From the NCBI GenBank assembly GCA_965644295.1, contig CBFFRP010000002.1, forward strand, positions 124,001 to 188,000: a stretch of 64,000 nucleotides of DNA, given 5' to 3'. The DNA is from Paraphysomonas bandaiensis. Its lineage: Eukaryota; Protista; Chrysophyceae. The translations under genes and the position numbers were made by a program. Under the pieces are notes generated by a model that saw nothing but the letters and a program-made list of their open reading frames with translations, was not told the origin of the DNA and did no database searches. This document shows positions 1 to 64,000 of this stretch, in pieces. Numbering within the stretch: position 1 is the stretch's first letter; each line of letters opens with the position of its first letter.

Positions 1-3000
1 CGGGCGCCTAGTGATCCCTAAAACACCACCAGTAGATGTAGTTTGTGGTAAGGTGCTCTGCTCCCGATACAGTGGTCAGGGGTCAGAGTTTGAGGTGGAT
101 GGAGCTGTTGACTTAGAAAATGCAATGAAACTATGTGTATACGAAAGAGACAGCTCCTCTGCCATGAATCTTGTAGTGTAAGGACGTGTACACTATGTTG
201 TAGTAGTCGTAGTAACGGATATATGCAGATTGTTTGCCAGTGCTGATAGTACCAAGACATTTTTATCCGCCCTCAGTGGTGTAGTGAGCGTTCATAATAT
301 TATGGTACGGCGCCGTGCATAGGAGATATATCAGTAAAGGATGTGTGCAGGGATTTCTTATGGACATAGGATGGTATGAACCAGACTCTGAGCTAGAAAG
401 CCAAGAAAACAGTAGTTCAGCACGACGCCCTACTCGGCTGGAGGTGTGCTTGCCAGTTACTGTGGAAGAAGCTAGCAGCTCTGAATCATCAGATAACGAC
501 GACAGTCTTGGTGAAAGTTATAAGAGCTCTTGCAAGACCGATAGTGGGAAAATTAGTGTTGAGAGAATTCACAGTCATGATTCTCAGTGTGCATCCTCAG
601 TGGATGCTCCGAATAAAACACGGAGTATAGTCCGGATGCTCTCAAATGAGTCATACAATGAGTTAGATGCAGTTGACGTGGAAGCTCAGCACAGAACTCA
701 ACCAGAAATCGTCCAAGAATCTCGGCCGAGTCGAATCAGTCAATCTATACATAAGTTACTAGGCATTGTGAGAAAGGAGTCAGATGTGACTCATGGTGAC
801 AATGCGGAAACGACGAATGTCATGCGACAAAACTCTACTGCTGGGGATGAGAAGCGTGAGAGTTCACTTGTTGTCGATACACATGGCTCACAACCGCGCA
901 GTCGTTTCAGCTTCCTGCGAGCGATGTTACATCCAAATGTATCTCCACGCGGGGAGAGTGATATGTCATTTGGTGATTTTGGTGAACTAAAGGGAATAAA
1001 AGGCTCTCGACCTGTACCAACAAGTCTCCCGTCTGGCTCCCGCACTACTCGTGCCGTTGGAGATGGACTTGGAGCAGCTGTAGGGGGGATCGACTTCGAG
1101 GCACTTCTAGTAAAGAAAAGTGAATTCAGTGTGCGGACGCTAGAGTTGCAACTGAAAGATATCAAGCCTGCTCCTACACTTCAGCTTCGTGACGAAAAGT
1201 CTATGGGGCAAAATAGAGGCTCTCTAAGCTCCCCCACAGCGTCGGAATTGTTTAGAGAAGATACTGACATTAACCCACTTTTTCTGAGTTTGAATGGCAC
1301 CGACCTCTCGCGCGAAAAGCATTTAGAAATGATAATCAAAATCATTAAGCTTCCGATTACCGAGTCAATATCGATGGTTCAATCTTGGTCTGTTGCTGGA
1401 GTGACAGGGGACCTGCCTCATCATTGGGGTACCTTTGTAGAACAAAACCCAGTTGCCTTCTCCGAAAAGGTCAAGAATTGTAGGGATGATGGTGGATTCC
1501 GATATAGGATACAGAGGACTGACTCGGGCTCTCCCCGCTCGTCGGCCCCCCTTGTTTCCTTGGACGAGAGTGGCAACGAATCAATTTCCTCCCCTAGAAC
1601 GATTCCTGATAGCTTCAGTAAAAGGTACTTTTCGCAAGGATTTTACTACGTATGGTTAATATTTTTGTAGGGTGCCATCTCCTGATAGCTCTGTGGACAT
1701 ATATTCAACGCACAATACAAACGGGTCTAGTCGGGACTTACTTTGTGAAGAGTTTATCCATGGGTTATCCCTACGCTACTGCGATATCACTCCCAGAGGT
1801 CGACCTGATGAATATCCTACCTATTATTTCACGTTTCCTGACGTTTTTATTCAGGAGTGTCTATTCTCGTTGATTCTTTGAGACAGAACAGTACATTGAG
1901 AACTTTAGATCTGCAGGGTAACCATATCAGCAGGGATAATGCAGCTGCATCTCTGGGTATGGAAACATTGAGTACAATTTTGATAACTTATCGTCTTTAT
2001 GTAGGGAATATGCTAAATTTCAACAAATTTTTGGTGGAGTTGAACGTTCAAGAGACGGAACTGGGTAACACGGGAGCCACCATGGTTGCACAAGCTCTGC
2101 ATATCAATACTGTACGTATATCCTACTCGTGCTGTAAATATACCCGCTAATCTTTTACTGACAGAGCATTGTTAAGCTGAACCTGAGTGGTAATCATATT
2201 GGGCACGTAGGGTGTTTAATGCTATCGCTCTCATTGGAAGAGAATGCCACACTTACCCACCTCAATATTTCCCGCAATGAGATTGGTCCACAAGGGGCCA
2301 AGAGTTTATCTAAAGCTCTATATATCAATAAGACACTTAAATACTTGGATTTGAATAGGCAAAAGCTGAAAGGTAAGATCGGCCCAGATGGAGCGAAGTA
2401 TATGGCGCGGTGTCTTCGTATGAACAATTCGTTGAAGATACTCCGTATGGGTAGAAATAGGATTTCATTTGAAGGAAGTCGACATATTGCAGGGATGCTG
2501 CTTGTGAATCGTGGGTTGAGAATACTAGACTTAGCATATTCTAAACTGGGCGTTGAAGGAGCCATGCAACTGGGAAATGCTCTTCATCAGAACAACTCTT
2601 TACAGTCATTGGTATTGGCTAATCGTCTGCTCCCAATCTGCTATTTGAAGGGGGTGCATGATAGTGACTATTACATGAGGCCCTCAAGAACCTCACTTCC
2701 TGTAGATGTATCGTATATATCTTCCAGGAATTCTGCCTCACAGGATTCTCCTTCAGTTGCATCACCACAGCATATCAATGGGGACTCTCAGAACATTGAG
2801 GAGTATATGCTCGACGATGATGTGTATAATGCCAATTCTTTGGGAACTCTGAACTGTGATGTGGCATATGATTGCAGTATGAAGTCGTTTGATGTTATTG
2901 ATCTTCAGGTGCTTTTCGCATCCCCAGTTGAAGACTCGGGGATTTCATCTATGAGAGGCACTGTCAGTAGTCACACCAATGACCATAACTCCGCTTTGCA

Positions 3001-6000
3001 TAGGGGAACGGATTTTGCTGAGGGGCAACGAAAAAGCGGTCAAAACAATGACTCTAGTAATAGCTATTATAGCCACGACAATAGGGGAAGTGCAGGCTCA
3101 CAAGTGTCAAATTTATCACACACCACGAGCACTGGCGGTTCTGTTATTCTCCCCCTTCCAGTTGGCGACGAAGAAGGTGTTCTTATTGGTCAACTGGTTA
3201 AGACCAACAACCTCTTGAAAGAATTGCGGCTAGAAAATACATTCCTCCCGATACAGCAGCTGCGTGGTCGATCTATTGTAATGAACTCTACTACTCCGTC
3301 CGTATACTCCCTGGATATGACCAGTAGTAATTTAATGTCTAGTGATGCTATAGTGATCGGGCTTCTTATTGCGGAGAATCCGTGCTTGCGCACAATATGT
3401 CTCAAAGGGAACCACTTCGCAAAGACTGAAGGCGAGACGTGGATAGCCAACGCCATCAGCGTTAACTCAACACTCTGCTTGGATACCAATCTGTGGAGTG
3501 CAGAAGAAATGTTCGCTGATGGATATCATCAGCTTGCTGCACTGAAAGGTGTTTCTGCGTCAGGTGATAGTCACTACCGTGAAACTGCGTTATATGCGAA
3601 GCACCATTGTTATACTCTTGGTTCATTTACGTTTCATTTATAGGGGCTGCGATTGAGCCACAGCGACTGGACACATTGTCCTACAAGCTTTTCATAGTAG
3701 GTGGGGGAGTAGCGTACTATCTGGATCTATTCTCAGACATATATGTCACTGTCCTATATGCAAGCAAGCCAGCCCTCTATGAGCATTCGTGGGTTGTATG
3801 GAGCGCTTTTATTATATGTCTGCCCACTGTGATGACCTTATGCTCTATTATTTGGACGACCTGGTCTAGGGATGCTGTGCGGGCAATCCAACAGATGCTG
3901 ATTGTGTTGATTCAACTACATCCAGTGCTGCATGTGTACGAGAGCCTGTTGATGGGAATTGAGACAACAGCATGTAAGCTTTGAGACTCTGTATATTCAC
4001 AACCCACTGATTTCCATCTATATTTTGTATATATCTTCTAATCCTCAATATTGTGTTAAAACTTGTTCGCAGTGCTCGACACAAAGTTCCTTGAGGGGGT
4101 ATATGAGAACATTCCACAGATCGTACTGCAGACGTACATCATGTTCCGCGTATCTGTAGACCACGGAGGCTTTGCTATCAGCATTTTTCTTTCTGTGCTG
4201 ATATCTCTTTTTTCTGTGAGCGGTGTACTGGTAATGTTACTGGATAGAGGTAAAGTACGGAAGATTACCCTCGGACCGAGAGATAGGAATCCATGGTTTG
4301 TGCGCTATTTGGCTAAAGTTTTGGCCGTGTTGCTTGAAGGCGACAGGTGTGGACAGACCGTAGTGGGCTCCCCTAGAACTCAAGAGGTGATGAAAGATCT
4401 GATAAGCTACTCGGTAAGATAAAATGCATCCTATTGTCATGTATCCTGGTGGTGCTATGATATTTTATTATTACTTGAAATACAAGCGTCTGTAAGTCTT
4501 GTTTGTTCAGTGCTACACATATTCCCATTTTCTATGGGCGATGGTGTTCCAGTTCACCACCCTCTCTGTCCGTGTTGTCGCTCTGACGTGGCTGCTCGCG
4601 GTAGTGGTGTCTTATAAGTTCGTGATATTTTTAGTGGTGTTTATACCACGAGTGATAATCGTTGCAATGCTGGATCCGAAATCTAGAAGGCGCTCTTTAT
4701 TTCGGAACACTCTTTGGTGCTCGTGCTATTGCCTGCTGACGGCTGTCTGGGACAAAGACGATAGGTTTCCTGTAGCGTCCAGGCGGGCCTTCTTAGTGCT
4801 CAATATACTAGATACCATTGAGAGTTTTGGTTTTATTGCCTTTGCTGGGTTCATATCAACTGTAAGTTGTCTATGTATCAATTACCACGTAGCATAATTC
4901 TAATTTGCAGCATTCCAATATGCGTCCCAGCCATGGTGTTTTTGTTGTAGTCTCTGTCATTGTACTTAAGATTATATCATGGCTGTTGATCGTTTCGTGG
5001 GTGCTGCCAGTACATTTTTCTGAGCTACAGGGCATAGATAGTCGAATGACTTTCAAAGAACGCCTGTATTGCCGTTTGTTTGAGTCAGACAGCAAGGTCT
5101 TCTTAGACGGTGTAGTGACTCGCGACCCCGCTGTTGTTTCTCTTCCCCCAGCTCCCACAAGCCCCAAAAGTCCGCGTCATATAAAGTCTTGGTGGTCTTC
5201 AGGAGAGAGATCGGCTACGATGGAGCTGAGTTATATGGCTGCATTGATCAGGACACAAGTCCCATATCTGAAGTCAGGAGCAACGTTTTCGGAGACTACA
5301 CAATCCGAAACAACACCTGTCAAACGAGAAATCTCTAATGGTATTAGCGTGTATATTGTTACTGATACGATGTAATGTGAGATGATTCCTATGCTGGGAT
5401 CAGTTTGTAATGTTTATTCATTCTCTTTTCCTCATTGTAAATGCAGCGAGGGAGCGACCTCAAGCCCGTGATTGGGAAGGGATGCCAGAGGCCATGAGGC
5501 GTAGTAAAGGGAGGTTTACCCTTAGGGGTGGTAAAGGGAGGTACTCTGACGACGACCTTCAAAAGAACATACAGCAAAGGCATCTAAATCTTGAGTAAGT
5601 AATTGAACATATGATTCACCAGTGTTCGACTGGTTACATTCACTGCAGAGGCATTTAACATTTTGTTTTTTCAGAGGATCAAAGCACAAGTTCTCGGGGT
5701 GGAATAGACAGGTGCAACGGGGCAGTCGACGTCATCATACTAAAATTCAATCCCAAGAACACAACACCCGGGTTTTCTTCCCTGATGAGTCGACAGATGT
5801 TGACGGCGATTATGATCCCAATGAGGCAAGTGATGGAATTGGAGTGCCGGGGTATATGGATCAGTGGGCGAAAGTCCCTCAAAATCCTAAAGGAGATCAT
5901 GGACGAAGGGTCACAGCGGGAGTAGACTTCGGAAGCTACTATCCAAGTGACAGCGGCGGGGTTCTACAAGACACTGATTTCAGTTCCCAAGCTAATGCTG

Positions 6001-6077
6001 CGGACAAATCTCAATACTCAGATGCAACTGAAATGTACTGGGAAGAAAACCCTAGCATTATTAGTAAAGATCCATAG
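1..6077 (+). CDS. Multi-exon gene, 5'-partial: RI-like leucine-rich-repeat protein fused to a C-terminal XK-related (XKR-like) multi-pass membrane domain
   Basis: The frame is open from position 2 (GRLVIPKTPP...). In-phase GT-AG introns at about 178-228, 305-350, 1625-1670, 1799-1854, 1957-2003, 2112-2164, 3564-3643, 3974-4071, 4414-4510, 4862-4910, 5341-5446 and 5595-5674 join the separate ORFs, with a stop at 6075-6077. RI-type LRRs include LRTLDLQGNHI, LTHLNISRNEIGPQGA and LRILDLAYSKLGVEGA. XK-family motifs include YYLDLFSDIYV and FLEGVYENIPQIVLQTYI, followed by hydrophobic segments. Confidence 0.8.
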
Positions 6078-8825
6078 TTAAAGACCTGTGGTTACCCTTT
6101 ACATTCGTAAATAGACATCAGCCGGCATTATGCGTGTTCAATTGTAGACGACCTAAATGATACTGCCAGACTGTAAATTTACTGTAGCAGTTGTATGTAA
6201 TGCGGCGTGTACGGTTGTCTTGAAGTGACGTGATGTGCGTGATTGTGCTTGGCATTCCTCAGAGAATCCACACAATATATAGATTTTTTCACCTTTCAAT
6301 GATCGACGACTGGGAGTGTGCAATATTTAGCTTGATCTTCGCGTGAAGGGCCTCCCTGCTTACAATACTTGTCGTTGCTCTATTGACATATTCCATACGA
6401 TTTATTTGTATACAAAACACTCTAAATCCGTGCATATTCATGTAGTGACTCTTATTTAATTTGAGTTCAAGCAAAAATATTATGCGAGTGAATAATGACT
6501 GTACGATATATTTGGTGGACACTAACGAATGGCTTTGAAATGAAATATATATCTGTTCAAGTTCAAGTGGAAATGTGTGTTTTATAATTTTGAGTTCGTC
6601 AATTTTGAGCAATTAAACACTGCAATTAAAGGTTTTGTAAATTTTAACCGCTGGTGAAGAATACGATATAGTTAAAGAATTTCATGAAAATAGTGAAACA
6701 TTGCTGCGTAGAATATGCCAAACTGAAATATTTTGACTGTCTAGCAGGGGATGGCAGCAATATATTGAATTGCAATTACAAAATATTGATTGGAGGACCG
6801 GCCAAAAATTCCATCAATATTCTTAGTCTTTAACGTAGTTCAAATATATCGCAATCAATTATTTGGTAGTCATACACCGAATTCATCTTAGTTGTACCGT
6901 GCAAAATATGAATCCGTGTATTGACGCGACTTCGGGTGTCTGAGCATCAATCCTCGTGAATGTGTACATGTGATATATGATAGGGAATAGTGCTAAAGTC
7001 TTCTTACAACTAGACATATAGCCGTTACAATACACTATCTTGCTACAATATATTAATATCCGGGACAGAAAAAAGCTACACACGTACACTACTTCTCTTA
7101 ATATAAGATATATGCATCACATTAGCAAGAAGAGACGCCTGAATGATGAATGCATACAAAAGTAGAGATATTTATAGATGATGTCGGAGTCCGGTTCAAG
7201 GTGAATCAAACAAGAACAAGTAAATACAGACAACAACATAATTTTAGGAATGCTAACAACTATTTAAAGAATCACACACTATCATATGATGGCTAGGAAG
7301 AGTCAATCAATAAGTATTTGCAGGATGTCTGCATCAGTGATATCATATGAATGCTTTCCTTCATCATGCTTCAGATAAAGTAAACAGCATGTATGAGTAG
7401 ACAGAAATATTACTATTGACGAAAATCTTCCAATAAATTTCTAGGATAAGAATATAAACTGTAACGACATTTAATATATATTGACGTCTATTGGAGCTGA
7501 GAATGGAATTCATAACGATATGCGTCTACTGTCATGTGGTACTATCCCCATTTCGTCTCAAAAAATCGTTTTTACGTGATTAGGACTCAACAGAGCACTG
7601 GGCTAATATAGACATTCAACTTCAATATTCGGTTCAACAGAACTCACTTCTACCTTAATTATGATATTGGCGGTCGTATGAATGAATATGATTTCATTAT
7701 AGCACACTATTATAGAGAAACCACAATCATGAGTCAACTATACAAACACTCCAAGTAAGTTATATTCCATCTTTCGACTGCTGTATAAGATCATAATGGT
7801 GTCAGTGCAAGCGATCTGTCTTCATATCCAGGACTTCGAAACAACTGCAAGATAATTACAGGAGAGTTTAAGTGCCATATCTGATGCTATATAGGTGGTT
7901 AGGAGCAGTGAGTAGTGACATAGTAGAGTAGTAGAGCCTCCTCCACACTGCTACTTCTCATACCATACAGTTGCTATTCCCTCAATATTCTTATGTGATA
8001 TGCATGAATACAAGTGAATTCATATGTCAAATTCATTAGAATAAGCAATCATCTAATCTATAGGGAACTATCTATCTATCTTAATGCAGTGCTCATGCAC
8101 TGCAGCCAGCGTATCTTATATATAGGCAGCTATCCTCACCAGGATATTATGAAACTGTATCTTTACCAAGGGAAATCCTAGGTTTTTATATAAAAAATGC
8201 CAGTTTTATATTAAAAATGTGAGTATGTGCAAGAAAATAGAGATATATAGGAATCGCGGTATATCGCGAGTGGAGGAGGCGTTCATATGGATATGTATGT
8301 AAAGGAAGATTTCCGCCGCTTTGTTTTTTTGAGCTCATGAATATTGCCGCTTTTCGAACTGAAATCACCTCAAAACAGGTCATTTTTATTGTTTTCGTGT
8401 GTTTGATCTGCTCAGCTCAGCTACTGCCATAAGCATCTGCATCCCAACTCCACCCAACAGAGTCTCCAGCCCATCAAAATGAAAATATCGTCCAATCATA
8501 TGCTTCTACTTGACAATATAACGTCACTGTAGTGTAGATCACATACTGGGTTTTTGCACATCGATTTTGTTCATTGTTTATTTCATTGAAAAGCCATCGT
8601 TTTTTTAGTGAAAAGTGAGAAAAAGTGACTTTTCAATGAAATATTTGATGAAATTGATAAAAATTGATGTGTATATCTGTACATGTATATGTATGTATAT
8701 GCATATGTATATATATATAGGTAGGAATTTCTATGTCTTTCTATAAAAGCTTTTGAATACCGTGAAATACCGACTACGTAGTTCCCCATCCCCTTGAGCC
8801 TCACCGCCCTCTAAACCACACACTA

Positions 8826-9336
8826 TGCATATCGGCATGCTTTGTATATTTTTGTTCCAAGATGCCTCTAATATTGAGACAACAATTATCTGTATTCCCA
8901 CTGTAGTTGTCTATCAGTAATATAGAGAATATTTGCTTCAATTTATTCCCGAAAAAATGTAATGCTGACTGCCAATAAGGCTAACCCACACACTATACAA
9001 CCCAGTGCCCTCGTATTGGCATCTTCTGTGTATTTTTGTTCATAGATGCCTCGTATATTGAGACAACAATTATCTGTATTCCCACTGTAGTTATATATCA
9101 ATATCCCACTGAAGATTTTTGTTTCAATTTATATCCGAAAAAATGAAATGCTGATTATCTCTATGTAACCCACACTATGCACGTATCGGCAGTCAGCATC
9201 TTATTTTTCGGAAATAAATTGAGTCAAAAATCTTCTATATTACTGAGCTATAACTACGGCTGAAATACACGTAATTATTGTCTCAATATTAGAGGCTTAT
9301 TTGAACAAAAATACACAAAGGATGGCCAATATGCAT
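8826..9336. repeat. Three copies of a ~150-bp MITE-like element (two forward, one inverted)
   Basis: Core tatttttgttc..gatgcctc.tatattgagacaacaattatctgtatt...tcaatttat.ccgaaaaaat..atgctga occurs at about 8826-8977 and 9012-9155, with the reverse complement at about 9183-9336. Short terminal inverted motif is gtatcggca/tgccgatac. Confidence 0.75.
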
Positions 9337-9430
9337 CCCAGTGGCTGTGGATATATATATATATATATATATAAGCCCAGCATATATTCCATCTACCAAT
9401 CCAATCCAATCCAATTAACAAACATTACAA

Positions 9431-10207
9431 ATGAATTTATTAAAATCTTTATTATTCTTTCATTTATATGTGTGTATGTTATCTATACATATACAACCCT
9501 TATCAAATACAGTCAACTGTGATTTATGTGAAGATAAGTGGGTGTTTGTAATTGGTACTGGTAGAAGTGGATCAACTACTATATTAAGTATGTTAAATAT
9601 TATTCCTGGTATATTTATTAGTGGTGAGAATGATGGTGTTATGAGTAGCTTGATGATATTGTGGGAAAGACTCCGTCGACAAAAATCACACGGTAATAGT
9701 AAATATGGTGCATGGCGCCAGTCTGGTATCGACAAGCACAGTGTTCTCTGTACGATGCAGCTGTATGTTAAACAAATAATTGGAAAGTATGATATGTCAT
9801 CTACTAAGCTTTTAGGCTTCAAAGAGATCCGCCATCAAAGTATAGATAATTTAGATTTCTTTCTTACTTTGTTTCCATGTGCAAAGTTCATTATAAACTA
9901 TAGAAACAACATAAAAGCTCAAAGCAGGTCAGCTTTTTACAGAAAGGAATCGCCAAGTGTTATAAAGGCAAGGCTTACGAGTGGGACGAAGAATATATCG
10001 ACATGGGCTACTCAACATCCAGAAATTACATTTGTATTGCCGCTAGAGGATTTCTCGGTGAAACAATTCAATACAATGTTAAAATGGATAGGTGTTAGTA
10101 ATTGTACGTATGTTGAAATGTATCATTCAAACCCGAGAAATTCTTACAGAGCGGATATTTCTTCAAATGTTTTGACAGGTGATTGCTTAATACACAGTAA
10201 TATATAA
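9431..10207 (+). CDS. Sulfotransferase-family protein with N-terminal signal/anchor; intronless
   Basis: PAPS-binding loop VFVIGTGRSGSTTILSMLN, downstream GENDG and GFKEIR motifs, hydrophobic N-terminus, 258-aa uninterrupted ORF. Confidence 0.8.
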   Translation: MNLLKSLLFFHLYVCMLSIHIQPLSNTVNCDLCEDKWVFVIGTGRSGSTTILSMLNIIPGIFISGENDGVMSSLMILWERLRRQKSHGNSKYGAWRQSGIDKHSVLCTMQLYVKQIIGKYDMSSTKLLGFKEIRHQSIDNLDFFLTLFPCAKFIINYRNNIKAQSRSAFYRKESPSVIKARLTSGTKNISTWATQHPEITFVLPLEDFSVKQFNTMLKWIGVSNCTYVEMYHSNPRNSYRADISSNVLTGDCLIHSNI

Positions 10208-11773
10208 AAATATGAAGAATTTTTGCTACGTGTTGGTGAAAGATTTCATTAATATTTCACTGACTTCAGGATGCTCCTAAATTCATCAGACAGACTAAGG
10301 CCTTCGGTAGTCCGGGTCCGGGTAGTCCGTACTATGTTCTTATCATACTACAAGCACATATCTGAGTTCCTTACACAACTCAAACCATGTTGGGTCCTAG
10401 AGTCATCAAAAGTACAGGAGTGGTAGCAGAGCGCAAGCAAGTTATCTGGAAAAGTATTGTAGTCTATGCTGAGTAATTTTCCTAAAAATGTTTTGTTTAC
10501 GTTTAATGAAAATTTTAGCTGAGTAATAGTAAGAAAAATGTTGTGATTATTAGAATGTAAGTGATGAACACAGTAAGAAATAAACTCAACACTATTGAAG
10601 TCCAATTCCATCAATTGTAACTCATCAAACAGATAATCTTCTATTGATTCTGCTGTAAAATCAATGTCGGAATCCTCACCTTTATAATGGATTCCACAGC
10701 GTAGCAACACTTGTTGCACAACACTTTCTCCTAACAGCACACGAAGAAAAGTAGTGCTCTCCAGCACAACTCCATCCGTCAACAACTAAACCTAATGTGC
10801 TTGGTAACATTTCCTTACTGGTTTTAGCGACCGCTTTGTCAATCTCATTTAAATACTTCATTAACGTTGTTTTAGATATATCTGTTCCAAGTTGGAGTAT
10901 CTACTTGAATTTGGGGAGTGATTCCTAAATAACTTAAATCCTCCTTTGGCAGTGTAATAATACTGACTTACTAAAATCCACAAAATTGGGCAGTGCAAAT
11001 TGTTAAAATTTGTTTTTATGCTAACGAATTATATGCTTGGTACTTCTTGAGTCTTTGCCACAAGCGCAAGGTACGATTACAACACTATGAAACACAAATC
11101 GAAATGTATGAAGTCTTGCTATATGTGAGCCATTATAAACTGTAATTCTACGGTATTGGATCATGACCGTTACTCAAAGAGTATTACGAGAACTAATATC
11201 ATGATAGTAATTACAGTAGTAAATTATTTTCACCGCTTTGGAATACGTATGTTTCAACATATAATTATGTGTACAATAAAAACGAATCGGACCTATCTAG
11301 TAAGGGAAATATTTTTTAACCTAGTCAAATTGGTGGAATTTCCTAGTCAATGTAATGAATGACTCAACCTAGTCGCTCTTATATCTATTGATTACACACT
11401 GTGACTGTCTAAGATACTGTCTCACACCACACAATGTATTATAGTGGCTTACAGAGCATCAAAACAAACACTCAAACATAACAATAAGCTCATATATACA
11501 TATCTACCTAACACAGGTCGATGTATGTCTATCTAGCCTATCTATAGCTTACAAGTATACAGCGATGGGTCCCTGTGAGTGTTTTGGGGAGGAGGGTCCA
11601 TGAAGCTGTGGGTATAACTCACTCTATGATCTGCAGGACATTTTGAGATCTTCATATGCTGTGAGTGATGGCGCTCATCTTCCTTCACTTCTGATTAATT
11701 AATTTTCAGGGAACAAACTTGTAAAAACAGCATCATTGAAGTAGACTGTAGAGTGTAGATCTGCAGCAGAGCA

Positions 11774-11972
11774 TCAGTATCATGAGGAGTGTGTCTCACA
11801 TCAGTCTTACAGTATTATGAGGAGTGTCTCTCATCAGTCTTACAGTATCATGAGGAGTGTGTCTCACATCAGTCTTACAGTATCATGAGGAGTGTCTCTC
11901 ATCAGTCTTACAGTATCATGAGGAGTGTCTCTCGTCAGTCTTACAGTATCATGAGGAGTGTATCTCTCATCA
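11774..11972. repeat. Minisatellite, ~6 copies of a 33/35-bp unit
   Basis: Unit cagtcttacagtatcatgaggagtgt(gt)ctc(t/a)cat repeated head-to-tail. Confidence 0.9.
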
Positions 11973-13953
11973 GGGTCACCCCATACACGGCCAAAACTCG
12001 AGAAATGCAAAACTCGACTTTTGCCAAACTCGAGATTTACTCGGCAACCTCGATCGAAAAGAAAATGAGGTTACCGACTTTTTTATCGACTTTGGCCAAA
12101 GTCGATATTCATCTACATTCGACCGAATGATGCATGTATACAACAATGTAACATATTCTTGTGATTTGATTCAGTGTCGGGCACATTGTATTCGCAGAAG
12201 ATGGCTGAAAGTGGCGTTGTGGAGGCGAATATGTTGTCGTAAGTATCGAATAATTGGTCTTACTCAGCCAGAGATATAAGAGCTTTAAGCGAGCTCAGAC
12301 AACTTTAGTTTGGGAACAAGTTTACTGTTGCGTGTGAGAGTGCCTTTGTCACACGAGTCATTCTAATTTATACTTTACCTCCTCGATGCTTCTTTATCAG
12401 TTATCATACAAGGAGTCGATGTGGACACAGCCACGTGGGGATCGGATTTCCCCTAATTTTTGTGCAGAGAAGGAATAAGGAATTGAATTGGGAATTCACA
12501 TGCTCCGATTTATGGCATCGGAAGGGCCAAGCACTTGTTTATCTGGACGCTCTATAGAGTGAGATCACTGCATCTATGGGCGGGAAGACATCATCAATTC
12601 TGTACATTCCACTTCATAACGGCTTTTTGTGGATACTTCTACGAGGGAAGTTTGTCACAGAGGGACCAATGTGTCAATATTTTTCTTATTCGCTTCAGTC
12701 AGGGACAGGATCTCTTTGACGATTAATTTCTTGACCAAGGGGCTAGGAATCCTTTCAGGCAATTGTGCACTATGAGTCAATGTCCAATAATATACATGTC
12801 AATGTATAATATATTTAATCATTTCTAATTTAGCATCAATAAAATCTTGGAATTTTTGGTTTCCTTGTATTATCTCAGTTTTGCTTAACTAGTTCTGACT
12901 CTTACATCTTACACGCCTATTGCAAATAACAGACATTCACTGCTGTATTATCTCACCTGTTGCATTTTGGAAACTTTCGGGGCAAGTTATTTCATCTCCT
13001 TTAATTCACTTATTAGTATATACTTGCTTAAAATATCTATCCATGCATCTAATAAACCATCAGACACAATATTGTCAAGTAAATCTCTATCAGTCACCGG
13101 TCATCATATAAGTCTAAGTCATTTTGGTACACTTTATCCATGATGCAGATCAATAAAATACATGACGTCAGAGGCAGCGAAATAGCAGTTGCGTCTAGCC
13201 AACTAGTACCTTCAAAAATACTTGCCACTTTTAAGTATTTCTCAAGTTTTCACTATCTCTGGCTCTGACATACACAGTGACAAGGAGATCGAAGTCTTTC
13301 GGGTTCCCTTCTTCTCAAATAGACACCGTTGTGTTGATGTCATTCTCAGACATACTCATAAAGTTTGACCATACTCTGCTATGTACTGAAGGTTCTGGTA
13401 TAGTAAACCGGAGTGGAAGTTCACGCTTTCTCATACGCTAAATCGAAATTGCTTAAAAATAGTTCGTTCAAGTGTTCATGACGATAGCAGCGAGATGATC
13501 TCACATGCCTCGGGTAGCTTGCATGCCAAGTTTCAAACCCTTTGTTCCAAATAGATTGTAGATCTCATTCTCTCCCATTCAAACTCTTTAAGTGTATCGA
13601 TATCAGTGGTGGCCATTCTTGCAGCTTACTATGATTATATATACATATATGTACATATGACTCATCAGTTTGCGTATTTCTTGTATGGTGAGAATATAAA
13701 AGTCGAGTTTTGCATTTCTTGAGTTTTGGCCTTGTATGGGGTGGCCCTAAAGTCGAGTTTCTCAAAAGTCGAGTTTTGCAATTCTCGAGAAATATGCTTG
13801 TATGGAGAGAATATTGGGGGTCGAGTTTTGCAAAAGTCGAGTTTTGCATTTCTCGAGTTTTGGCCTTGTATGGGGTTTTGGGTTTTGGCCTTGTATGGGG
13901 TTTTGGGTTTTGGCCTTGTTTGTATGGGGTTTTGGCCTTGTATGGGGTGGCCC
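11973..13953. mobile_element. ~2-kb non-autonomous DNA transposon with TIRs and subterminal repeats
   Basis: Left end gggtcaccccatacacggccaaaactcgagaaatgcaaaactcgacttttg is matched in inverted orientation by gtcgagttttgcatttctcgagttttggccttgtatggggt...ggccc at 13700-13953, which has several subterminal copies. No intact transposase ORF inside. Confidence 0.7.
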
Positions 13954-13962
13954 CCAGTCTTA

Positions 13963-14085
13963 CGTATATTTTTGTTCAAAGATATCTCGTATATTGAGAC
14001 AACAATTATCTGTATTCTAGCCGTAGTTGTATTTAACTAATATATAGTAATTTTGCTTCAATTTATTCCCGAAAAATAAGATGCA
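13963..14085 (+). repeat. Partial copy of the ~150-bp MITE-like element
   Basis: gtatatttttgttcaaagatatctcgtatattgagacaacaattatctgtattctagccgtagtt... matches the 8826/9012 copies. Confidence 0.75.
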
Positions 14086-14397
14086 TACGCGTGAAATCTC
14101 CTATAAGTCATCACAGGAAAAAGTCCACCTGACAAAAAATCCCAGGTTTTTAGATGATTAAGCCTAATATACTGTATAAACGATAAAATGGTCGACTTTT
14201 TCCCACTCACGGGTGTCTGATCATCACCACTCACTATTCCCCCCACAATTCGAACAATACAATCCATATAGAAGTCCACTGCCTGTATTGCTGTGTGTAC
14301 CAGTGTACATCCACCGGTACAGCTATACCAGTACACTGAACTGCTGTATTGCTGTAATGTCCTGATTATACAGTGTCTTATACAGTGTATTCTATAG

Positions 14398-14550
14398 TAT
14401 TAGCAGTCAGCATTTCATTTTTTCGGAAATAAAATGAATCAAAATTACTCTATAAAACTGCTGTATAACTACGGCTATAATATACATAATTGTTGTCTCA
14501 ATATTAGAGGCATCATTGAACAAAAATATACAAAGGATGCCGATACGCAT
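14398..14550 (-). repeat. Inverted copy of the ~150-bp MITE-like element
   Basis: gcagtcagcatttcattttttcggaaataaa...ttgtctcaatattagaggcatc...aaaggatgccgatacgcat closely matches 9183-9336. Confidence 0.75.
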
Positions 14551-14759
14551 ATAAGTTACATGTTTAAGATGCTATCTATACACACATATACATACATTAC
14601 ATCGTCACATTAATCTCATCTATACTCTATACAGACATAATCTTTATACCTCATCTTCATTGAATATATTCCTTCTATTATTCTTATACTACAGACATTG
14701 AAATTATAAGAAACTATTCACTGTAGCTTATGCTATAAGATATTAAAGTTTTCTATTCC

Positions 14760-17700
14760 ATGGCTTGTAATACACCCATTATCATCCGATCTCTCACTCA
14801 ACATAGTGATATTTCATATTCAGATACAGAGAATGAACTCAATGATGATCTTCCAGATGACATTTCATCATTTAAACATGAAAGTTTTGAATCAGAAGAA
14901 ATGAAACGTTTACTTAAATTAGACGGTGAATATACAGATAGAGAGGAAAGATCCACTCATACGATATCATATGATGCCAGAAATATGTTTCCTGCATGGA
15001 TTCTAGTAAGATTAAGACTGTGTATGAATAAGGGTTAAATTGTATGTAAGGATGATCCGGAGTGGAAGCTTACTGCAGGAAGAAATCGCGATAAGATATC
15101 TGAAGTCGGTGAACTTTGTGTATCTTATGCTGTGTAATGAATGGTATATATTAGGTCATGCAAACTCCATACAATCAACGCTCTCAGGAGCAAGTATCAA
15201 CTTTGATTCATTGGTTGATGACTGTATGGGAAACAGCTAACAGAATGGGTTTCAAGAGATGTGGTGCAATGACTAAGGTAGTGTAGCCTCAACGCTATTC
15301 ACAGTATACCTGAGACACTTTGTATTACCCTGATGCTATGTTATATGTTACCTATATGTAATGCGTAATAGTTGCTAGATGGTTGCGTGTGAGTCTAAAT
15401 GTTGCCTATTGTCGTGACACTGTAGAAATTACTGTTGATAGGTCTTCCATTACCTCAAGTATGAACCTGGTGAGAATGTGATAAAGGAGGGGGATCGTGG
15501 TTTAACGTTCTACATTATTATATCTGGGTCGTGTGTGGTGCATAAAGAAGTAAGTACTTGAGTATTTTGCTGCAGTTGTGTAATTTCAGCGCAGAATATT
15601 GGGGTGGTTGCTACTATTGGCAAAGGACAGAGCTTTGGAGAGATAGCTTTGACAGAGGGGAAGGATCTCAGAACGGCAACTGTGCAAGCTCAGTCAAAGT
15701 GAGATTAGGTTTTATGTAGTTATCGATTTTTTTTACTATTCTTACATGCCTATTTGCAATATGTGTTCCTGTTGCGTGCTTATAGTGAAAACTTCATTGT
15801 ATATATTGTCACGAACGATGCGTGTCTAGAGTGGAGCTTCTTAGACTTCACAAGGGTGACTATGACTATTTTGTGAAGGATATTCAGGTATGTTTACCTC
15901 GTATTTGCTTGCTTGAGTTAATTCTGCGGTGCAGTTGGCGGAGCGACGAGAGAACCTTCATGTTCTAAAGAGCTGTCCAATATTCAAATCGTGGAGTCGG
16001 ATGAAGATTCAACACATGGTTAACACTGTGATAAGGAAGACATTTTTGCCTGGCGAATATATTTTCAAACAGGTCAACTATTCCCTAGATATCATACATT
16101 GTGCTGAATCATGTACAGGGAGATGTCCCAGATTGCGTGTATGTAGTTGTGGACGGTTATATATCAATCATAAAAGAGATTCATGTTGCAGTCAGAAACA
16201 GGTATGTTATGATTATATCTACGATTTGTGGTACCTTCTGTCCGTCGGATAGTACTATTATACCAAAAAATACTCGATCTAATCATGGATGTCTGTTGCC
16301 GTATATATAACACTGTAACAGGTGGCCTGTTGGTATGCACGAGTGGAGCACTGTAACCAAGAAAACAGTGAAGCCTTACTGTGTATGTGAGCTTAAACGG
16401 GGTGCTCAATTCGGAGAGCAGTCGGTGGTCAAAAGTAAACGTCGGAGTGCTACAGCTAGAGCTCGCACCAAGTACACGCTGTCGTACTTATTGTCGTGTG
16501 GATAATGTAACATCTGAGCAGGGCAACGGTATTGTGCGTCGACAAGCTCGAGTTCATGCACATGCTTAGGGATACGCCCGCAATGGCAGAAATTAGTAAT
16601 TTTGTGAACTCCTATGCTGGTATGTGACGAATACGTTGTCCATACGTTCTAACTTTTCTGTAGACGACAGTGTAATTCTTCAATCCGTGGCGGAATTAAA
16701 GGGGGGTCCTTCTACCACTGCCCAACTAAACGATTATGTCATTTCCGCTTGCGACATGAGCGAAATTCGCCCTGCATCTCCTTCTATATCAATTGTGGAA
16801 GAAACAATCTCCAGTCCTTGTTCGCCTGGTGGTATATCCTCTCCTAGTATGTCCGGGGGAACTGGACGAGGGCGAAGGTCGAGGTAATCTTTTATGCGAC
16901 GTGATGTGTTTGAATGGTGTAATGGTATTGTCGCGTCTTGTAGTATGTTCCGCATTCAAGCAGACCATGGTGTCGGAGATGGAGAGCGTAAGTACTCACG
17001 TCAAACATGCGTATTCTGAATGACGCTCTTCTGCAGACAGTAGCATTCCAATATTCACGCCCGAAATTAAGAAAGACGGTATCAGTTTCTTCTCACCGGC
17101 TACGGCGTTGGCAAAGAGCAAAGGGAAGATGCGAAATAATAGCACAACAAAAAAAAATCACCATAAAAGTGATATTGGGGACGGACTAGCTTCGGAGGAT
17201 ATCACTCGCACGTCAAGGAATAGAAATATGTTTCAATTTAAACGCACAACTTCCTCCACGGAAAGGTTTTTGAAGCAATACAATGCTGCACTCGATGCCA
17301 CCAATATGAATAACGAAAAGCCTCTTCCTGTCAGATGCAGCATTAAAAGGGCTTCCGTAAAGAGCTGTGATGATGGCAGATTGAGTACTATTAAGCGGGG
17401 GCTGAGCGATACAGTTTCCACAGCAAGGTACTACTGAGTAGAAATGATTTGAGTGATCTCTGCGAGCCTGTATAACACAATATATGATTTAGAAATGTTA
17501 ATGAGTCGTCGGAGGTGAATGCTGGATTGAGTACTTCTTCTAAGGGCCTTAGCGGTCAGTACTTGCCTCCCCAGAAGAGGTGATTTTTTTTTACGTAATT
17601 GAGTCTGCTAACGCAATATGTAGATTAGTGTTTGCGAACACCTTCTCTCCAATAAAGAAGACGAGCGAAATCCTTCCGAAGGTTGTGACGCCATCCCATT

Positions 17701-17862
17701 TGAGGACTGAAAGACCTCTACAAACTCCAATTAAGAAGAAAACTATGTATGATATTTTTTGATATATATACGCTATCTGATGTGTGTATATGTAGAGTAC
17801 CGAAATCTAACCGCAACCCGATTTTGCACTTTTCAACGAAGGATCGATTACCAATAGTATAA
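14760..17862 (+). CDS. Multi-exon protein with two cyclic-nucleotide-binding (cNMP) domains and a low-complexity tail
   Basis: Spliced peptides KYEPGENVIKEGDRGLTFYIIISG, GQSFGEIALTEGKDLRTATV, FLPGEYIFKQ/GDVPDCVYVVVDG and GAQFGEQSVVKSKRRSATA are two cNMP phosphate-binding cassettes. Many GT-AG introns. The 3' end (stop 17860-17862) is inferred. Confidence 0.75.
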
Positions 17863-19473
17863 TGTATGATATCAGTGGTACACTGCTTTATTTGTAGATT
17901 ATTTCGTTGGATATATATCCCATATATACCCATATTTTTTGTGTTGCTCAATGCCGCACTCGTGCATTTAGCACTTTCTTTTGTGTAGTACCGTATGGGC
18001 GAACTGTGTTTAAAACTGTGTTATCCTAGTATTATGTGTTTAGGAACGACGTTTGGCAAATATCTCTGAGAAAGAGTTCAACAGCAATTTTAATTGAGTT
18101 TATATTTATGTCGAATCGATCTAAGATGCTAAGTATTTGTATTGTACCATATTGCATACTGGAAACACAACTGCATTTCGCAGCAAGGCGATTTCTTTTT
18201 GTTGTCTACAGTATATGCCGAGTTCGATATTGGCATTTTGTAATAGCACCAGGAAATATATTAAACTTGGTACACAATTTCATAGTATTGTGGCAGCTAT
18301 AATGTAGAATAGCTTAGTGAGCAGTGTTTTTCAGGGCAAGTAAGTTAGTACGGGCCCAATGTTGAGCTTCGCTTATTTGAAAGCTGTATTTTAAGGCTTT
18401 TAAATTGTAATCGTTGAATACAATATTTAAATACTCTCTACTTTGTATTCGTAAAGTAGCTCACATCTACCGTCCTCTGGGTTTGAGTCGAATATTGAGT
18501 GTTGCTAATCCGAGCAAATTATACCTGTTACTTGATAAATAATACAGTTGATGGAGAAAATATTATTATATATGAGAGAGTTTAGACAAACTGAAATTTG
18601 TATTGACTGTATAAAATTGTGTCTATTTAAGACTTGATAATATATTAATTTGTGGTACGTCGTAGTGAGTAGTGAGCAGGGATACGAATTAATTAAACTA
18701 ACTATAGTGCATAACTCTGATATCCTACCATTTGGCTCTACGAAAGCTGCTTGTGTGCCACCACAAGCAACACTTTTGAACTCTGTCCTTGAGGTGAACA
18801 GCTCGGATGCTTGACTTCAGTAAGCAGCCCAATACCCCGAATGCACTAAGGTGGGCCCATTCCCGGATGCCTGTTTATATTCGTCAGACCCAAAGACATC
18901 TACACAACTGACACTAATTAGTGTCCCTCGAACCACACAAGCATTTGGCTACGAGTGGGAAGAACAATATTTCTGCTGACTATATAATATGCGGCTCACG
19001 TTGTATCCCGGAGAATTATCTCCAGTATTTATCCCCCAGTACACCACGAAAAGGTGCGAGCCCTATTTTGTTGAGGATTGCAATAATAGAAATAGGAACA
19101 GCAAATCATAATTGCAATTACAATTGTCTTCAGCTTGCTTCAATTAATTGATCTAAAATACCATCATACTTATGAAAAACTCACATCACGTAACTCTATA
19201 TTATAGGAAAGGTGTTCTGAGGCTAATACTCTTGCGTCGCCAAAATGACGCTCGACATCGTAAAAACAATGTACAAACGTCGTGAAGATTGATTTGATGT
19301 TCACCTTTATTCTGTAGTTCTATTAGATTATACCTTACGCTCTACTACTATCCATCGTGTTTGATGGCATGCTGCTAGAGGTTGCTCCACCCATAACCCT
19401 TCTTCAATTAGTGCCACTGATGTTTTGCGCACGAGTCGTCGCCTCTGGAATAAAATGACAGTTGAGCAAGCTA

Positions 19474-19768
19474 TGTTGAGAACTAATGTGTATTGTTACT
19501 TGAGTACGTAGTATAGTACCAATTAATTGCAATTCAATGAATTGGGATAGCAAGTAATAACTACAGTTTTAAGTGACTACAACCTGTGTCGATTAAGTGA
19601 CAATTAATTGTTACGCAGCCCTGGTAGTGAGTGTATGAATTTAGTGAATGGCAATAAATCATAATGAGATATAAGATATGTTGGTCACAATTTTTATTAA
19701 TTGAGTAAGTTTAAGGTTCAGCTGTTTAGTATACACTATATTCAAATATCAGTTTTGAATACCCAACA
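19474..19768 (+). mobile_element. Candidate solo LTR of the Copia family
   Basis: Begins tgttgag and ends ccaaca. Internal taagatatgttggtcacaattt...taagttta..ttcagctgtttagtatacact resembles the reverse complement of the LTR at 45338-45692. No clean TSD. Confidence 0.45.
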
Positions 19769-20188
19769 CGCTTCCTCTGGGCATTGGATTCTGTAGTTTG
19801 ACCCCACCAGAATAGCATGTTCACAACTTCAATAGGTACAAGATATTTGCAACAAAATTTTACAACTATGAAGACGATATAGCTCAATAACGCAATATAA
19901 TTTAAATTTAGTAATATTGTACTGCGACACGAGTAACCTATTTAGCGCAATCTATTCTGATGACGTTGGATATTTACAGTTCTCTGATATATCAGATGCA
20001 ACTGAACGCACAAACACAATCACATACATCCGCAAAACACAAAAGCAGATGCTGAAGTGCACCTGCCGTGAAGTCATTGTTAATAGCAAGCCAAAAAGTA
20101 GGCTAGGGGTTATTCATAGCTAACAACCGTAATGAGAAAACATGTACTATGATATCTGAATATCACATGCAAAACACTCCTACTAACA

Positions 20189-21824
20189 CTAAGACTGTGC
20201 CGCCGTATACTCTCCAAGCGCTTCTGCAAGAGCACCGGCAAACCGATCAACGTTTTTAGTGTTTAGTCCTGCTAGACTGATGCGCCCATTTGCTAGCATG
20301 TAGATGTGATGCTTCTTCTGTAAAACTTCAACAACGGCAGGAGGAATTCCTGTGAAGCTAAACATTCCCTGCTGGCTGACGATGTGATCCCAGTTGCCCG
20401 GAGTATTGTGACGCTTAATAGCTTCCAGCAGCATCGACCTAAATGAAAAACTTCAGTGGTTATATTTGAGGAGCACTGCGGTCAAGAGTCGGGCATGCAA
20501 TGCCATAGCAGAACAATAACTTTAACTGGCAGCACAAAACGGAAATACATATGTACTAGCACCCATGCTAACCTCATATTGCGTATTCTACTGGCCATCT
20601 CAGAACATTCGTTTAACCACTGGGACTTCAGAGTCGGGTCAGATAGGATGGTGGTAACGATTCTTGCACCATAGGCAGGACAATTGCTGACCAATGTCCG
20701 CGAAAGAGCCGCTAAGTGGGAGAGAACCCGCTCACACTCCTCTGGTGATTGAGTTTGGACATGAAGACACCCAGCCCTCTCGTTATACAAACCAAAGTTC
20801 TTCGAGCATGAGGTCGTAACCATCAGGTCAATACCTGATTCAGACAACAAACGAACAGAGAATGCATCCGTATCAACGTCCTGCACGAACCCTTGATAAG
20901 CATTGTCCACTATCGGCAACAGGTGTCTATCCCTGAGCAAATATATCTATTAGCCAACTCCTCATTATCATACGCGTGCACTTACTTAATTACATCACGT
21001 ATAGCATGCCATTGCTGGTGTGTGGGGTCTACACCAGAGGGGTTGTGAGCCACCATATGCAACAAGACAATACTCCCCTCTGGAGCCTCTGATAGATCCT
21101 GAATCAAACCCTCGAAATCCAGAGCCAACCCAGTGGAATCTAGGTACCGATAGGTAGCTTGCTGAATACCACATTGTCGAAAGATATTGGTGTGATTGGC
21201 CCATGTTGTATTCGGTATATATATAGTATTATTGGGAAAAACAAGACGACACAGCTCCCCGGCGAGACGCAGCGATCCGGTGCCACTGATGCATTGAATA
21301 GACCCGACTTTACCTGCCGCAATAGCACTGGAATTGTCACCAAACACCAGCTGGGCATTGAGTTTAGTGAACTCTTTTAACCCCTCTAGAGGCAAGTATT
21401 CTACACAGCAGCGTGTTAACTCTTCAACATTAAATCCCACATACTCTCATTGCACACAGATACTATACACAAGCAGCTATACTGAGAGCTATTCATATAT
21501 ACTTAAGGCTACTATGCATAAACTATGGAGTGTATACAGCAGTCATGTGTATATATATGTGTGTATATAGACATAGTAATATAACATACACAGCAACTCT
21601 CTGTCGGTGAATATACTCCACTTACCATGATCTAACTGTTGATCAAAGATAATACGTTCAGCTTGACGTACAGATGATAGTACCATAGGATGACCATTGT
21701 CGTCTCTATAGGCCCCGACAGTTAGATTAATCTTAGCTTCATTGGGGTCCTCTTTACAGGCTTTGTTTACTCCGAAGAGACTGTCTGCGGGATGTAGAGA
21801 GATGGAGTTAAAGAATGATGGCAT
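20189..21824 (-). CDS. GOT1: Aspartate aminotransferase, cytosolic type (4 exons)
   Basis: Motifs KINLTVGAYRD, EYLPLEGL, QCISGTGSLR, AHNPSGVDP, DNAYQGF, SCSKNFGLYNERAG (PLP lysine), QQGMFSFTG and GRISLAGLN. Approximate exons 21824-21625, 21402-20986, 20933-20572 and 20438-20189. No obvious N-terminal targeting extension. Confidence 0.95.
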
Positions 21825-21948
21825 GGTGTGGTATGATAGTGTGGTTTATGGATCAGTGGAGTGGTGGACATGGGAGCATATATACATACACTCATCCACA
21901 TCTGCCGTACACTGCATCCGGTACACATACACATGACGATACATATGA

Positions 21949-22346
21949 TACATACATACATACATACATACATACATACATACATACATACATACATACA
22001 TACATACATACATACATACATACATACATACATACATACATACATACATACATACATACATACATACATACATACATACATACATACATACATACATACA
22101 TACATACATACATACATACATACATACATACATACATACATACATACATACATACATACATACATACATACATACATACATACATACATACATACATACA
22201 TACATACATACATACATACATACATACATACATACATACATACATACATACATACATACATACATACATACATACATACATACATACATACATACATACA
22301 TACATACATACATACATACATACATACATACATACATACATACATA
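21949..22346. repeat. (CATA)n microsatellite, ~400 bp
   Basis: Perfect tetranucleotide array. Confidence 0.99.
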
Positions 22347-22756
22347 CGTACAATGATTGGATTGGGGATTATTTTGGGTCCGTGGCATACAGATACGGTG
22401 TATAGTATTCAAATATTGGTATGTTCAACTTGGCAGTATAGTATGTATAGTATACCAGCCTACAGCAGTCTATGTATATGGACATGTACGTAACATATAC
22501 AGTACATGTCCTGCTGTATATACCCGTGTATATGAGCTCTGTTATATATGGATATATATACACACCAGTCTTATATTACCATACGAAGAGCTATCATAAC
22601 TATCTATTACTCAATTACTATTATCAGAGTAGTCAGTTGTTTCTATAAGATCATATGAAGCTGATAGATAGTGATTATACGTGTATATTATAAGATATAT
22701 ATATATATAGGAGTTTGTATTAGTAGCCTGTGATTACATACATATACGAGTAGAAT

Positions 22757-25700
22757 ATGTCAATCAGACTTATATTAAGATTGTTTTTTCTATTATCTGG
22801 AGCCATTAAAGCCAGTATAGCGACGAATAATAAACGTGAGTTGATATATGTGTATATGAGCTTATGTATAGTAGTATACATAGACGATCATATATAATCT
22901 ACTATATGTTCTGAAACATCATCTTGTTATATATTCTTGGATGTATTTTGAATAGATTGTCTCATGCTCTTGTTTGCGCTTTTAAATGTGTATACTCATG
23001 TATCTATACAGGCTATGAAGATACGATAGATATACGTAGCCTATCGACAGGTTCAGGAAGTACTGTGTTGCCTCCTACCCACTTGGATATGAGCTGCAGT
23101 GCGAATTGTACTCACCCTCTTACTAATCTGACTTCTGCATTTGAATTTTGCGAATCTATCATTGAATTAACAGCGTGCATGTACGACCAGCACTCTTCCT
23201 ATATCTGTTCCATTCATGACTGCCTTGGGCTTTGCGATCTTCAGGTCATCTGTTTCATCGAATCTGCTAATCAGTTCTTGTGCCCAGAACTACAACAACA
23301 ACGACAAGACCCGTCGTTATCACCAACAATTTCCCCAACTGTAGCGGGCGATACGAATGTTCCCACATTATGTCCAACTTCTGGACCGAGTAGTTGTCCA
23401 AGTGTGAGTCCCACAGTTACCCCAACTGTAGCGGGTGATACGAATGCTCCCACATTATGCCCAACATCTGCACCGAGTAGTAGTCCAAGTGTGAGTCCCA
23501 CAGTTACCCCAACTGTAGCGGGTGATACAAATGCTCCCACATTATGTCCAACTTCTTCACCAAGTAGTTGTCCAAGTGTGAGTCCCACAGCTTCACCGAC
23601 AGTAGCCCCTAGCATGACTCCTACATTGTGTCCAACAGTATCTCCCACTGTTGAGCCTAGTCGTCTGCCAACTCTAAGTCCTACGTCACTGCCTAGTTGT
23701 CAGCCTTCTGTTTCACCAACTAGTATTCCCAGTGTCGCACCGACATTATCTCCCACAGCTTCACCGTCCGTGGAACCAACATGTAATCCCACAGCTTCAC
23801 CCACAGTAGCCCCTAGCATGGCTCCTACATTGTGTCCAACAGTATCTCCCACTGTTGAACCTAGTCATCTGCCAACTCTAAGTCCTACATCACTTCCTAG
23901 TTGTCAGCCTTCTATTTCACCGACTAGTATTCCCAGTGTTACACCCACATTAACTCCTACAGCTTTACCGTCCTTGGAACCAACATGTAATCCCACAGCT
24001 TCACCGACAGTAGCCCCTAGCATGACTCCTACATTGTGTCCAACAGTATCTCCCACTGTGGAACCTAGTCATCTGCCAACTCTAAGTCCTACGTTACGTC
24101 TAAGTTGTCAGCCTTCTGTTTCACCGACTAGTATTCCCAGTGTCGCACCAACATTATTTCCCACAGCTTCACCGTCCGTGGAACCAACATGTAATCCCAC
24201 AGCTTCACCCACAGTAGCCCCTAGCATGGCTCCTACATTGTGTCCAACAGTATCTCCCACTGTGGAACCTAGTCATCTGCCAACTCTAAGTCCTACGTTA
24301 CTTCCAAGTTGTCAACCTTCTGTTTCACCAACTAGTATTCCCAGTGTCGCACCCACATTATGTCCTACAGCTTCACCGTCCGTGGAACCAACATTTAACC
24401 CCACAGCTTCACCGACTGTCGCCCCTAGCGTGGCTCCTACATTGTGTCCAGCGGTGTCTCCCACTGTGGAGCCTAGTCATCTGCCAATTCTAAGCCCTAC
24501 GTCACTACCAAGTAGTCCCACATTATGTCCAACATCTGCGCCGAGTAGTTGTCCAAGTGTGAGTCCCACAGTTACCCCAACTGTAGCGGGTGATACGAAT
24601 GCTCCCACATTATGCCCAACATCTGCACCGAGTAGTTGTCCAAGTGTGAGTCCCACAGTTACCCCAACTGTAGCGGGTGATACAAATGCTCCCACATTAT
24701 GTCCAACATCTGCACCGAGTAGTTGTCCAAGTGTGAGTCCCACAGTTACTCCAACTGTAGCGGGTGATACGAATGCTCCCACATTATGTCCAACATCTGC
24801 ACCGAGTAGTTGTCCAAGTGTGAGTCCCACAGTTACTCCAACTGTAGCGGGTGATACGAATGCTCCCACAATATGCCCAACATCTGCACCGAGTAGTTGT
24901 CCAAGTGTGAGTCCCACAGTTACTCCAACTGTAGCGGGTGATACGAATGCTCCCACATTATGTCCAACATCTGCACCGAGTAGTTGTCCAAGTGTGAGTC
25001 CCACAGTTACTCCAACTGTAGCGGGTGATACGAATGCTCCCACAATATGCCCAACATCTGCACCGAGTAGTTGTCCAAGTGTGAGTCCCACAGTTACCCC
25101 AACTGTAGCGGGTGATACGAATGCTCCCACATTATGTCCAACATCTGCACCGAGTAGTTGTCCAAGTGTGAGTCCCACAGTTACCCCAACTGTAGCGGGT
25201 GATACGAATGCTCCCACATTATGCCCAACATCTGCACCGAGTAGTTGTCCAAGTGTGAGTCCCACAGTTACTCCAACTGTAGCGGGTGATACGAATGCTC
25301 CCACATTATGCCCAACATCTGCACCGAGTAGTTGTCCAAGTGTGAGTCCCACAGTTACCCCAACTGTAGCGGGTGATACAAATGCTCCCACATTATGTCC
25401 AACATCTGCACCGAGTAGTTGTCCAAGTGTGAGTCCCACAGTTACTCCAACTGTAGCGGGTGATACAAATGCTCCCACATTATGTCCAACATCTGCACCG
25501 AGTAGTTGTCCAAGTGTGAGTCCCACAGTTACTCCAACTGTAGCGGGTGATACGAATGCTCCCACATTATGTCCAACATCTGCACCGAGTAGTTGTCCAA
25601 GTGTGAGTCCCACAGTTACTCCAACTGTAGCGGGTGATACGAATGCTCCCACAATATGCCCAACATCTGCACCGAGTAGTTGTCCAAGTGTGAGTCCCAC

Positions 25701-28700
25701 AGTTACCCCAACTGTAGCGGGTGATACGAATGCTCCCACATTATGTCCAACATCTGCACCGAGTAGTTGTCCAAGTGTGAGTCCCACAGTTACCCCAACT
25801 GTAGCGGGTGATACGAATGCTCCCACATTATGTCCAACATCTGCACCGAGTAGTTGTCCAAGTGTGAGTCCCACAGTTACTCCAACTGTAGCGGGTGATA
25901 CAAATGCTCCCACATTATGCCCAACATCTGCACCGAGTAGTTGTCCAAGTGTGAGTCCCACAGTTACCCCAACTGTAGCGGGTGATACAAATGCTCCCAC
26001 ATTATGTCCAACATCTGCACCGAGTAGTTGTCCAAGTGTGAGTCCCACAGTTACTCCAACTGTAGCGGGTGATACAAATGCTCCCACATTATGTCCAACA
26101 TCTGCACCGAGTAGTTGTCCAAGTGTGAGTCCCACAGTTACTCCAACTGTAGCGGGTGATACGAATGCTCCCACATTATGTCCAACATCTGCACCGAGTA
26201 GTTGTCCAAGTGTGAGTCCCACAGTTACTCCAACTGTAGCGGGTGATACGAATGCTCCCACAATATGCCCAACATCTGCACCGAGTAGTTGTCCAAGTGT
26301 GAGTCCCACAGTTACCCCAACTGTAGCGGGTGATACGAATGCTCCCACATTATGTCCAACATCTGCACCGAGTAGTTGTCCAAGTGTGAGTCCCACAGTT
26401 ACCCCAACTGTAGCGGGTGATACGAATGCTCCCACATTATGTCCAACATCTGCACCGAGTAGTTGTCCAAGTGTGAGTCCCACAGTTACCCCAACTGTAG
26501 CGGGTGATACGAATGCTCCCACATTATGCCCAACATCTGCACCGAGTAGTTGTCCAAGTGTGAGTCCCACAGTTACTCCAACTGTAGCGGGTGATACGAA
26601 TGCTCCCACATTATGCCCAACATCTGCACCGAGTAGTTGTCCAAGTGTGAGTCCCACAGTTACTCCAACTGTAGCGGGTGATACGAATGCTCCCACATTA
26701 TGTCCAACATCTGCACCGAGTAGTTGTCCAAGTGTGAGTCCCACAGTTACTCCAACTGTAGCGGGTGATACGAATGCTCCCACAATATGCCCAACATCTG
26801 CACCGAGTAGTTGTCCAAGTGTGAGTCCCACAGTTACCCCAACTGTAGCGGGTGATACGAATGCTCCCACATTATGTCCAACATCTGCACCGAGTAGTTG
26901 TCCAAGTGTGAGTCCCACAGTTACCCCAACTGTAGCGGGTGATACGAATGCTCCCACATTATGTCCAACATCTGCACCGAGTAGTTGTCCAAGTGTGAGT
27001 CCCACAGTTACCCCAACTGTAGCGGGTGATACGAATGCTCCCACATTATGCCCAACATCTGCACCGAGTAGTTGTCCAAGTGTGAGTCCCACAGTTACCC
27101 CAACTGTAGCGGGTGATACGAATGCTCCCACATTATGCCCAACATCTGCACCGAGTAGTTGTCCAAGTGTGAGTCCCACAGTTACCCCAACTGTAGCGGG
27201 CGATACGAATGCTCCCACAATATGCCCAACATCTGCGCCGAGTAGTTGTCCAAGTGTGAGTCCCACAGTTACCCCAACTGTAGCGGGTGATACGAATGCT
27301 CCCACATTATGTCCAACATCTGCACCGAGTAGTTGTCCAAGTGTGAGTCCCACAGTTACTCCAACTGTAGCGGGTGATACGAATGCTCCCACAATATGCC
27401 CAACATCTGCACCGAGTAGTTGTCCAAGTGTGAGTCCCACAGTTACCCCAACTGTAGCGGGTGATACGAATGCTCCCACATTATGTCCAACATCTGCACC
27501 GAGTAGTTGTCCAAGTGTGAGTCCCACAGTTACCCCAACTGTAGCGGGTGATACAAATGCTCCCACAATATGCCCAACATCTGCACCGAGTAGTTGTCCA
27601 AGTGTGAGTCCCACAGTTACCCCAACTGTAGCGGGTGATACGAATGCTCCCACAATATGCCCAACATCTGCACCAAGTAGTTGTCCAAGTGTGAGTCCCA
27701 CAGTTACCCCAACTGTAGCGGGTGATACGAATGCTCCCACATTATGTCCAACATCTGCGCCGAGTAGTTGTCCAAGTGTGAGTCCCACAGTTACCCCAAC
27801 TGTAGCGGGTGATACGAATGCTCCCACATTATGTCCAACATCTGCACCGAGTAGTTGTCCAAGTGTGAGTCCCACAGTTACCCCAACTGTAGCGGGTGAT
27901 ACGAATGCTCCCACATTATGCCCAACATCTGCACCAAGTAGTTGTCCAAGTGTGAGTCCCACAGTTACCCCAACTGTAGCGGGTTATACGAATGCTCCCA
28001 CATTATGTCCAACATCTGCACCGAGTAGTTGTCCAAGTGTGAGTCCCACAGTTACCCCAACTGTAGCGGGTGATACGAATGCTCCCACATTATGTCCAAC
28101 ATCTGCACCGAGTAGTTGTCCAAGTGTGAGTCCCACAGTTACTCCAACTGTAGCGGGTGATACGAATGCTCCCACAATATGCCCAACATCTGCACCGAGT
28201 AGTTGTCCAAGTGTGAGTCCCACAGTTACCCCAACTGTAGCGGGTGATACGAATGCTCCCACATTATGTCCAACATCTGCACCGAGTAGTTGTCCAAGTG
28301 TGAGTCCCACAGTTACCCCAACTGTAGCGGGTGATACAAATGCTCCCACAATATGCCCAACATCTGCACCGAGTAGTTGTCCAAGTGTGAGTCCCACAGT
28401 TACCCCAACTGTAGCGGGTGATACGAATGCTCCCACAATATGCCCAACATCTGCACCAAGTAGTTGTCCAAGTGTGAGTCCCACAGTTACCCCAACTGTA
28501 GCGGGTGATACGAATGCTCCCACATTATGTCCAACATCTGCGCCGAGTAGTTGTCCAAGTGTGAGTCCCACAGTTACCCCAACTGTAGCGGGTGATACGA
28601 ATGCTCCCACATTATGTCCAACATCTGCACCGAGTAGTTGTCCAAGTGTGAGTCCCACAGTTACCCCAACTGTAGCGGGTGATACGAATGCTCCCACATT

Positions 28701-31700
28701 ATGCCCAACATCTGCACCAAGTAGTTGTCCAAGTGTGAGTCCCACAGTTACCCCAACTGTAGCGGGTTATACGAATGCTCCCACATTATGTCCAACATCT
28801 GCACCGAGTAGTTGTCCAAGTGTGAGTCCCACAGTTACCCCAACTGTAGCGGGTGATACGAATGCTCCCACATTATGTCCAACATCTGCACCGAGTAGTT
28901 GTCCAAGTGTGAGTCCCACAGTTACCCCAACTGTAGCGGGTGATACGAATGCTCCCACAATATGCCCAACATCTGCACCAAGTAGTTGTCCAAGTGTGAG
29001 TCCCACAGTTACCCCAACTGTAGCGGGTGATACGAATGCTCCCACATTATGTCCAACATCTGCACCGAGTAGTTGTCCAAGTGTGAGTCCCACAGTTACT
29101 CCAACTGTAGCGGGTGATACAAATGCTCCCACATTATGTCCAACATCTGCACCGAGTAGTTGTCCAAGTGTGAGTCCCACAGTTACCCCAACTGTAGCGG
29201 GCGATACGAATGCTCCCACATTATGTCCAACATCACTGCAATCTAGTCCAATGCCTACTTTAAGTCCTACGTTACTTCCTAGTTGTCAGCCTTCTGTTTC
29301 ACCGACTTGTCAGCCTTCTGTTTCACCGACTAGTATTCCCAGTGTTGCACCGACATTATCTCCTACTGCTTTACCGTCCGTGGAACCAACGTGTAACCCC
29401 ACAGCTTTACCGACAGTAGCCCCTAGCATGACTCCGACATTGTGTCCAACGGTATCTCCCACTGCTGAACCTAGTCATCTGCCAACTCTAAGTCCTACGT
29501 TACTTCCTAGTTGTCAGCCTTCTGTTTCACCGACTAGTATTCCCAGTGTCGCACCGACATTATTTCCCACAGCTTTACCGACAGTTGCCCCTAGCATGAC
29601 TCCTACATTGTGTCCAACAGTATCTCCCACTGCTGAACCTAGTCATCTGCCAACTCTAAGTCCTACGTTACGTCCAAGTTGTCAGCCTTCTGCTTCACCG
29701 ACTAGTATTCCCAGTGTCGCACCGACGTCATCTCCCACAGCTTTACCGACAGTTGCCCCTAGCATGACTCCTACATTGTGTCCAACAGTATCTCCCACTG
29801 TTGAACCTAGTCATCTGCCAACTCTAAGTCCTACGTCACTTCCTAGTTGTCAGCCTTCTATTTCACCGACTAGTATTCCCAGTGTCGCACCGACATTATT
29901 TCCCACAGCTTCATCGACAGTAGTCCCTAGCATGGCTCCTACATTGTGTCCAACAGTATCTCCCACTGTAGAACCTAGTCATCTGCCAACTCTAAGTCCT
30001 ACGTTACGTCCAAGTTGTCAGCCTTCTGTTTCACCGACTAGTATTCCCAGTGTCGCACCGACATCATCTCCCACAGCTTTACCGACAGTTGCCCCTAGCA
30101 TGACTCCTACATTGTGTCCAACAGTATCTCCCACTGTGGAACCTAGTCATCTGCCAACTCTAAGTCCTACGTTACTTCCAAGTTGTCAGCCTTCTGCTTC
30201 ACCGACTAGTATTTCCAGTGTCGCACCGACAATATCTCCCACAGCTTCACCCACAGTCGCCCCTAGCATGACTCCTACATTGTGTCCAACGGTATCTCCC
30301 ACTATTGAACCTAGTCATCTGCCAACTCTAAGTCCTACGTTACTTCCAAGTTGTCAGCCTTCTGTTTCACCGACTAGTATTCCCAGTGTCGCACCGACAT
30401 TATCTCCCACAGCTTTACCGACAGTTGCCCCTAGCATGACTCCTACATTGTGTCCAACAGTATCTCCCACTGCTGAACCTAGTCATCTGCCAACTCTAAG
30501 TCCTACGTTACGTCCAAGTTGTCAGCCTTCTGCTTCACCGACTAGTATTCCCAGTGTCGCACCGACGTCATCTCCCACAGCTTTACCGACAGTTGCCCCT
30601 AGCATGACTCCTACATTGTGTCCAACAGTATCTCCCACTGTTGAACCTAGTCATCTGCCAACTCTAAGTCCTACGTCACTTCCTAGTTGTCAGCCTTCTA
30701 TTTCACCGACTAGTATTCCCAGTGTCGCACCGACATTATTTCCCACAGCTTCATCGACAGTAGTCCCTAGCATGGCTCCTACATTGTGTCCAACAGTATC
30801 TCCCACTGTAGAACCTAGTCATCTGCCAACTCTAAGTCCTACGTTACGTCCAAGTTGTCAGCCTTCTGCTTCACCGACTAGTATTCCCAGTGTCGCACCG
30901 ACGTCATCTCCCACAGCTTTACCGACAGTTGCCCCTAGCATGACTCCTACATTGTGTCCAACAGTATCTCCCACTGTTGAACCTAGTCATCTGCCAACTC
31001 TAAGTCCTACGTCACTTCCTAGTTGTCAGCCTTCTATTTCACCGACTAGTATTCCCAGTGTCGCACCGACATTATTTCCCACAGCTTCATCGACAGTAGT
31101 CCCTAGCATGGCTCCTACATTGTGTCCAACAGTATCTCCCACTGTAGAACCTAGTCATCTGCCAACTCTAAGTCCTACGTTACGTCCAAGTTGTCAGCCT
31201 TCTGTTTCACCGACTAGTATTCCCAGTGTCGCACCGACATCATCTCCCACAGCTTTACCGACAGTTGCCCCTAGCATGACTCCTACATTGTGTCCAACAG
31301 TATCTCCCACTGTGGAACCTAGTCATCTGCCAACTCTAAGTCCTACGTTACTTCCAAGTTGTCAGCCTTCTGCTTCACCGACTAGTATTTCCAGTGTCGC
31401 ACCGACAATATCTCCCACAGCTTCACCCACAGTCGCCCCTAGCATGACTCCTACATTGTGTCCAACGGTATCTCCCACTATTGAACCTAGTCATCTGCCA
31501 ACTCTAAGTCCTACGTTACTTCCAAGTTGTCAGCCTTCTGTTTCACCGACTAGTATTCCCAGTGTCGCACCGACATTATCTCCCACAGCTTTACCGACAG
31601 TTGCCCCTAGCATGACTCCTACATTGTGTCCAACGGTATCTCCCACTGTTGAACCTAGTCATCTGCCAACTCTAAGTCCTACGTTACGTCCAAGTTGTCA

Positions 31701-34700
31701 GCCTTCTGCTTCACCGACTAGTATTCCCAGTGTCGCACCGACATTATCTCCCACAGCTTCACCGACAGTAGTCCCTAGCATGGCTCCTACTTTGTGTCCA
31801 ACGGTATCTTCCACTGTGGAACCTAGTCATCTGCCAACTCTCAGTCCTACGTCACTTCCAAGTTGTCAGCCTTCTGTCGCACCGACATTATTTCCCACAG
31901 CTTCACCGTCCGTGGAACCAACATGTAATCCCACAGCTTTACCGACAGTAGCCCCTAGCATGACTCCTACATTGTGTCCAACGGTATCTCCCACTGTGGA
32001 ACCTAGTCGTCTGCCAACTCTAAGTCCTACGTTACGTCCAAGTTGTCAGCCTTCTATTTCACCGACTAGCATTCCCAGTGTCGCACCGACGTCATCTCCC
32101 ACAGCTTCACCGACAGTAGCCCCTAGCATGACTCCTACATTGTGTCCAACGGTATCTCCCACTGCTGAACCTAGTCATCTGCCAACTCTAAGCCCTACGT
32201 TACGTCCAAGTTGTCAGCCTTCTGTCGCACCGACTAGTATTCCCAGTGTCGCACCGACATCATCTCCCACAGCTTTACCGACAGTAGCCCCTAGCATGAC
32301 TCCTACATTGTGTCCAACGGTATCTCCCACTGTTGAACCTAGTCATCTGCCAACTCTAAGTCCTACGTTACGTCCAAGTTGTCAGCCTTCTGCTTCACCG
32401 ACTAGTATTCCCAGTGTCGCACCGACATTATCTCCCACAGCTTCACCGACAGTAGTCCCTAGCATGGCTCCTACTTTGTGTCCAACGGTATCTTCCACTG
32501 TGGAACCTAGTCATCTGCCAACTCTCAGTCCTACGTCACTTCCAAGTTGTCAGCCTTCTGTCGCACCGACATTATTTCCCACAGCTTCACCGTCCGTGGA
32601 ACCAACATGTAATCCCACAGCTTTACCGACAGTAGCCCCTAGCATGACTCCTACATTGTGTCCAACGGTATCTCCCACTGTGGAACCTAGTCGTCTGCCA
32701 ACTCTAAGTCCTACGTTACGTCCAAGTTGTCAGCCTTCTATTTCACCGACTAGCATTCCCAGTGTCGCACCGACGTCATCTCCCACAGCTTCACCGACAG
32801 TAGCCCCTAGCATGACTCCTACATTGTGTCCAACGGTATCTCCCACTGCTGAACCTAGTCATCTGCCAACTCTAAGCCCTACGTTACGTCCAAGTTGTCA
32901 GCCTTCTGTCGCACCGACTAGTATTCCCAGTGTCGCACCGACATCATCTCCCACAGCTTTACCGACAGTAGCCCCTAGCATGACTCCTACATTGTGTCCA
33001 ACAGTATCTCCCACTGTGGAACCTAGTCATCTGCCAACTCTAAGTCCTACGTCACCTCCTAGTTGTCAGCCTTCTGTTTCACCGACTAGTATTCCCAGTG
33101 TCGCACCGACATTATTTCCCACAGCTTCACCGACAGTAGCCCCTAGCATGGCTCCTACTTTGTGTCCAACGGTATCTCCCACTGTGGAACCTAGTCATCT
33201 GCCAACTCTAAGTCCTACGTTACGTCCAAGTTGTCAGCCTTCTGTCGCACCGACTAGTATTCCCAGTGTCGCACCGACATCATCTCCCACAGCTTTACCG
33301 ACAGTAGCCCCTAGCATGACTCCTACATTGTGTCCAACAGTATCTCCCACTGTGGAACCTAGTCATCTGCCAACTCTAAGTCCTACGTCACCTCCTAGTT
33401 GTCAGCCTTCTGTTTCACCGACTAGTATTCCCAGTGTCGCACCGACATCATCTCCCACAGCTTTACCGACAGTAGCCCCTAGCATGACTCCTACATTGTG
33501 TCCAACAGTATCTCCCACTGTGGAACCTAGTCATCTGCCAACTCTAAGTCCTACGTCACCTCCTAGTTGTCAGCCTTCTGTTTCACCGACTAGTATTCCC
33601 AGTGTCGCACCGACATTATTTCCCACAGCTTCACCGACAGTAGCCCCTAGCATGGCTCCTACTTTGTGTCCAACGGTATCTCCCACTGTGGAACCTAGTC
33701 ATCTGCCAACTCTAAGTCCTACGTTACGTCCAAGTTGTCAGCCTTCTGTCGCACCGACTAGTATTCCCAGTGTCGCACCGACATCATCTCCCACAGCTTT
33801 ACCGACAGTAGCCCCTAGCATGACTCCTACATTGTGTCCAACAGTATCTCCCACTATGGAACCTAGTCATCTGCCAACTCTAAGTCCTACGTCACCTCCT
33901 AGTTGTCAGCCTTCTGTTTCACCGACTAGTATTCCCAGTGTCGCACCGACATTATTTCCCACAGCTTCACCGTCCGTGGAACCAACATGTAATCCCACAG
34001 CTTTACCGACAGTAGCCCCTAGCATGGCTCCTACATTGTGCCCTTCATCTCTTCCATCGCCTGCACCTTCGAGTTTACCAACGCAGTTTCCTACCTGCGT
34101 GCCGTCTGTTTCACCTTCTTTAAATCCTACATACGCACCAAGTAGTTGCCCTTCATATTGTCCCTCAACTGAGCCGACGACTTACCCTAGTGAACCACCT
34201 ACTACTGTCCCTACCGCTGCACCAACGATAATTCCCACCGCAAAACCCACGAATATCCCATCCTCATTTCCATCATACCGACCTTCCTACACTCCAACGT
34301 TTTCCTTCTCGAGTCTCCCTTCTGTATCACCGGCTTCTGTGCCCTCATCGTATCCGACAACTTCTCCCACAGAATTATCGATATGCTTAAATGTTTCGAC
34401 AGTAGCTGTTTTATCTGAAGTGGTTGGGGTCGCGCCGGGTATATTCCGCGGATACTCTGGTGTTTTTGTGAGTTTCCCGACTACAATTCAGTTTATCAAT
34501 GGGTCTGGCGTGGACATATACTCGACGGGTGGTGACTTGTATGATGTAGTGCATGTGGCAGGTATCGAAGGTTCGTTTGGTGAAAGAGACGGAGATTTCA
34601 AAGGACTGTCTACGTTTAATAATCCCAGTCGACTCCGGTATGATGCTATGGAAAACGTGTTGTTTGCCGTTTCAGACTCAAGCAATGTTATTCGAATACT

Positions 34701-37700
34701 AGACTTTGAGACAAATAATGTATCTACATTGACAGATAGTTCTGGAAATAATATGATGTTTCCTATCCCTTCTGGATACCTTTCTGGAGGTAGATTTCCT
34801 GGTATGGATCTGGACATCGCGGGTTCGTATCTTTATGTGACAGATCGTTACAATTTGTACAATCTCACTCGCTCTTTGGATTCGCAGCATGATGTGGCGT
34901 ACAATCGCCAGATGTATACTGCACTAGCTGAATTTGCAGCTGCTGAGTCGTGGCCCAGCGACTACTATGTATTCGGTGTGGCAGCTGTTGAGCACGAATC
35001 GACGTTGTATGTGACAGTGTCGTATCGCCTGAATATATTGTTGCGCATACCAATGCGGGTCACACACTACTCTGAGATTGCAGTAGTTGCTGGAAATGCA
35101 TCTGATGTGTATGATGGAGTATTTCAAGATAACGTGACGCCATACGCTCGAGATGGGTTTGGCATGGATGCGATGTTAGCCTTTCCTTCGAGTGTAACTT
35201 ACGATCCCGTGAGCGATTCACTGTACTTTACTGAGAGTTTTACCGAATTTGATCAACACGTTGATGACTTGTATGTGGGTTCTATGACTGTCCGTCGGTT
35301 CAAGTTATCGACGGGGTACGTGAGTACCTATGCTGGGTATGATTTTTCCAATGGCCATGGTGACCAACATGAGACATACTTCACGGCCGGTGGGTATCGT
35401 GACGGGTGGGCTGCAGAGGCCGAGTTTTCATATCCTCTCACTATATCTTACGCTGGATATTCTTTTTTTGGGGAGCCGGTGATATTTTTAACTGATTTCT
35501 TCAACAATGCTCTTCGTGTAGTCTTTCCGCACAACTGTGATAATCCTCCTAATAAGACTATGAATCCCACCTTTTTTCCTACCAAGCATCCTACGTTGCT
35601 TCCAACCCATATGCCTACATTTTCCCCTTCCAGCAGTCAGCCATCTTCTGTACCGTCTTCAGCTCCGTCAATGTTACCAACGCTTGACCTAAGATGTATA
35701 AATATTTCGACAGTAGCTGTTTTATCTGAAGTGGTTGGGGTCGCGCCGGGTATATTCCACGGATATTCTGGTGTTTTTGTGAGTTTCCCGACTACAATTC
35801 AGTTTATCAATGGGTCTGGCGTGGACATATACTCGACGGGTGGTGACTTGTATGATGTAGTGCATGTGGCAGGTATCGAAGGTTCGTTTGGTGAAAGAGA
35901 CGGAGATTTCAAAGGACTGTCTACGTTTAATAATCCCAGTCGACTCCGGTATGATGCTATGGAAAACGTGTTGTTTGCCGTTTCAGACTCAAGCAATGTT
36001 ATTCGAATACTAGACTTTGAGACAAATAATGTATCTACATTGACAGATAGTTCTGGAAATAATATGATGTTTCCTATCCCTTCTGGATACTTTTCTGGAG
36101 GTAGATTTCCTGGTATGGATCTGGACATCGCGGGTTCGTATCTTTATGTGACAGATCGTTACAATTTGTACAATCTCACTCGCTCTTTGGATTCGCAGCA
36201 TGATGTGGCGTACAATCGCCAGATGTATACTGCACTAGCTGAATTTGCAGCTGCTGAGTCGTGGCCCAGCGACTACTATGTATTCGGTGTGGCAGCTGTT
36301 GAGCACGAATCGACGTTGTATGTGACAGTGTCGTATCGCCTGAATATATTGTTGCGCATACCAATGCGGGTCACACACTACTCTGAGATTGCAGTAGTTG
36401 CTGGAAATGCATCTGATGTGTATGATGGAGTATTTCAAGATAACGTGACGCCATACGCTCGAGATGGGTTTGGCATGGATGCGATGTTAGCCTTTCCTTC
36501 GAGTGTAACTTACGATCCCGTGAGCGATTCACTGTACTTTACTGAGAGTTTTACCGAATTTGATCAACACGTTGATGACTTGTATGTGGGTTCTATGACT
36601 GTCCGTCGGTTCAAGTTATCGACGGGGTACGTGAGTACCTATGCTGGGTATGATTTTTCCAATGGCCATGGTGACCAACATGAGACATACTTCACGGCCG
36701 GTGGGTATCGTGACGGGTGGGCTGCAGAGGCCGAGTTTTCATATCCTCTAACTATATCTTACGCTGGATATTCTATCCTAGGCGAGCCGGTGCTGTTTGT
36801 TACAGATTTCTTCAACAATGCTCTTCGTGTTGTTTTTACGGGAGAGTGCTTAGTTCCGCCAAACAAAACGCTGACTCCAACCCATGCTCCTACCATTTCT
36901 CCGAATCCTCTTCCCACTCTATATCCAACATCTATGCCACAAACATGGCAGCCATCTCCTGTACCAAGCTTTTCACCTTCAATATTACCCACTCTTGAAA
37001 CTACACAGAATGTTTCGACAGTAGCTGTTTTATCTGAAGTGGTTGGGGTCGCGCCGGGTATATTCCGCGGATACTCTGGTGTTTTTGTGAGTTTCCCGAC
37101 TACAATTCAGTTTATCAATGGGTCTGGCGTGGACATATACTCGACGGGTGGTGACTTGTATGATGTAGTGCATGTGGCAGGTATCGAAGGTTCGTTTGGT
37201 GAAAGAGACGGAGATTTCAAAGGACTGTCTACGTTTAATAATCCCAGTCGACTCCGGTATGATGCTATGGAAAACGTGTTGTTTGCCGTTTCAGACTCAA
37301 GCAATGTTATTCGAATACTAGACTTTGAGACAAATAATGTATCTACATTGACAGATAGTTCTGGAAATAATATGATGTTTCCTATCCCTTCTGGATACTT
37401 TTCTGGAGGTAGATTTCCTGGTATGGATCTGGACATCGCGGGTTCGTATCTTTATGTGACAGATCGTTACAATTTGTACAATCTCACTCGCTCTTTGGAT
37501 TCGCAGCATGATGTGGCGTACAATCGCCAGATGTATACTGCACTAGCTGAATTTGCAGCTGCTGAGTCGTGGCCCAGCGACTACTATGTATTCGGTGTGG
37601 CAGCTGTTGAGCACGAATCGACGTTGTATGTGACAGTGTCGTATCGCCTGAATATATTGTTGCGCATACCAATGCGGGTCACACACTACTCTGAGATTGC

Positions 37701-40700
37701 AGTAGTTGCTGGAAATGCATCTGATGTGTATGATGGAGTATTTCAAGATAACGTGACGCCATACGCTCGAGATGGGTTTGGCATGGATGCGATGTTAGCC
37801 TTTCCTTCGAGTGTAACTTACGATCCCGTGAGCGATTCACTGTACTTTACTGAGAGTTTTACCGAATTTGATCAACACGTTGATGACTTGTATGTGGGTT
37901 CTATGACTGTCCGTCGGTTCAAGTTATCGACGGGGTACGTGAGTACCTATGCTGGGTATGATTTTTCCAATGGCCATGGTGACCAACATGAGACATACTT
38001 CACGGCCGGTGGGTATCGTGACGGGTGGGCTGCAGAGGCCGAGTTTTCATATCCTCTCACTATATCTTACGCTGGATATTCTATCCTAGGCGAGCCGATT
38101 CTGTTTGTTACAGATTTCTTCAACAGTGCTGTCAGAGTTATATATAGTATACCACTACTTGGAGCAGTTTTTTCTGCTCGCCTTTTGTCGTCCGGCTTGG
38201 AAAACACTGTATCATCCCCATTATTCAATGCGTCGGCATCGAATGGTACCAATGCATCCTCGCTGTTTAACGAGTTTATTGCAATGTGTGTATACGATAG
38301 CAATTCATACTCACGCACGCCCTCATTTCTGCCGTCGATGCCACCCCCAGTCCCAACCTATTCTCCAACTCCTTCTGCCACAGTCATTGAAGCACCTCTT
38401 TATAATAGTATTGTACCCTTACTTAACACCTACAATCGAGAGGCAAACACAATAGTGGTCGAAGTCACTGGTTTGTCGTCTCATGGCTTTTTGTACTGTG
38501 CTGCGTACACTGGTGAAAATAGTCAAACCTTGGCATCTGTGTTGGATATTCGGTACCGTGCATCACATGTGCAGTTTGTACGCAACTCAACTGCATCTGT
38601 GACTGTAAATGGATTGTATCCTGGTGTAGTACACAGAGTCCTATGTGGAACACATTCAGCTGGAACTGTTCTTTTAACTGGTTCTTCGCACTTGAGCCTT
38701 GGAGAAGTACTGTCTCGTTCAGTTGAAGTCTCGATACCTGGACCTAAAGCTATCTACTTGGCATACCCCTATGGACACCGTCACTTTAGCCCTGGCGTGT
38801 CGCATCCTCTTCACATCAGAGTGGATGCTTTGCCATCTGTTGAGCTTGAGGTCAGACCCATGGCCTTCTTCCAATTACATGGAGACCTAGGGGAATGCAA
38901 TACAGGTGAATTAACGTCCTTCGAGGCCGCTGAAAATGTGTCATTTTCAGAAGAGTCGGTACTGTTTTCATCGAGCACCAGTGTGTCCGATATGTCGATA
39001 GATGTTTATTTCAGCGTACACTCACCAGGGTGTTATTACATAGGACTCGATGTGAGTGGCCAAAGTGCCGGTGAATACGACCGCAATCTCACAATTTCTG
39101 CGGCATATTCGGAATTTAATACAATTGTTCTACAGTACTATGCTCTAGGTGATTTAGTTGAAGCCCCCAATTTACTTTCTGTTACTTTCACCCCAAGTGG
39201 TAGTCATGCATTTATTGCATTTGATTCAGCCACTGATAGGGGACTGACGAGTGGAGTGCTTAAATCTCCGAATGATACGTTTTATTGCAGTGATATATTT
39301 AGTTTCACTGCTGCCAATTCGTCGTCGTGTTTATTTGTGTCTGACACCGAGGTTCTTGTCACTTTCCCTCATGGCTATTTATTCGACCTGCCGGTAGTTG
39401 GAAGTGATATAGGAATCGTCAGAGGTGTTGTGCGTGCCCATTGTTCTGAAATAAGTTGCAATACACTTCCCACATCCACATCCCCAGCTTCTGTATTTTC
39501 TGCACCTACCGATATTGATATGCCTCAGTTAATCATCACTGCCCCACAAACCGCGAATAGAACTGATGGCATCGTTTTATATTTTGACTCTTCGAGTGGG
39601 CATGGTGGTAGAAGCTGGTTAGACGTACAATGGGTTGCCTATCGTGACGGTTTACTGGACGTCTCTATTACGGGGATGTTGAATTCAGGTGAAGCTAAGT
39701 CATCCTGCCTTTTCCGACTGTGTGTAGTTGTGGAAGGTGGGCTTCTGGAGCATGCGATATACACCTTTGTCTTAGAGGCAGCGAATTGGCTTGGTGGAGT
39801 AGGATACAGTTCTATAACTGTTGACGTGACATCTTCATGGTTTCATGTGGGTATTGCCGAAGGGAATGATATCGTTTTGCACCATCGTCAAAACTTATAC
39901 TTGCATAGCTTTATTGAGCCCACTTTAACCGTTAGTGAGTTGACAAGTGACTTTGTGTACGCATGGAGTGTGTATAGAGATGGTGTCCGAGAAGATGGTT
40001 TGTCGAATGAGGCGAATAGTTCCAGTGACTTCTTTTTATCTGCCGGCAGCTTGGCTGGTAGTCTCTTTGAAGTTGATTTAATTGTGACAATCGTATCCAG
40101 TAATATGACGTCCCATGCCCGCGCCAGTGTCTTTGTGAGGAGAGGGAGCCTTCATGCTATTATTTCAGAGGGCAGTAGTATAACTCGCTCCTCCGAGGAG
40201 AAAATCATACTGAGCGCTGGGAACAGTGTAGATGATAGTAGCGGACTAATATCTGAGAAACGAGATAATTTTACAATTGTGTGGACGTGTCTCGTGGCAT
40301 ACTCAACTGTAGTTTCTCCGTGCTCAAACAAGGCGAATATTTCTTCTGCTATCGTCAACGATGGCAACCTCGAGTTGCCACCTTATTCCCTCAGCCCCTC
40401 GTATTCCTTTGTGTTCCAAGTGACTGTTATGAACTCTTTTGCTATGTACTCTGAGACCCGCATTATTGTGCGTACAATTTCGACAGGTTTGACATGCCCT
40501 CAAGTATCGGTATCGATATTCGATTTCAATTTTCGTACGACCGGTTACATTGTCAACAGCCACCACGAAATGTTGCTGCTTTCAGATGCTGCGTACCCAT
40601 CTGCTCATTTAGTGTCCTGGGGGATCACTAACCCCATCAATTCGCACTTGACGTCCTTTAATTTCACGCAGTCGTCGGGTGGTATTGTATCATTGCCGTA

Positions 40701-43700
40701 TCGAGTGCCTGCTGGATACTTAACACCAGGTACTCACTACACGTTCCAACTGACATCTACGCCATACGATTGCGATAATTGTGTATCGGCCCTCTCCCAA
40801 CTAATGGTAGCTGTAAATGCCCCCCCTGTCGTCGGACGCTTCGATGTTTCCCCCCCCTCTGGTAATGCTGAGGGTGGGCTTAACAGCACAATATTTTTCT
40901 TCTCAGTTGGTTACACCGCCGACCCTGATCTGCCCTTGTCTTACCGGTTTTCATTGTATGATTATGGTGTGCATTTTCCTGGTGAAATTGTAATGCAGTC
41001 GTATACCGGTCTGGCTCATATTAAGAGAACGTTACCCCGAGGTGTAGAGGTCACTGATCATGGGAAAATGGAGAATATGCTATCCGTACTGGCATATGTT
41101 TCTGATAGCAGTGGGGCGGAGTCCCGGATGGGCACTTCCGTGCAGGTGTTTCCAACAGTGGTATGGAATGCATCTGAACTGTACGGTTTTGCCACTGCTA
41201 ATGTTAAGGAAGCTATGCGATCCAGAAATTATGTGTTAGCTTTGTATCGTATTGCAACTGCAGGCATTCTGTTAACAAACCCTTCAAACATTTTACTTGA
41301 CACTGTCAGCTCTGTTGATGTGCTATTTTCACTAACCCAGGCATTGATTTTTGATGCTATTGAGAGCATCGGCTACTTGGACTTCAACGTCAATATACAG
41401 GACACATATTTGTTTGAGTCTGCTGCGCACATGTGCAGCATCTTTGCTAATGGAACTGCCTTAAGACTCGGTGATATGTCCTCCTTGTCTGTGGCATACG
41501 AATATTTATATCGTCTAGAGGAAATATATCTAAGCGCAAGCAATTCTAATACCCTTGGCGGCGAAATTTTGTTGCAGTGTCTCGATGCCCTCAATACTCT
41601 TGCTGCGGTAGGTGGTGCGGAAGAGGCATCGGGGACAGGTCGACGATTACAGTCATACGGCGGTGTCACTGACTTAGGTACAGCTATAGACTTGATCGAC
41701 AACTTTCGCTTGTCTATGATCATCGGTGACGAGAAGAGTGCAGCGTTGAGTTCTTTCCAATACTTCATAAGTAGTGGTCGACCGTTAGAGCTTCAACATT
41801 TAGGGTTGTTTTCCGACTTCCTTGGTGCCACTGCCACTGTCACCTCAAATTTTTCTGCTGTGGTGGATGTGGCCGATGTGAGTGATATTGGTAGATATGA
41901 TGTAGCTGTGGTATCTCTCTCGGATGGTAGCATAACGCCAGTCTGTGATATAGAATCCGCTGTTTGTGATCTTATAGGATTGTCCTCAATAAGTTCTAGC
42001 GCACTTACATTATCTTCTCCCACGCAACTGTCAGCACTAACGCAGAATGCAGTGAACGTTTGGAGCAAATACTTTCATGCGACCATATCAACGAATAGCA
42101 CAGATGAGGTTCACTCGTTTAAGGTTTTTTGTAAAGGGGATGTTGACGAGATGAAAATATATAATTGCACAGAGGAAGCTACCGCTGGACCCTCTAGTGT
42201 GTTGGAGATGCCCTGCAATTCTGGTGATCCGGGTGTTTGGGAGGGTTCATGTCCATTGTATCATCATGCCCCCGCATGTATCGACAATACGGTGGAACAA
42301 ACTTCCTCGTGCTCAGTGGTTGAGTATGCAACAACATACACCACTTGTTCATGCAGCTCATTTGCATCCGAAACTTTAGCTAACAGTGAATACGAGTACA
42401 AGTTTACCGCTGTCAGCGCTGGTGTTGTATTTACCCGTGTGATTCACACGCCATTGTTTCTGCAATTCAATCCTTCTCTTACAGTTCCATCTCCTCCTAC
42501 ACCCGCCCCTTCTACTTCAGAGGATGCGGAAGTTCTTGCACAATCGTCCTCTTCTTCTGAATTTGATATGAATGTGTTTCAGATAGCTTTCCCTCTGTGT
42601 GTATTTTTCTGTATTCTCTGCATCTTGCTCGTGATGTACAAGCGCAGGGAAGATAACAAAACCATGGAAGATGCTTATGCTCATAATGTCACTAAACCCT
42701 CTCGCCCGATTGATGACTTCTGGGTCAATCTTGCCGCGGCCCGGGCCTGTGTCAAGAGTAGGAATATATCTGCGGCAGAAAAGCTGTATATCCAAGCCAT
42801 TGCGAATCTCAAGCAGGCCGAAGCAGAAAAGGATTTAGTTGTTATTCAAAGCTCCGAGATGGGGTCGCCAGATTCACGCAGAAGGCGCCAGCGCTTATAT
42901 GACGAATATAGAGTTTCAGCTGAAGTGGACTATAACAGTGATGAAAGCAGTGATGTATCATCAACGGCTTCCTCAGTTGGAGTACTGGATCAGGCGAAAA
43001 TGTACTTTGAGTTGGCTGAAGTCGAACGGGCACTAGAGAAACGAAAGAATGCGGTTCTGTACTACAAACGAGCTCGAATTCTTCTTCACGATCCATGGTC
43101 AGACACTTGGTTTGGTAGTCCCCTGATGGACCAGGAGGCAACCCCGGAACCGCGTACATTTTTAGATCTACGTGAAAGTGTGATTAGAGACCTTCAAGCG
43201 GCCGATGATATCGAGAATATATCCTCACCTAGACCTTCGCGAAAGCGCCAGTCTGAAAATGTGGCTAAAGTTTTGAGCGCAGAAGTTTCCCCTGGTGGCC
43301 CAAGTATATCGCACAACTTGTCCAGTAGTGATGAGAGCGAGGTTGTAAGTGTTGATTTTGATGTCGATGCGGACGTGGATGCATTGCTGACGCCAATTGG
43401 AAACGGTGGTATCAACAATGAATTTGATGAGTATCTTCAATTGGCGTTAGCACGTCGATCTGGAGAGAATTTAACCAATGGGGCACTGGCTAGTGATGGT
43501 TCTATTGCCGTAGCCAATGTACAAAAGGTTTCAGTATCTAGTACTGATAGTTTCGATAGTGGTATTGGCGATGAACGCAGCAGTATCGCCGATTTCTACC
43601 CGGAGGGTGGTGATGTGGAGCCCACAACTTCCTGGCTGGTTCCTGAGCACATGTTGGAGAGGGTTTCGGTAGGCGCACAATGGAATTTTGAAGATGGTGG

Positions 43701-44067
43701 TGAAAAGAGTGACGGGTGTGTTGTCGACTTCGATGATGTTTATGAAGGCTGTCCCACAGAGGGTGAATCCGAAGACTTTCCTTTAGATACTAGTATCAGA
43801 AACCTAGGAGATATGAAAAGAAATCCCTTATTCGGAGAGAGTTTGGAGGGGCGTAAATCTCTCATGGGTGTCACTGGAGCCATGCAGCCTTCCGAAGACA
43901 AAATGAATGAATATCTAAAGGAGAACCCAGGAAGTGAAGACGTCGCTTCGTCATACCAACAATGTTTCCCTCTGGTTGATGATCAGGAAGATGGCTCTCA
44001 TAGTTGTGAAGCTGATGAAGCCAACCCAGATACAGAGAGTAGTACTGATAGCTTTGTGGTGGCCTAA
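22757..44067 (+). CDS. Giant type-I membrane protein (~7,040 aa): signal peptide, Cys-rich N-domain, mucin-like P/S/T/C repeats, 3x NHL-like beta-propeller, REJ/PKD-like region, GPS-like motif, single TM, TPR-like helices and acidic cytoplasmic tail
   Basis: Exon 1 (22757-22835) encodes MSIRLILRLFFLLSGAIKASIATNNK and splices in phase (gtgagt...atacag, 22836-23011) to a 21-kb exon. NHL-like motifs GERDGDFKGLSTFNNPSRL and RDGWAAEAEFSYPLTI. REJ-type motif VNAPPVVGRFDVSPPSG...DPDLPLSYRF at about 40810-40950. CSVVEYATTYTTCSC at about 42310-42354. TM FQIAFPLCVFFCILCILLVMY followed by KRR at about 42577-42648. Confidence 0.85.
24517..29230 (+). repeat. Coding tandem repeat, ~54 x 87 bp (PTLCPTSAPSSCPSVSPTVTPTVAGDTNA)
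   Basis: Near-identical 87-bp units. About three more copies at 23330-23590. Confidence 0.97.
29250..34045 (+). repeat. Coding tandem repeat of ~168-bp (56-aa) units, with length variants
   Basis: Unit PTVAPSMTPTLCPTVSPTVEPSHLPTLSPTxxPSCQPSxSPTSIPSVAPTxxPTA. A related ~192-bp version occurs at 23590-24510. Confidence 0.95.
34390..38145 (+). repeat. Three near-identical ~1.1-kb NHL-like domain copies (period 1311/1308 bp)
   Basis: Copies start at 34390, 35701 and 37009 (N(V/I)STVAVLSEVVGVAPG) and are separated by diverged P/T/S linkers. Confidence 0.95.
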
Positions 44068-45337
44068 GGTATGTTGTTGCCCCCAGCAATAGTTATACCC
44101 ATGATTGCTGATTTCTTGCATATCCCAATATTGTGAATTTTACACATATTCTCAATTTTATTGGTATGACAGCGAGATATGTAAATACAAATTTAATTCT
44201 ATGAATTGGCACCACAGAATTGAGGATGACACATTTGTCCCTGAGCGGGAATGTATGTATTTAGTTATTGTTAGCCGTTATAAATAAACAATGCAATGGC
44301 AATATCACCTAATGAATCTAATAATTACTATATTTTCCCTCCACATTCAGTCCTCTAGATATAGGGGTTGAGCATTTCAGAGCAGAACTATCAGGATAAT
44401 ATATATAGCTAAGGTTGTTTTGTTACAAAATTCCTTGCTACAAATAAGGAGATCATTATGAAATAGATTGTGTAGCTTGATATATAGCTTACTGAATTCG
44501 CTACGTGCCACATTATGAAGAATCCCCTGTTCTCTAGTATAAATCTTTCGGGTTGATGAAGTGTTGCGTAAGAAGCTCTCATACCCTTGAGCGTTTGATG
44601 GTGGAATCTTTAGCAAGGCGAACCTGCTCGATTGATGTAATTACGTTTTCAGTGCTGTAGTGGAGTGCGACGATACTCATGGCGTGGTTGTTTAAGGTAT
44701 AAAAAGTATACTACAAGTTCTTTACGAGTGTTTTTGTGACAAGTTCTTTACGTTCTGGGTGAATAGCTGACAGAACTGAAGACTACATTGAGTAAATTCT
44801 TCATTTTCAAATATTCGCGTCCTCTTTATCGTCGTCAACTACGGCACCAAGGAGTGAACGGGCCTTTCGTTTGACCTCAATAATTACAGGTACAGATGTG
44901 TGGGATATCGTTGACCGCCTGAAGTGTGTCATAGGTATATTGCTTTGGCGACACCATAGGCGAAGTACCATCAGTCAAACAATGGAGCAGAAGCACATCA
45001 CTATCGATATGTCCTGTTAGCGAGCCGGAAATTTGGCTTTCAAACCGGGTTACGCATATATTATATTACTATGACGAAACATGTTGTGATAATCAATGTT
45101 CCTGTTCGCTATCCGGTATAATACCACATAAACACACACGTGTAAATATCGAGTAACTGTTAGCGCTTATTAGTCTACGCTTCAATTCTGGTACTCAGTA
45201 TAAGGTAAAAACATCACATAGATATCAACAGATATATCGCATAATATCTCATTAAAATGCTATTTTTTCAGTTATGATTGAAGTTTTTAAAAACTAATCT
45301 ACATTCTTAATTTCATTTGGTTTATATATACGTTCAT

Positions 45338-47560
45338 TGTTGACATTCATAAGTCGTTCTCTATCAAAGTTTGACATTTTATGAGGAGTGTTATCTTAAC
45401 AACTGAAGGTAAACTTATAGTCAATGCTGAGACTTATAAATTATGATCAATATCTCTTATCATTTACCAATTTCATGTTATCTCTACTACCACTCATTTC
45501 TCGTACGATCTTACTTTGTCACTATAACTTGAATCATCAATATACTATATACTATACTTTTCACTACTATATACTTATCGTCATTTATTCTCACAGTACG
45601 ATTAACCACAACTGTAGACTACTCGTAACGGTTATAGTTTAAATGCCTTGTAACTACAGCTCTCAATTGCTCTCATATTGCAGAACTCAACACTCCCTCT
45701 CGATTTAAAGCTGTAGATAGACTCTTAACATCACAATGCACAACAGATGGATACGCAACCACCGAAAACCAGATTGGACAAATAGGCGAACGTATGACAT
45801 ACATACATACACAGTCTGCATCTGTAAAAATAAGCAATGCCAAAGTTCTTACCACTGAAAGGAATACCTTTCCGCACTGTTCCCCTAACGTACTGTAGAT
45901 GAGATGCCACTGTCTGCTGATTATTTCTGTGCATGGCATCAAGAGGTAACAGAGATTTTGGGTATTGGTTGCAGGTCCAACGACTCCGCATTGGTCAAGT
46001 TGGATGTAATCCTGGTTCTCAAGTGACGCGAACATTCAGAATATCTGTTATGTAAAGCGTTCACAAACGTGGCTTTGATAATATTAAGATCAGCACATGC
46101 GCTAACAATATCATCCACATAAATTGCGATACACTTTGTGTCCTTTATTAGCATAGTATTTCAAGAATTTAATTTATCGTTTTACAACGTGATCTATCTG
46201 GGCGAACTACGAATCCCGGTTAGAGATTTCTTCAGTTTGAAACAATGTCCAGGTGGTCCAATATGAAAATCTGGGGTCGGATTCATGTAAACATCACCAT
46301 AAATATATCGGCGGAACAGAACGCACGGGATACATCGAGCTGATGCACAAACATATTGAACTCTAGAGCTAAAGCCAAAATCAAACAAACAGTGATACTT
46401 TAAACCACTGGAGCAAATGTATTCTCAAAATCTACACCAGACTGTTGACCATATTATCCCAGTGCCATGAATCGTGCTCTATGGAGCCATCGTTGTTATA
46501 CTTTTGTTTATACACAATGTGTAGCGAGATTTGAGAGGTCTAGCTCCAGCTGGGGTCTCAACTACGTCAAAAAGAGTACATTCCGTTCTGACTGTCGAGC
46601 CTCCTTCCATTTGTTCGCCTCACTGCGCTGGAGAGATTCTTTGTAAGTCTCAGACTCTCTAAAATCAGACAGGTCAGCAATCAATGAGTCATCATTTGCC
46701 TTAAACATGTTTACAGCGTCTTCCCCACACAGAGTGGACACATTGGTCAGCCGGGTTAACAGTTTGACTGCTAGAGGGACATACACTGGTCTCTCTAGAC
46801 GTTGTGCAAACGCTTCTCTCGGGTAAGGCACATGGAGCCTCAATCCCTGATGAATCATTCGCCGTAAACCATTCGCCGTAAACTGTTTTGAGTGTCCCTC
46901 CCAGCCGGCATCGATCGTGTCCACTCTGGGGGTATGTGTTATCTTAAGTAATTGAACTCTTCAACCTTTCAAGCAATTGGGGCATTCTGGACTAACGCTG
47001 CCACAGTTACTCCCGTACCCTTTTAAAGTATCCGGTCTGTGCCTTCACTTTTTGGAATGAGGACATAGGCCTAAGTTGCACCCCCAGCAACGCAGCCTCG
47101 ATAAGCAGGGACGGAACCTCCAGGGATGCACTCTATCGGAGACATCCACCAGCCCTTGTAGGTATATGTGTCAGCAATCTACGAAGAATCCAGCATGCAT
47201 GTGCATACGAATCCCACCAGAAAAGTAGCTGGTATTCCCGAGTCTGATAATATAACTAGTATCATTTCTCCTAGGGTGCGAAACCGTCTCTCAGAAATAG
47301 CATTAATATCAGGTGAGTCTGTGGAGCTCCATGTAACTTTGATCCCGAATTTTGTCATAAGATAATACTTAAGAGACTTTTATCCAGTAGTTCCGTTCCT
47401 CTATCTCTGCGTGATATCTATTCTAACGGTGTGTCCCGGGATACGTGGGAAGCTTGCGCTCTACCCAATCTTTAACCTTTTGTGTAGCACTTCTGTAGCG
47501 TTTCGAGTGGTTATAAGATACTTCCAATTCCTTTGTAGCTAATAAGTGATCCCTCAGGCG
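45338..47560 (-). mobile_element. Degenerate Ty1/Copia LTR retrotransposon (integrase and RT remnants, PPT, 3' LTR)
   Basis: Minus-strand fragments: INAISERRFRTLGEM and RLRCWGC (integrase), ETYKESLQRSEANKWKEA, GVDFENTFAPVV, FKLKKSLTGIRSSPR and AIYVDDIV (RT). PPT gagagggag is followed by the LTR tgttga...tcaaca at 45692-45338. Many stops and frameshifts. Confidence 0.85.
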
Positions 47561-47579
47561 ATGCCAGTAGTAAGTCCAA

Positions 47580-48830
47580 GTCGTGCATCAAAGGCGATCC
47601 ACGACTGCTGAAGGGTCGAACCAAGCAATTGTCACCTTCAGTGGACTTCTACTCGCAACTGCAGTCTGAAGCCGACAACTGAATTCTGTGATATCGAGAA
47701 GTTATCGAATACGAAAAGTTCAAGCGGGTAGGGAAGTCCCGCACCATTTTTCAATCGCAGTATGTTTTTTGAGATCTAAACTCCCGTAGCCTTGGTAGAT
47801 ATCAGGTTGGCTGCTGCTTCTGCTTTTTGGAAACGAGCGCATACCGAGAGGGGCAAACGCTGGGTCTGAATATTGCGCTTCCCTGAATGAAGTATATTCG
47901 CTTTTAGCAGGTATATTCAGATGGTTCAATGCTGCAGCATCAGCGATCCTTCTGTCTACACACTACTGCGCTGCCCAGAAGTCAGGACGCATAAAATATT
48001 CCCAAATTAGCAATAAGCAGCCCCGGAAATCATGGGCGAAGACATGAATGTCACTGCCTTCTCATGTACCACACAACTGGTCAAGTTTCACAATCACTCA
48101 GTCCTTTCTCGTGCAGTTTTTCCAAACCTTATACGCTGCGCGCGGTACTGATCACTTACGGACGATGAGCACGTTGACACAAGAAAGTCTCCAGTGGCTA
48201 ATATATCTGGCTTAAACCTTCCGTCAAAAGTAGGTCCAATAGATCCATAGATCGACACTATTGGGATGGGGAAAGCCAAGTCATTGAACACGTTCCCATG
48301 CATGCACAGACTGTTTCTCGCATTAGCAAGTGCACCAATACTCCCCCACCCTCAAAACCCTCCTTTAGCCGACGCTAACACCACCATAAAATCCTGATTT
48401 TTCGTATAGATAAGCATCCATACATGCTGCTTCTTCCTCCCGCCCAGCTGTTACTGTACACCCGTGTACCCGCGGCATATGCGGTGCGCACGCGTGGTAT
48501 TAGTAAGAAAAGGCTATCTTCGCACCAGCGGCTACACTATTCACATCTGAAAATACACCCAGCGATGCCCCTGCCAGTGTTCCAGCTGTATATGTACCAT
48601 GCCTACCCTCACTATCCACGGGGTCCGCATATGGTACGTACTGTATGACCTTTTGCCTGATCAGAACAGAGTAAGGCTTAAACCATGCTGATGATAATGG
48701 ATGTTTTGTGGGTGGTATATTTGGACATCGAGCAAATGAATGCCGTCATCGAGCTCAAGTCTACTGCATGATGTATGGACTGCTGGATGATATGAGCGAG
48801 GTATCCTGATATCCATATGAAGGACACTGC
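47580..48830 (-). pseudogene. Disrupted subtilisin (peptidase S8, TagC/Kp43-like) gene
   Basis: Minus-strand fragments in the expected order: KGHTVRTICG (degenerate His motif), ALANARNSL, GPTFDGRFKPDILATG, DIYQGYGSLDL and PLKVTIAWFDP. They lie in different frames with stops. Confidence 0.7.
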
Positions 48831-48878
48831 ACTGCTGTATCTGCCTACACAGTACACACTATAATACATAGAATACCG

Positions 48879-49330
48879 TATGTATGTATGTATGTATGTA
48901 TGTATGTATGTATGTATGTATGTATGTATGTATGTATGTATGTATGTATGTATGTATGTATGTATGTATGTATGTATGTATGTATGTATGTATGTATGTA
49001 TGTATGTATGTATGTATGTATGTATGTATGTATGTATGTATGTATGTATGTATGTATGTATGTATGTATGTATGTATGTATGTATGTATGTATGTATGTA
49101 TGTATGTATGTATGTATGTATGTATGTATGTATGTATGTATGTATGTATGTATGTATGTATGTATGTATGTATGTATGTATGTATGTATGTATGTATGTA
49201 TGTATGTATGTATGTATGTATGTATGTATGTATGTATGTATGTATGTATGTATGTATGTATGTATGTATGTATGTATGTATGTATGTATGTATGTATGTA
49301 TGTATGTATGTATGTATGTATGTATGTATG

Positions 49331-49361
<31 letters not shown>

Positions 49362-49463
49362 GTATGTATGTATGTATGTATGTATGTATGTATGTATGTA
49401 TGTATGTATGTATGTATGTATGTATGTATGTATGTATGTATGTATGTATGTATGTATGTATGT
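48879..49463. repeat. (TATG)n microsatellite, ~585 bp
   Basis: Near-perfect array with one TAAG variant. Confidence 0.99.
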
Positions 49464-49613
49464 ACGTGTATATGTTCTGTTATATAACAGTTATATGGGT
49501 AGTGTATGTTGTTTCTATTATTGTCCAGTACCTTATTAACTCACCACCCTTTTAACACAGCACACTAACCGAACCTCTTATCTCCCTCGTATCCCCACCT
49601 CACTCCTCTCATT

Positions 49614-51935
49614 ATGCTCAGTCCTCATAAAACAGAAGCCGAAGACACAGCTTCAATCACTTCGACTTCACATGAAAGTGATACAACTGTGACTTCGACT
49701 TCTAATTCAAGTTATGCATCTTCAATCGATGAAGTTCAACTTAAAATCAATCAAATGAAGAGACATAATAAAAAAAAGGGACAAACATCTAAATTAATGG
49801 CGAAATATAAGGCACATTTAACACCTGAACAAAGAGCACAAAATGAAATGAATAAACGTATAGATCAAGGCCTAAGACAAGTCCTTCATCTTCATACACC
49901 TGTTGAGTTATCATCTATATGTGGGGTATTGAATCTTCCAGCATTGCAGCGTGCGAGTGTATCAATTGATCAAATTATTAATTTTTGTAAACAAGAGAAT
50001 GAATTTTCTGAAGTTAGAATTATGAAAGCTGTTAATAACATGTGGGAAGGAGCCTTATTTGAGTACCTTAAATCGATCGGGCATCCACAGAAGACATGTT
50101 TGCCAGATCCTAAATTAGCGGTGATGAAAATATGGCGTCGTGGGGGTTTTCATGAGAGTGAAAGCGATACATTTACTCCTCATTATATACAAAAAAGAGT
50201 GTTAACTCGACATGATACTGACCAGGCGGAAGATATTGCATCACGTTCAGCGAAGCTGAAGGTAGGAGAATGAGTATAAGAAGCTGAAGTGGTGATTGTG
50301 TGTATAGGTGATGGAGAATGCCATGAAACATGTTGAGCGAGAGTTGTTTGAAGAGCATGATTACACGAATGCTCTGCGCTATTTCCAGCAGCTGGGTGAG
50401 GGATGTATATAGATGTGTGGTAACCCTGTGTATTTGCGTACTAACATAACTAGATCTTTATTAGCATTGACTCAACTTTTATCCTCATGTAGGTGAGATC
50501 CGTAAAACCGAGACCGATTTCAGGGATTACCTTATTAACAAGTTAGAATTATGCCGCTCCGAGTTGAGTCGAGCAAACTCCAACAAAGACCTAGCCACGG
50601 AAATGCTTGCCGAGGGAGAAGATAGGTACTGTCCTATTGACAATGGACTTCGTTTTAGGCTTTAATTACCATCTAATCTCTTCTAATTTATTTTACTGTT
50701 CTATTATGCCACACTGTATCTTATGCACGATTTCTTGCATATTTAGAAGGTCGTTGTGTGTGAACGTATACGTAATGAACCTATGCATTGTGTGTAGTAG
50801 TATGTGCGTTTGAACATTATGGTAGGTTTGTGTCTGGCATGGAGATCCTAAACGACCAGTTAGCCAACTATGAAATCGCCGTCCAAGATGAGATGCAGGC
50901 TCGATACCGCATGGATTCAGAGCTGGTGTCCCTTGATCACACCATCAAGAGCTATGCCGCAAGTCGTAGCAATCAAACCATGGCAGTTCTCAGTGCCCCC
51001 GCTGAAGATAAATATAATGCATACGTGGACTTTCAGTGCGAGGAAGAAGCTGCTGTGCGAGAGATGCCCCATATAGAGAGGTGAGATGATTTTTGTTAGG
51101 GCCGCATAGAAAATCTTCTGTTGTCGAAGGGTACAGTAATTTGATGGTTATTACTTGTTTTATCATTTGTAGTGTTTGTAATTGTATTTTTTTGTATAGA
51201 TACAACTCACATATACGGAGCATATACAACACACTTTTACAGTACCGATCCAAAGTTGAAATCGATACGGCCCATACACTTCGCCTGGTTAGCTCGCAGC
51301 AAAACAAAATATTTGACCTGGAAGAGCAGATTCGTCAGTTGCATAAGGACGTGGCTAGAGAGAAGCAGAGAGGCGACGATGCGCTGGACGCTTTACAGAG
51401 TGCGCATAATGAGATACGGTGGTGCGCTAAAAAGTTCATACATATGAAGACAGAGAACGACGCGGTCCGCAGAGAGGCGTGGCGATCGTCAATTCGTTGG
51501 AGTGGACGATGCAACTTCCTCGAAAAGAAAATTGAGCAGTTGCGGAGTGTGGTTCGTACTGGAGTTCAGACACAAGACAAACTTGTAGTATCAATGTGTC
51601 GAGCCATCAATAACGTTCTCTCTATTGTTCCCCCTGATGATCTCTCAGAACTTTACGAGATTGCAGCCATGGAACTTGAGGATCGTTTGAGTGAGGAAGT
51701 CAGGCAAGATGAGGTCAGGGCTTCACTGGCATCATCTGGGAAGAAAGGAAAGAAGGTTAAGAAGGGAAAGAAAGTTACCAGTAAAAAAGGCACAGCAAAG
51801 AAAGGGGGATCAAGTAAGAAAGGGTCGTCTAAAGCTTCTAAAGGATCTGGAAAGTCGAGTGATAAGAAAGGAAATGACAAAAAGAAGGCAGCTGCTAAAA
51901 AAGCTCCAGCAAAGAAGACTGCGAAGAAGAAGTAG
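49614..51935 (+). CDS. Multi-exon hypothetical coiled-coil protein with Lys-rich C-terminal tail
   Basis: ORFs 49614-50261, ~50308-50395, ~50493-50625, ~50827-51080 and ~51200-51935 are separated by GT-AG introns. Heptad-like E/K/R-rich segments. Tail GKKGKKVKKGKK...KKAPAKKTAKKK. Confidence 0.6.
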
Positions 51936-52238
51936 TGTAAATTGGAGGAGTGGTATATGTGATCTGTAAACTTGTGTGGTTATCGTCTATGTAAAATAAG
52001 TGTAGAAATAATTCAGTAATTAAGTGTCTATATATGTTATAGTAGTTAATATCTGTTTATTTAGCAATAGGCGTTAGTCAGAACCAGATTTGTAACTAGA
52101 TGAAGATAAGCATCTACCATTTTCTAGCTAGAGCAAACTCTGGTATTCTATTATTGCTTGTGCGTCGCATAAGGCACTGATAGAATTTGACATTTTTCTA
52201 AATTTAACTGTGCTCTACACGTAAACCTTAATCTTGCT

Positions 52239-52536
52239 TGTTCAACACAAAGCACTTACAAGTAAGAAATAATAATTATTAATTTGAACACTTCACTACA
52301 TATTCATTTAACATCTGGTAAACATATGTTCTCAGCAACATCTGTTTATCATATGTTCACTAGTCACCCCTATATCTTATATAGTCACACATCAGTAACT
52401 GAATTTAACTCCTTTGTAACCATAATCACCCATTTTCCCGTTATACCTTCGAGTTGACTTCACATATTGCACACACTTAACTCACTTTTATAGCACAATA
52501 TATATCATCACATACATCATATTTCAGAACTCAACA
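52239..52536 (-). mobile_element. Candidate solo LTR
   Basis: The right end cagaactcaaca is identical to the LTR termini at 45681-45692 and 57276-57287. About 300 bp, with left end tgttca. Confidence 0.35.
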
Positions 52537-53749
52537 AGCATCAAAGTGTGACCATTCTCGCTATATTTATATATGTGTATATAGGGGACGTTGTACGACG
52601 TACAGTATGACAAGTGAAAGCAGTGATCTAAGTCTACTACTACCACACTGGAACACTTAAGACTACACATACATACAATTTGCATCTAGAACAGCCTTAT
52701 GTGCCTCACGGCAGGCACCAGGGAAGCAGAAATGTACCCTTCTCAGTTTGGCAATCTGGTGGCCTTCCCTTAGGTGTTGTGCCAAGTGGCTCGAGGTATG
52801 TGGATGAAGGTCTTGCAAAAGGTGTTGATCTACTGTGTAGAAGCGTCAGAATCGGCTCTTCTGCTGTTTTAGCCAGTAGCAGGAAACTCATGGAAGAAAG
52901 AGGATAGTTGGACACCATGGGCATACGCGGGTTCTCCGGTGTATCCAGCAACAGGGAGTCGAGAGGGAGTGTGATGGTACAAGTGAGGCAACATCTGATT
53001 GAGGAGTGCGAGCACAAGGGCCGCCAAGGTCGAATACTCTGATAGATCTATGCACGATATGAGAATGATTGTAAGTAGAGACTCGGACGTCCTCAGCTGC
53101 TCTTTGTGTGTGTTAGTGCAGGGGGGTACAGGCTGAGGCATAGTGTGTGTGTGGAAGAGAGGAGAGAAGACAGTTTATATGGAGGTTTTCGAGGAGGTAG
53201 AGTGTAAAGTGCGTATGTAACAGTGCAGTTGGGTTATATATGTGTGTTAGATGATCGTGTGTCAATGTGTGTGTAGTTTGCTGCCTCTCTCTCCTATAGA
53301 GGAGATCATACATGTACACACACTGCACTATACCCCACTACTCTATATTATTGGGGTAAACCGTATGAAACAAATACCGTTTTTTTAAATATAGAAAGCT
53401 CTTGTTTTTAGGGTAAAATGAGTAAAAATGATTAAAAAATGGGAGAAAAAAATATTCTCTAACCCTTTAAAACCAGGGGGAATAGTGAGTGGTGATGATG
53501 AGTGATACTTTCTTTCTCTTGTTTCCAAGAAATGGCCCCAGCGTGGGACATCCGTGTGTGGGAAAAAGACGACAAGGCAAAAATCTAGAAATCGCCCTTT
53601 TTCGTTGTTTGAGTATATAATATACAGTGTATTGATCATCTAGAAACCTGGGAGTTTTTGCCAGGTGGACTTTTTCTCATAAAAGAATGTCTGTTTTTGT
53701 TGTGCCTGGTGTGTGGATATTTCCCATCCATGGTGCTCTATGTGTGTGA

Positions 53750-54770
53750 ATGTGTATGTATGTATGTATGTATGTATGTATGTATGTATGTATGTATGTA
53801 TGTATGTATGTATGTATGTATGTATGTATGTATGTATGTATGTATGTATGTATGTATGTATGTATGTATGTATGTATGTATGTATGTATGTATGTATGTA
53901 TGTATGTATGTATGTATGTATGTATGTATGTATGTATGTATGTATGTATGTATGTATGTATGTATGTATGTATGTATGTATGTATGTATGTATGTATGTA
54001 TGTATGTATGTATGTATGTATGTATGTATGTATGTATGTATGTATGTATGTATGTATGTATGTATGTATGTATGTATGTATGTATGTATGTATGTATGTA
54101 TGTATGTATGTATGTATGTATGTATGTATGTATGTATGTATGTATGTATGTATGTATGTATGTATGTATGTATGTATGTATGTATGTATGTATGTATGTA
54201 TGTATGTATGTATGTTGTATGTATGTATGTATGTATGTATGTATGTATGTATGTATATGTGTATGTGCGTGTGTATGTGTATGTATGTATGTATGTATGT
54301 ATGTATGTATGTATGTATGTATGTATGTATGTATGTATGTATGTATGTATGTATGTAGGTATGTATGTAGGTATGTATGTATGTATGTATGTATGTATGT
54401 ATGTATGTATGTATGTATGTATGTATGTATGTATGTATGTATGTATGTATGTATGTATGTATGTATGTATGTATGTATGTATGTATGTATGTATGTATGT
54501 ATGTATGTATGTATGTATGTATGTATGTATGTATGTATGTATGTATGTATGTATGTATGTATGTATGTATGTATGTATGTATGTATGTATGTATGTATGT
54601 ATGTATGTATGTATGTATGTATGTATGGATGTATGTATGTATGTATGTATGTATGCATGTATGTATGTATGTATGTATGTATGTATGTATGTATGTATGT
54701 ATGTATGTATGTATGTATGTATGTATGTATGTATGTATGTATGTATGTATGTGCGTGTATGTATGTGTGT
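53750..54770. repeat. (TATG)n microsatellite, ~1 kb, with interruptions
   Basis: Direct. Confidence 0.99.
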
Positions 54771-54859
54771 GAACTCTTCTCATTCTTCTTCTGCTGTATG
54801 CTGTACATACACACTCTGCTCTGTTAGCCTCATAATCTCATCGAATTATCAGTGTTGAC

Positions 54860-56458
54860 ATGTCGAGTATATCTGATCTTAACGATGATGTGTTGCGTCT
54901 CATCTTCTCTATGATCCCACACTCAGCTCTCCTTCCTGCGATGATGACTTGTAGGAGATTTCACGATACGGTTTACACTGATATCATGAGAGACAAGAGC
55001 AGAGATGAGTGGAGATATAACAGGAGATATAACACGAGAGATGAGAGGAGAGATGAGATGAGAGTTAGGTCTCATGCATCTCACTACTGTATGACTAACG
55101 CAATGGTCTCATGGGCTCTGTCTATGGGCTGCCCACAGCGTGTGCTTTCATATAGCTGTGCACTACACGGCAGACTACAGCAGCTCATACATCTCAAACA
55201 TACCGCCCTTCACAATGATACGACCACACAGGAACCGCTACACCAATCAGATATACGGAATGATATTGCTGTACAGGGTAGCCAGGTTAAGATGTTGCCT
55301 CCTTCACCGGACCCTCCATGTCCATGGGGTGAAAGGACTTGCTGCGCTGCTGCAAGAGGTGGACACTTGGATATTCTGCAGTGGCTTCGTTCACAGGACC
55401 CTCCATGTCCATGGGATGAAAATGCTTGCTATGCTGCTGCTTCTTGTGGACAATTGCATGTTCTTCAGTGGCTTCGTTCACAGGACCCTCCATGTCCATG
55501 GAGTGTATGGACTTGCCAGGCTGCTGCTTTTAGTGGGCACTTAGATGTTCTACAGTGGCTTCGTTCACAGGACCCGCCATGTCCATGGAGTGGAGAAACT
55601 AGCCGTGCTGCTGCAGGAGGTGGACACTTGGATGCTCTGCGGTGGCTTCGTTCGCAGGACCCTCCATGTCCATGGGATGAAGATACTTGCCGTTATGCTG
55701 CTTATAGTGGACACTTGGATATACTGCAGTGGCTTCGTTCACAGGACCCTCCATGTCCATGGAATGCAAGGACATGTTGTGATGCTGCAGAGTTTGGACA
55801 CTTAGATGTTCTGCAGTGGCTTCGTTCACAGGACCCTCCATGTCCATGGGATGAAAATACTTGCCAGGCTGCTGCCGAGGGTGGGCACTTGGATGTTCTT
55901 CAGTGGCTTCGTTCACAGGACCCTCCCTGTCCATGGGATGAAGATGCTTGCTCCGCTGCTGCTTTTGCAGGACACTTGGATATTCTGCAGTGGCTTCGTT
56001 CACAGGACCCTCCATGTCCATGGGATGAATATACTAGCCGTGATGCTGCTTCTGGTGGGCACTTGGATGTTCTACAGTGGCTTCGTTCACACGACCCCCC
56101 ATGTCCATGGGATGAATGGGCTTGCCGTAATGCTGCTTCTGGTGCATATTTGGATGTTCTGCATTGGCTTCGTTCACAGGACCCTCCATGTCCATGGGAT
56201 GAATATACTTGCTATGCTGCTGCAGAGGGTGGACACTTGAATGTTTTGCAGTGGCTTCGTTCACAGGACCCTCCATGTCCATGGGATGATGATTCTTGCC
56301 AGACTGCTGCAGAGGGTGGACACTTGGATGTTCTGCAGTGGCTTCGTTCACAGGACCCTCCATGTCCATGGGATGAAGATTCTATCCGTGCTGCTGCTTC
56401 TTCTCGACACTTGGATATTCTGCAGTGGCTTCGTTCACAGGACCCTCCGTGTCCATGA
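54860..56458 (+). CDS. F-box protein with 13 ankyrin-like 29-aa repeats (GHLDVLQWLRSQDPPCPW type); intronless
   Basis: N-terminal F-box-like ISDLNDDVLRLIFSMIPHSALLPAMMTCRRF. Repeats WDxxTCxxAAxxGHLDVLQWLRSQDPPCP are of the type known from algal and giant-virus ankyrin proteins. Confidence 0.85.
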   Translation: MSSISDLNDDVLRLIFSMIPHSALLPAMMTCRRFHDTVYTDIMRDKSRDEWRYNRRYNTRDERRDEMRVRSHASHYCMTNAMVSWALSMGCPQRVLSYSCALHGRLQQLIHLKHTALHNDTTTQEPLHQSDIRNDIAVQGSQVKMLPPSPDPPCPWGERTCCAAARGGHLDILQWLRSQDPPCPWDENACYAAASCGQLHVLQWLRSQDPPCPWSVWTCQAAAFSGHLDVLQWLRSQDPPCPWSGETSRAAAGGGHLDALRWLRSQDPPCPWDEDTCRYAAYSGHLDILQWLRSQDPPCPWNARTCCDAAEFGHLDVLQWLRSQDPPCPWDENTCQAAAEGGHLDVLQWLRSQDPPCPWDEDACSAAAFAGHLDILQWLRSQDPPCPWDEYTSRDAASGGHLDVLQWLRSHDPPCPWDEWACRNAASGAYLDVLHWLRSQDPPCPWDEYTCYAAAEGGHLNVLQWLRSQDPPCPWDDDSCQTAAEGGHLDVLQWLRSQDPPCPWDEDSIRAAASSRHLDILQWLRSQDPPCP

Positions 56459-56752
56459 AATTGAGGCGCTTGCCGTCCTGCTGCAGAGGGTGGACACTTG
56501 AATGTTTTGCAGTGGCTTCGGTCACAGGGCCCTCCATGTCCATGGGATGAAGATTCTATCCGTGCTGCTGCTTCTTCTCGACACTTGGATATTCTGCAGT
56601 GGCTTCGTTCACAGGACCCTCCGTGTCCATGAAATTGAGGCGCTTGCCGTCCTGCTGCAGAGGGTGGACACTTGAATGTTTTGCAGTGGCTTCGTTCACA
56701 GGACCCTCCATGTCCATATATAGGTTATAGATTTTGTGATGACAATGATTGA
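56459..56752 (+). pseudogene. Three further in-frame ankyrin-like repeats beyond a premature TGA
   Basis: Repeats continue in frame after the TGG->TGA change at 56456-56458. The stop-bearing unit is duplicated 174 bp later. The likely ancestral C-terminus is CPYIGYRFCDDND*. Confidence 0.75.
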
Positions 56753-56959
56753 TGTGAGATGTTTATTACAATATTTATTAATTTATTATCCCCATTTCAT
56801 CTCAGAAAATCGTGTTTTGTCCTGAACCAGTTTCAACAAAACGCTCGTATTAGCACCGGGCCAATATAGAAGTAGTGAATGTCTGATTAGTAGCAATTGG
56901 CGTGTAGCAAAACAATTTAACTAACTAGTGCTGAACTCTGATATCATACTATTTAGCGC

Positions 56960-57780
56960 TGGTTGAAACGACATCACTGAACAATACTTTCACTCTATGC
57001 TGATTTTATAAGTTAGAGACATTTAGGAAACATATAATAAACTTATGATCAATATCACTTGTCAATCGCCAAATTCATGTTGTCACAACCACCAATCATT
57101 TCCATACAATCTTAGATAACACGAACTCATACGGTCAATATATTTCAGTCTCACTACTACGATATTGCTATCATGACATTAGTTCTCATAATACAGTTAA
57201 CCACTTTTGTATTCTTCCATTAACTGTCATAAGCCAAATATCTTTGAACTACAGCTTTCAATTGCTCTCAAATAGCAGAACTCAACACTCCTCTCAATCC
57301 AAAGCTGTAGATAAACTCTTCACATCAGAAGACATAACTGACGGATACACAACCACCAAAAGCCACATAGGACAAACAGGTGGACATATGACTCCGACAT
57401 ATTTGCTGGCCTCTCTAATAACCACCACTGATGATTTCTGATTCTCGCCTAGACATCTCAACATCCATAAGTCACTCAACATAAAGATTTCGTCAATATA
57501 TCTGCAGTCTGATCATCAATCCCAACGTGATACAATATCGCAGCATTGAATGATCCTACTGAATGACTCACAAGCCGTGACTCAACTGTGTATGGATCAA
57601 GAAAAGCTGATCTCTTGTCTCGACTAAAAGTATCCGCCAGCGGGCAGATGATACTGTCCAGGCACAACGACAGGCACACTGACAGAAACATTAACAAACT
57701 GTATGTGCTCTTTAAGAAAAGTAAACACTCCTCGATGTCACTGGGAGTCAACACAATGGAATGTGAAGGGGCTGGAAATT
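56960..57780 (-). mobile_element. Copia 3' remnant (RNase H end, PPT, LTR), same family as 45338-47560
   Basis: YHVGIDDQTADILTKSL (Copia RNase H C-terminal ADILTK), then PPT gagaggag and tgttgag at 57287. 57040-57400 aligns by eye with 45440-45800. The left LTR boundary is uncertain. Confidence 0.75.
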
Positions 57781-58241
57781 GCTGTAAAAAAGTGAGCGAA
57801 GGTCAAAAATCATCGAGATTTTTTCTAAAATGACTGTTTTTCACAACCGCATGCCAAAAAAACCCTCTATATTCTTCAAACTTTTCCTCATTTTTTTGAT
57901 TTAAAAAGTGTGGAATCCGCTATAATCCAAAATACACCTGGCTGGAGGAGATACACTCCTGTGCTGTGTGTTTTCTAGAATATCTTGCTTGTATATCTGA
58001 AGGATTCTACGTTCACTTGAGTATGTTATGTACTGCTCTATATGTATAGCAGTACAGACAGTAGTAGCATATATAGAGTGCATGTGTATGTATGTATGTA
58101 CTGCTCTGTAGTATGTATAGCAGTACTGTACAGACAGTAGTAGCATATATAGAGTGAGTGCATATGTATGTATGTATGTATGTCTATATATATGAGTGGA
58201 ATGGTATTAAGGATCATCATCAGAGTTACATTCATATTACA

Positions 58242-60830
58242 ATGAAAAAGAAAATATACATACATTATGAAGATGAGGGGATTGAAAGTATTACACAGAG
58301 TGTTTGGATTGGATCAGATGATCGATCTGATGGGATTATAGAGAGTGTATTGGGATCACATCCATTAGAGGGACGCTATCAGTTAGTGACCTCATCAGGT
58401 GATCGATTAGCTTCATATGAGAAATTATTTGATTGGGTAGAGAATAAAGATGATTGTTTTATAGTGAAAACATCATCATCATCAGCAGCAGCAGATTCAG
58501 AGAAGGTATCTTCTGATAGGAGTGATAAGGGGCCTGTAGGGGGTGATAAGGGGCCTGTAGGAGGTGATAAGGGGCCTATAGGGGGATATAAAGAGGCTGT
58601 TACTGAAATAGAAACATTGATTAGCAAACGATCCTTTCGTAAAGCAGGTGAATTATGTGAGAGAGTGCTGTCTCATGTAAAGCCCAACGATACGCTGACG
58701 CTGGAGTATTTGACTCATGTGTATTTTGCCTCCGGTAAATATGAAAAAGCTATCTCCGCCGGAGAACAGGCACTGCGAATCATTACCAACAGCTCATCTA
58801 GCCAGCCTCGCCCTCAATTACACCTTATTATCGCTCAGTCATATCGTGAAAATGAAGACTTCGAGGAGGCCTTGGATCAGGCGAAAGAAGGGGTCGCTAT
58901 TATTAAGTCTGCTGTAGCCCGATCCAAGGGACGGGATAGTCAGTTGAATGAGCTTTATCTGGATTTGAATGCCGAAGTGACCAGAATTCTCTTTACGATG
59001 GGTCGTCATATGGAGGCCGGGGATCATGTAAATACTTTGATGACTGGCAACAACCTGTCAGGGGTAGACCCGCAGTCGCACGTAGGTTGTCTCTTGGCTT
59101 ATGGAGAAATCGCAGCTCAATATGACAAGGTATATTTATTTACTCTGCTAATTTTGCCGTAACTAGTATGTCTAGGTGCCAGAAGCAATGCAGGCAGGTC
59201 TCAAGGCAGTGGTGGCTGCTGCTTCAGACAAACGTGCTAAGCGGCTTATATCAGACCTTTTATCTCGTACTGGTGGCTTGGATGAACTGTACAGACAGGC
59301 TCCACCTTCTGACAAGGCCCCTGGTGCGTACGCCTTCTTGGCAATGGCCTGTAAGGACAATGGGTGTCTAACTACATCCGAGGCGCTCCTCAGACGAGTA
59401 TTGAGTATCGAAGGCTCTCTGAATACAATGGATATACATAACCACGCGTTGAATTTGGTTCATGTTTTGGAGAGCGAGTGCGACTATATTTCTGCGGTGC
59501 GAGCTATTGTCGAGCATATGCAAGCCGTTGGCAGAGGGAAGTTCGCATGTGCGGCTGAGGTTGATAGGCAGAAATTGGGATCTCTGGCTGATGTCCTGAC
59601 TTCTGCATTATCGACAGCAAGCACTTCCTCAAAGCGCGTCTGTTTGTGGTATCCTCCTATTGTGAACACCAGCACCGCTCAGAGGGTTATATGGATTAGT
59701 GGCACAGCTACTAGAGACGGGCATGATGTGGACGGACACTGTAGAGTGGTTCCTGCAGACTCCGATAATAGCCAAGCCCAAGATCTTCGATCTGTTGAGA
59801 CTACTCTCTCACCGTCGACACTGGACCTTCTAGCGATGGCGTTTACTGCCGTGAAGATACTATATACTCAAGGCAATATCGATGCCATCCCGTCGTTAAT
59901 TAGCATCATTGAGCCCTTGCGTCGAATGTCGAAGACCCCCGTCCACGAGACATCTGTGCGGAACGAACACGCCTACTACTTATGTATATGTCAGCTTCTT
60001 GCCCGCATGCATAGCCACGATTACGCTTATTCTTATATTCACGGGGAAGGTGGGGATCAAAGTGCTCCACTTTTTGTATGTGGTGACTCGCATTGCCTCT
60101 CTTCCGCATGGGGGGGGGTATCATTTTCTGGAGGGAAAAGGACCATTGTGCCCAAACTCGTAACTGGTTTGAAGCAGTATCACTTAAGACCCCAGTCCAA
60201 CTTCTATACCAAAGAATGCTTCACTAGAACTATGGCTAGTATTCCTGATGGCTCGGATGTAAGTGGCACCAACTCATTGTTCCTAATTACTTACGTCATT
60301 GGTTTGTCATTTGTGATGTAGGTGGTATTTTTAATTGGAGAGATAGACTGCAGAGAAGGTCTACTCGTGGCAGTAGAAAGGGGGAGATACGCAACATTGG
60401 AAGAAGGTATGCGTGCTACAGTGAGCATATTTAAGTCAGTTGTTGCAAATCTCGTGAAGAAAAGAAAGTTCAAGGTGTGTTCACGTATAACTAAATCGAA
60501 TTTTCGAACTCATACAATTATGCGTTTCGCACGGGATAGGTTTATATTCACCCTATTCTTCCAGTTCTGGATGTCACTAGAGATATAGTGGCCGCGTTCA
60601 ATCCTATCTACAAGCAAGCTATGACCTCTATTACAGGTAGTATTCAACAATATTGTATCGCCAAGTGGATAATAGTCAGTCTTTGAGTAGGCGTGAAGTG
60701 GTTGGATTTCTACGATGACCTCATAACAGCTGATGGCAAGAACCTACGTGATGACATGAAAATGGACGGCACGCATGTGAGCCCAGCATATGTCAGGCTA
60801 ATGGAAGAGGCCTTTCAAAAAGTGAATTAA
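58242..60830 (+). CDS. TPR-repeat protein with C-terminal SGNH/GDSL-like domain (5 exons)
   Basis: TPR-like helices YLTHVYFASGKYEKAISAGEQAL and AQSYRENEDFEEALDQA. SGNH-like blocks VCGDSH, GEIDCREG and DGTHV. Introns at about 59130-59176, 60259-60321, 60475-60539 and 60637-60690. Stop at 60828-60830. Confidence 0.75.
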
Positions 60831-61463
60831 ATCACGATGCGGAGATACTTATCTAAAATTAGTCAATCTTTCAACGGTTATGAGCATTACGTTTGTGATG
60901 ATATGTATCAGCTGCTAGGACGTGCATTCAGCGAGATGTTGATTGAAGTAATGCGTTTAAATATTTATGTTAGTATTTTCATTTTCATAGACCTTTTTAT
61001 TTTACATGCTGTATGGGCTTACCCACGGGCATATATATTATATACTTTAGTTCGTGTTAAAACTACTGCAATAGTTAAGTTTCCTCTTCACGAATATAGA
61101 AATTTCACTGCGCTGCAATGTGACCAAAAGTCTTTGGTGGGACGAAAGCTGAGCAATTACTATGACATCTAATGAATCGTTGATTGTTGTGCGTTCGTAT
61201 TTTACCAATTCTTAGTCTTGGTTGCAGAGTGTGAAGACATAATATTAGTTATTTAACAACAGATCAGTGCTTCTCTTTTAGTATGCTATTACTAATTGGA
61301 ACCATACAGCGTACTGGGTATCAGGGGGGGATAAAGTATATTACAAAGAATAAAGAATTTACCCGCAATCTATTTTGAAATAAAAATATAGGTTGTTCCA
61401 ATAAAACCTAATATGTATTATTGGATTCGACTAGATATACTGTATACTGTGTCACTCGAAAAA

Positions 61464-64000
61464 TCACCCAAGCGTAGTTTTCACCCCATCCAAGTGTCCA
61501 CGCTGTGCAGCTACAAGGCAAGTCCCCATTCATTCCATGGACATGGAGGGTCCTGTGAACGAAGCCACTGCAAAACTTCCAAGTGTCCACCACAAGCAGC
61601 ATCATGGCAAGTCCTAGCATCCCATGGACATGGAGGGTCCTGTGAACGAAGCCACTGCAAAACATTCAAGTGTCCACTCTGTGCAGCAACAAGGCAAGTC
61701 CTTGCATCCCATGGACAGGGAGGCCCCTGTGAACGAAGCCACTGCAAAACATCCAAGTGTCCACTCTGTGCAGCTGCAAGGCAAGTCCATTCATTCCATG
61801 GACATGGAGGGTCCTGTGAACGAAGCCACTGCAAAACATCCAAGTTTCCACGCCCTGCAGCAACATGGCAAGTCCTAGCATCCCATGGACATGGAGGGTC
61901 CTGTGAACGAAGCCACTGCAAAACTTCCAAGTGTCCACCATAAGCAGCAACACGGCAAGTCCTTGCATCCCATGGACAGGGAGGGTCCTGTGAACGGAGA
62001 CAATGCAAAACCTCCAAGTGTCCACGCCATGCAGCATCACGGCAACACCATTCATCCCATGGACATGGAGGGTCCTGTGAACGAAGCCACACCAGAACAT
62101 CCAAGTGTCCACGCTGTGCAGCAACACGGCAAGTCCATTCATCCCATGGACATGGAGGGCCCTGTGAACGAAGCCACTGCAAAACCTCCAAGTGTCCACG
62201 TTGTGCAGCAACACGGCAAGTCCATTCATTCCATGGACATGGAGGGTCCTGTGAACGAAGCCACTGCAAAACTTCCAAGTGTCCACCACAAGCAGCATCA
62301 CGGCAAGCATCTTCATCCCATGGACATGGAGGGTCCTGTGAACGAAGCCACTGCAAAACATTCAAGTGTCCACGCTGTGCAGCAACAAGGCAAGTCCTTG
62401 CATCCCATGGACAGGGAGGGCCCTGTGAACGAAGCCACTGCAAAACCTCCAAGTGTCCACGTTGTGCAGCAGCACGGCAAGTCCATTCATTCCATGGACA
62501 TGGAGGGTCCTGTGAACGAAGCCACTGCAAAACTTCCAAGTGTCCACCACAAGCAGCATCATGGCAAGTCCTAGCATCCCATGGACATGGAGGGTCCTGT
62601 GAACGAAGCCACTGCAAAACATTCAAGTGTCCACTCTGTGCAGCAACAAGGCAAGTCCTTGCATCCCATGGACAGGGAGGGCCCTGTGAACGAAGCCACT
62701 GCAAAACCTCCAAGTGTCCACGTTGTGCAGCTACAAGGCAAGTCCATTCATTCCATGGACATGGAGGGTCCTGTGAACGAAGCCACTGCAAAACTTCCAA
62801 GTGTCCACCACAAGCAGCATCATGGCAAGTCCTAGCATCCCATGGACATGGAGGGTCCTGTGAACGAAGCCACTGCAAAACTTCCAAGTGTCCACCACAA
62901 GCAGCATCATGGCAAGTCCTAGCATCCCATGGACATGGAGGGTCCTGTGAACGAAGCCACTGCAAAACTTCCAAGTGTCCACCATAAGCAGCAACACGGC
63001 AAGTCCTTGCATCCCATGGACAGGGAGGGTCCTGTGAACGGAGACAATGCAAAACATCCAAGTGTCCACGCCATGCAGCATCACGGCAACACCATTCATC
63101 CCATGGACATGGAGGGTCCTGTGAACGAAGCCACACCAGAACATCCAAGTGTCCACGCTGTGCAGCAACAAGGCAAGTCCATTCATCCCATGGACATGGA
63201 GGGCCCTGTGAACGAAGCCACTGCAAAACATCCAAGTGTCCACGTTGTGCAGCAACACGGCAAGTCCATTCATTCCATGGACATGGAGGGTCCTGTGAAC
63301 GAAGCCACTGCAAAACTTCCAAGTGTCCACCACAAGCAGCATCATGGCAAGTCCTAGCATCCCATGGACATGGAGGGTCCTGTGAACGAAGCCACTGCAG
63401 AACATTCAAGTGTCCACTCTGTGCAGCAACAAGGCAAGTCCTTGCATCCCATGGACAGGGAGGGCCCTGTGAACGAAGCCACTGCAAAACCTCCAAGTGT
63501 CCACGTTGTGCAGCTACAAGGCAAGTCCATTCATTCCATGGACATGGAGGGTCCTGTGAACGAAGCCACTGCAAAACTTCCAAGTGTCCACCACAAGCAG
63601 CATCATGGCAAGTCCTAGCATCCCATGGACATGGAGGGTCCTGTGAACGAAGCCACTGCAAAACTTCCAAGTGTCCACCATAAGCAGCAACACGGCAAGT
63701 CTTTGCATCCCATGGACAGGGAGGGTCCTGTGAACGAAGCCACCGCAGAACATACAAGTTTCCATCTTCTGCAGCAGCACGGCAAGTCCATTCATCCCAT
63801 GGACATGGAGGGTCCTGTGAACGAAGCCACTGCAAAACCTTCAAGAGTCCACGCTCTGCAGCAACACGGCAAGCATTTTCATCCCATGGACAGGGAGGGT
63901 CCTGTGAACGAAGCCACTGCAGAACATCCAAGTGTCCAACTTCTGCAGCATCATGGCAAGTCCATGCATCCCATGGACATGGAGGGTCTTGAGAACGAAG
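61464..64000 (-). CDS. Ankyrin-like repeat protein (~29 repeats visible), 5'-partial; paralog of 54860-56458
   Basis: Same 87-bp scaffold. The frame is open from the window edge. A 2-nt insertion (aatgaatgggg instead of aatgaatgg) in the last repeat gives a stop at 61511, whereas the uninterrupted frame would stop at 61464-61466. Confidence 0.85.

Follow-up and report, generated by a model that had tools for sequence, protein, structure and literature searches.

Seven variable residues per repeat in a large F-box/ankyrin-like gene family of Paraphysomonas bandaiensis

Do the two convergent arrays of 87-bp repeats at one end of this 64,000-nucleotide stretch of Paraphysomonas bandaiensis DNA (the window) belong to a diversifying system of target recognition, or are they what repeat instability leaves behind? 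A sequence-only reading had favoured the former, describing ankyrin-like units with a nearly invariant scaffold and variation concentrated in three dipeptide slots. Here, we follow that proposal through the genome-wide family, the repeat unit, the turnover of the arrays and the N-terminal domain to which they are joined.

The two genes and their family

Tandem Repeats Finder and the open reading frames confirm about 45 units of 87 bp (16 and 29) in two convergent genes (Table 1), and the 13 coding repeats of gene 1 do all differ in their slot residues, as had been read. In the model of gene 1, the conserved region ahead of the array forms helices (residues 73-114, pLDDT ~70-90) that look like a degenerate first repeat, and a low-confidence spacer separates it from the array. 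Gene 2 continues past the window: its start lies at window-equivalent position 68329 (G000:C2:192329), ~4.3 kb beyond the end, and the full gene encodes 2272 residues and 73 units. Its unit variety (42 distinct unit proteins among the 73) is far below that of gene 1 because it holds duplicated blocks, including one of 12 units duplicated at 99.9% identity. Sequence resembling microsatellite-derived DNA precedes gene 2 and several other family members as well as gene 1, judging from upstream translations.

Table 1. Features of the locus, in window coordinates
Feature	Position	Strand	Description
(TGTA)n microsatellite	53753..54770	.	period 4, 254.8 copies; ends 90 bp 5' of the gene 1 start codon
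Gene 1	54860..56458	+	intronless ORF, 532 aa: F-box, degenerate cap region, 13 ankyrin-like units
Gene 1 F-box	54869..54973	+	residues 4-38; Pfam PF00646
Gene 1 linker and cap region, conserved	55073..55201	+	residues 72-114; invariant alignment columns
First 87-bp array	55303-56717		16.3 copies, 80% matches (Tandem Repeats Finder)
Gene 1 coding units	55310..56455	+	13 units of 87 bp (29 aa)
Gene 1 stop codon	56456-56458	+	TGA
Gene 1 post-stop units	56459..56717	+	3 more in-frame units; TGA codons at the W position and slot x1
Second 87-bp array	61487-64000		28.9 copies, 86% matches (Tandem Repeats Finder)
Gene 2, 3' part	61511..64000	-	TAG stop at 61511-61513; last 28-29 units

Both genes belong to a large family, as had been supposed. 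A 36-mer of the scaffold, with at most three mismatches allowed, finds 1017 matches in the genome against 0 for its reversed control, and the N-terminal module finds 136 matches from 91 candidate loci, only 2 with internal stops. There are ~90 family genes, mostly open, intronless and often tandemly clustered (for example C138, C551, C43 and C148). The earlier statement that one member is F-box-linked is wrong: the F-box N-terminus of gene 2 is 93% identical to that of gene 1, and ~90 other genes carry it too. As one part of the overall explanation that we favour below, genes 1 and 2 are probably recently duplicated, inverted members of this lineage-expanded family.

Assembled RNA supports expression. 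A poly(A) metatranscriptome has matching contigs, and RNA contigs cover the junction between the N-terminal region and first repeat of gene 1 without mismatch, in the same runs that show a neighbouring gene spliced; these are short assembled contigs that are not assignable among paralogues, and from which level, full length and strain differences are not readable.

The genes could instead derive from a giant virus or another integrated virus and be endogenous viral cargo that persists in the genome, not a host system; ankyrin and F-box proteins are used by viruses to manipulate their hosts. The repeat type is common in marine metagenome contigs, and a distant relative (N-terminal module plus ankyrin array) lies on a dense 27-kb contig that carries a DNA primase and mostly unknown genes and has the look of a giant virus. 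A few kb past gene 2, adjoining a truncated array, sits an AT-rich element with an rve/chromodomain integrase. Large ankyrin families are also known from giant viruses (PMC5871332). Against this origin, members occur on more than 60 contigs of the nuclear assembly, and ~1.7 kb from gene 1 there is a TPR gene with two short introns that RNA contigs show spliced out. The genes have ~43-53% G+C, like the surrounding host DNA and unlike the AT-rich element, and the N-terminal module, with its ~90 copies here, has only one strong match among 1.84 billion representative proteins. We consider a viral origin quite unlikely, and continue with the family as a set of host genes.

The repeat unit: scaffold, variable residues and selection

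Counting the tryptophan of each unit as position 1, the variable residues are the D/N position and the slots x1x2, x3x4 and x5x6 of W-D/N-x1x2-T/A-C-x3x4-A-A-x5x6-G-H-L. Genome-wide extraction of 734 units from 65 ORFs bears out the concentration of variation in these slots: amino-acid entropy is 1.8-3.6 bits at positions 2, 3, 4, 7, 8, 11 and 12, 1.9 bits at position 19, and at most ~1.2 bits at the remaining positions. Of 889 spacings between units, 760 equal 29 residues. The reported near-identity of the scaffold at synonymous sites holds only for a 36-nt core, which is often exact; over the whole scaffold, pS in the window is 0.11-0.21 (0.205 for units of gene 1, 0.109 for those of gene 2, and 0.193 when the two genes are compared).

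For the scaffold, pN/pS comes to ~0.25-0.35, and for the slots to 1.3-1.7. Each of the 51 genes tested has a slot pN higher than its scaffold pS (median ratio 2.0, sign test 9e-16), and in 48 of the 51 slot pN exceeds the pS of the interleaved scaffold codons; paralogue pairs give a slot dN of 0.49, against a scaffold dS of 0.23 and an N-terminal dS of 0.057. Comparing dN and dS among repeats is a non-standard test, since units recombine and aligned paralogue units are often non-orthologous (scaffold dS exceeds N-terminal dS), and the slot sites are near saturation. The replacement excess that the sequence-only reading had set as one of its checks is present in every gene tested: seven residues per unit are replaced faster than silent sites change, and 22 scaffold residues, which build two helices and a short loop, are under purifying selection.

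These patterns bear directly on a neutral account, in which unequal crossing-over and slippage expand the 87-bp units, surface positions are simply unconstrained, and the genes have no diversified recognition role or are pseudogenes-to-be. Relaxed constraint predicts a slot pN no higher than pS, and the roughly two-fold excess over scaffold pS argues against it, as does purifying selection on the scaffold. The same seven positions also vary in homologues of distant organisms, nearly all of the 136 N-terminal matches lie within long open frames, and RNA contigs are present. What speaks for the neutral account comes from the arrays, and is taken up with them below.

The ankyrin-type identity of the repeat is supported by both profiles and structure prediction. 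Pfam Ank_4 matches gene 1 with 132.9 bits (cut-off 22.7) and gene 2 with 224.3 bits, and Ank_2 matches gene 1 with 83.4 bits. An AlphaFold2 model gives a helix-turn-helix for each unit, with pLDDT >90 across the array, and its top Foldseek matches are ankyrin-1, NOMPC and Espin-1 (TM by target 0.61), together with DARPins; the matches also include designed PPR proteins, as generic helical solenoids. The array is modelled as an ankyrin solenoid, curved and built of stacked units. Its repeat differs from the canonical one in that the period is 29 rather than 33 residues, x-T-C-x stands in place of TPLH, the loop is shorter by four residues, and no strand is assigned by DSSP (no beta-hairpin finger). 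The repeat is a short-loop subtype of ankyrin, not a canonical repeat.

Within this predicted fold, the variable helix residues all fall at inner-helix positions 1, 4, 5, 8 and 9, and so on one face rather than scattered, with the others in the loop end before the helix; that the slots are exposed was deduced from secondary structure, from the periodicity of the helix and from an alignment with the sequence of a DARPin. The alignment places x5x6 at DARPin positions 13/14 and x1 at position 5, and x3 and x4 at framework positions of the canonical repeat. Positions 5, 13 and 14 are randomised in DARPin libraries. The proposed correspondence of the slots to DARPin binding positions therefore holds for x1 and x5x6, as judged by alignment, and fails for x3 and x4. 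DARPins and the family described here share a fixed consensus scaffold with a handful of changeable surface positions per repeat; DARPins, however, are artificial proteins with 33-residue repeats between N- and C-caps, whereas here the loop is four residues shorter, no conserved C-cap is found, and two additional helix positions (x3 and x4) vary. The comparison with TALE proteins, made earlier for the logic but not the fold, holds in that one respect: a fixed scaffold with variable residues is common to both, but TALE repeats have 33-35 residues and one repeat-variable di-residue that reads DNA bases, while the units described here have an ankyrin-type fold and seven variable positions.

Array turnover and the source of slot variation

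For 44-47% of units, the nearest neighbour by scaffold DNA comes from the same gene, where 2% would be expected. Paralogues with near-identical F-box regions carry different arrays because units and multi-unit blocks are duplicated, lost and exchanged. In the closest paralogue pair, a tandem one, 1 of 372 nucleotides differs in the N-terminal region and 61 of 273 in the slots, with a recurring vocabulary of units. Array ends are set by in-array nonsense or frameshift mutations: C-termini lack conservation and fall within the array, no conserved C-terminal cap exists, and recognisable units follow the stop codon in 20 of 60 genes. The three post-stop units of gene 1 are probably an untranslated remnant of a formerly longer array, and the two-unit (174-bp) block that contains its stop is duplicated. 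Ordinary nonsense mutation of TGG explains the stops at W positions downstream of gene 1. We also considered TGA as a tryptophan codon and rejected it: family stops are TGA, TAG and TAA in 29, 21 and 10 cases, and only 8 of 38 in-array stops fall at W codons.

Several of these observations fit the neutral account, namely the mutational array ends with their post-stop units and missing cap, the recent block duplications within gene 2, and the small recurring vocabulary of units by which the closest paralogues largely differ. Weighed against the replacement excess and the conserved scaffold, we judge that account unlikely. The idea of a diversifying repertoire needs to be qualified in turn: the excess of slot replacements upholds it, but close paralogues differ in good part by the reassortment of few units and not by new mutation.

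The last point also weighs on the idea of a dedicated diversification mechanism, in which either mutation is aimed at the slot codons or silent units, for instance those beyond the stop, act as donors for templated conversion. Slots diverge far beyond the scaffold even in tandem paralogues that are almost identical in their N-terminal region, and intact-looking silent units lie directly 3' of a third of the genes, as such a mechanism would lead one to expect. Ordinary unequal exchange of whole units nevertheless accounts for the closest pair, and within the window the arrays have no linked reverse transcriptase, deaminase or recombinase. Unit pairs with identical scaffolds and different slots were considered as proof of slot-limited change and set aside: by our own estimate a few hundred are expected by chance given the mean scaffold divergence, about as many as are seen, so they are not evidence of slot-limited mutation. 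We regard a dedicated mechanism as very improbable.

The F-box and a model for the family

The presence of an F-box, noted earlier, is supported by Pfam. PF00646 matches gene 1 with 23.0 bits over the whole protein and 25.6 bits over the 120-aa N-terminus, a small margin above the cut-off of 20.5, and matches 27 of 30 family N-termini (E up to 0.01). The F-box region is modelled at low confidence (pLDDT 35-54); a family profile of the N-terminal domain had no match among solved structures, F-box structures included, and the N-terminal 150 residues likewise drew no match in a word-based protein search. Skp1 is present in the genome at two loci. A predicted complex of the F-box with the C-terminal part of Skp1 scores 0.46 against 0.02 for the best control, which the tool rates as weak support. 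Of 78 solved complexes 51 reach this value, as do 2 of 108 mismatched pairs, and the prediction may reflect memory of solved Skp1/F-box complexes. The runs share at least 89% of contacts, with a partner pLDDT of at least 68. F-box and ankyrin families are the only Pfam domains in genes 1 and 2.

We propose that the ~90 host genes probably encode SCF substrate receptors that diversify by unit turnover and positive selection. Going by domain identity, the N-terminal F-box most likely docks the protein onto Skp1 of an SCF ubiquitin ligase, and the repeat solenoid would be the substrate-recognition part. Purifying selection holds the scaffold while the seven face and loop residues change fast, and the arrays are remodelled as whole units and multi-unit blocks are duplicated, lost and exchanged. 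The outcome would be a repertoire of binders that differ in specificity, with a role in defence, self/non-self discrimination or ordinary regulation.

The logic of this model matches fungal NOD-like receptor repeats and nematode F-box families, and the principle itself is already known. In the fungal receptors (HNWD, Podospora), near-identical ANK, TPR or WD repeats carry few hypervariable, positively selected positions on the concave face, and repeats differ in number and are swapped both within a paralogue and from one paralogue to another (Dyrka et al. 2014, PMC4986451). The family described here likewise combines high internal conservation, positively selected positions on the predicted surface and repeat exchange. 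Fungal receptors, however, possess an effector domain in addition to NACHT or NB-ARC, and genes 1 and 2 are without NACHT or NB-ARC by Pfam and are not members; the repeat has 29 residues rather than 33, and the host is a marine protist. Because the N-terminal F-box is the only other domain, the output would be ubiquitination, not NOD oligomerisation.

Nematode and plant F-box families (Thomas 2006 as cited in PMC8120010; Ma et al. 2021) comprise tandem duplicates with purifying selection on the F-box and a positively selected recognition domain, and a link to defence has been proposed for them. Large size, tandem arrangement and this division of selection are shared here. The recognition domains of those families are FTH, FBA, LRR, Kelch or WD40, where here there is a modular ankyrin array, and they diversify by point substitutions in a single domain, where here repeat units are reassorted. 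Poxvirus PRANC proteins also join ankyrin repeats to an F-box-type SCF-recruiting motif, and the ankyrin families of giant viruses (BsV, PMC5871332) resemble the present one in their accordion-like expansion, with very recent duplicates and disrupted copies. In the poxvirus proteins, which are viral anti-host factors, the F-box-like motif is C-terminal. Here it is at the N-terminus, and the genes have spliced nuclear genes around them.

The repeat is found with the same variable positions in green algae, in other protists including other stramenopiles, and in probable giant viruses, much as the sequence-only reading had noted for algae and giant viruses. Slot-wise hypervariability, singled out there as the notable part, is hence not special to this genome, since homologues elsewhere are alike. 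For the ankyrin repeats of fungal NLRs the principle is already in print (PMC4986451); the motif strings themselves turned up nothing of relevance in the literature. Because the repeat and its variable positions recur across these groups, the family could mark a widespread host-virus interface. A more specific version, which we hold to be doubtful, is that the ~90 F-box/ankyrin proteins are innate, germline-encoded degradation receptors against viruses or parasites, in which new specificities would arise as units are reshuffled and silent post-stop units would serve as a cassette reserve. They would then be the SCF-based equivalent of the NLR repertoires of fungi and plants.

As a scaffold, the 29-residue short-loop repeat is a natural counterpart to designed ankyrin binders. 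Next to nothing is known of how this group of marine protists defends itself against the abundant giant viruses and virophage-like elements. If the family does consist of diversifying SCF receptors, it would join NOD-like receptors as a second major route by which a rapidly reshuffled modular repeat sensor is coupled to an effector, which in this case would be targeted degradation.

The two repeat genes and their surroundings

The 87-bp units of the window, each encoding 29 residues, belong to two convergent ankyrin-repeat genes, gene 1 on the forward and gene 2 on the reverse strand. The gene 1 protein carries an F-box at residues 4-38, after which come a conserved cap region of helical structure, a short spacer modelled with low confidence and 13 units, each 29 residues long. 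It ends at a TGA that stands in place of the next unit's tryptophan codon, and three extra in-frame units, carrying TGA codons of their own, lie 3' of it; a block of two units (174 bp) containing the gene 1 stop is present in duplicate. With 9.9 kb of contig sequence beyond the window added, the gene 2 frame is open past the window edge to window-equivalent position 68329, giving 2272 residues that comprise an N-terminus of the gene 1 F-box type (93% identity) and 73 units. The sequence-only reading had linked only one member to an F-box, but since both genes carry this N-terminus, both encode F-box proteins and are inverted paralogues. The last unit of gene 2 loses the repeat frame after P-W-N-E-W and its remainder is readable in another frame, so the present stop is due to a 1-nt shift.

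Features in and beside the window (positions beyond 64000 carry the same numbering along the contig)
Feature	Position	Strand	Description
Single open frame	22924-44067	+	7047 aa, in a G+C-richer, strongly skewed stretch
(TGTA)n microsatellite	53753-54770		about 255 copies
Gene 1	54860-56458	+	intronless open frame, 532 aa
87-bp array 1	55303-56717		16.3 copies (Tandem Repeats Finder)
Gene 1 TGA and units 3' of it	56456-56717		three units after the TGA
TPR-repeat gene	58158-60400	+	between gene 1 and gene 2; two short GT..AG introns
87-bp array 2	61487-64000		28.9 copies (Tandem Repeats Finder)
Gene 2 stop	61511-61513	-	TAG
Gene 2 last unit	61511-61540	-	repeat frame lost
Third ankyrin array	70209-71210	-	334 aa open, without F-box, 5' part missing

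The 3' edge of the microsatellite lies 90 bp upstream of the gene 1 start. TGTA-type microsatellite sequence is found upstream of gene 2 too, and microsatellite-like sequence upstream of several paralogues; in some members the spacer contains His/Thr/Tyr stretches encoded by AC/AT-rich runs. The third array adjoins an AT-rich element that extends to the contig end and codes for an rve integrase with a chromodomain (L093:1749-2768); a 428-aa open reading frame of the same element had no match in Pfam.

Variation, predicted structure and selection within the unit

The family extends far outside the window. Across the 62.6-Mb assembly (669 contigs), a 36-nt core of the scaffold occurs 1017 times at up to 3 mismatches, as against 0 for its reversed control, and the 149-aa N-terminal module that contains the F-box gives 136 matches at 91 candidate loci, nearly all of them within frames that stay open for 260-2280 aa; internal stops occur in only two. 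Members form tandem clusters on several contigs. From 60 further loci, 60 complete genes were recovered together with 734 well-formed units; of 889 spacings between units, 760 are exactly 29 residues.

Numbered from the tryptophan as position 1, the unit consensus is W-D-x-x-T-C-x-x-A-A-x-x-G-H-L-D-V-L-Q-W-L-R-S-Q-D-P-P-C-P. Over the 734 units, amino-acid entropy reaches 2.4 and 3.5 bits at positions 3 and 4, 3.6 and 2.8 bits at positions 7 and 8, and 3.3 and 2.5 bits at positions 11 and 12, and every other position is at or below about 1.2 bits except the D/N position 2 (1.8 bits) and the Q/K/R position 19 (1.9 bits). The initial observation of three variable dipeptide slots is thereby confirmed, and is extended by these two additional positions. 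Slot residues are frequently R, W, Y, D or E.

AlphaFold2, supplied with a family alignment of 32 sequences, models two helices per unit with pLDDT above 90 over the whole array, and places the F-box and spacer at low confidence. Foldseek ranks ankyrin-1, NOMPC, Espin-1 (TM by target 0.61), DARPins and FEM1C highest, and among its matches there are also designed PPR proteins, as generic helical solenoids. Compared with canonical ankyrin repeats, the unit has a loop four residues shorter and is missing the TPLH motif. DARPins are randomised at positions 2, 3, 5, 13, 14 and 33. A gapless phmmer alignment of the unit to a DARPin puts x5x6 at positions 13/14, x1 at position 5 and W-D at positions 3-4. 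The modelled inner helix spans x2 to x6, with the conserved T, C, A and A at helix positions 2, 3, 6 and 7 and the variable residues at positions 1, 4, 5, 8 and 9, on the predicted face opposite the conserved ones.

In random unit pairs, scaffold pN/pS is 0.25 for units of different genes and 0.35 for units of one gene; the corresponding slot values are 1.33 and 1.70. With every gene that has at least 6 distinct units counted once, pN of the slots is higher than pS of the scaffold in 51 of 51 genes (sign test, 9e-16), with a median ratio of 2.0 (2.5 after Jukes-Cantor correction); in 48 of 51 it is also higher than pS of those scaffold codons that lie between the slots. In the window genes this ratio is 2.3-2.9; their scaffold pS of 0.11-0.21 contradicts the earlier impression of a scaffold nearly identical even at synonymous sites. 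The analysis of unit pairs with identical scaffold DNA was set aside as a selection artefact. In ten collinear paralogue pairs, dS is 0.057 in the N-terminal domain and 0.233 in the repeat scaffold, and slot dN is 0.492. Because of recombination among repeats, and because units that align are frequently not orthologues, all of these selection figures are site-class comparisons on shared genealogies and no formal site test.

Array remodelling and distribution of the family

By scaffold DNA, the nearest neighbour of a unit belongs to the same gene 44-47% of the time, where 2% would be expected. The 73 units of gene 2 comprise 42 distinct unit proteins, and a 12-unit block recurs 15 units away at 99.9% identity; several blocks of 3-4 units are repeated too. 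The closest paralogues, a tandem gene pair on contig C148, show 1 difference in the 372 nt preceding the array, 18 in 858 nt of scaffold and 61 in 273 nt of slots, with slot differences drawn from a small recurring dipeptide vocabulary. This pattern points to units having been duplicated, lost and exchanged within arrays whose scaffold was already uniform. Among the 60 genes there is no conserved C-terminal cap; the stop falls inside the array in 38 (at a tryptophan codon in 8 of these 38), and recognisable units persist 3' of the stop in 20. Such units may be remnants, read-through targets or conversion donors. Taken together, these patterns are birth-and-death evolution in which arrays are rapidly remodelled.

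Relatives of the repeat part number in the thousands (3249 at E of 0.001 or less among 8000 candidates scored), including proteins of Chloropicon, Raphidocelis (annotated as F-box proteins), Tribonema, Seminavis and Balamuthia and many metagenome proteins. Their units show the 29-residue consensus given above and vary at the same seven positions (2-4, 7-8 and 11-12), with a within-protein median identity of 0.83 for the scaffold versus 0.21 for the slots. The N-terminal module is far more restricted: a word-based protein search gave no match, and a profile search run exhaustively over 1.84 billion representatives gave one strong and 35 weak matches. Ankyrin repeats are present in 6 of the 10 matches scanned. 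One of these six, a distant relative of the module (L094:8001-9575), is encoded on a 27-kb contig from a marine metagenome; the contig is densely packed, also carries a DNA primase and mostly unknown genes, and looks like a giant virus.

Skp1, expression and known recognition systems

Among 30 N-termini from the family, 27 are recognised by the Pfam F-box model, and the genome has two Skp1 loci: a main gene (C421:88800-91000, minus strand) with apparently three exons and two short introns, and a second, weaker one on another contig, C426. The predicted complex of F-box residues 1-50 with the Skp1 C-terminal exon product scores 0.46 against 0.02 for the best control; a pass at this level is rated weak and may reflect known Skp1/F-box structures. 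Of 78 solved complexes 51 reach this score, as do 2 of 108 mismatched pairs. Runs agree on at least 89% of contacts, and partner pLDDT is at least 68. An SCF role for the family is plausible but unproven.

Both introns of the TPR-repeat gene (59128-59173 and 60259-60321), whose closest named relatives are 29-49% identical, are spliced out in contigs of three runs, which therefore contain RNA. Contigs of these runs match the N-terminal part of gene 1, and one crosses the gene-1-specific junction to the first unit with zero mismatches, although assembled contigs convey neither level nor full length. Assembled contigs of a poly(A) marine metatranscriptome match gene 1 as well.

In fungi, NOD-like receptors have WD, TPR and ANK repeats that pair a fixed scaffold with binding-face positions under positive selection, and these repeats change in number and are exchanged (PMC4986451); the P. 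bandaiensis family shares their combination of scaffold and variable positions. Expanded F-box families of nematodes and plants are described as having the F-box under purifying and the recognition domain under positive selection (PMC8120010, citing Thomas 2006), and giant viruses and poxviruses possess ankyrin families that expand accordion-like, as well as ankyrin/F-box proteins (PMC5871332). Our limited search of open-access text found no paper on the 29-residue repeat or on a protist F-box/ankyrin repertoire. An immune or antiviral function is speculative. In their sequence evolution and predicted structure, our data support a diversifying family of putative recognition proteins, one that follows an already known principle and not a new one.
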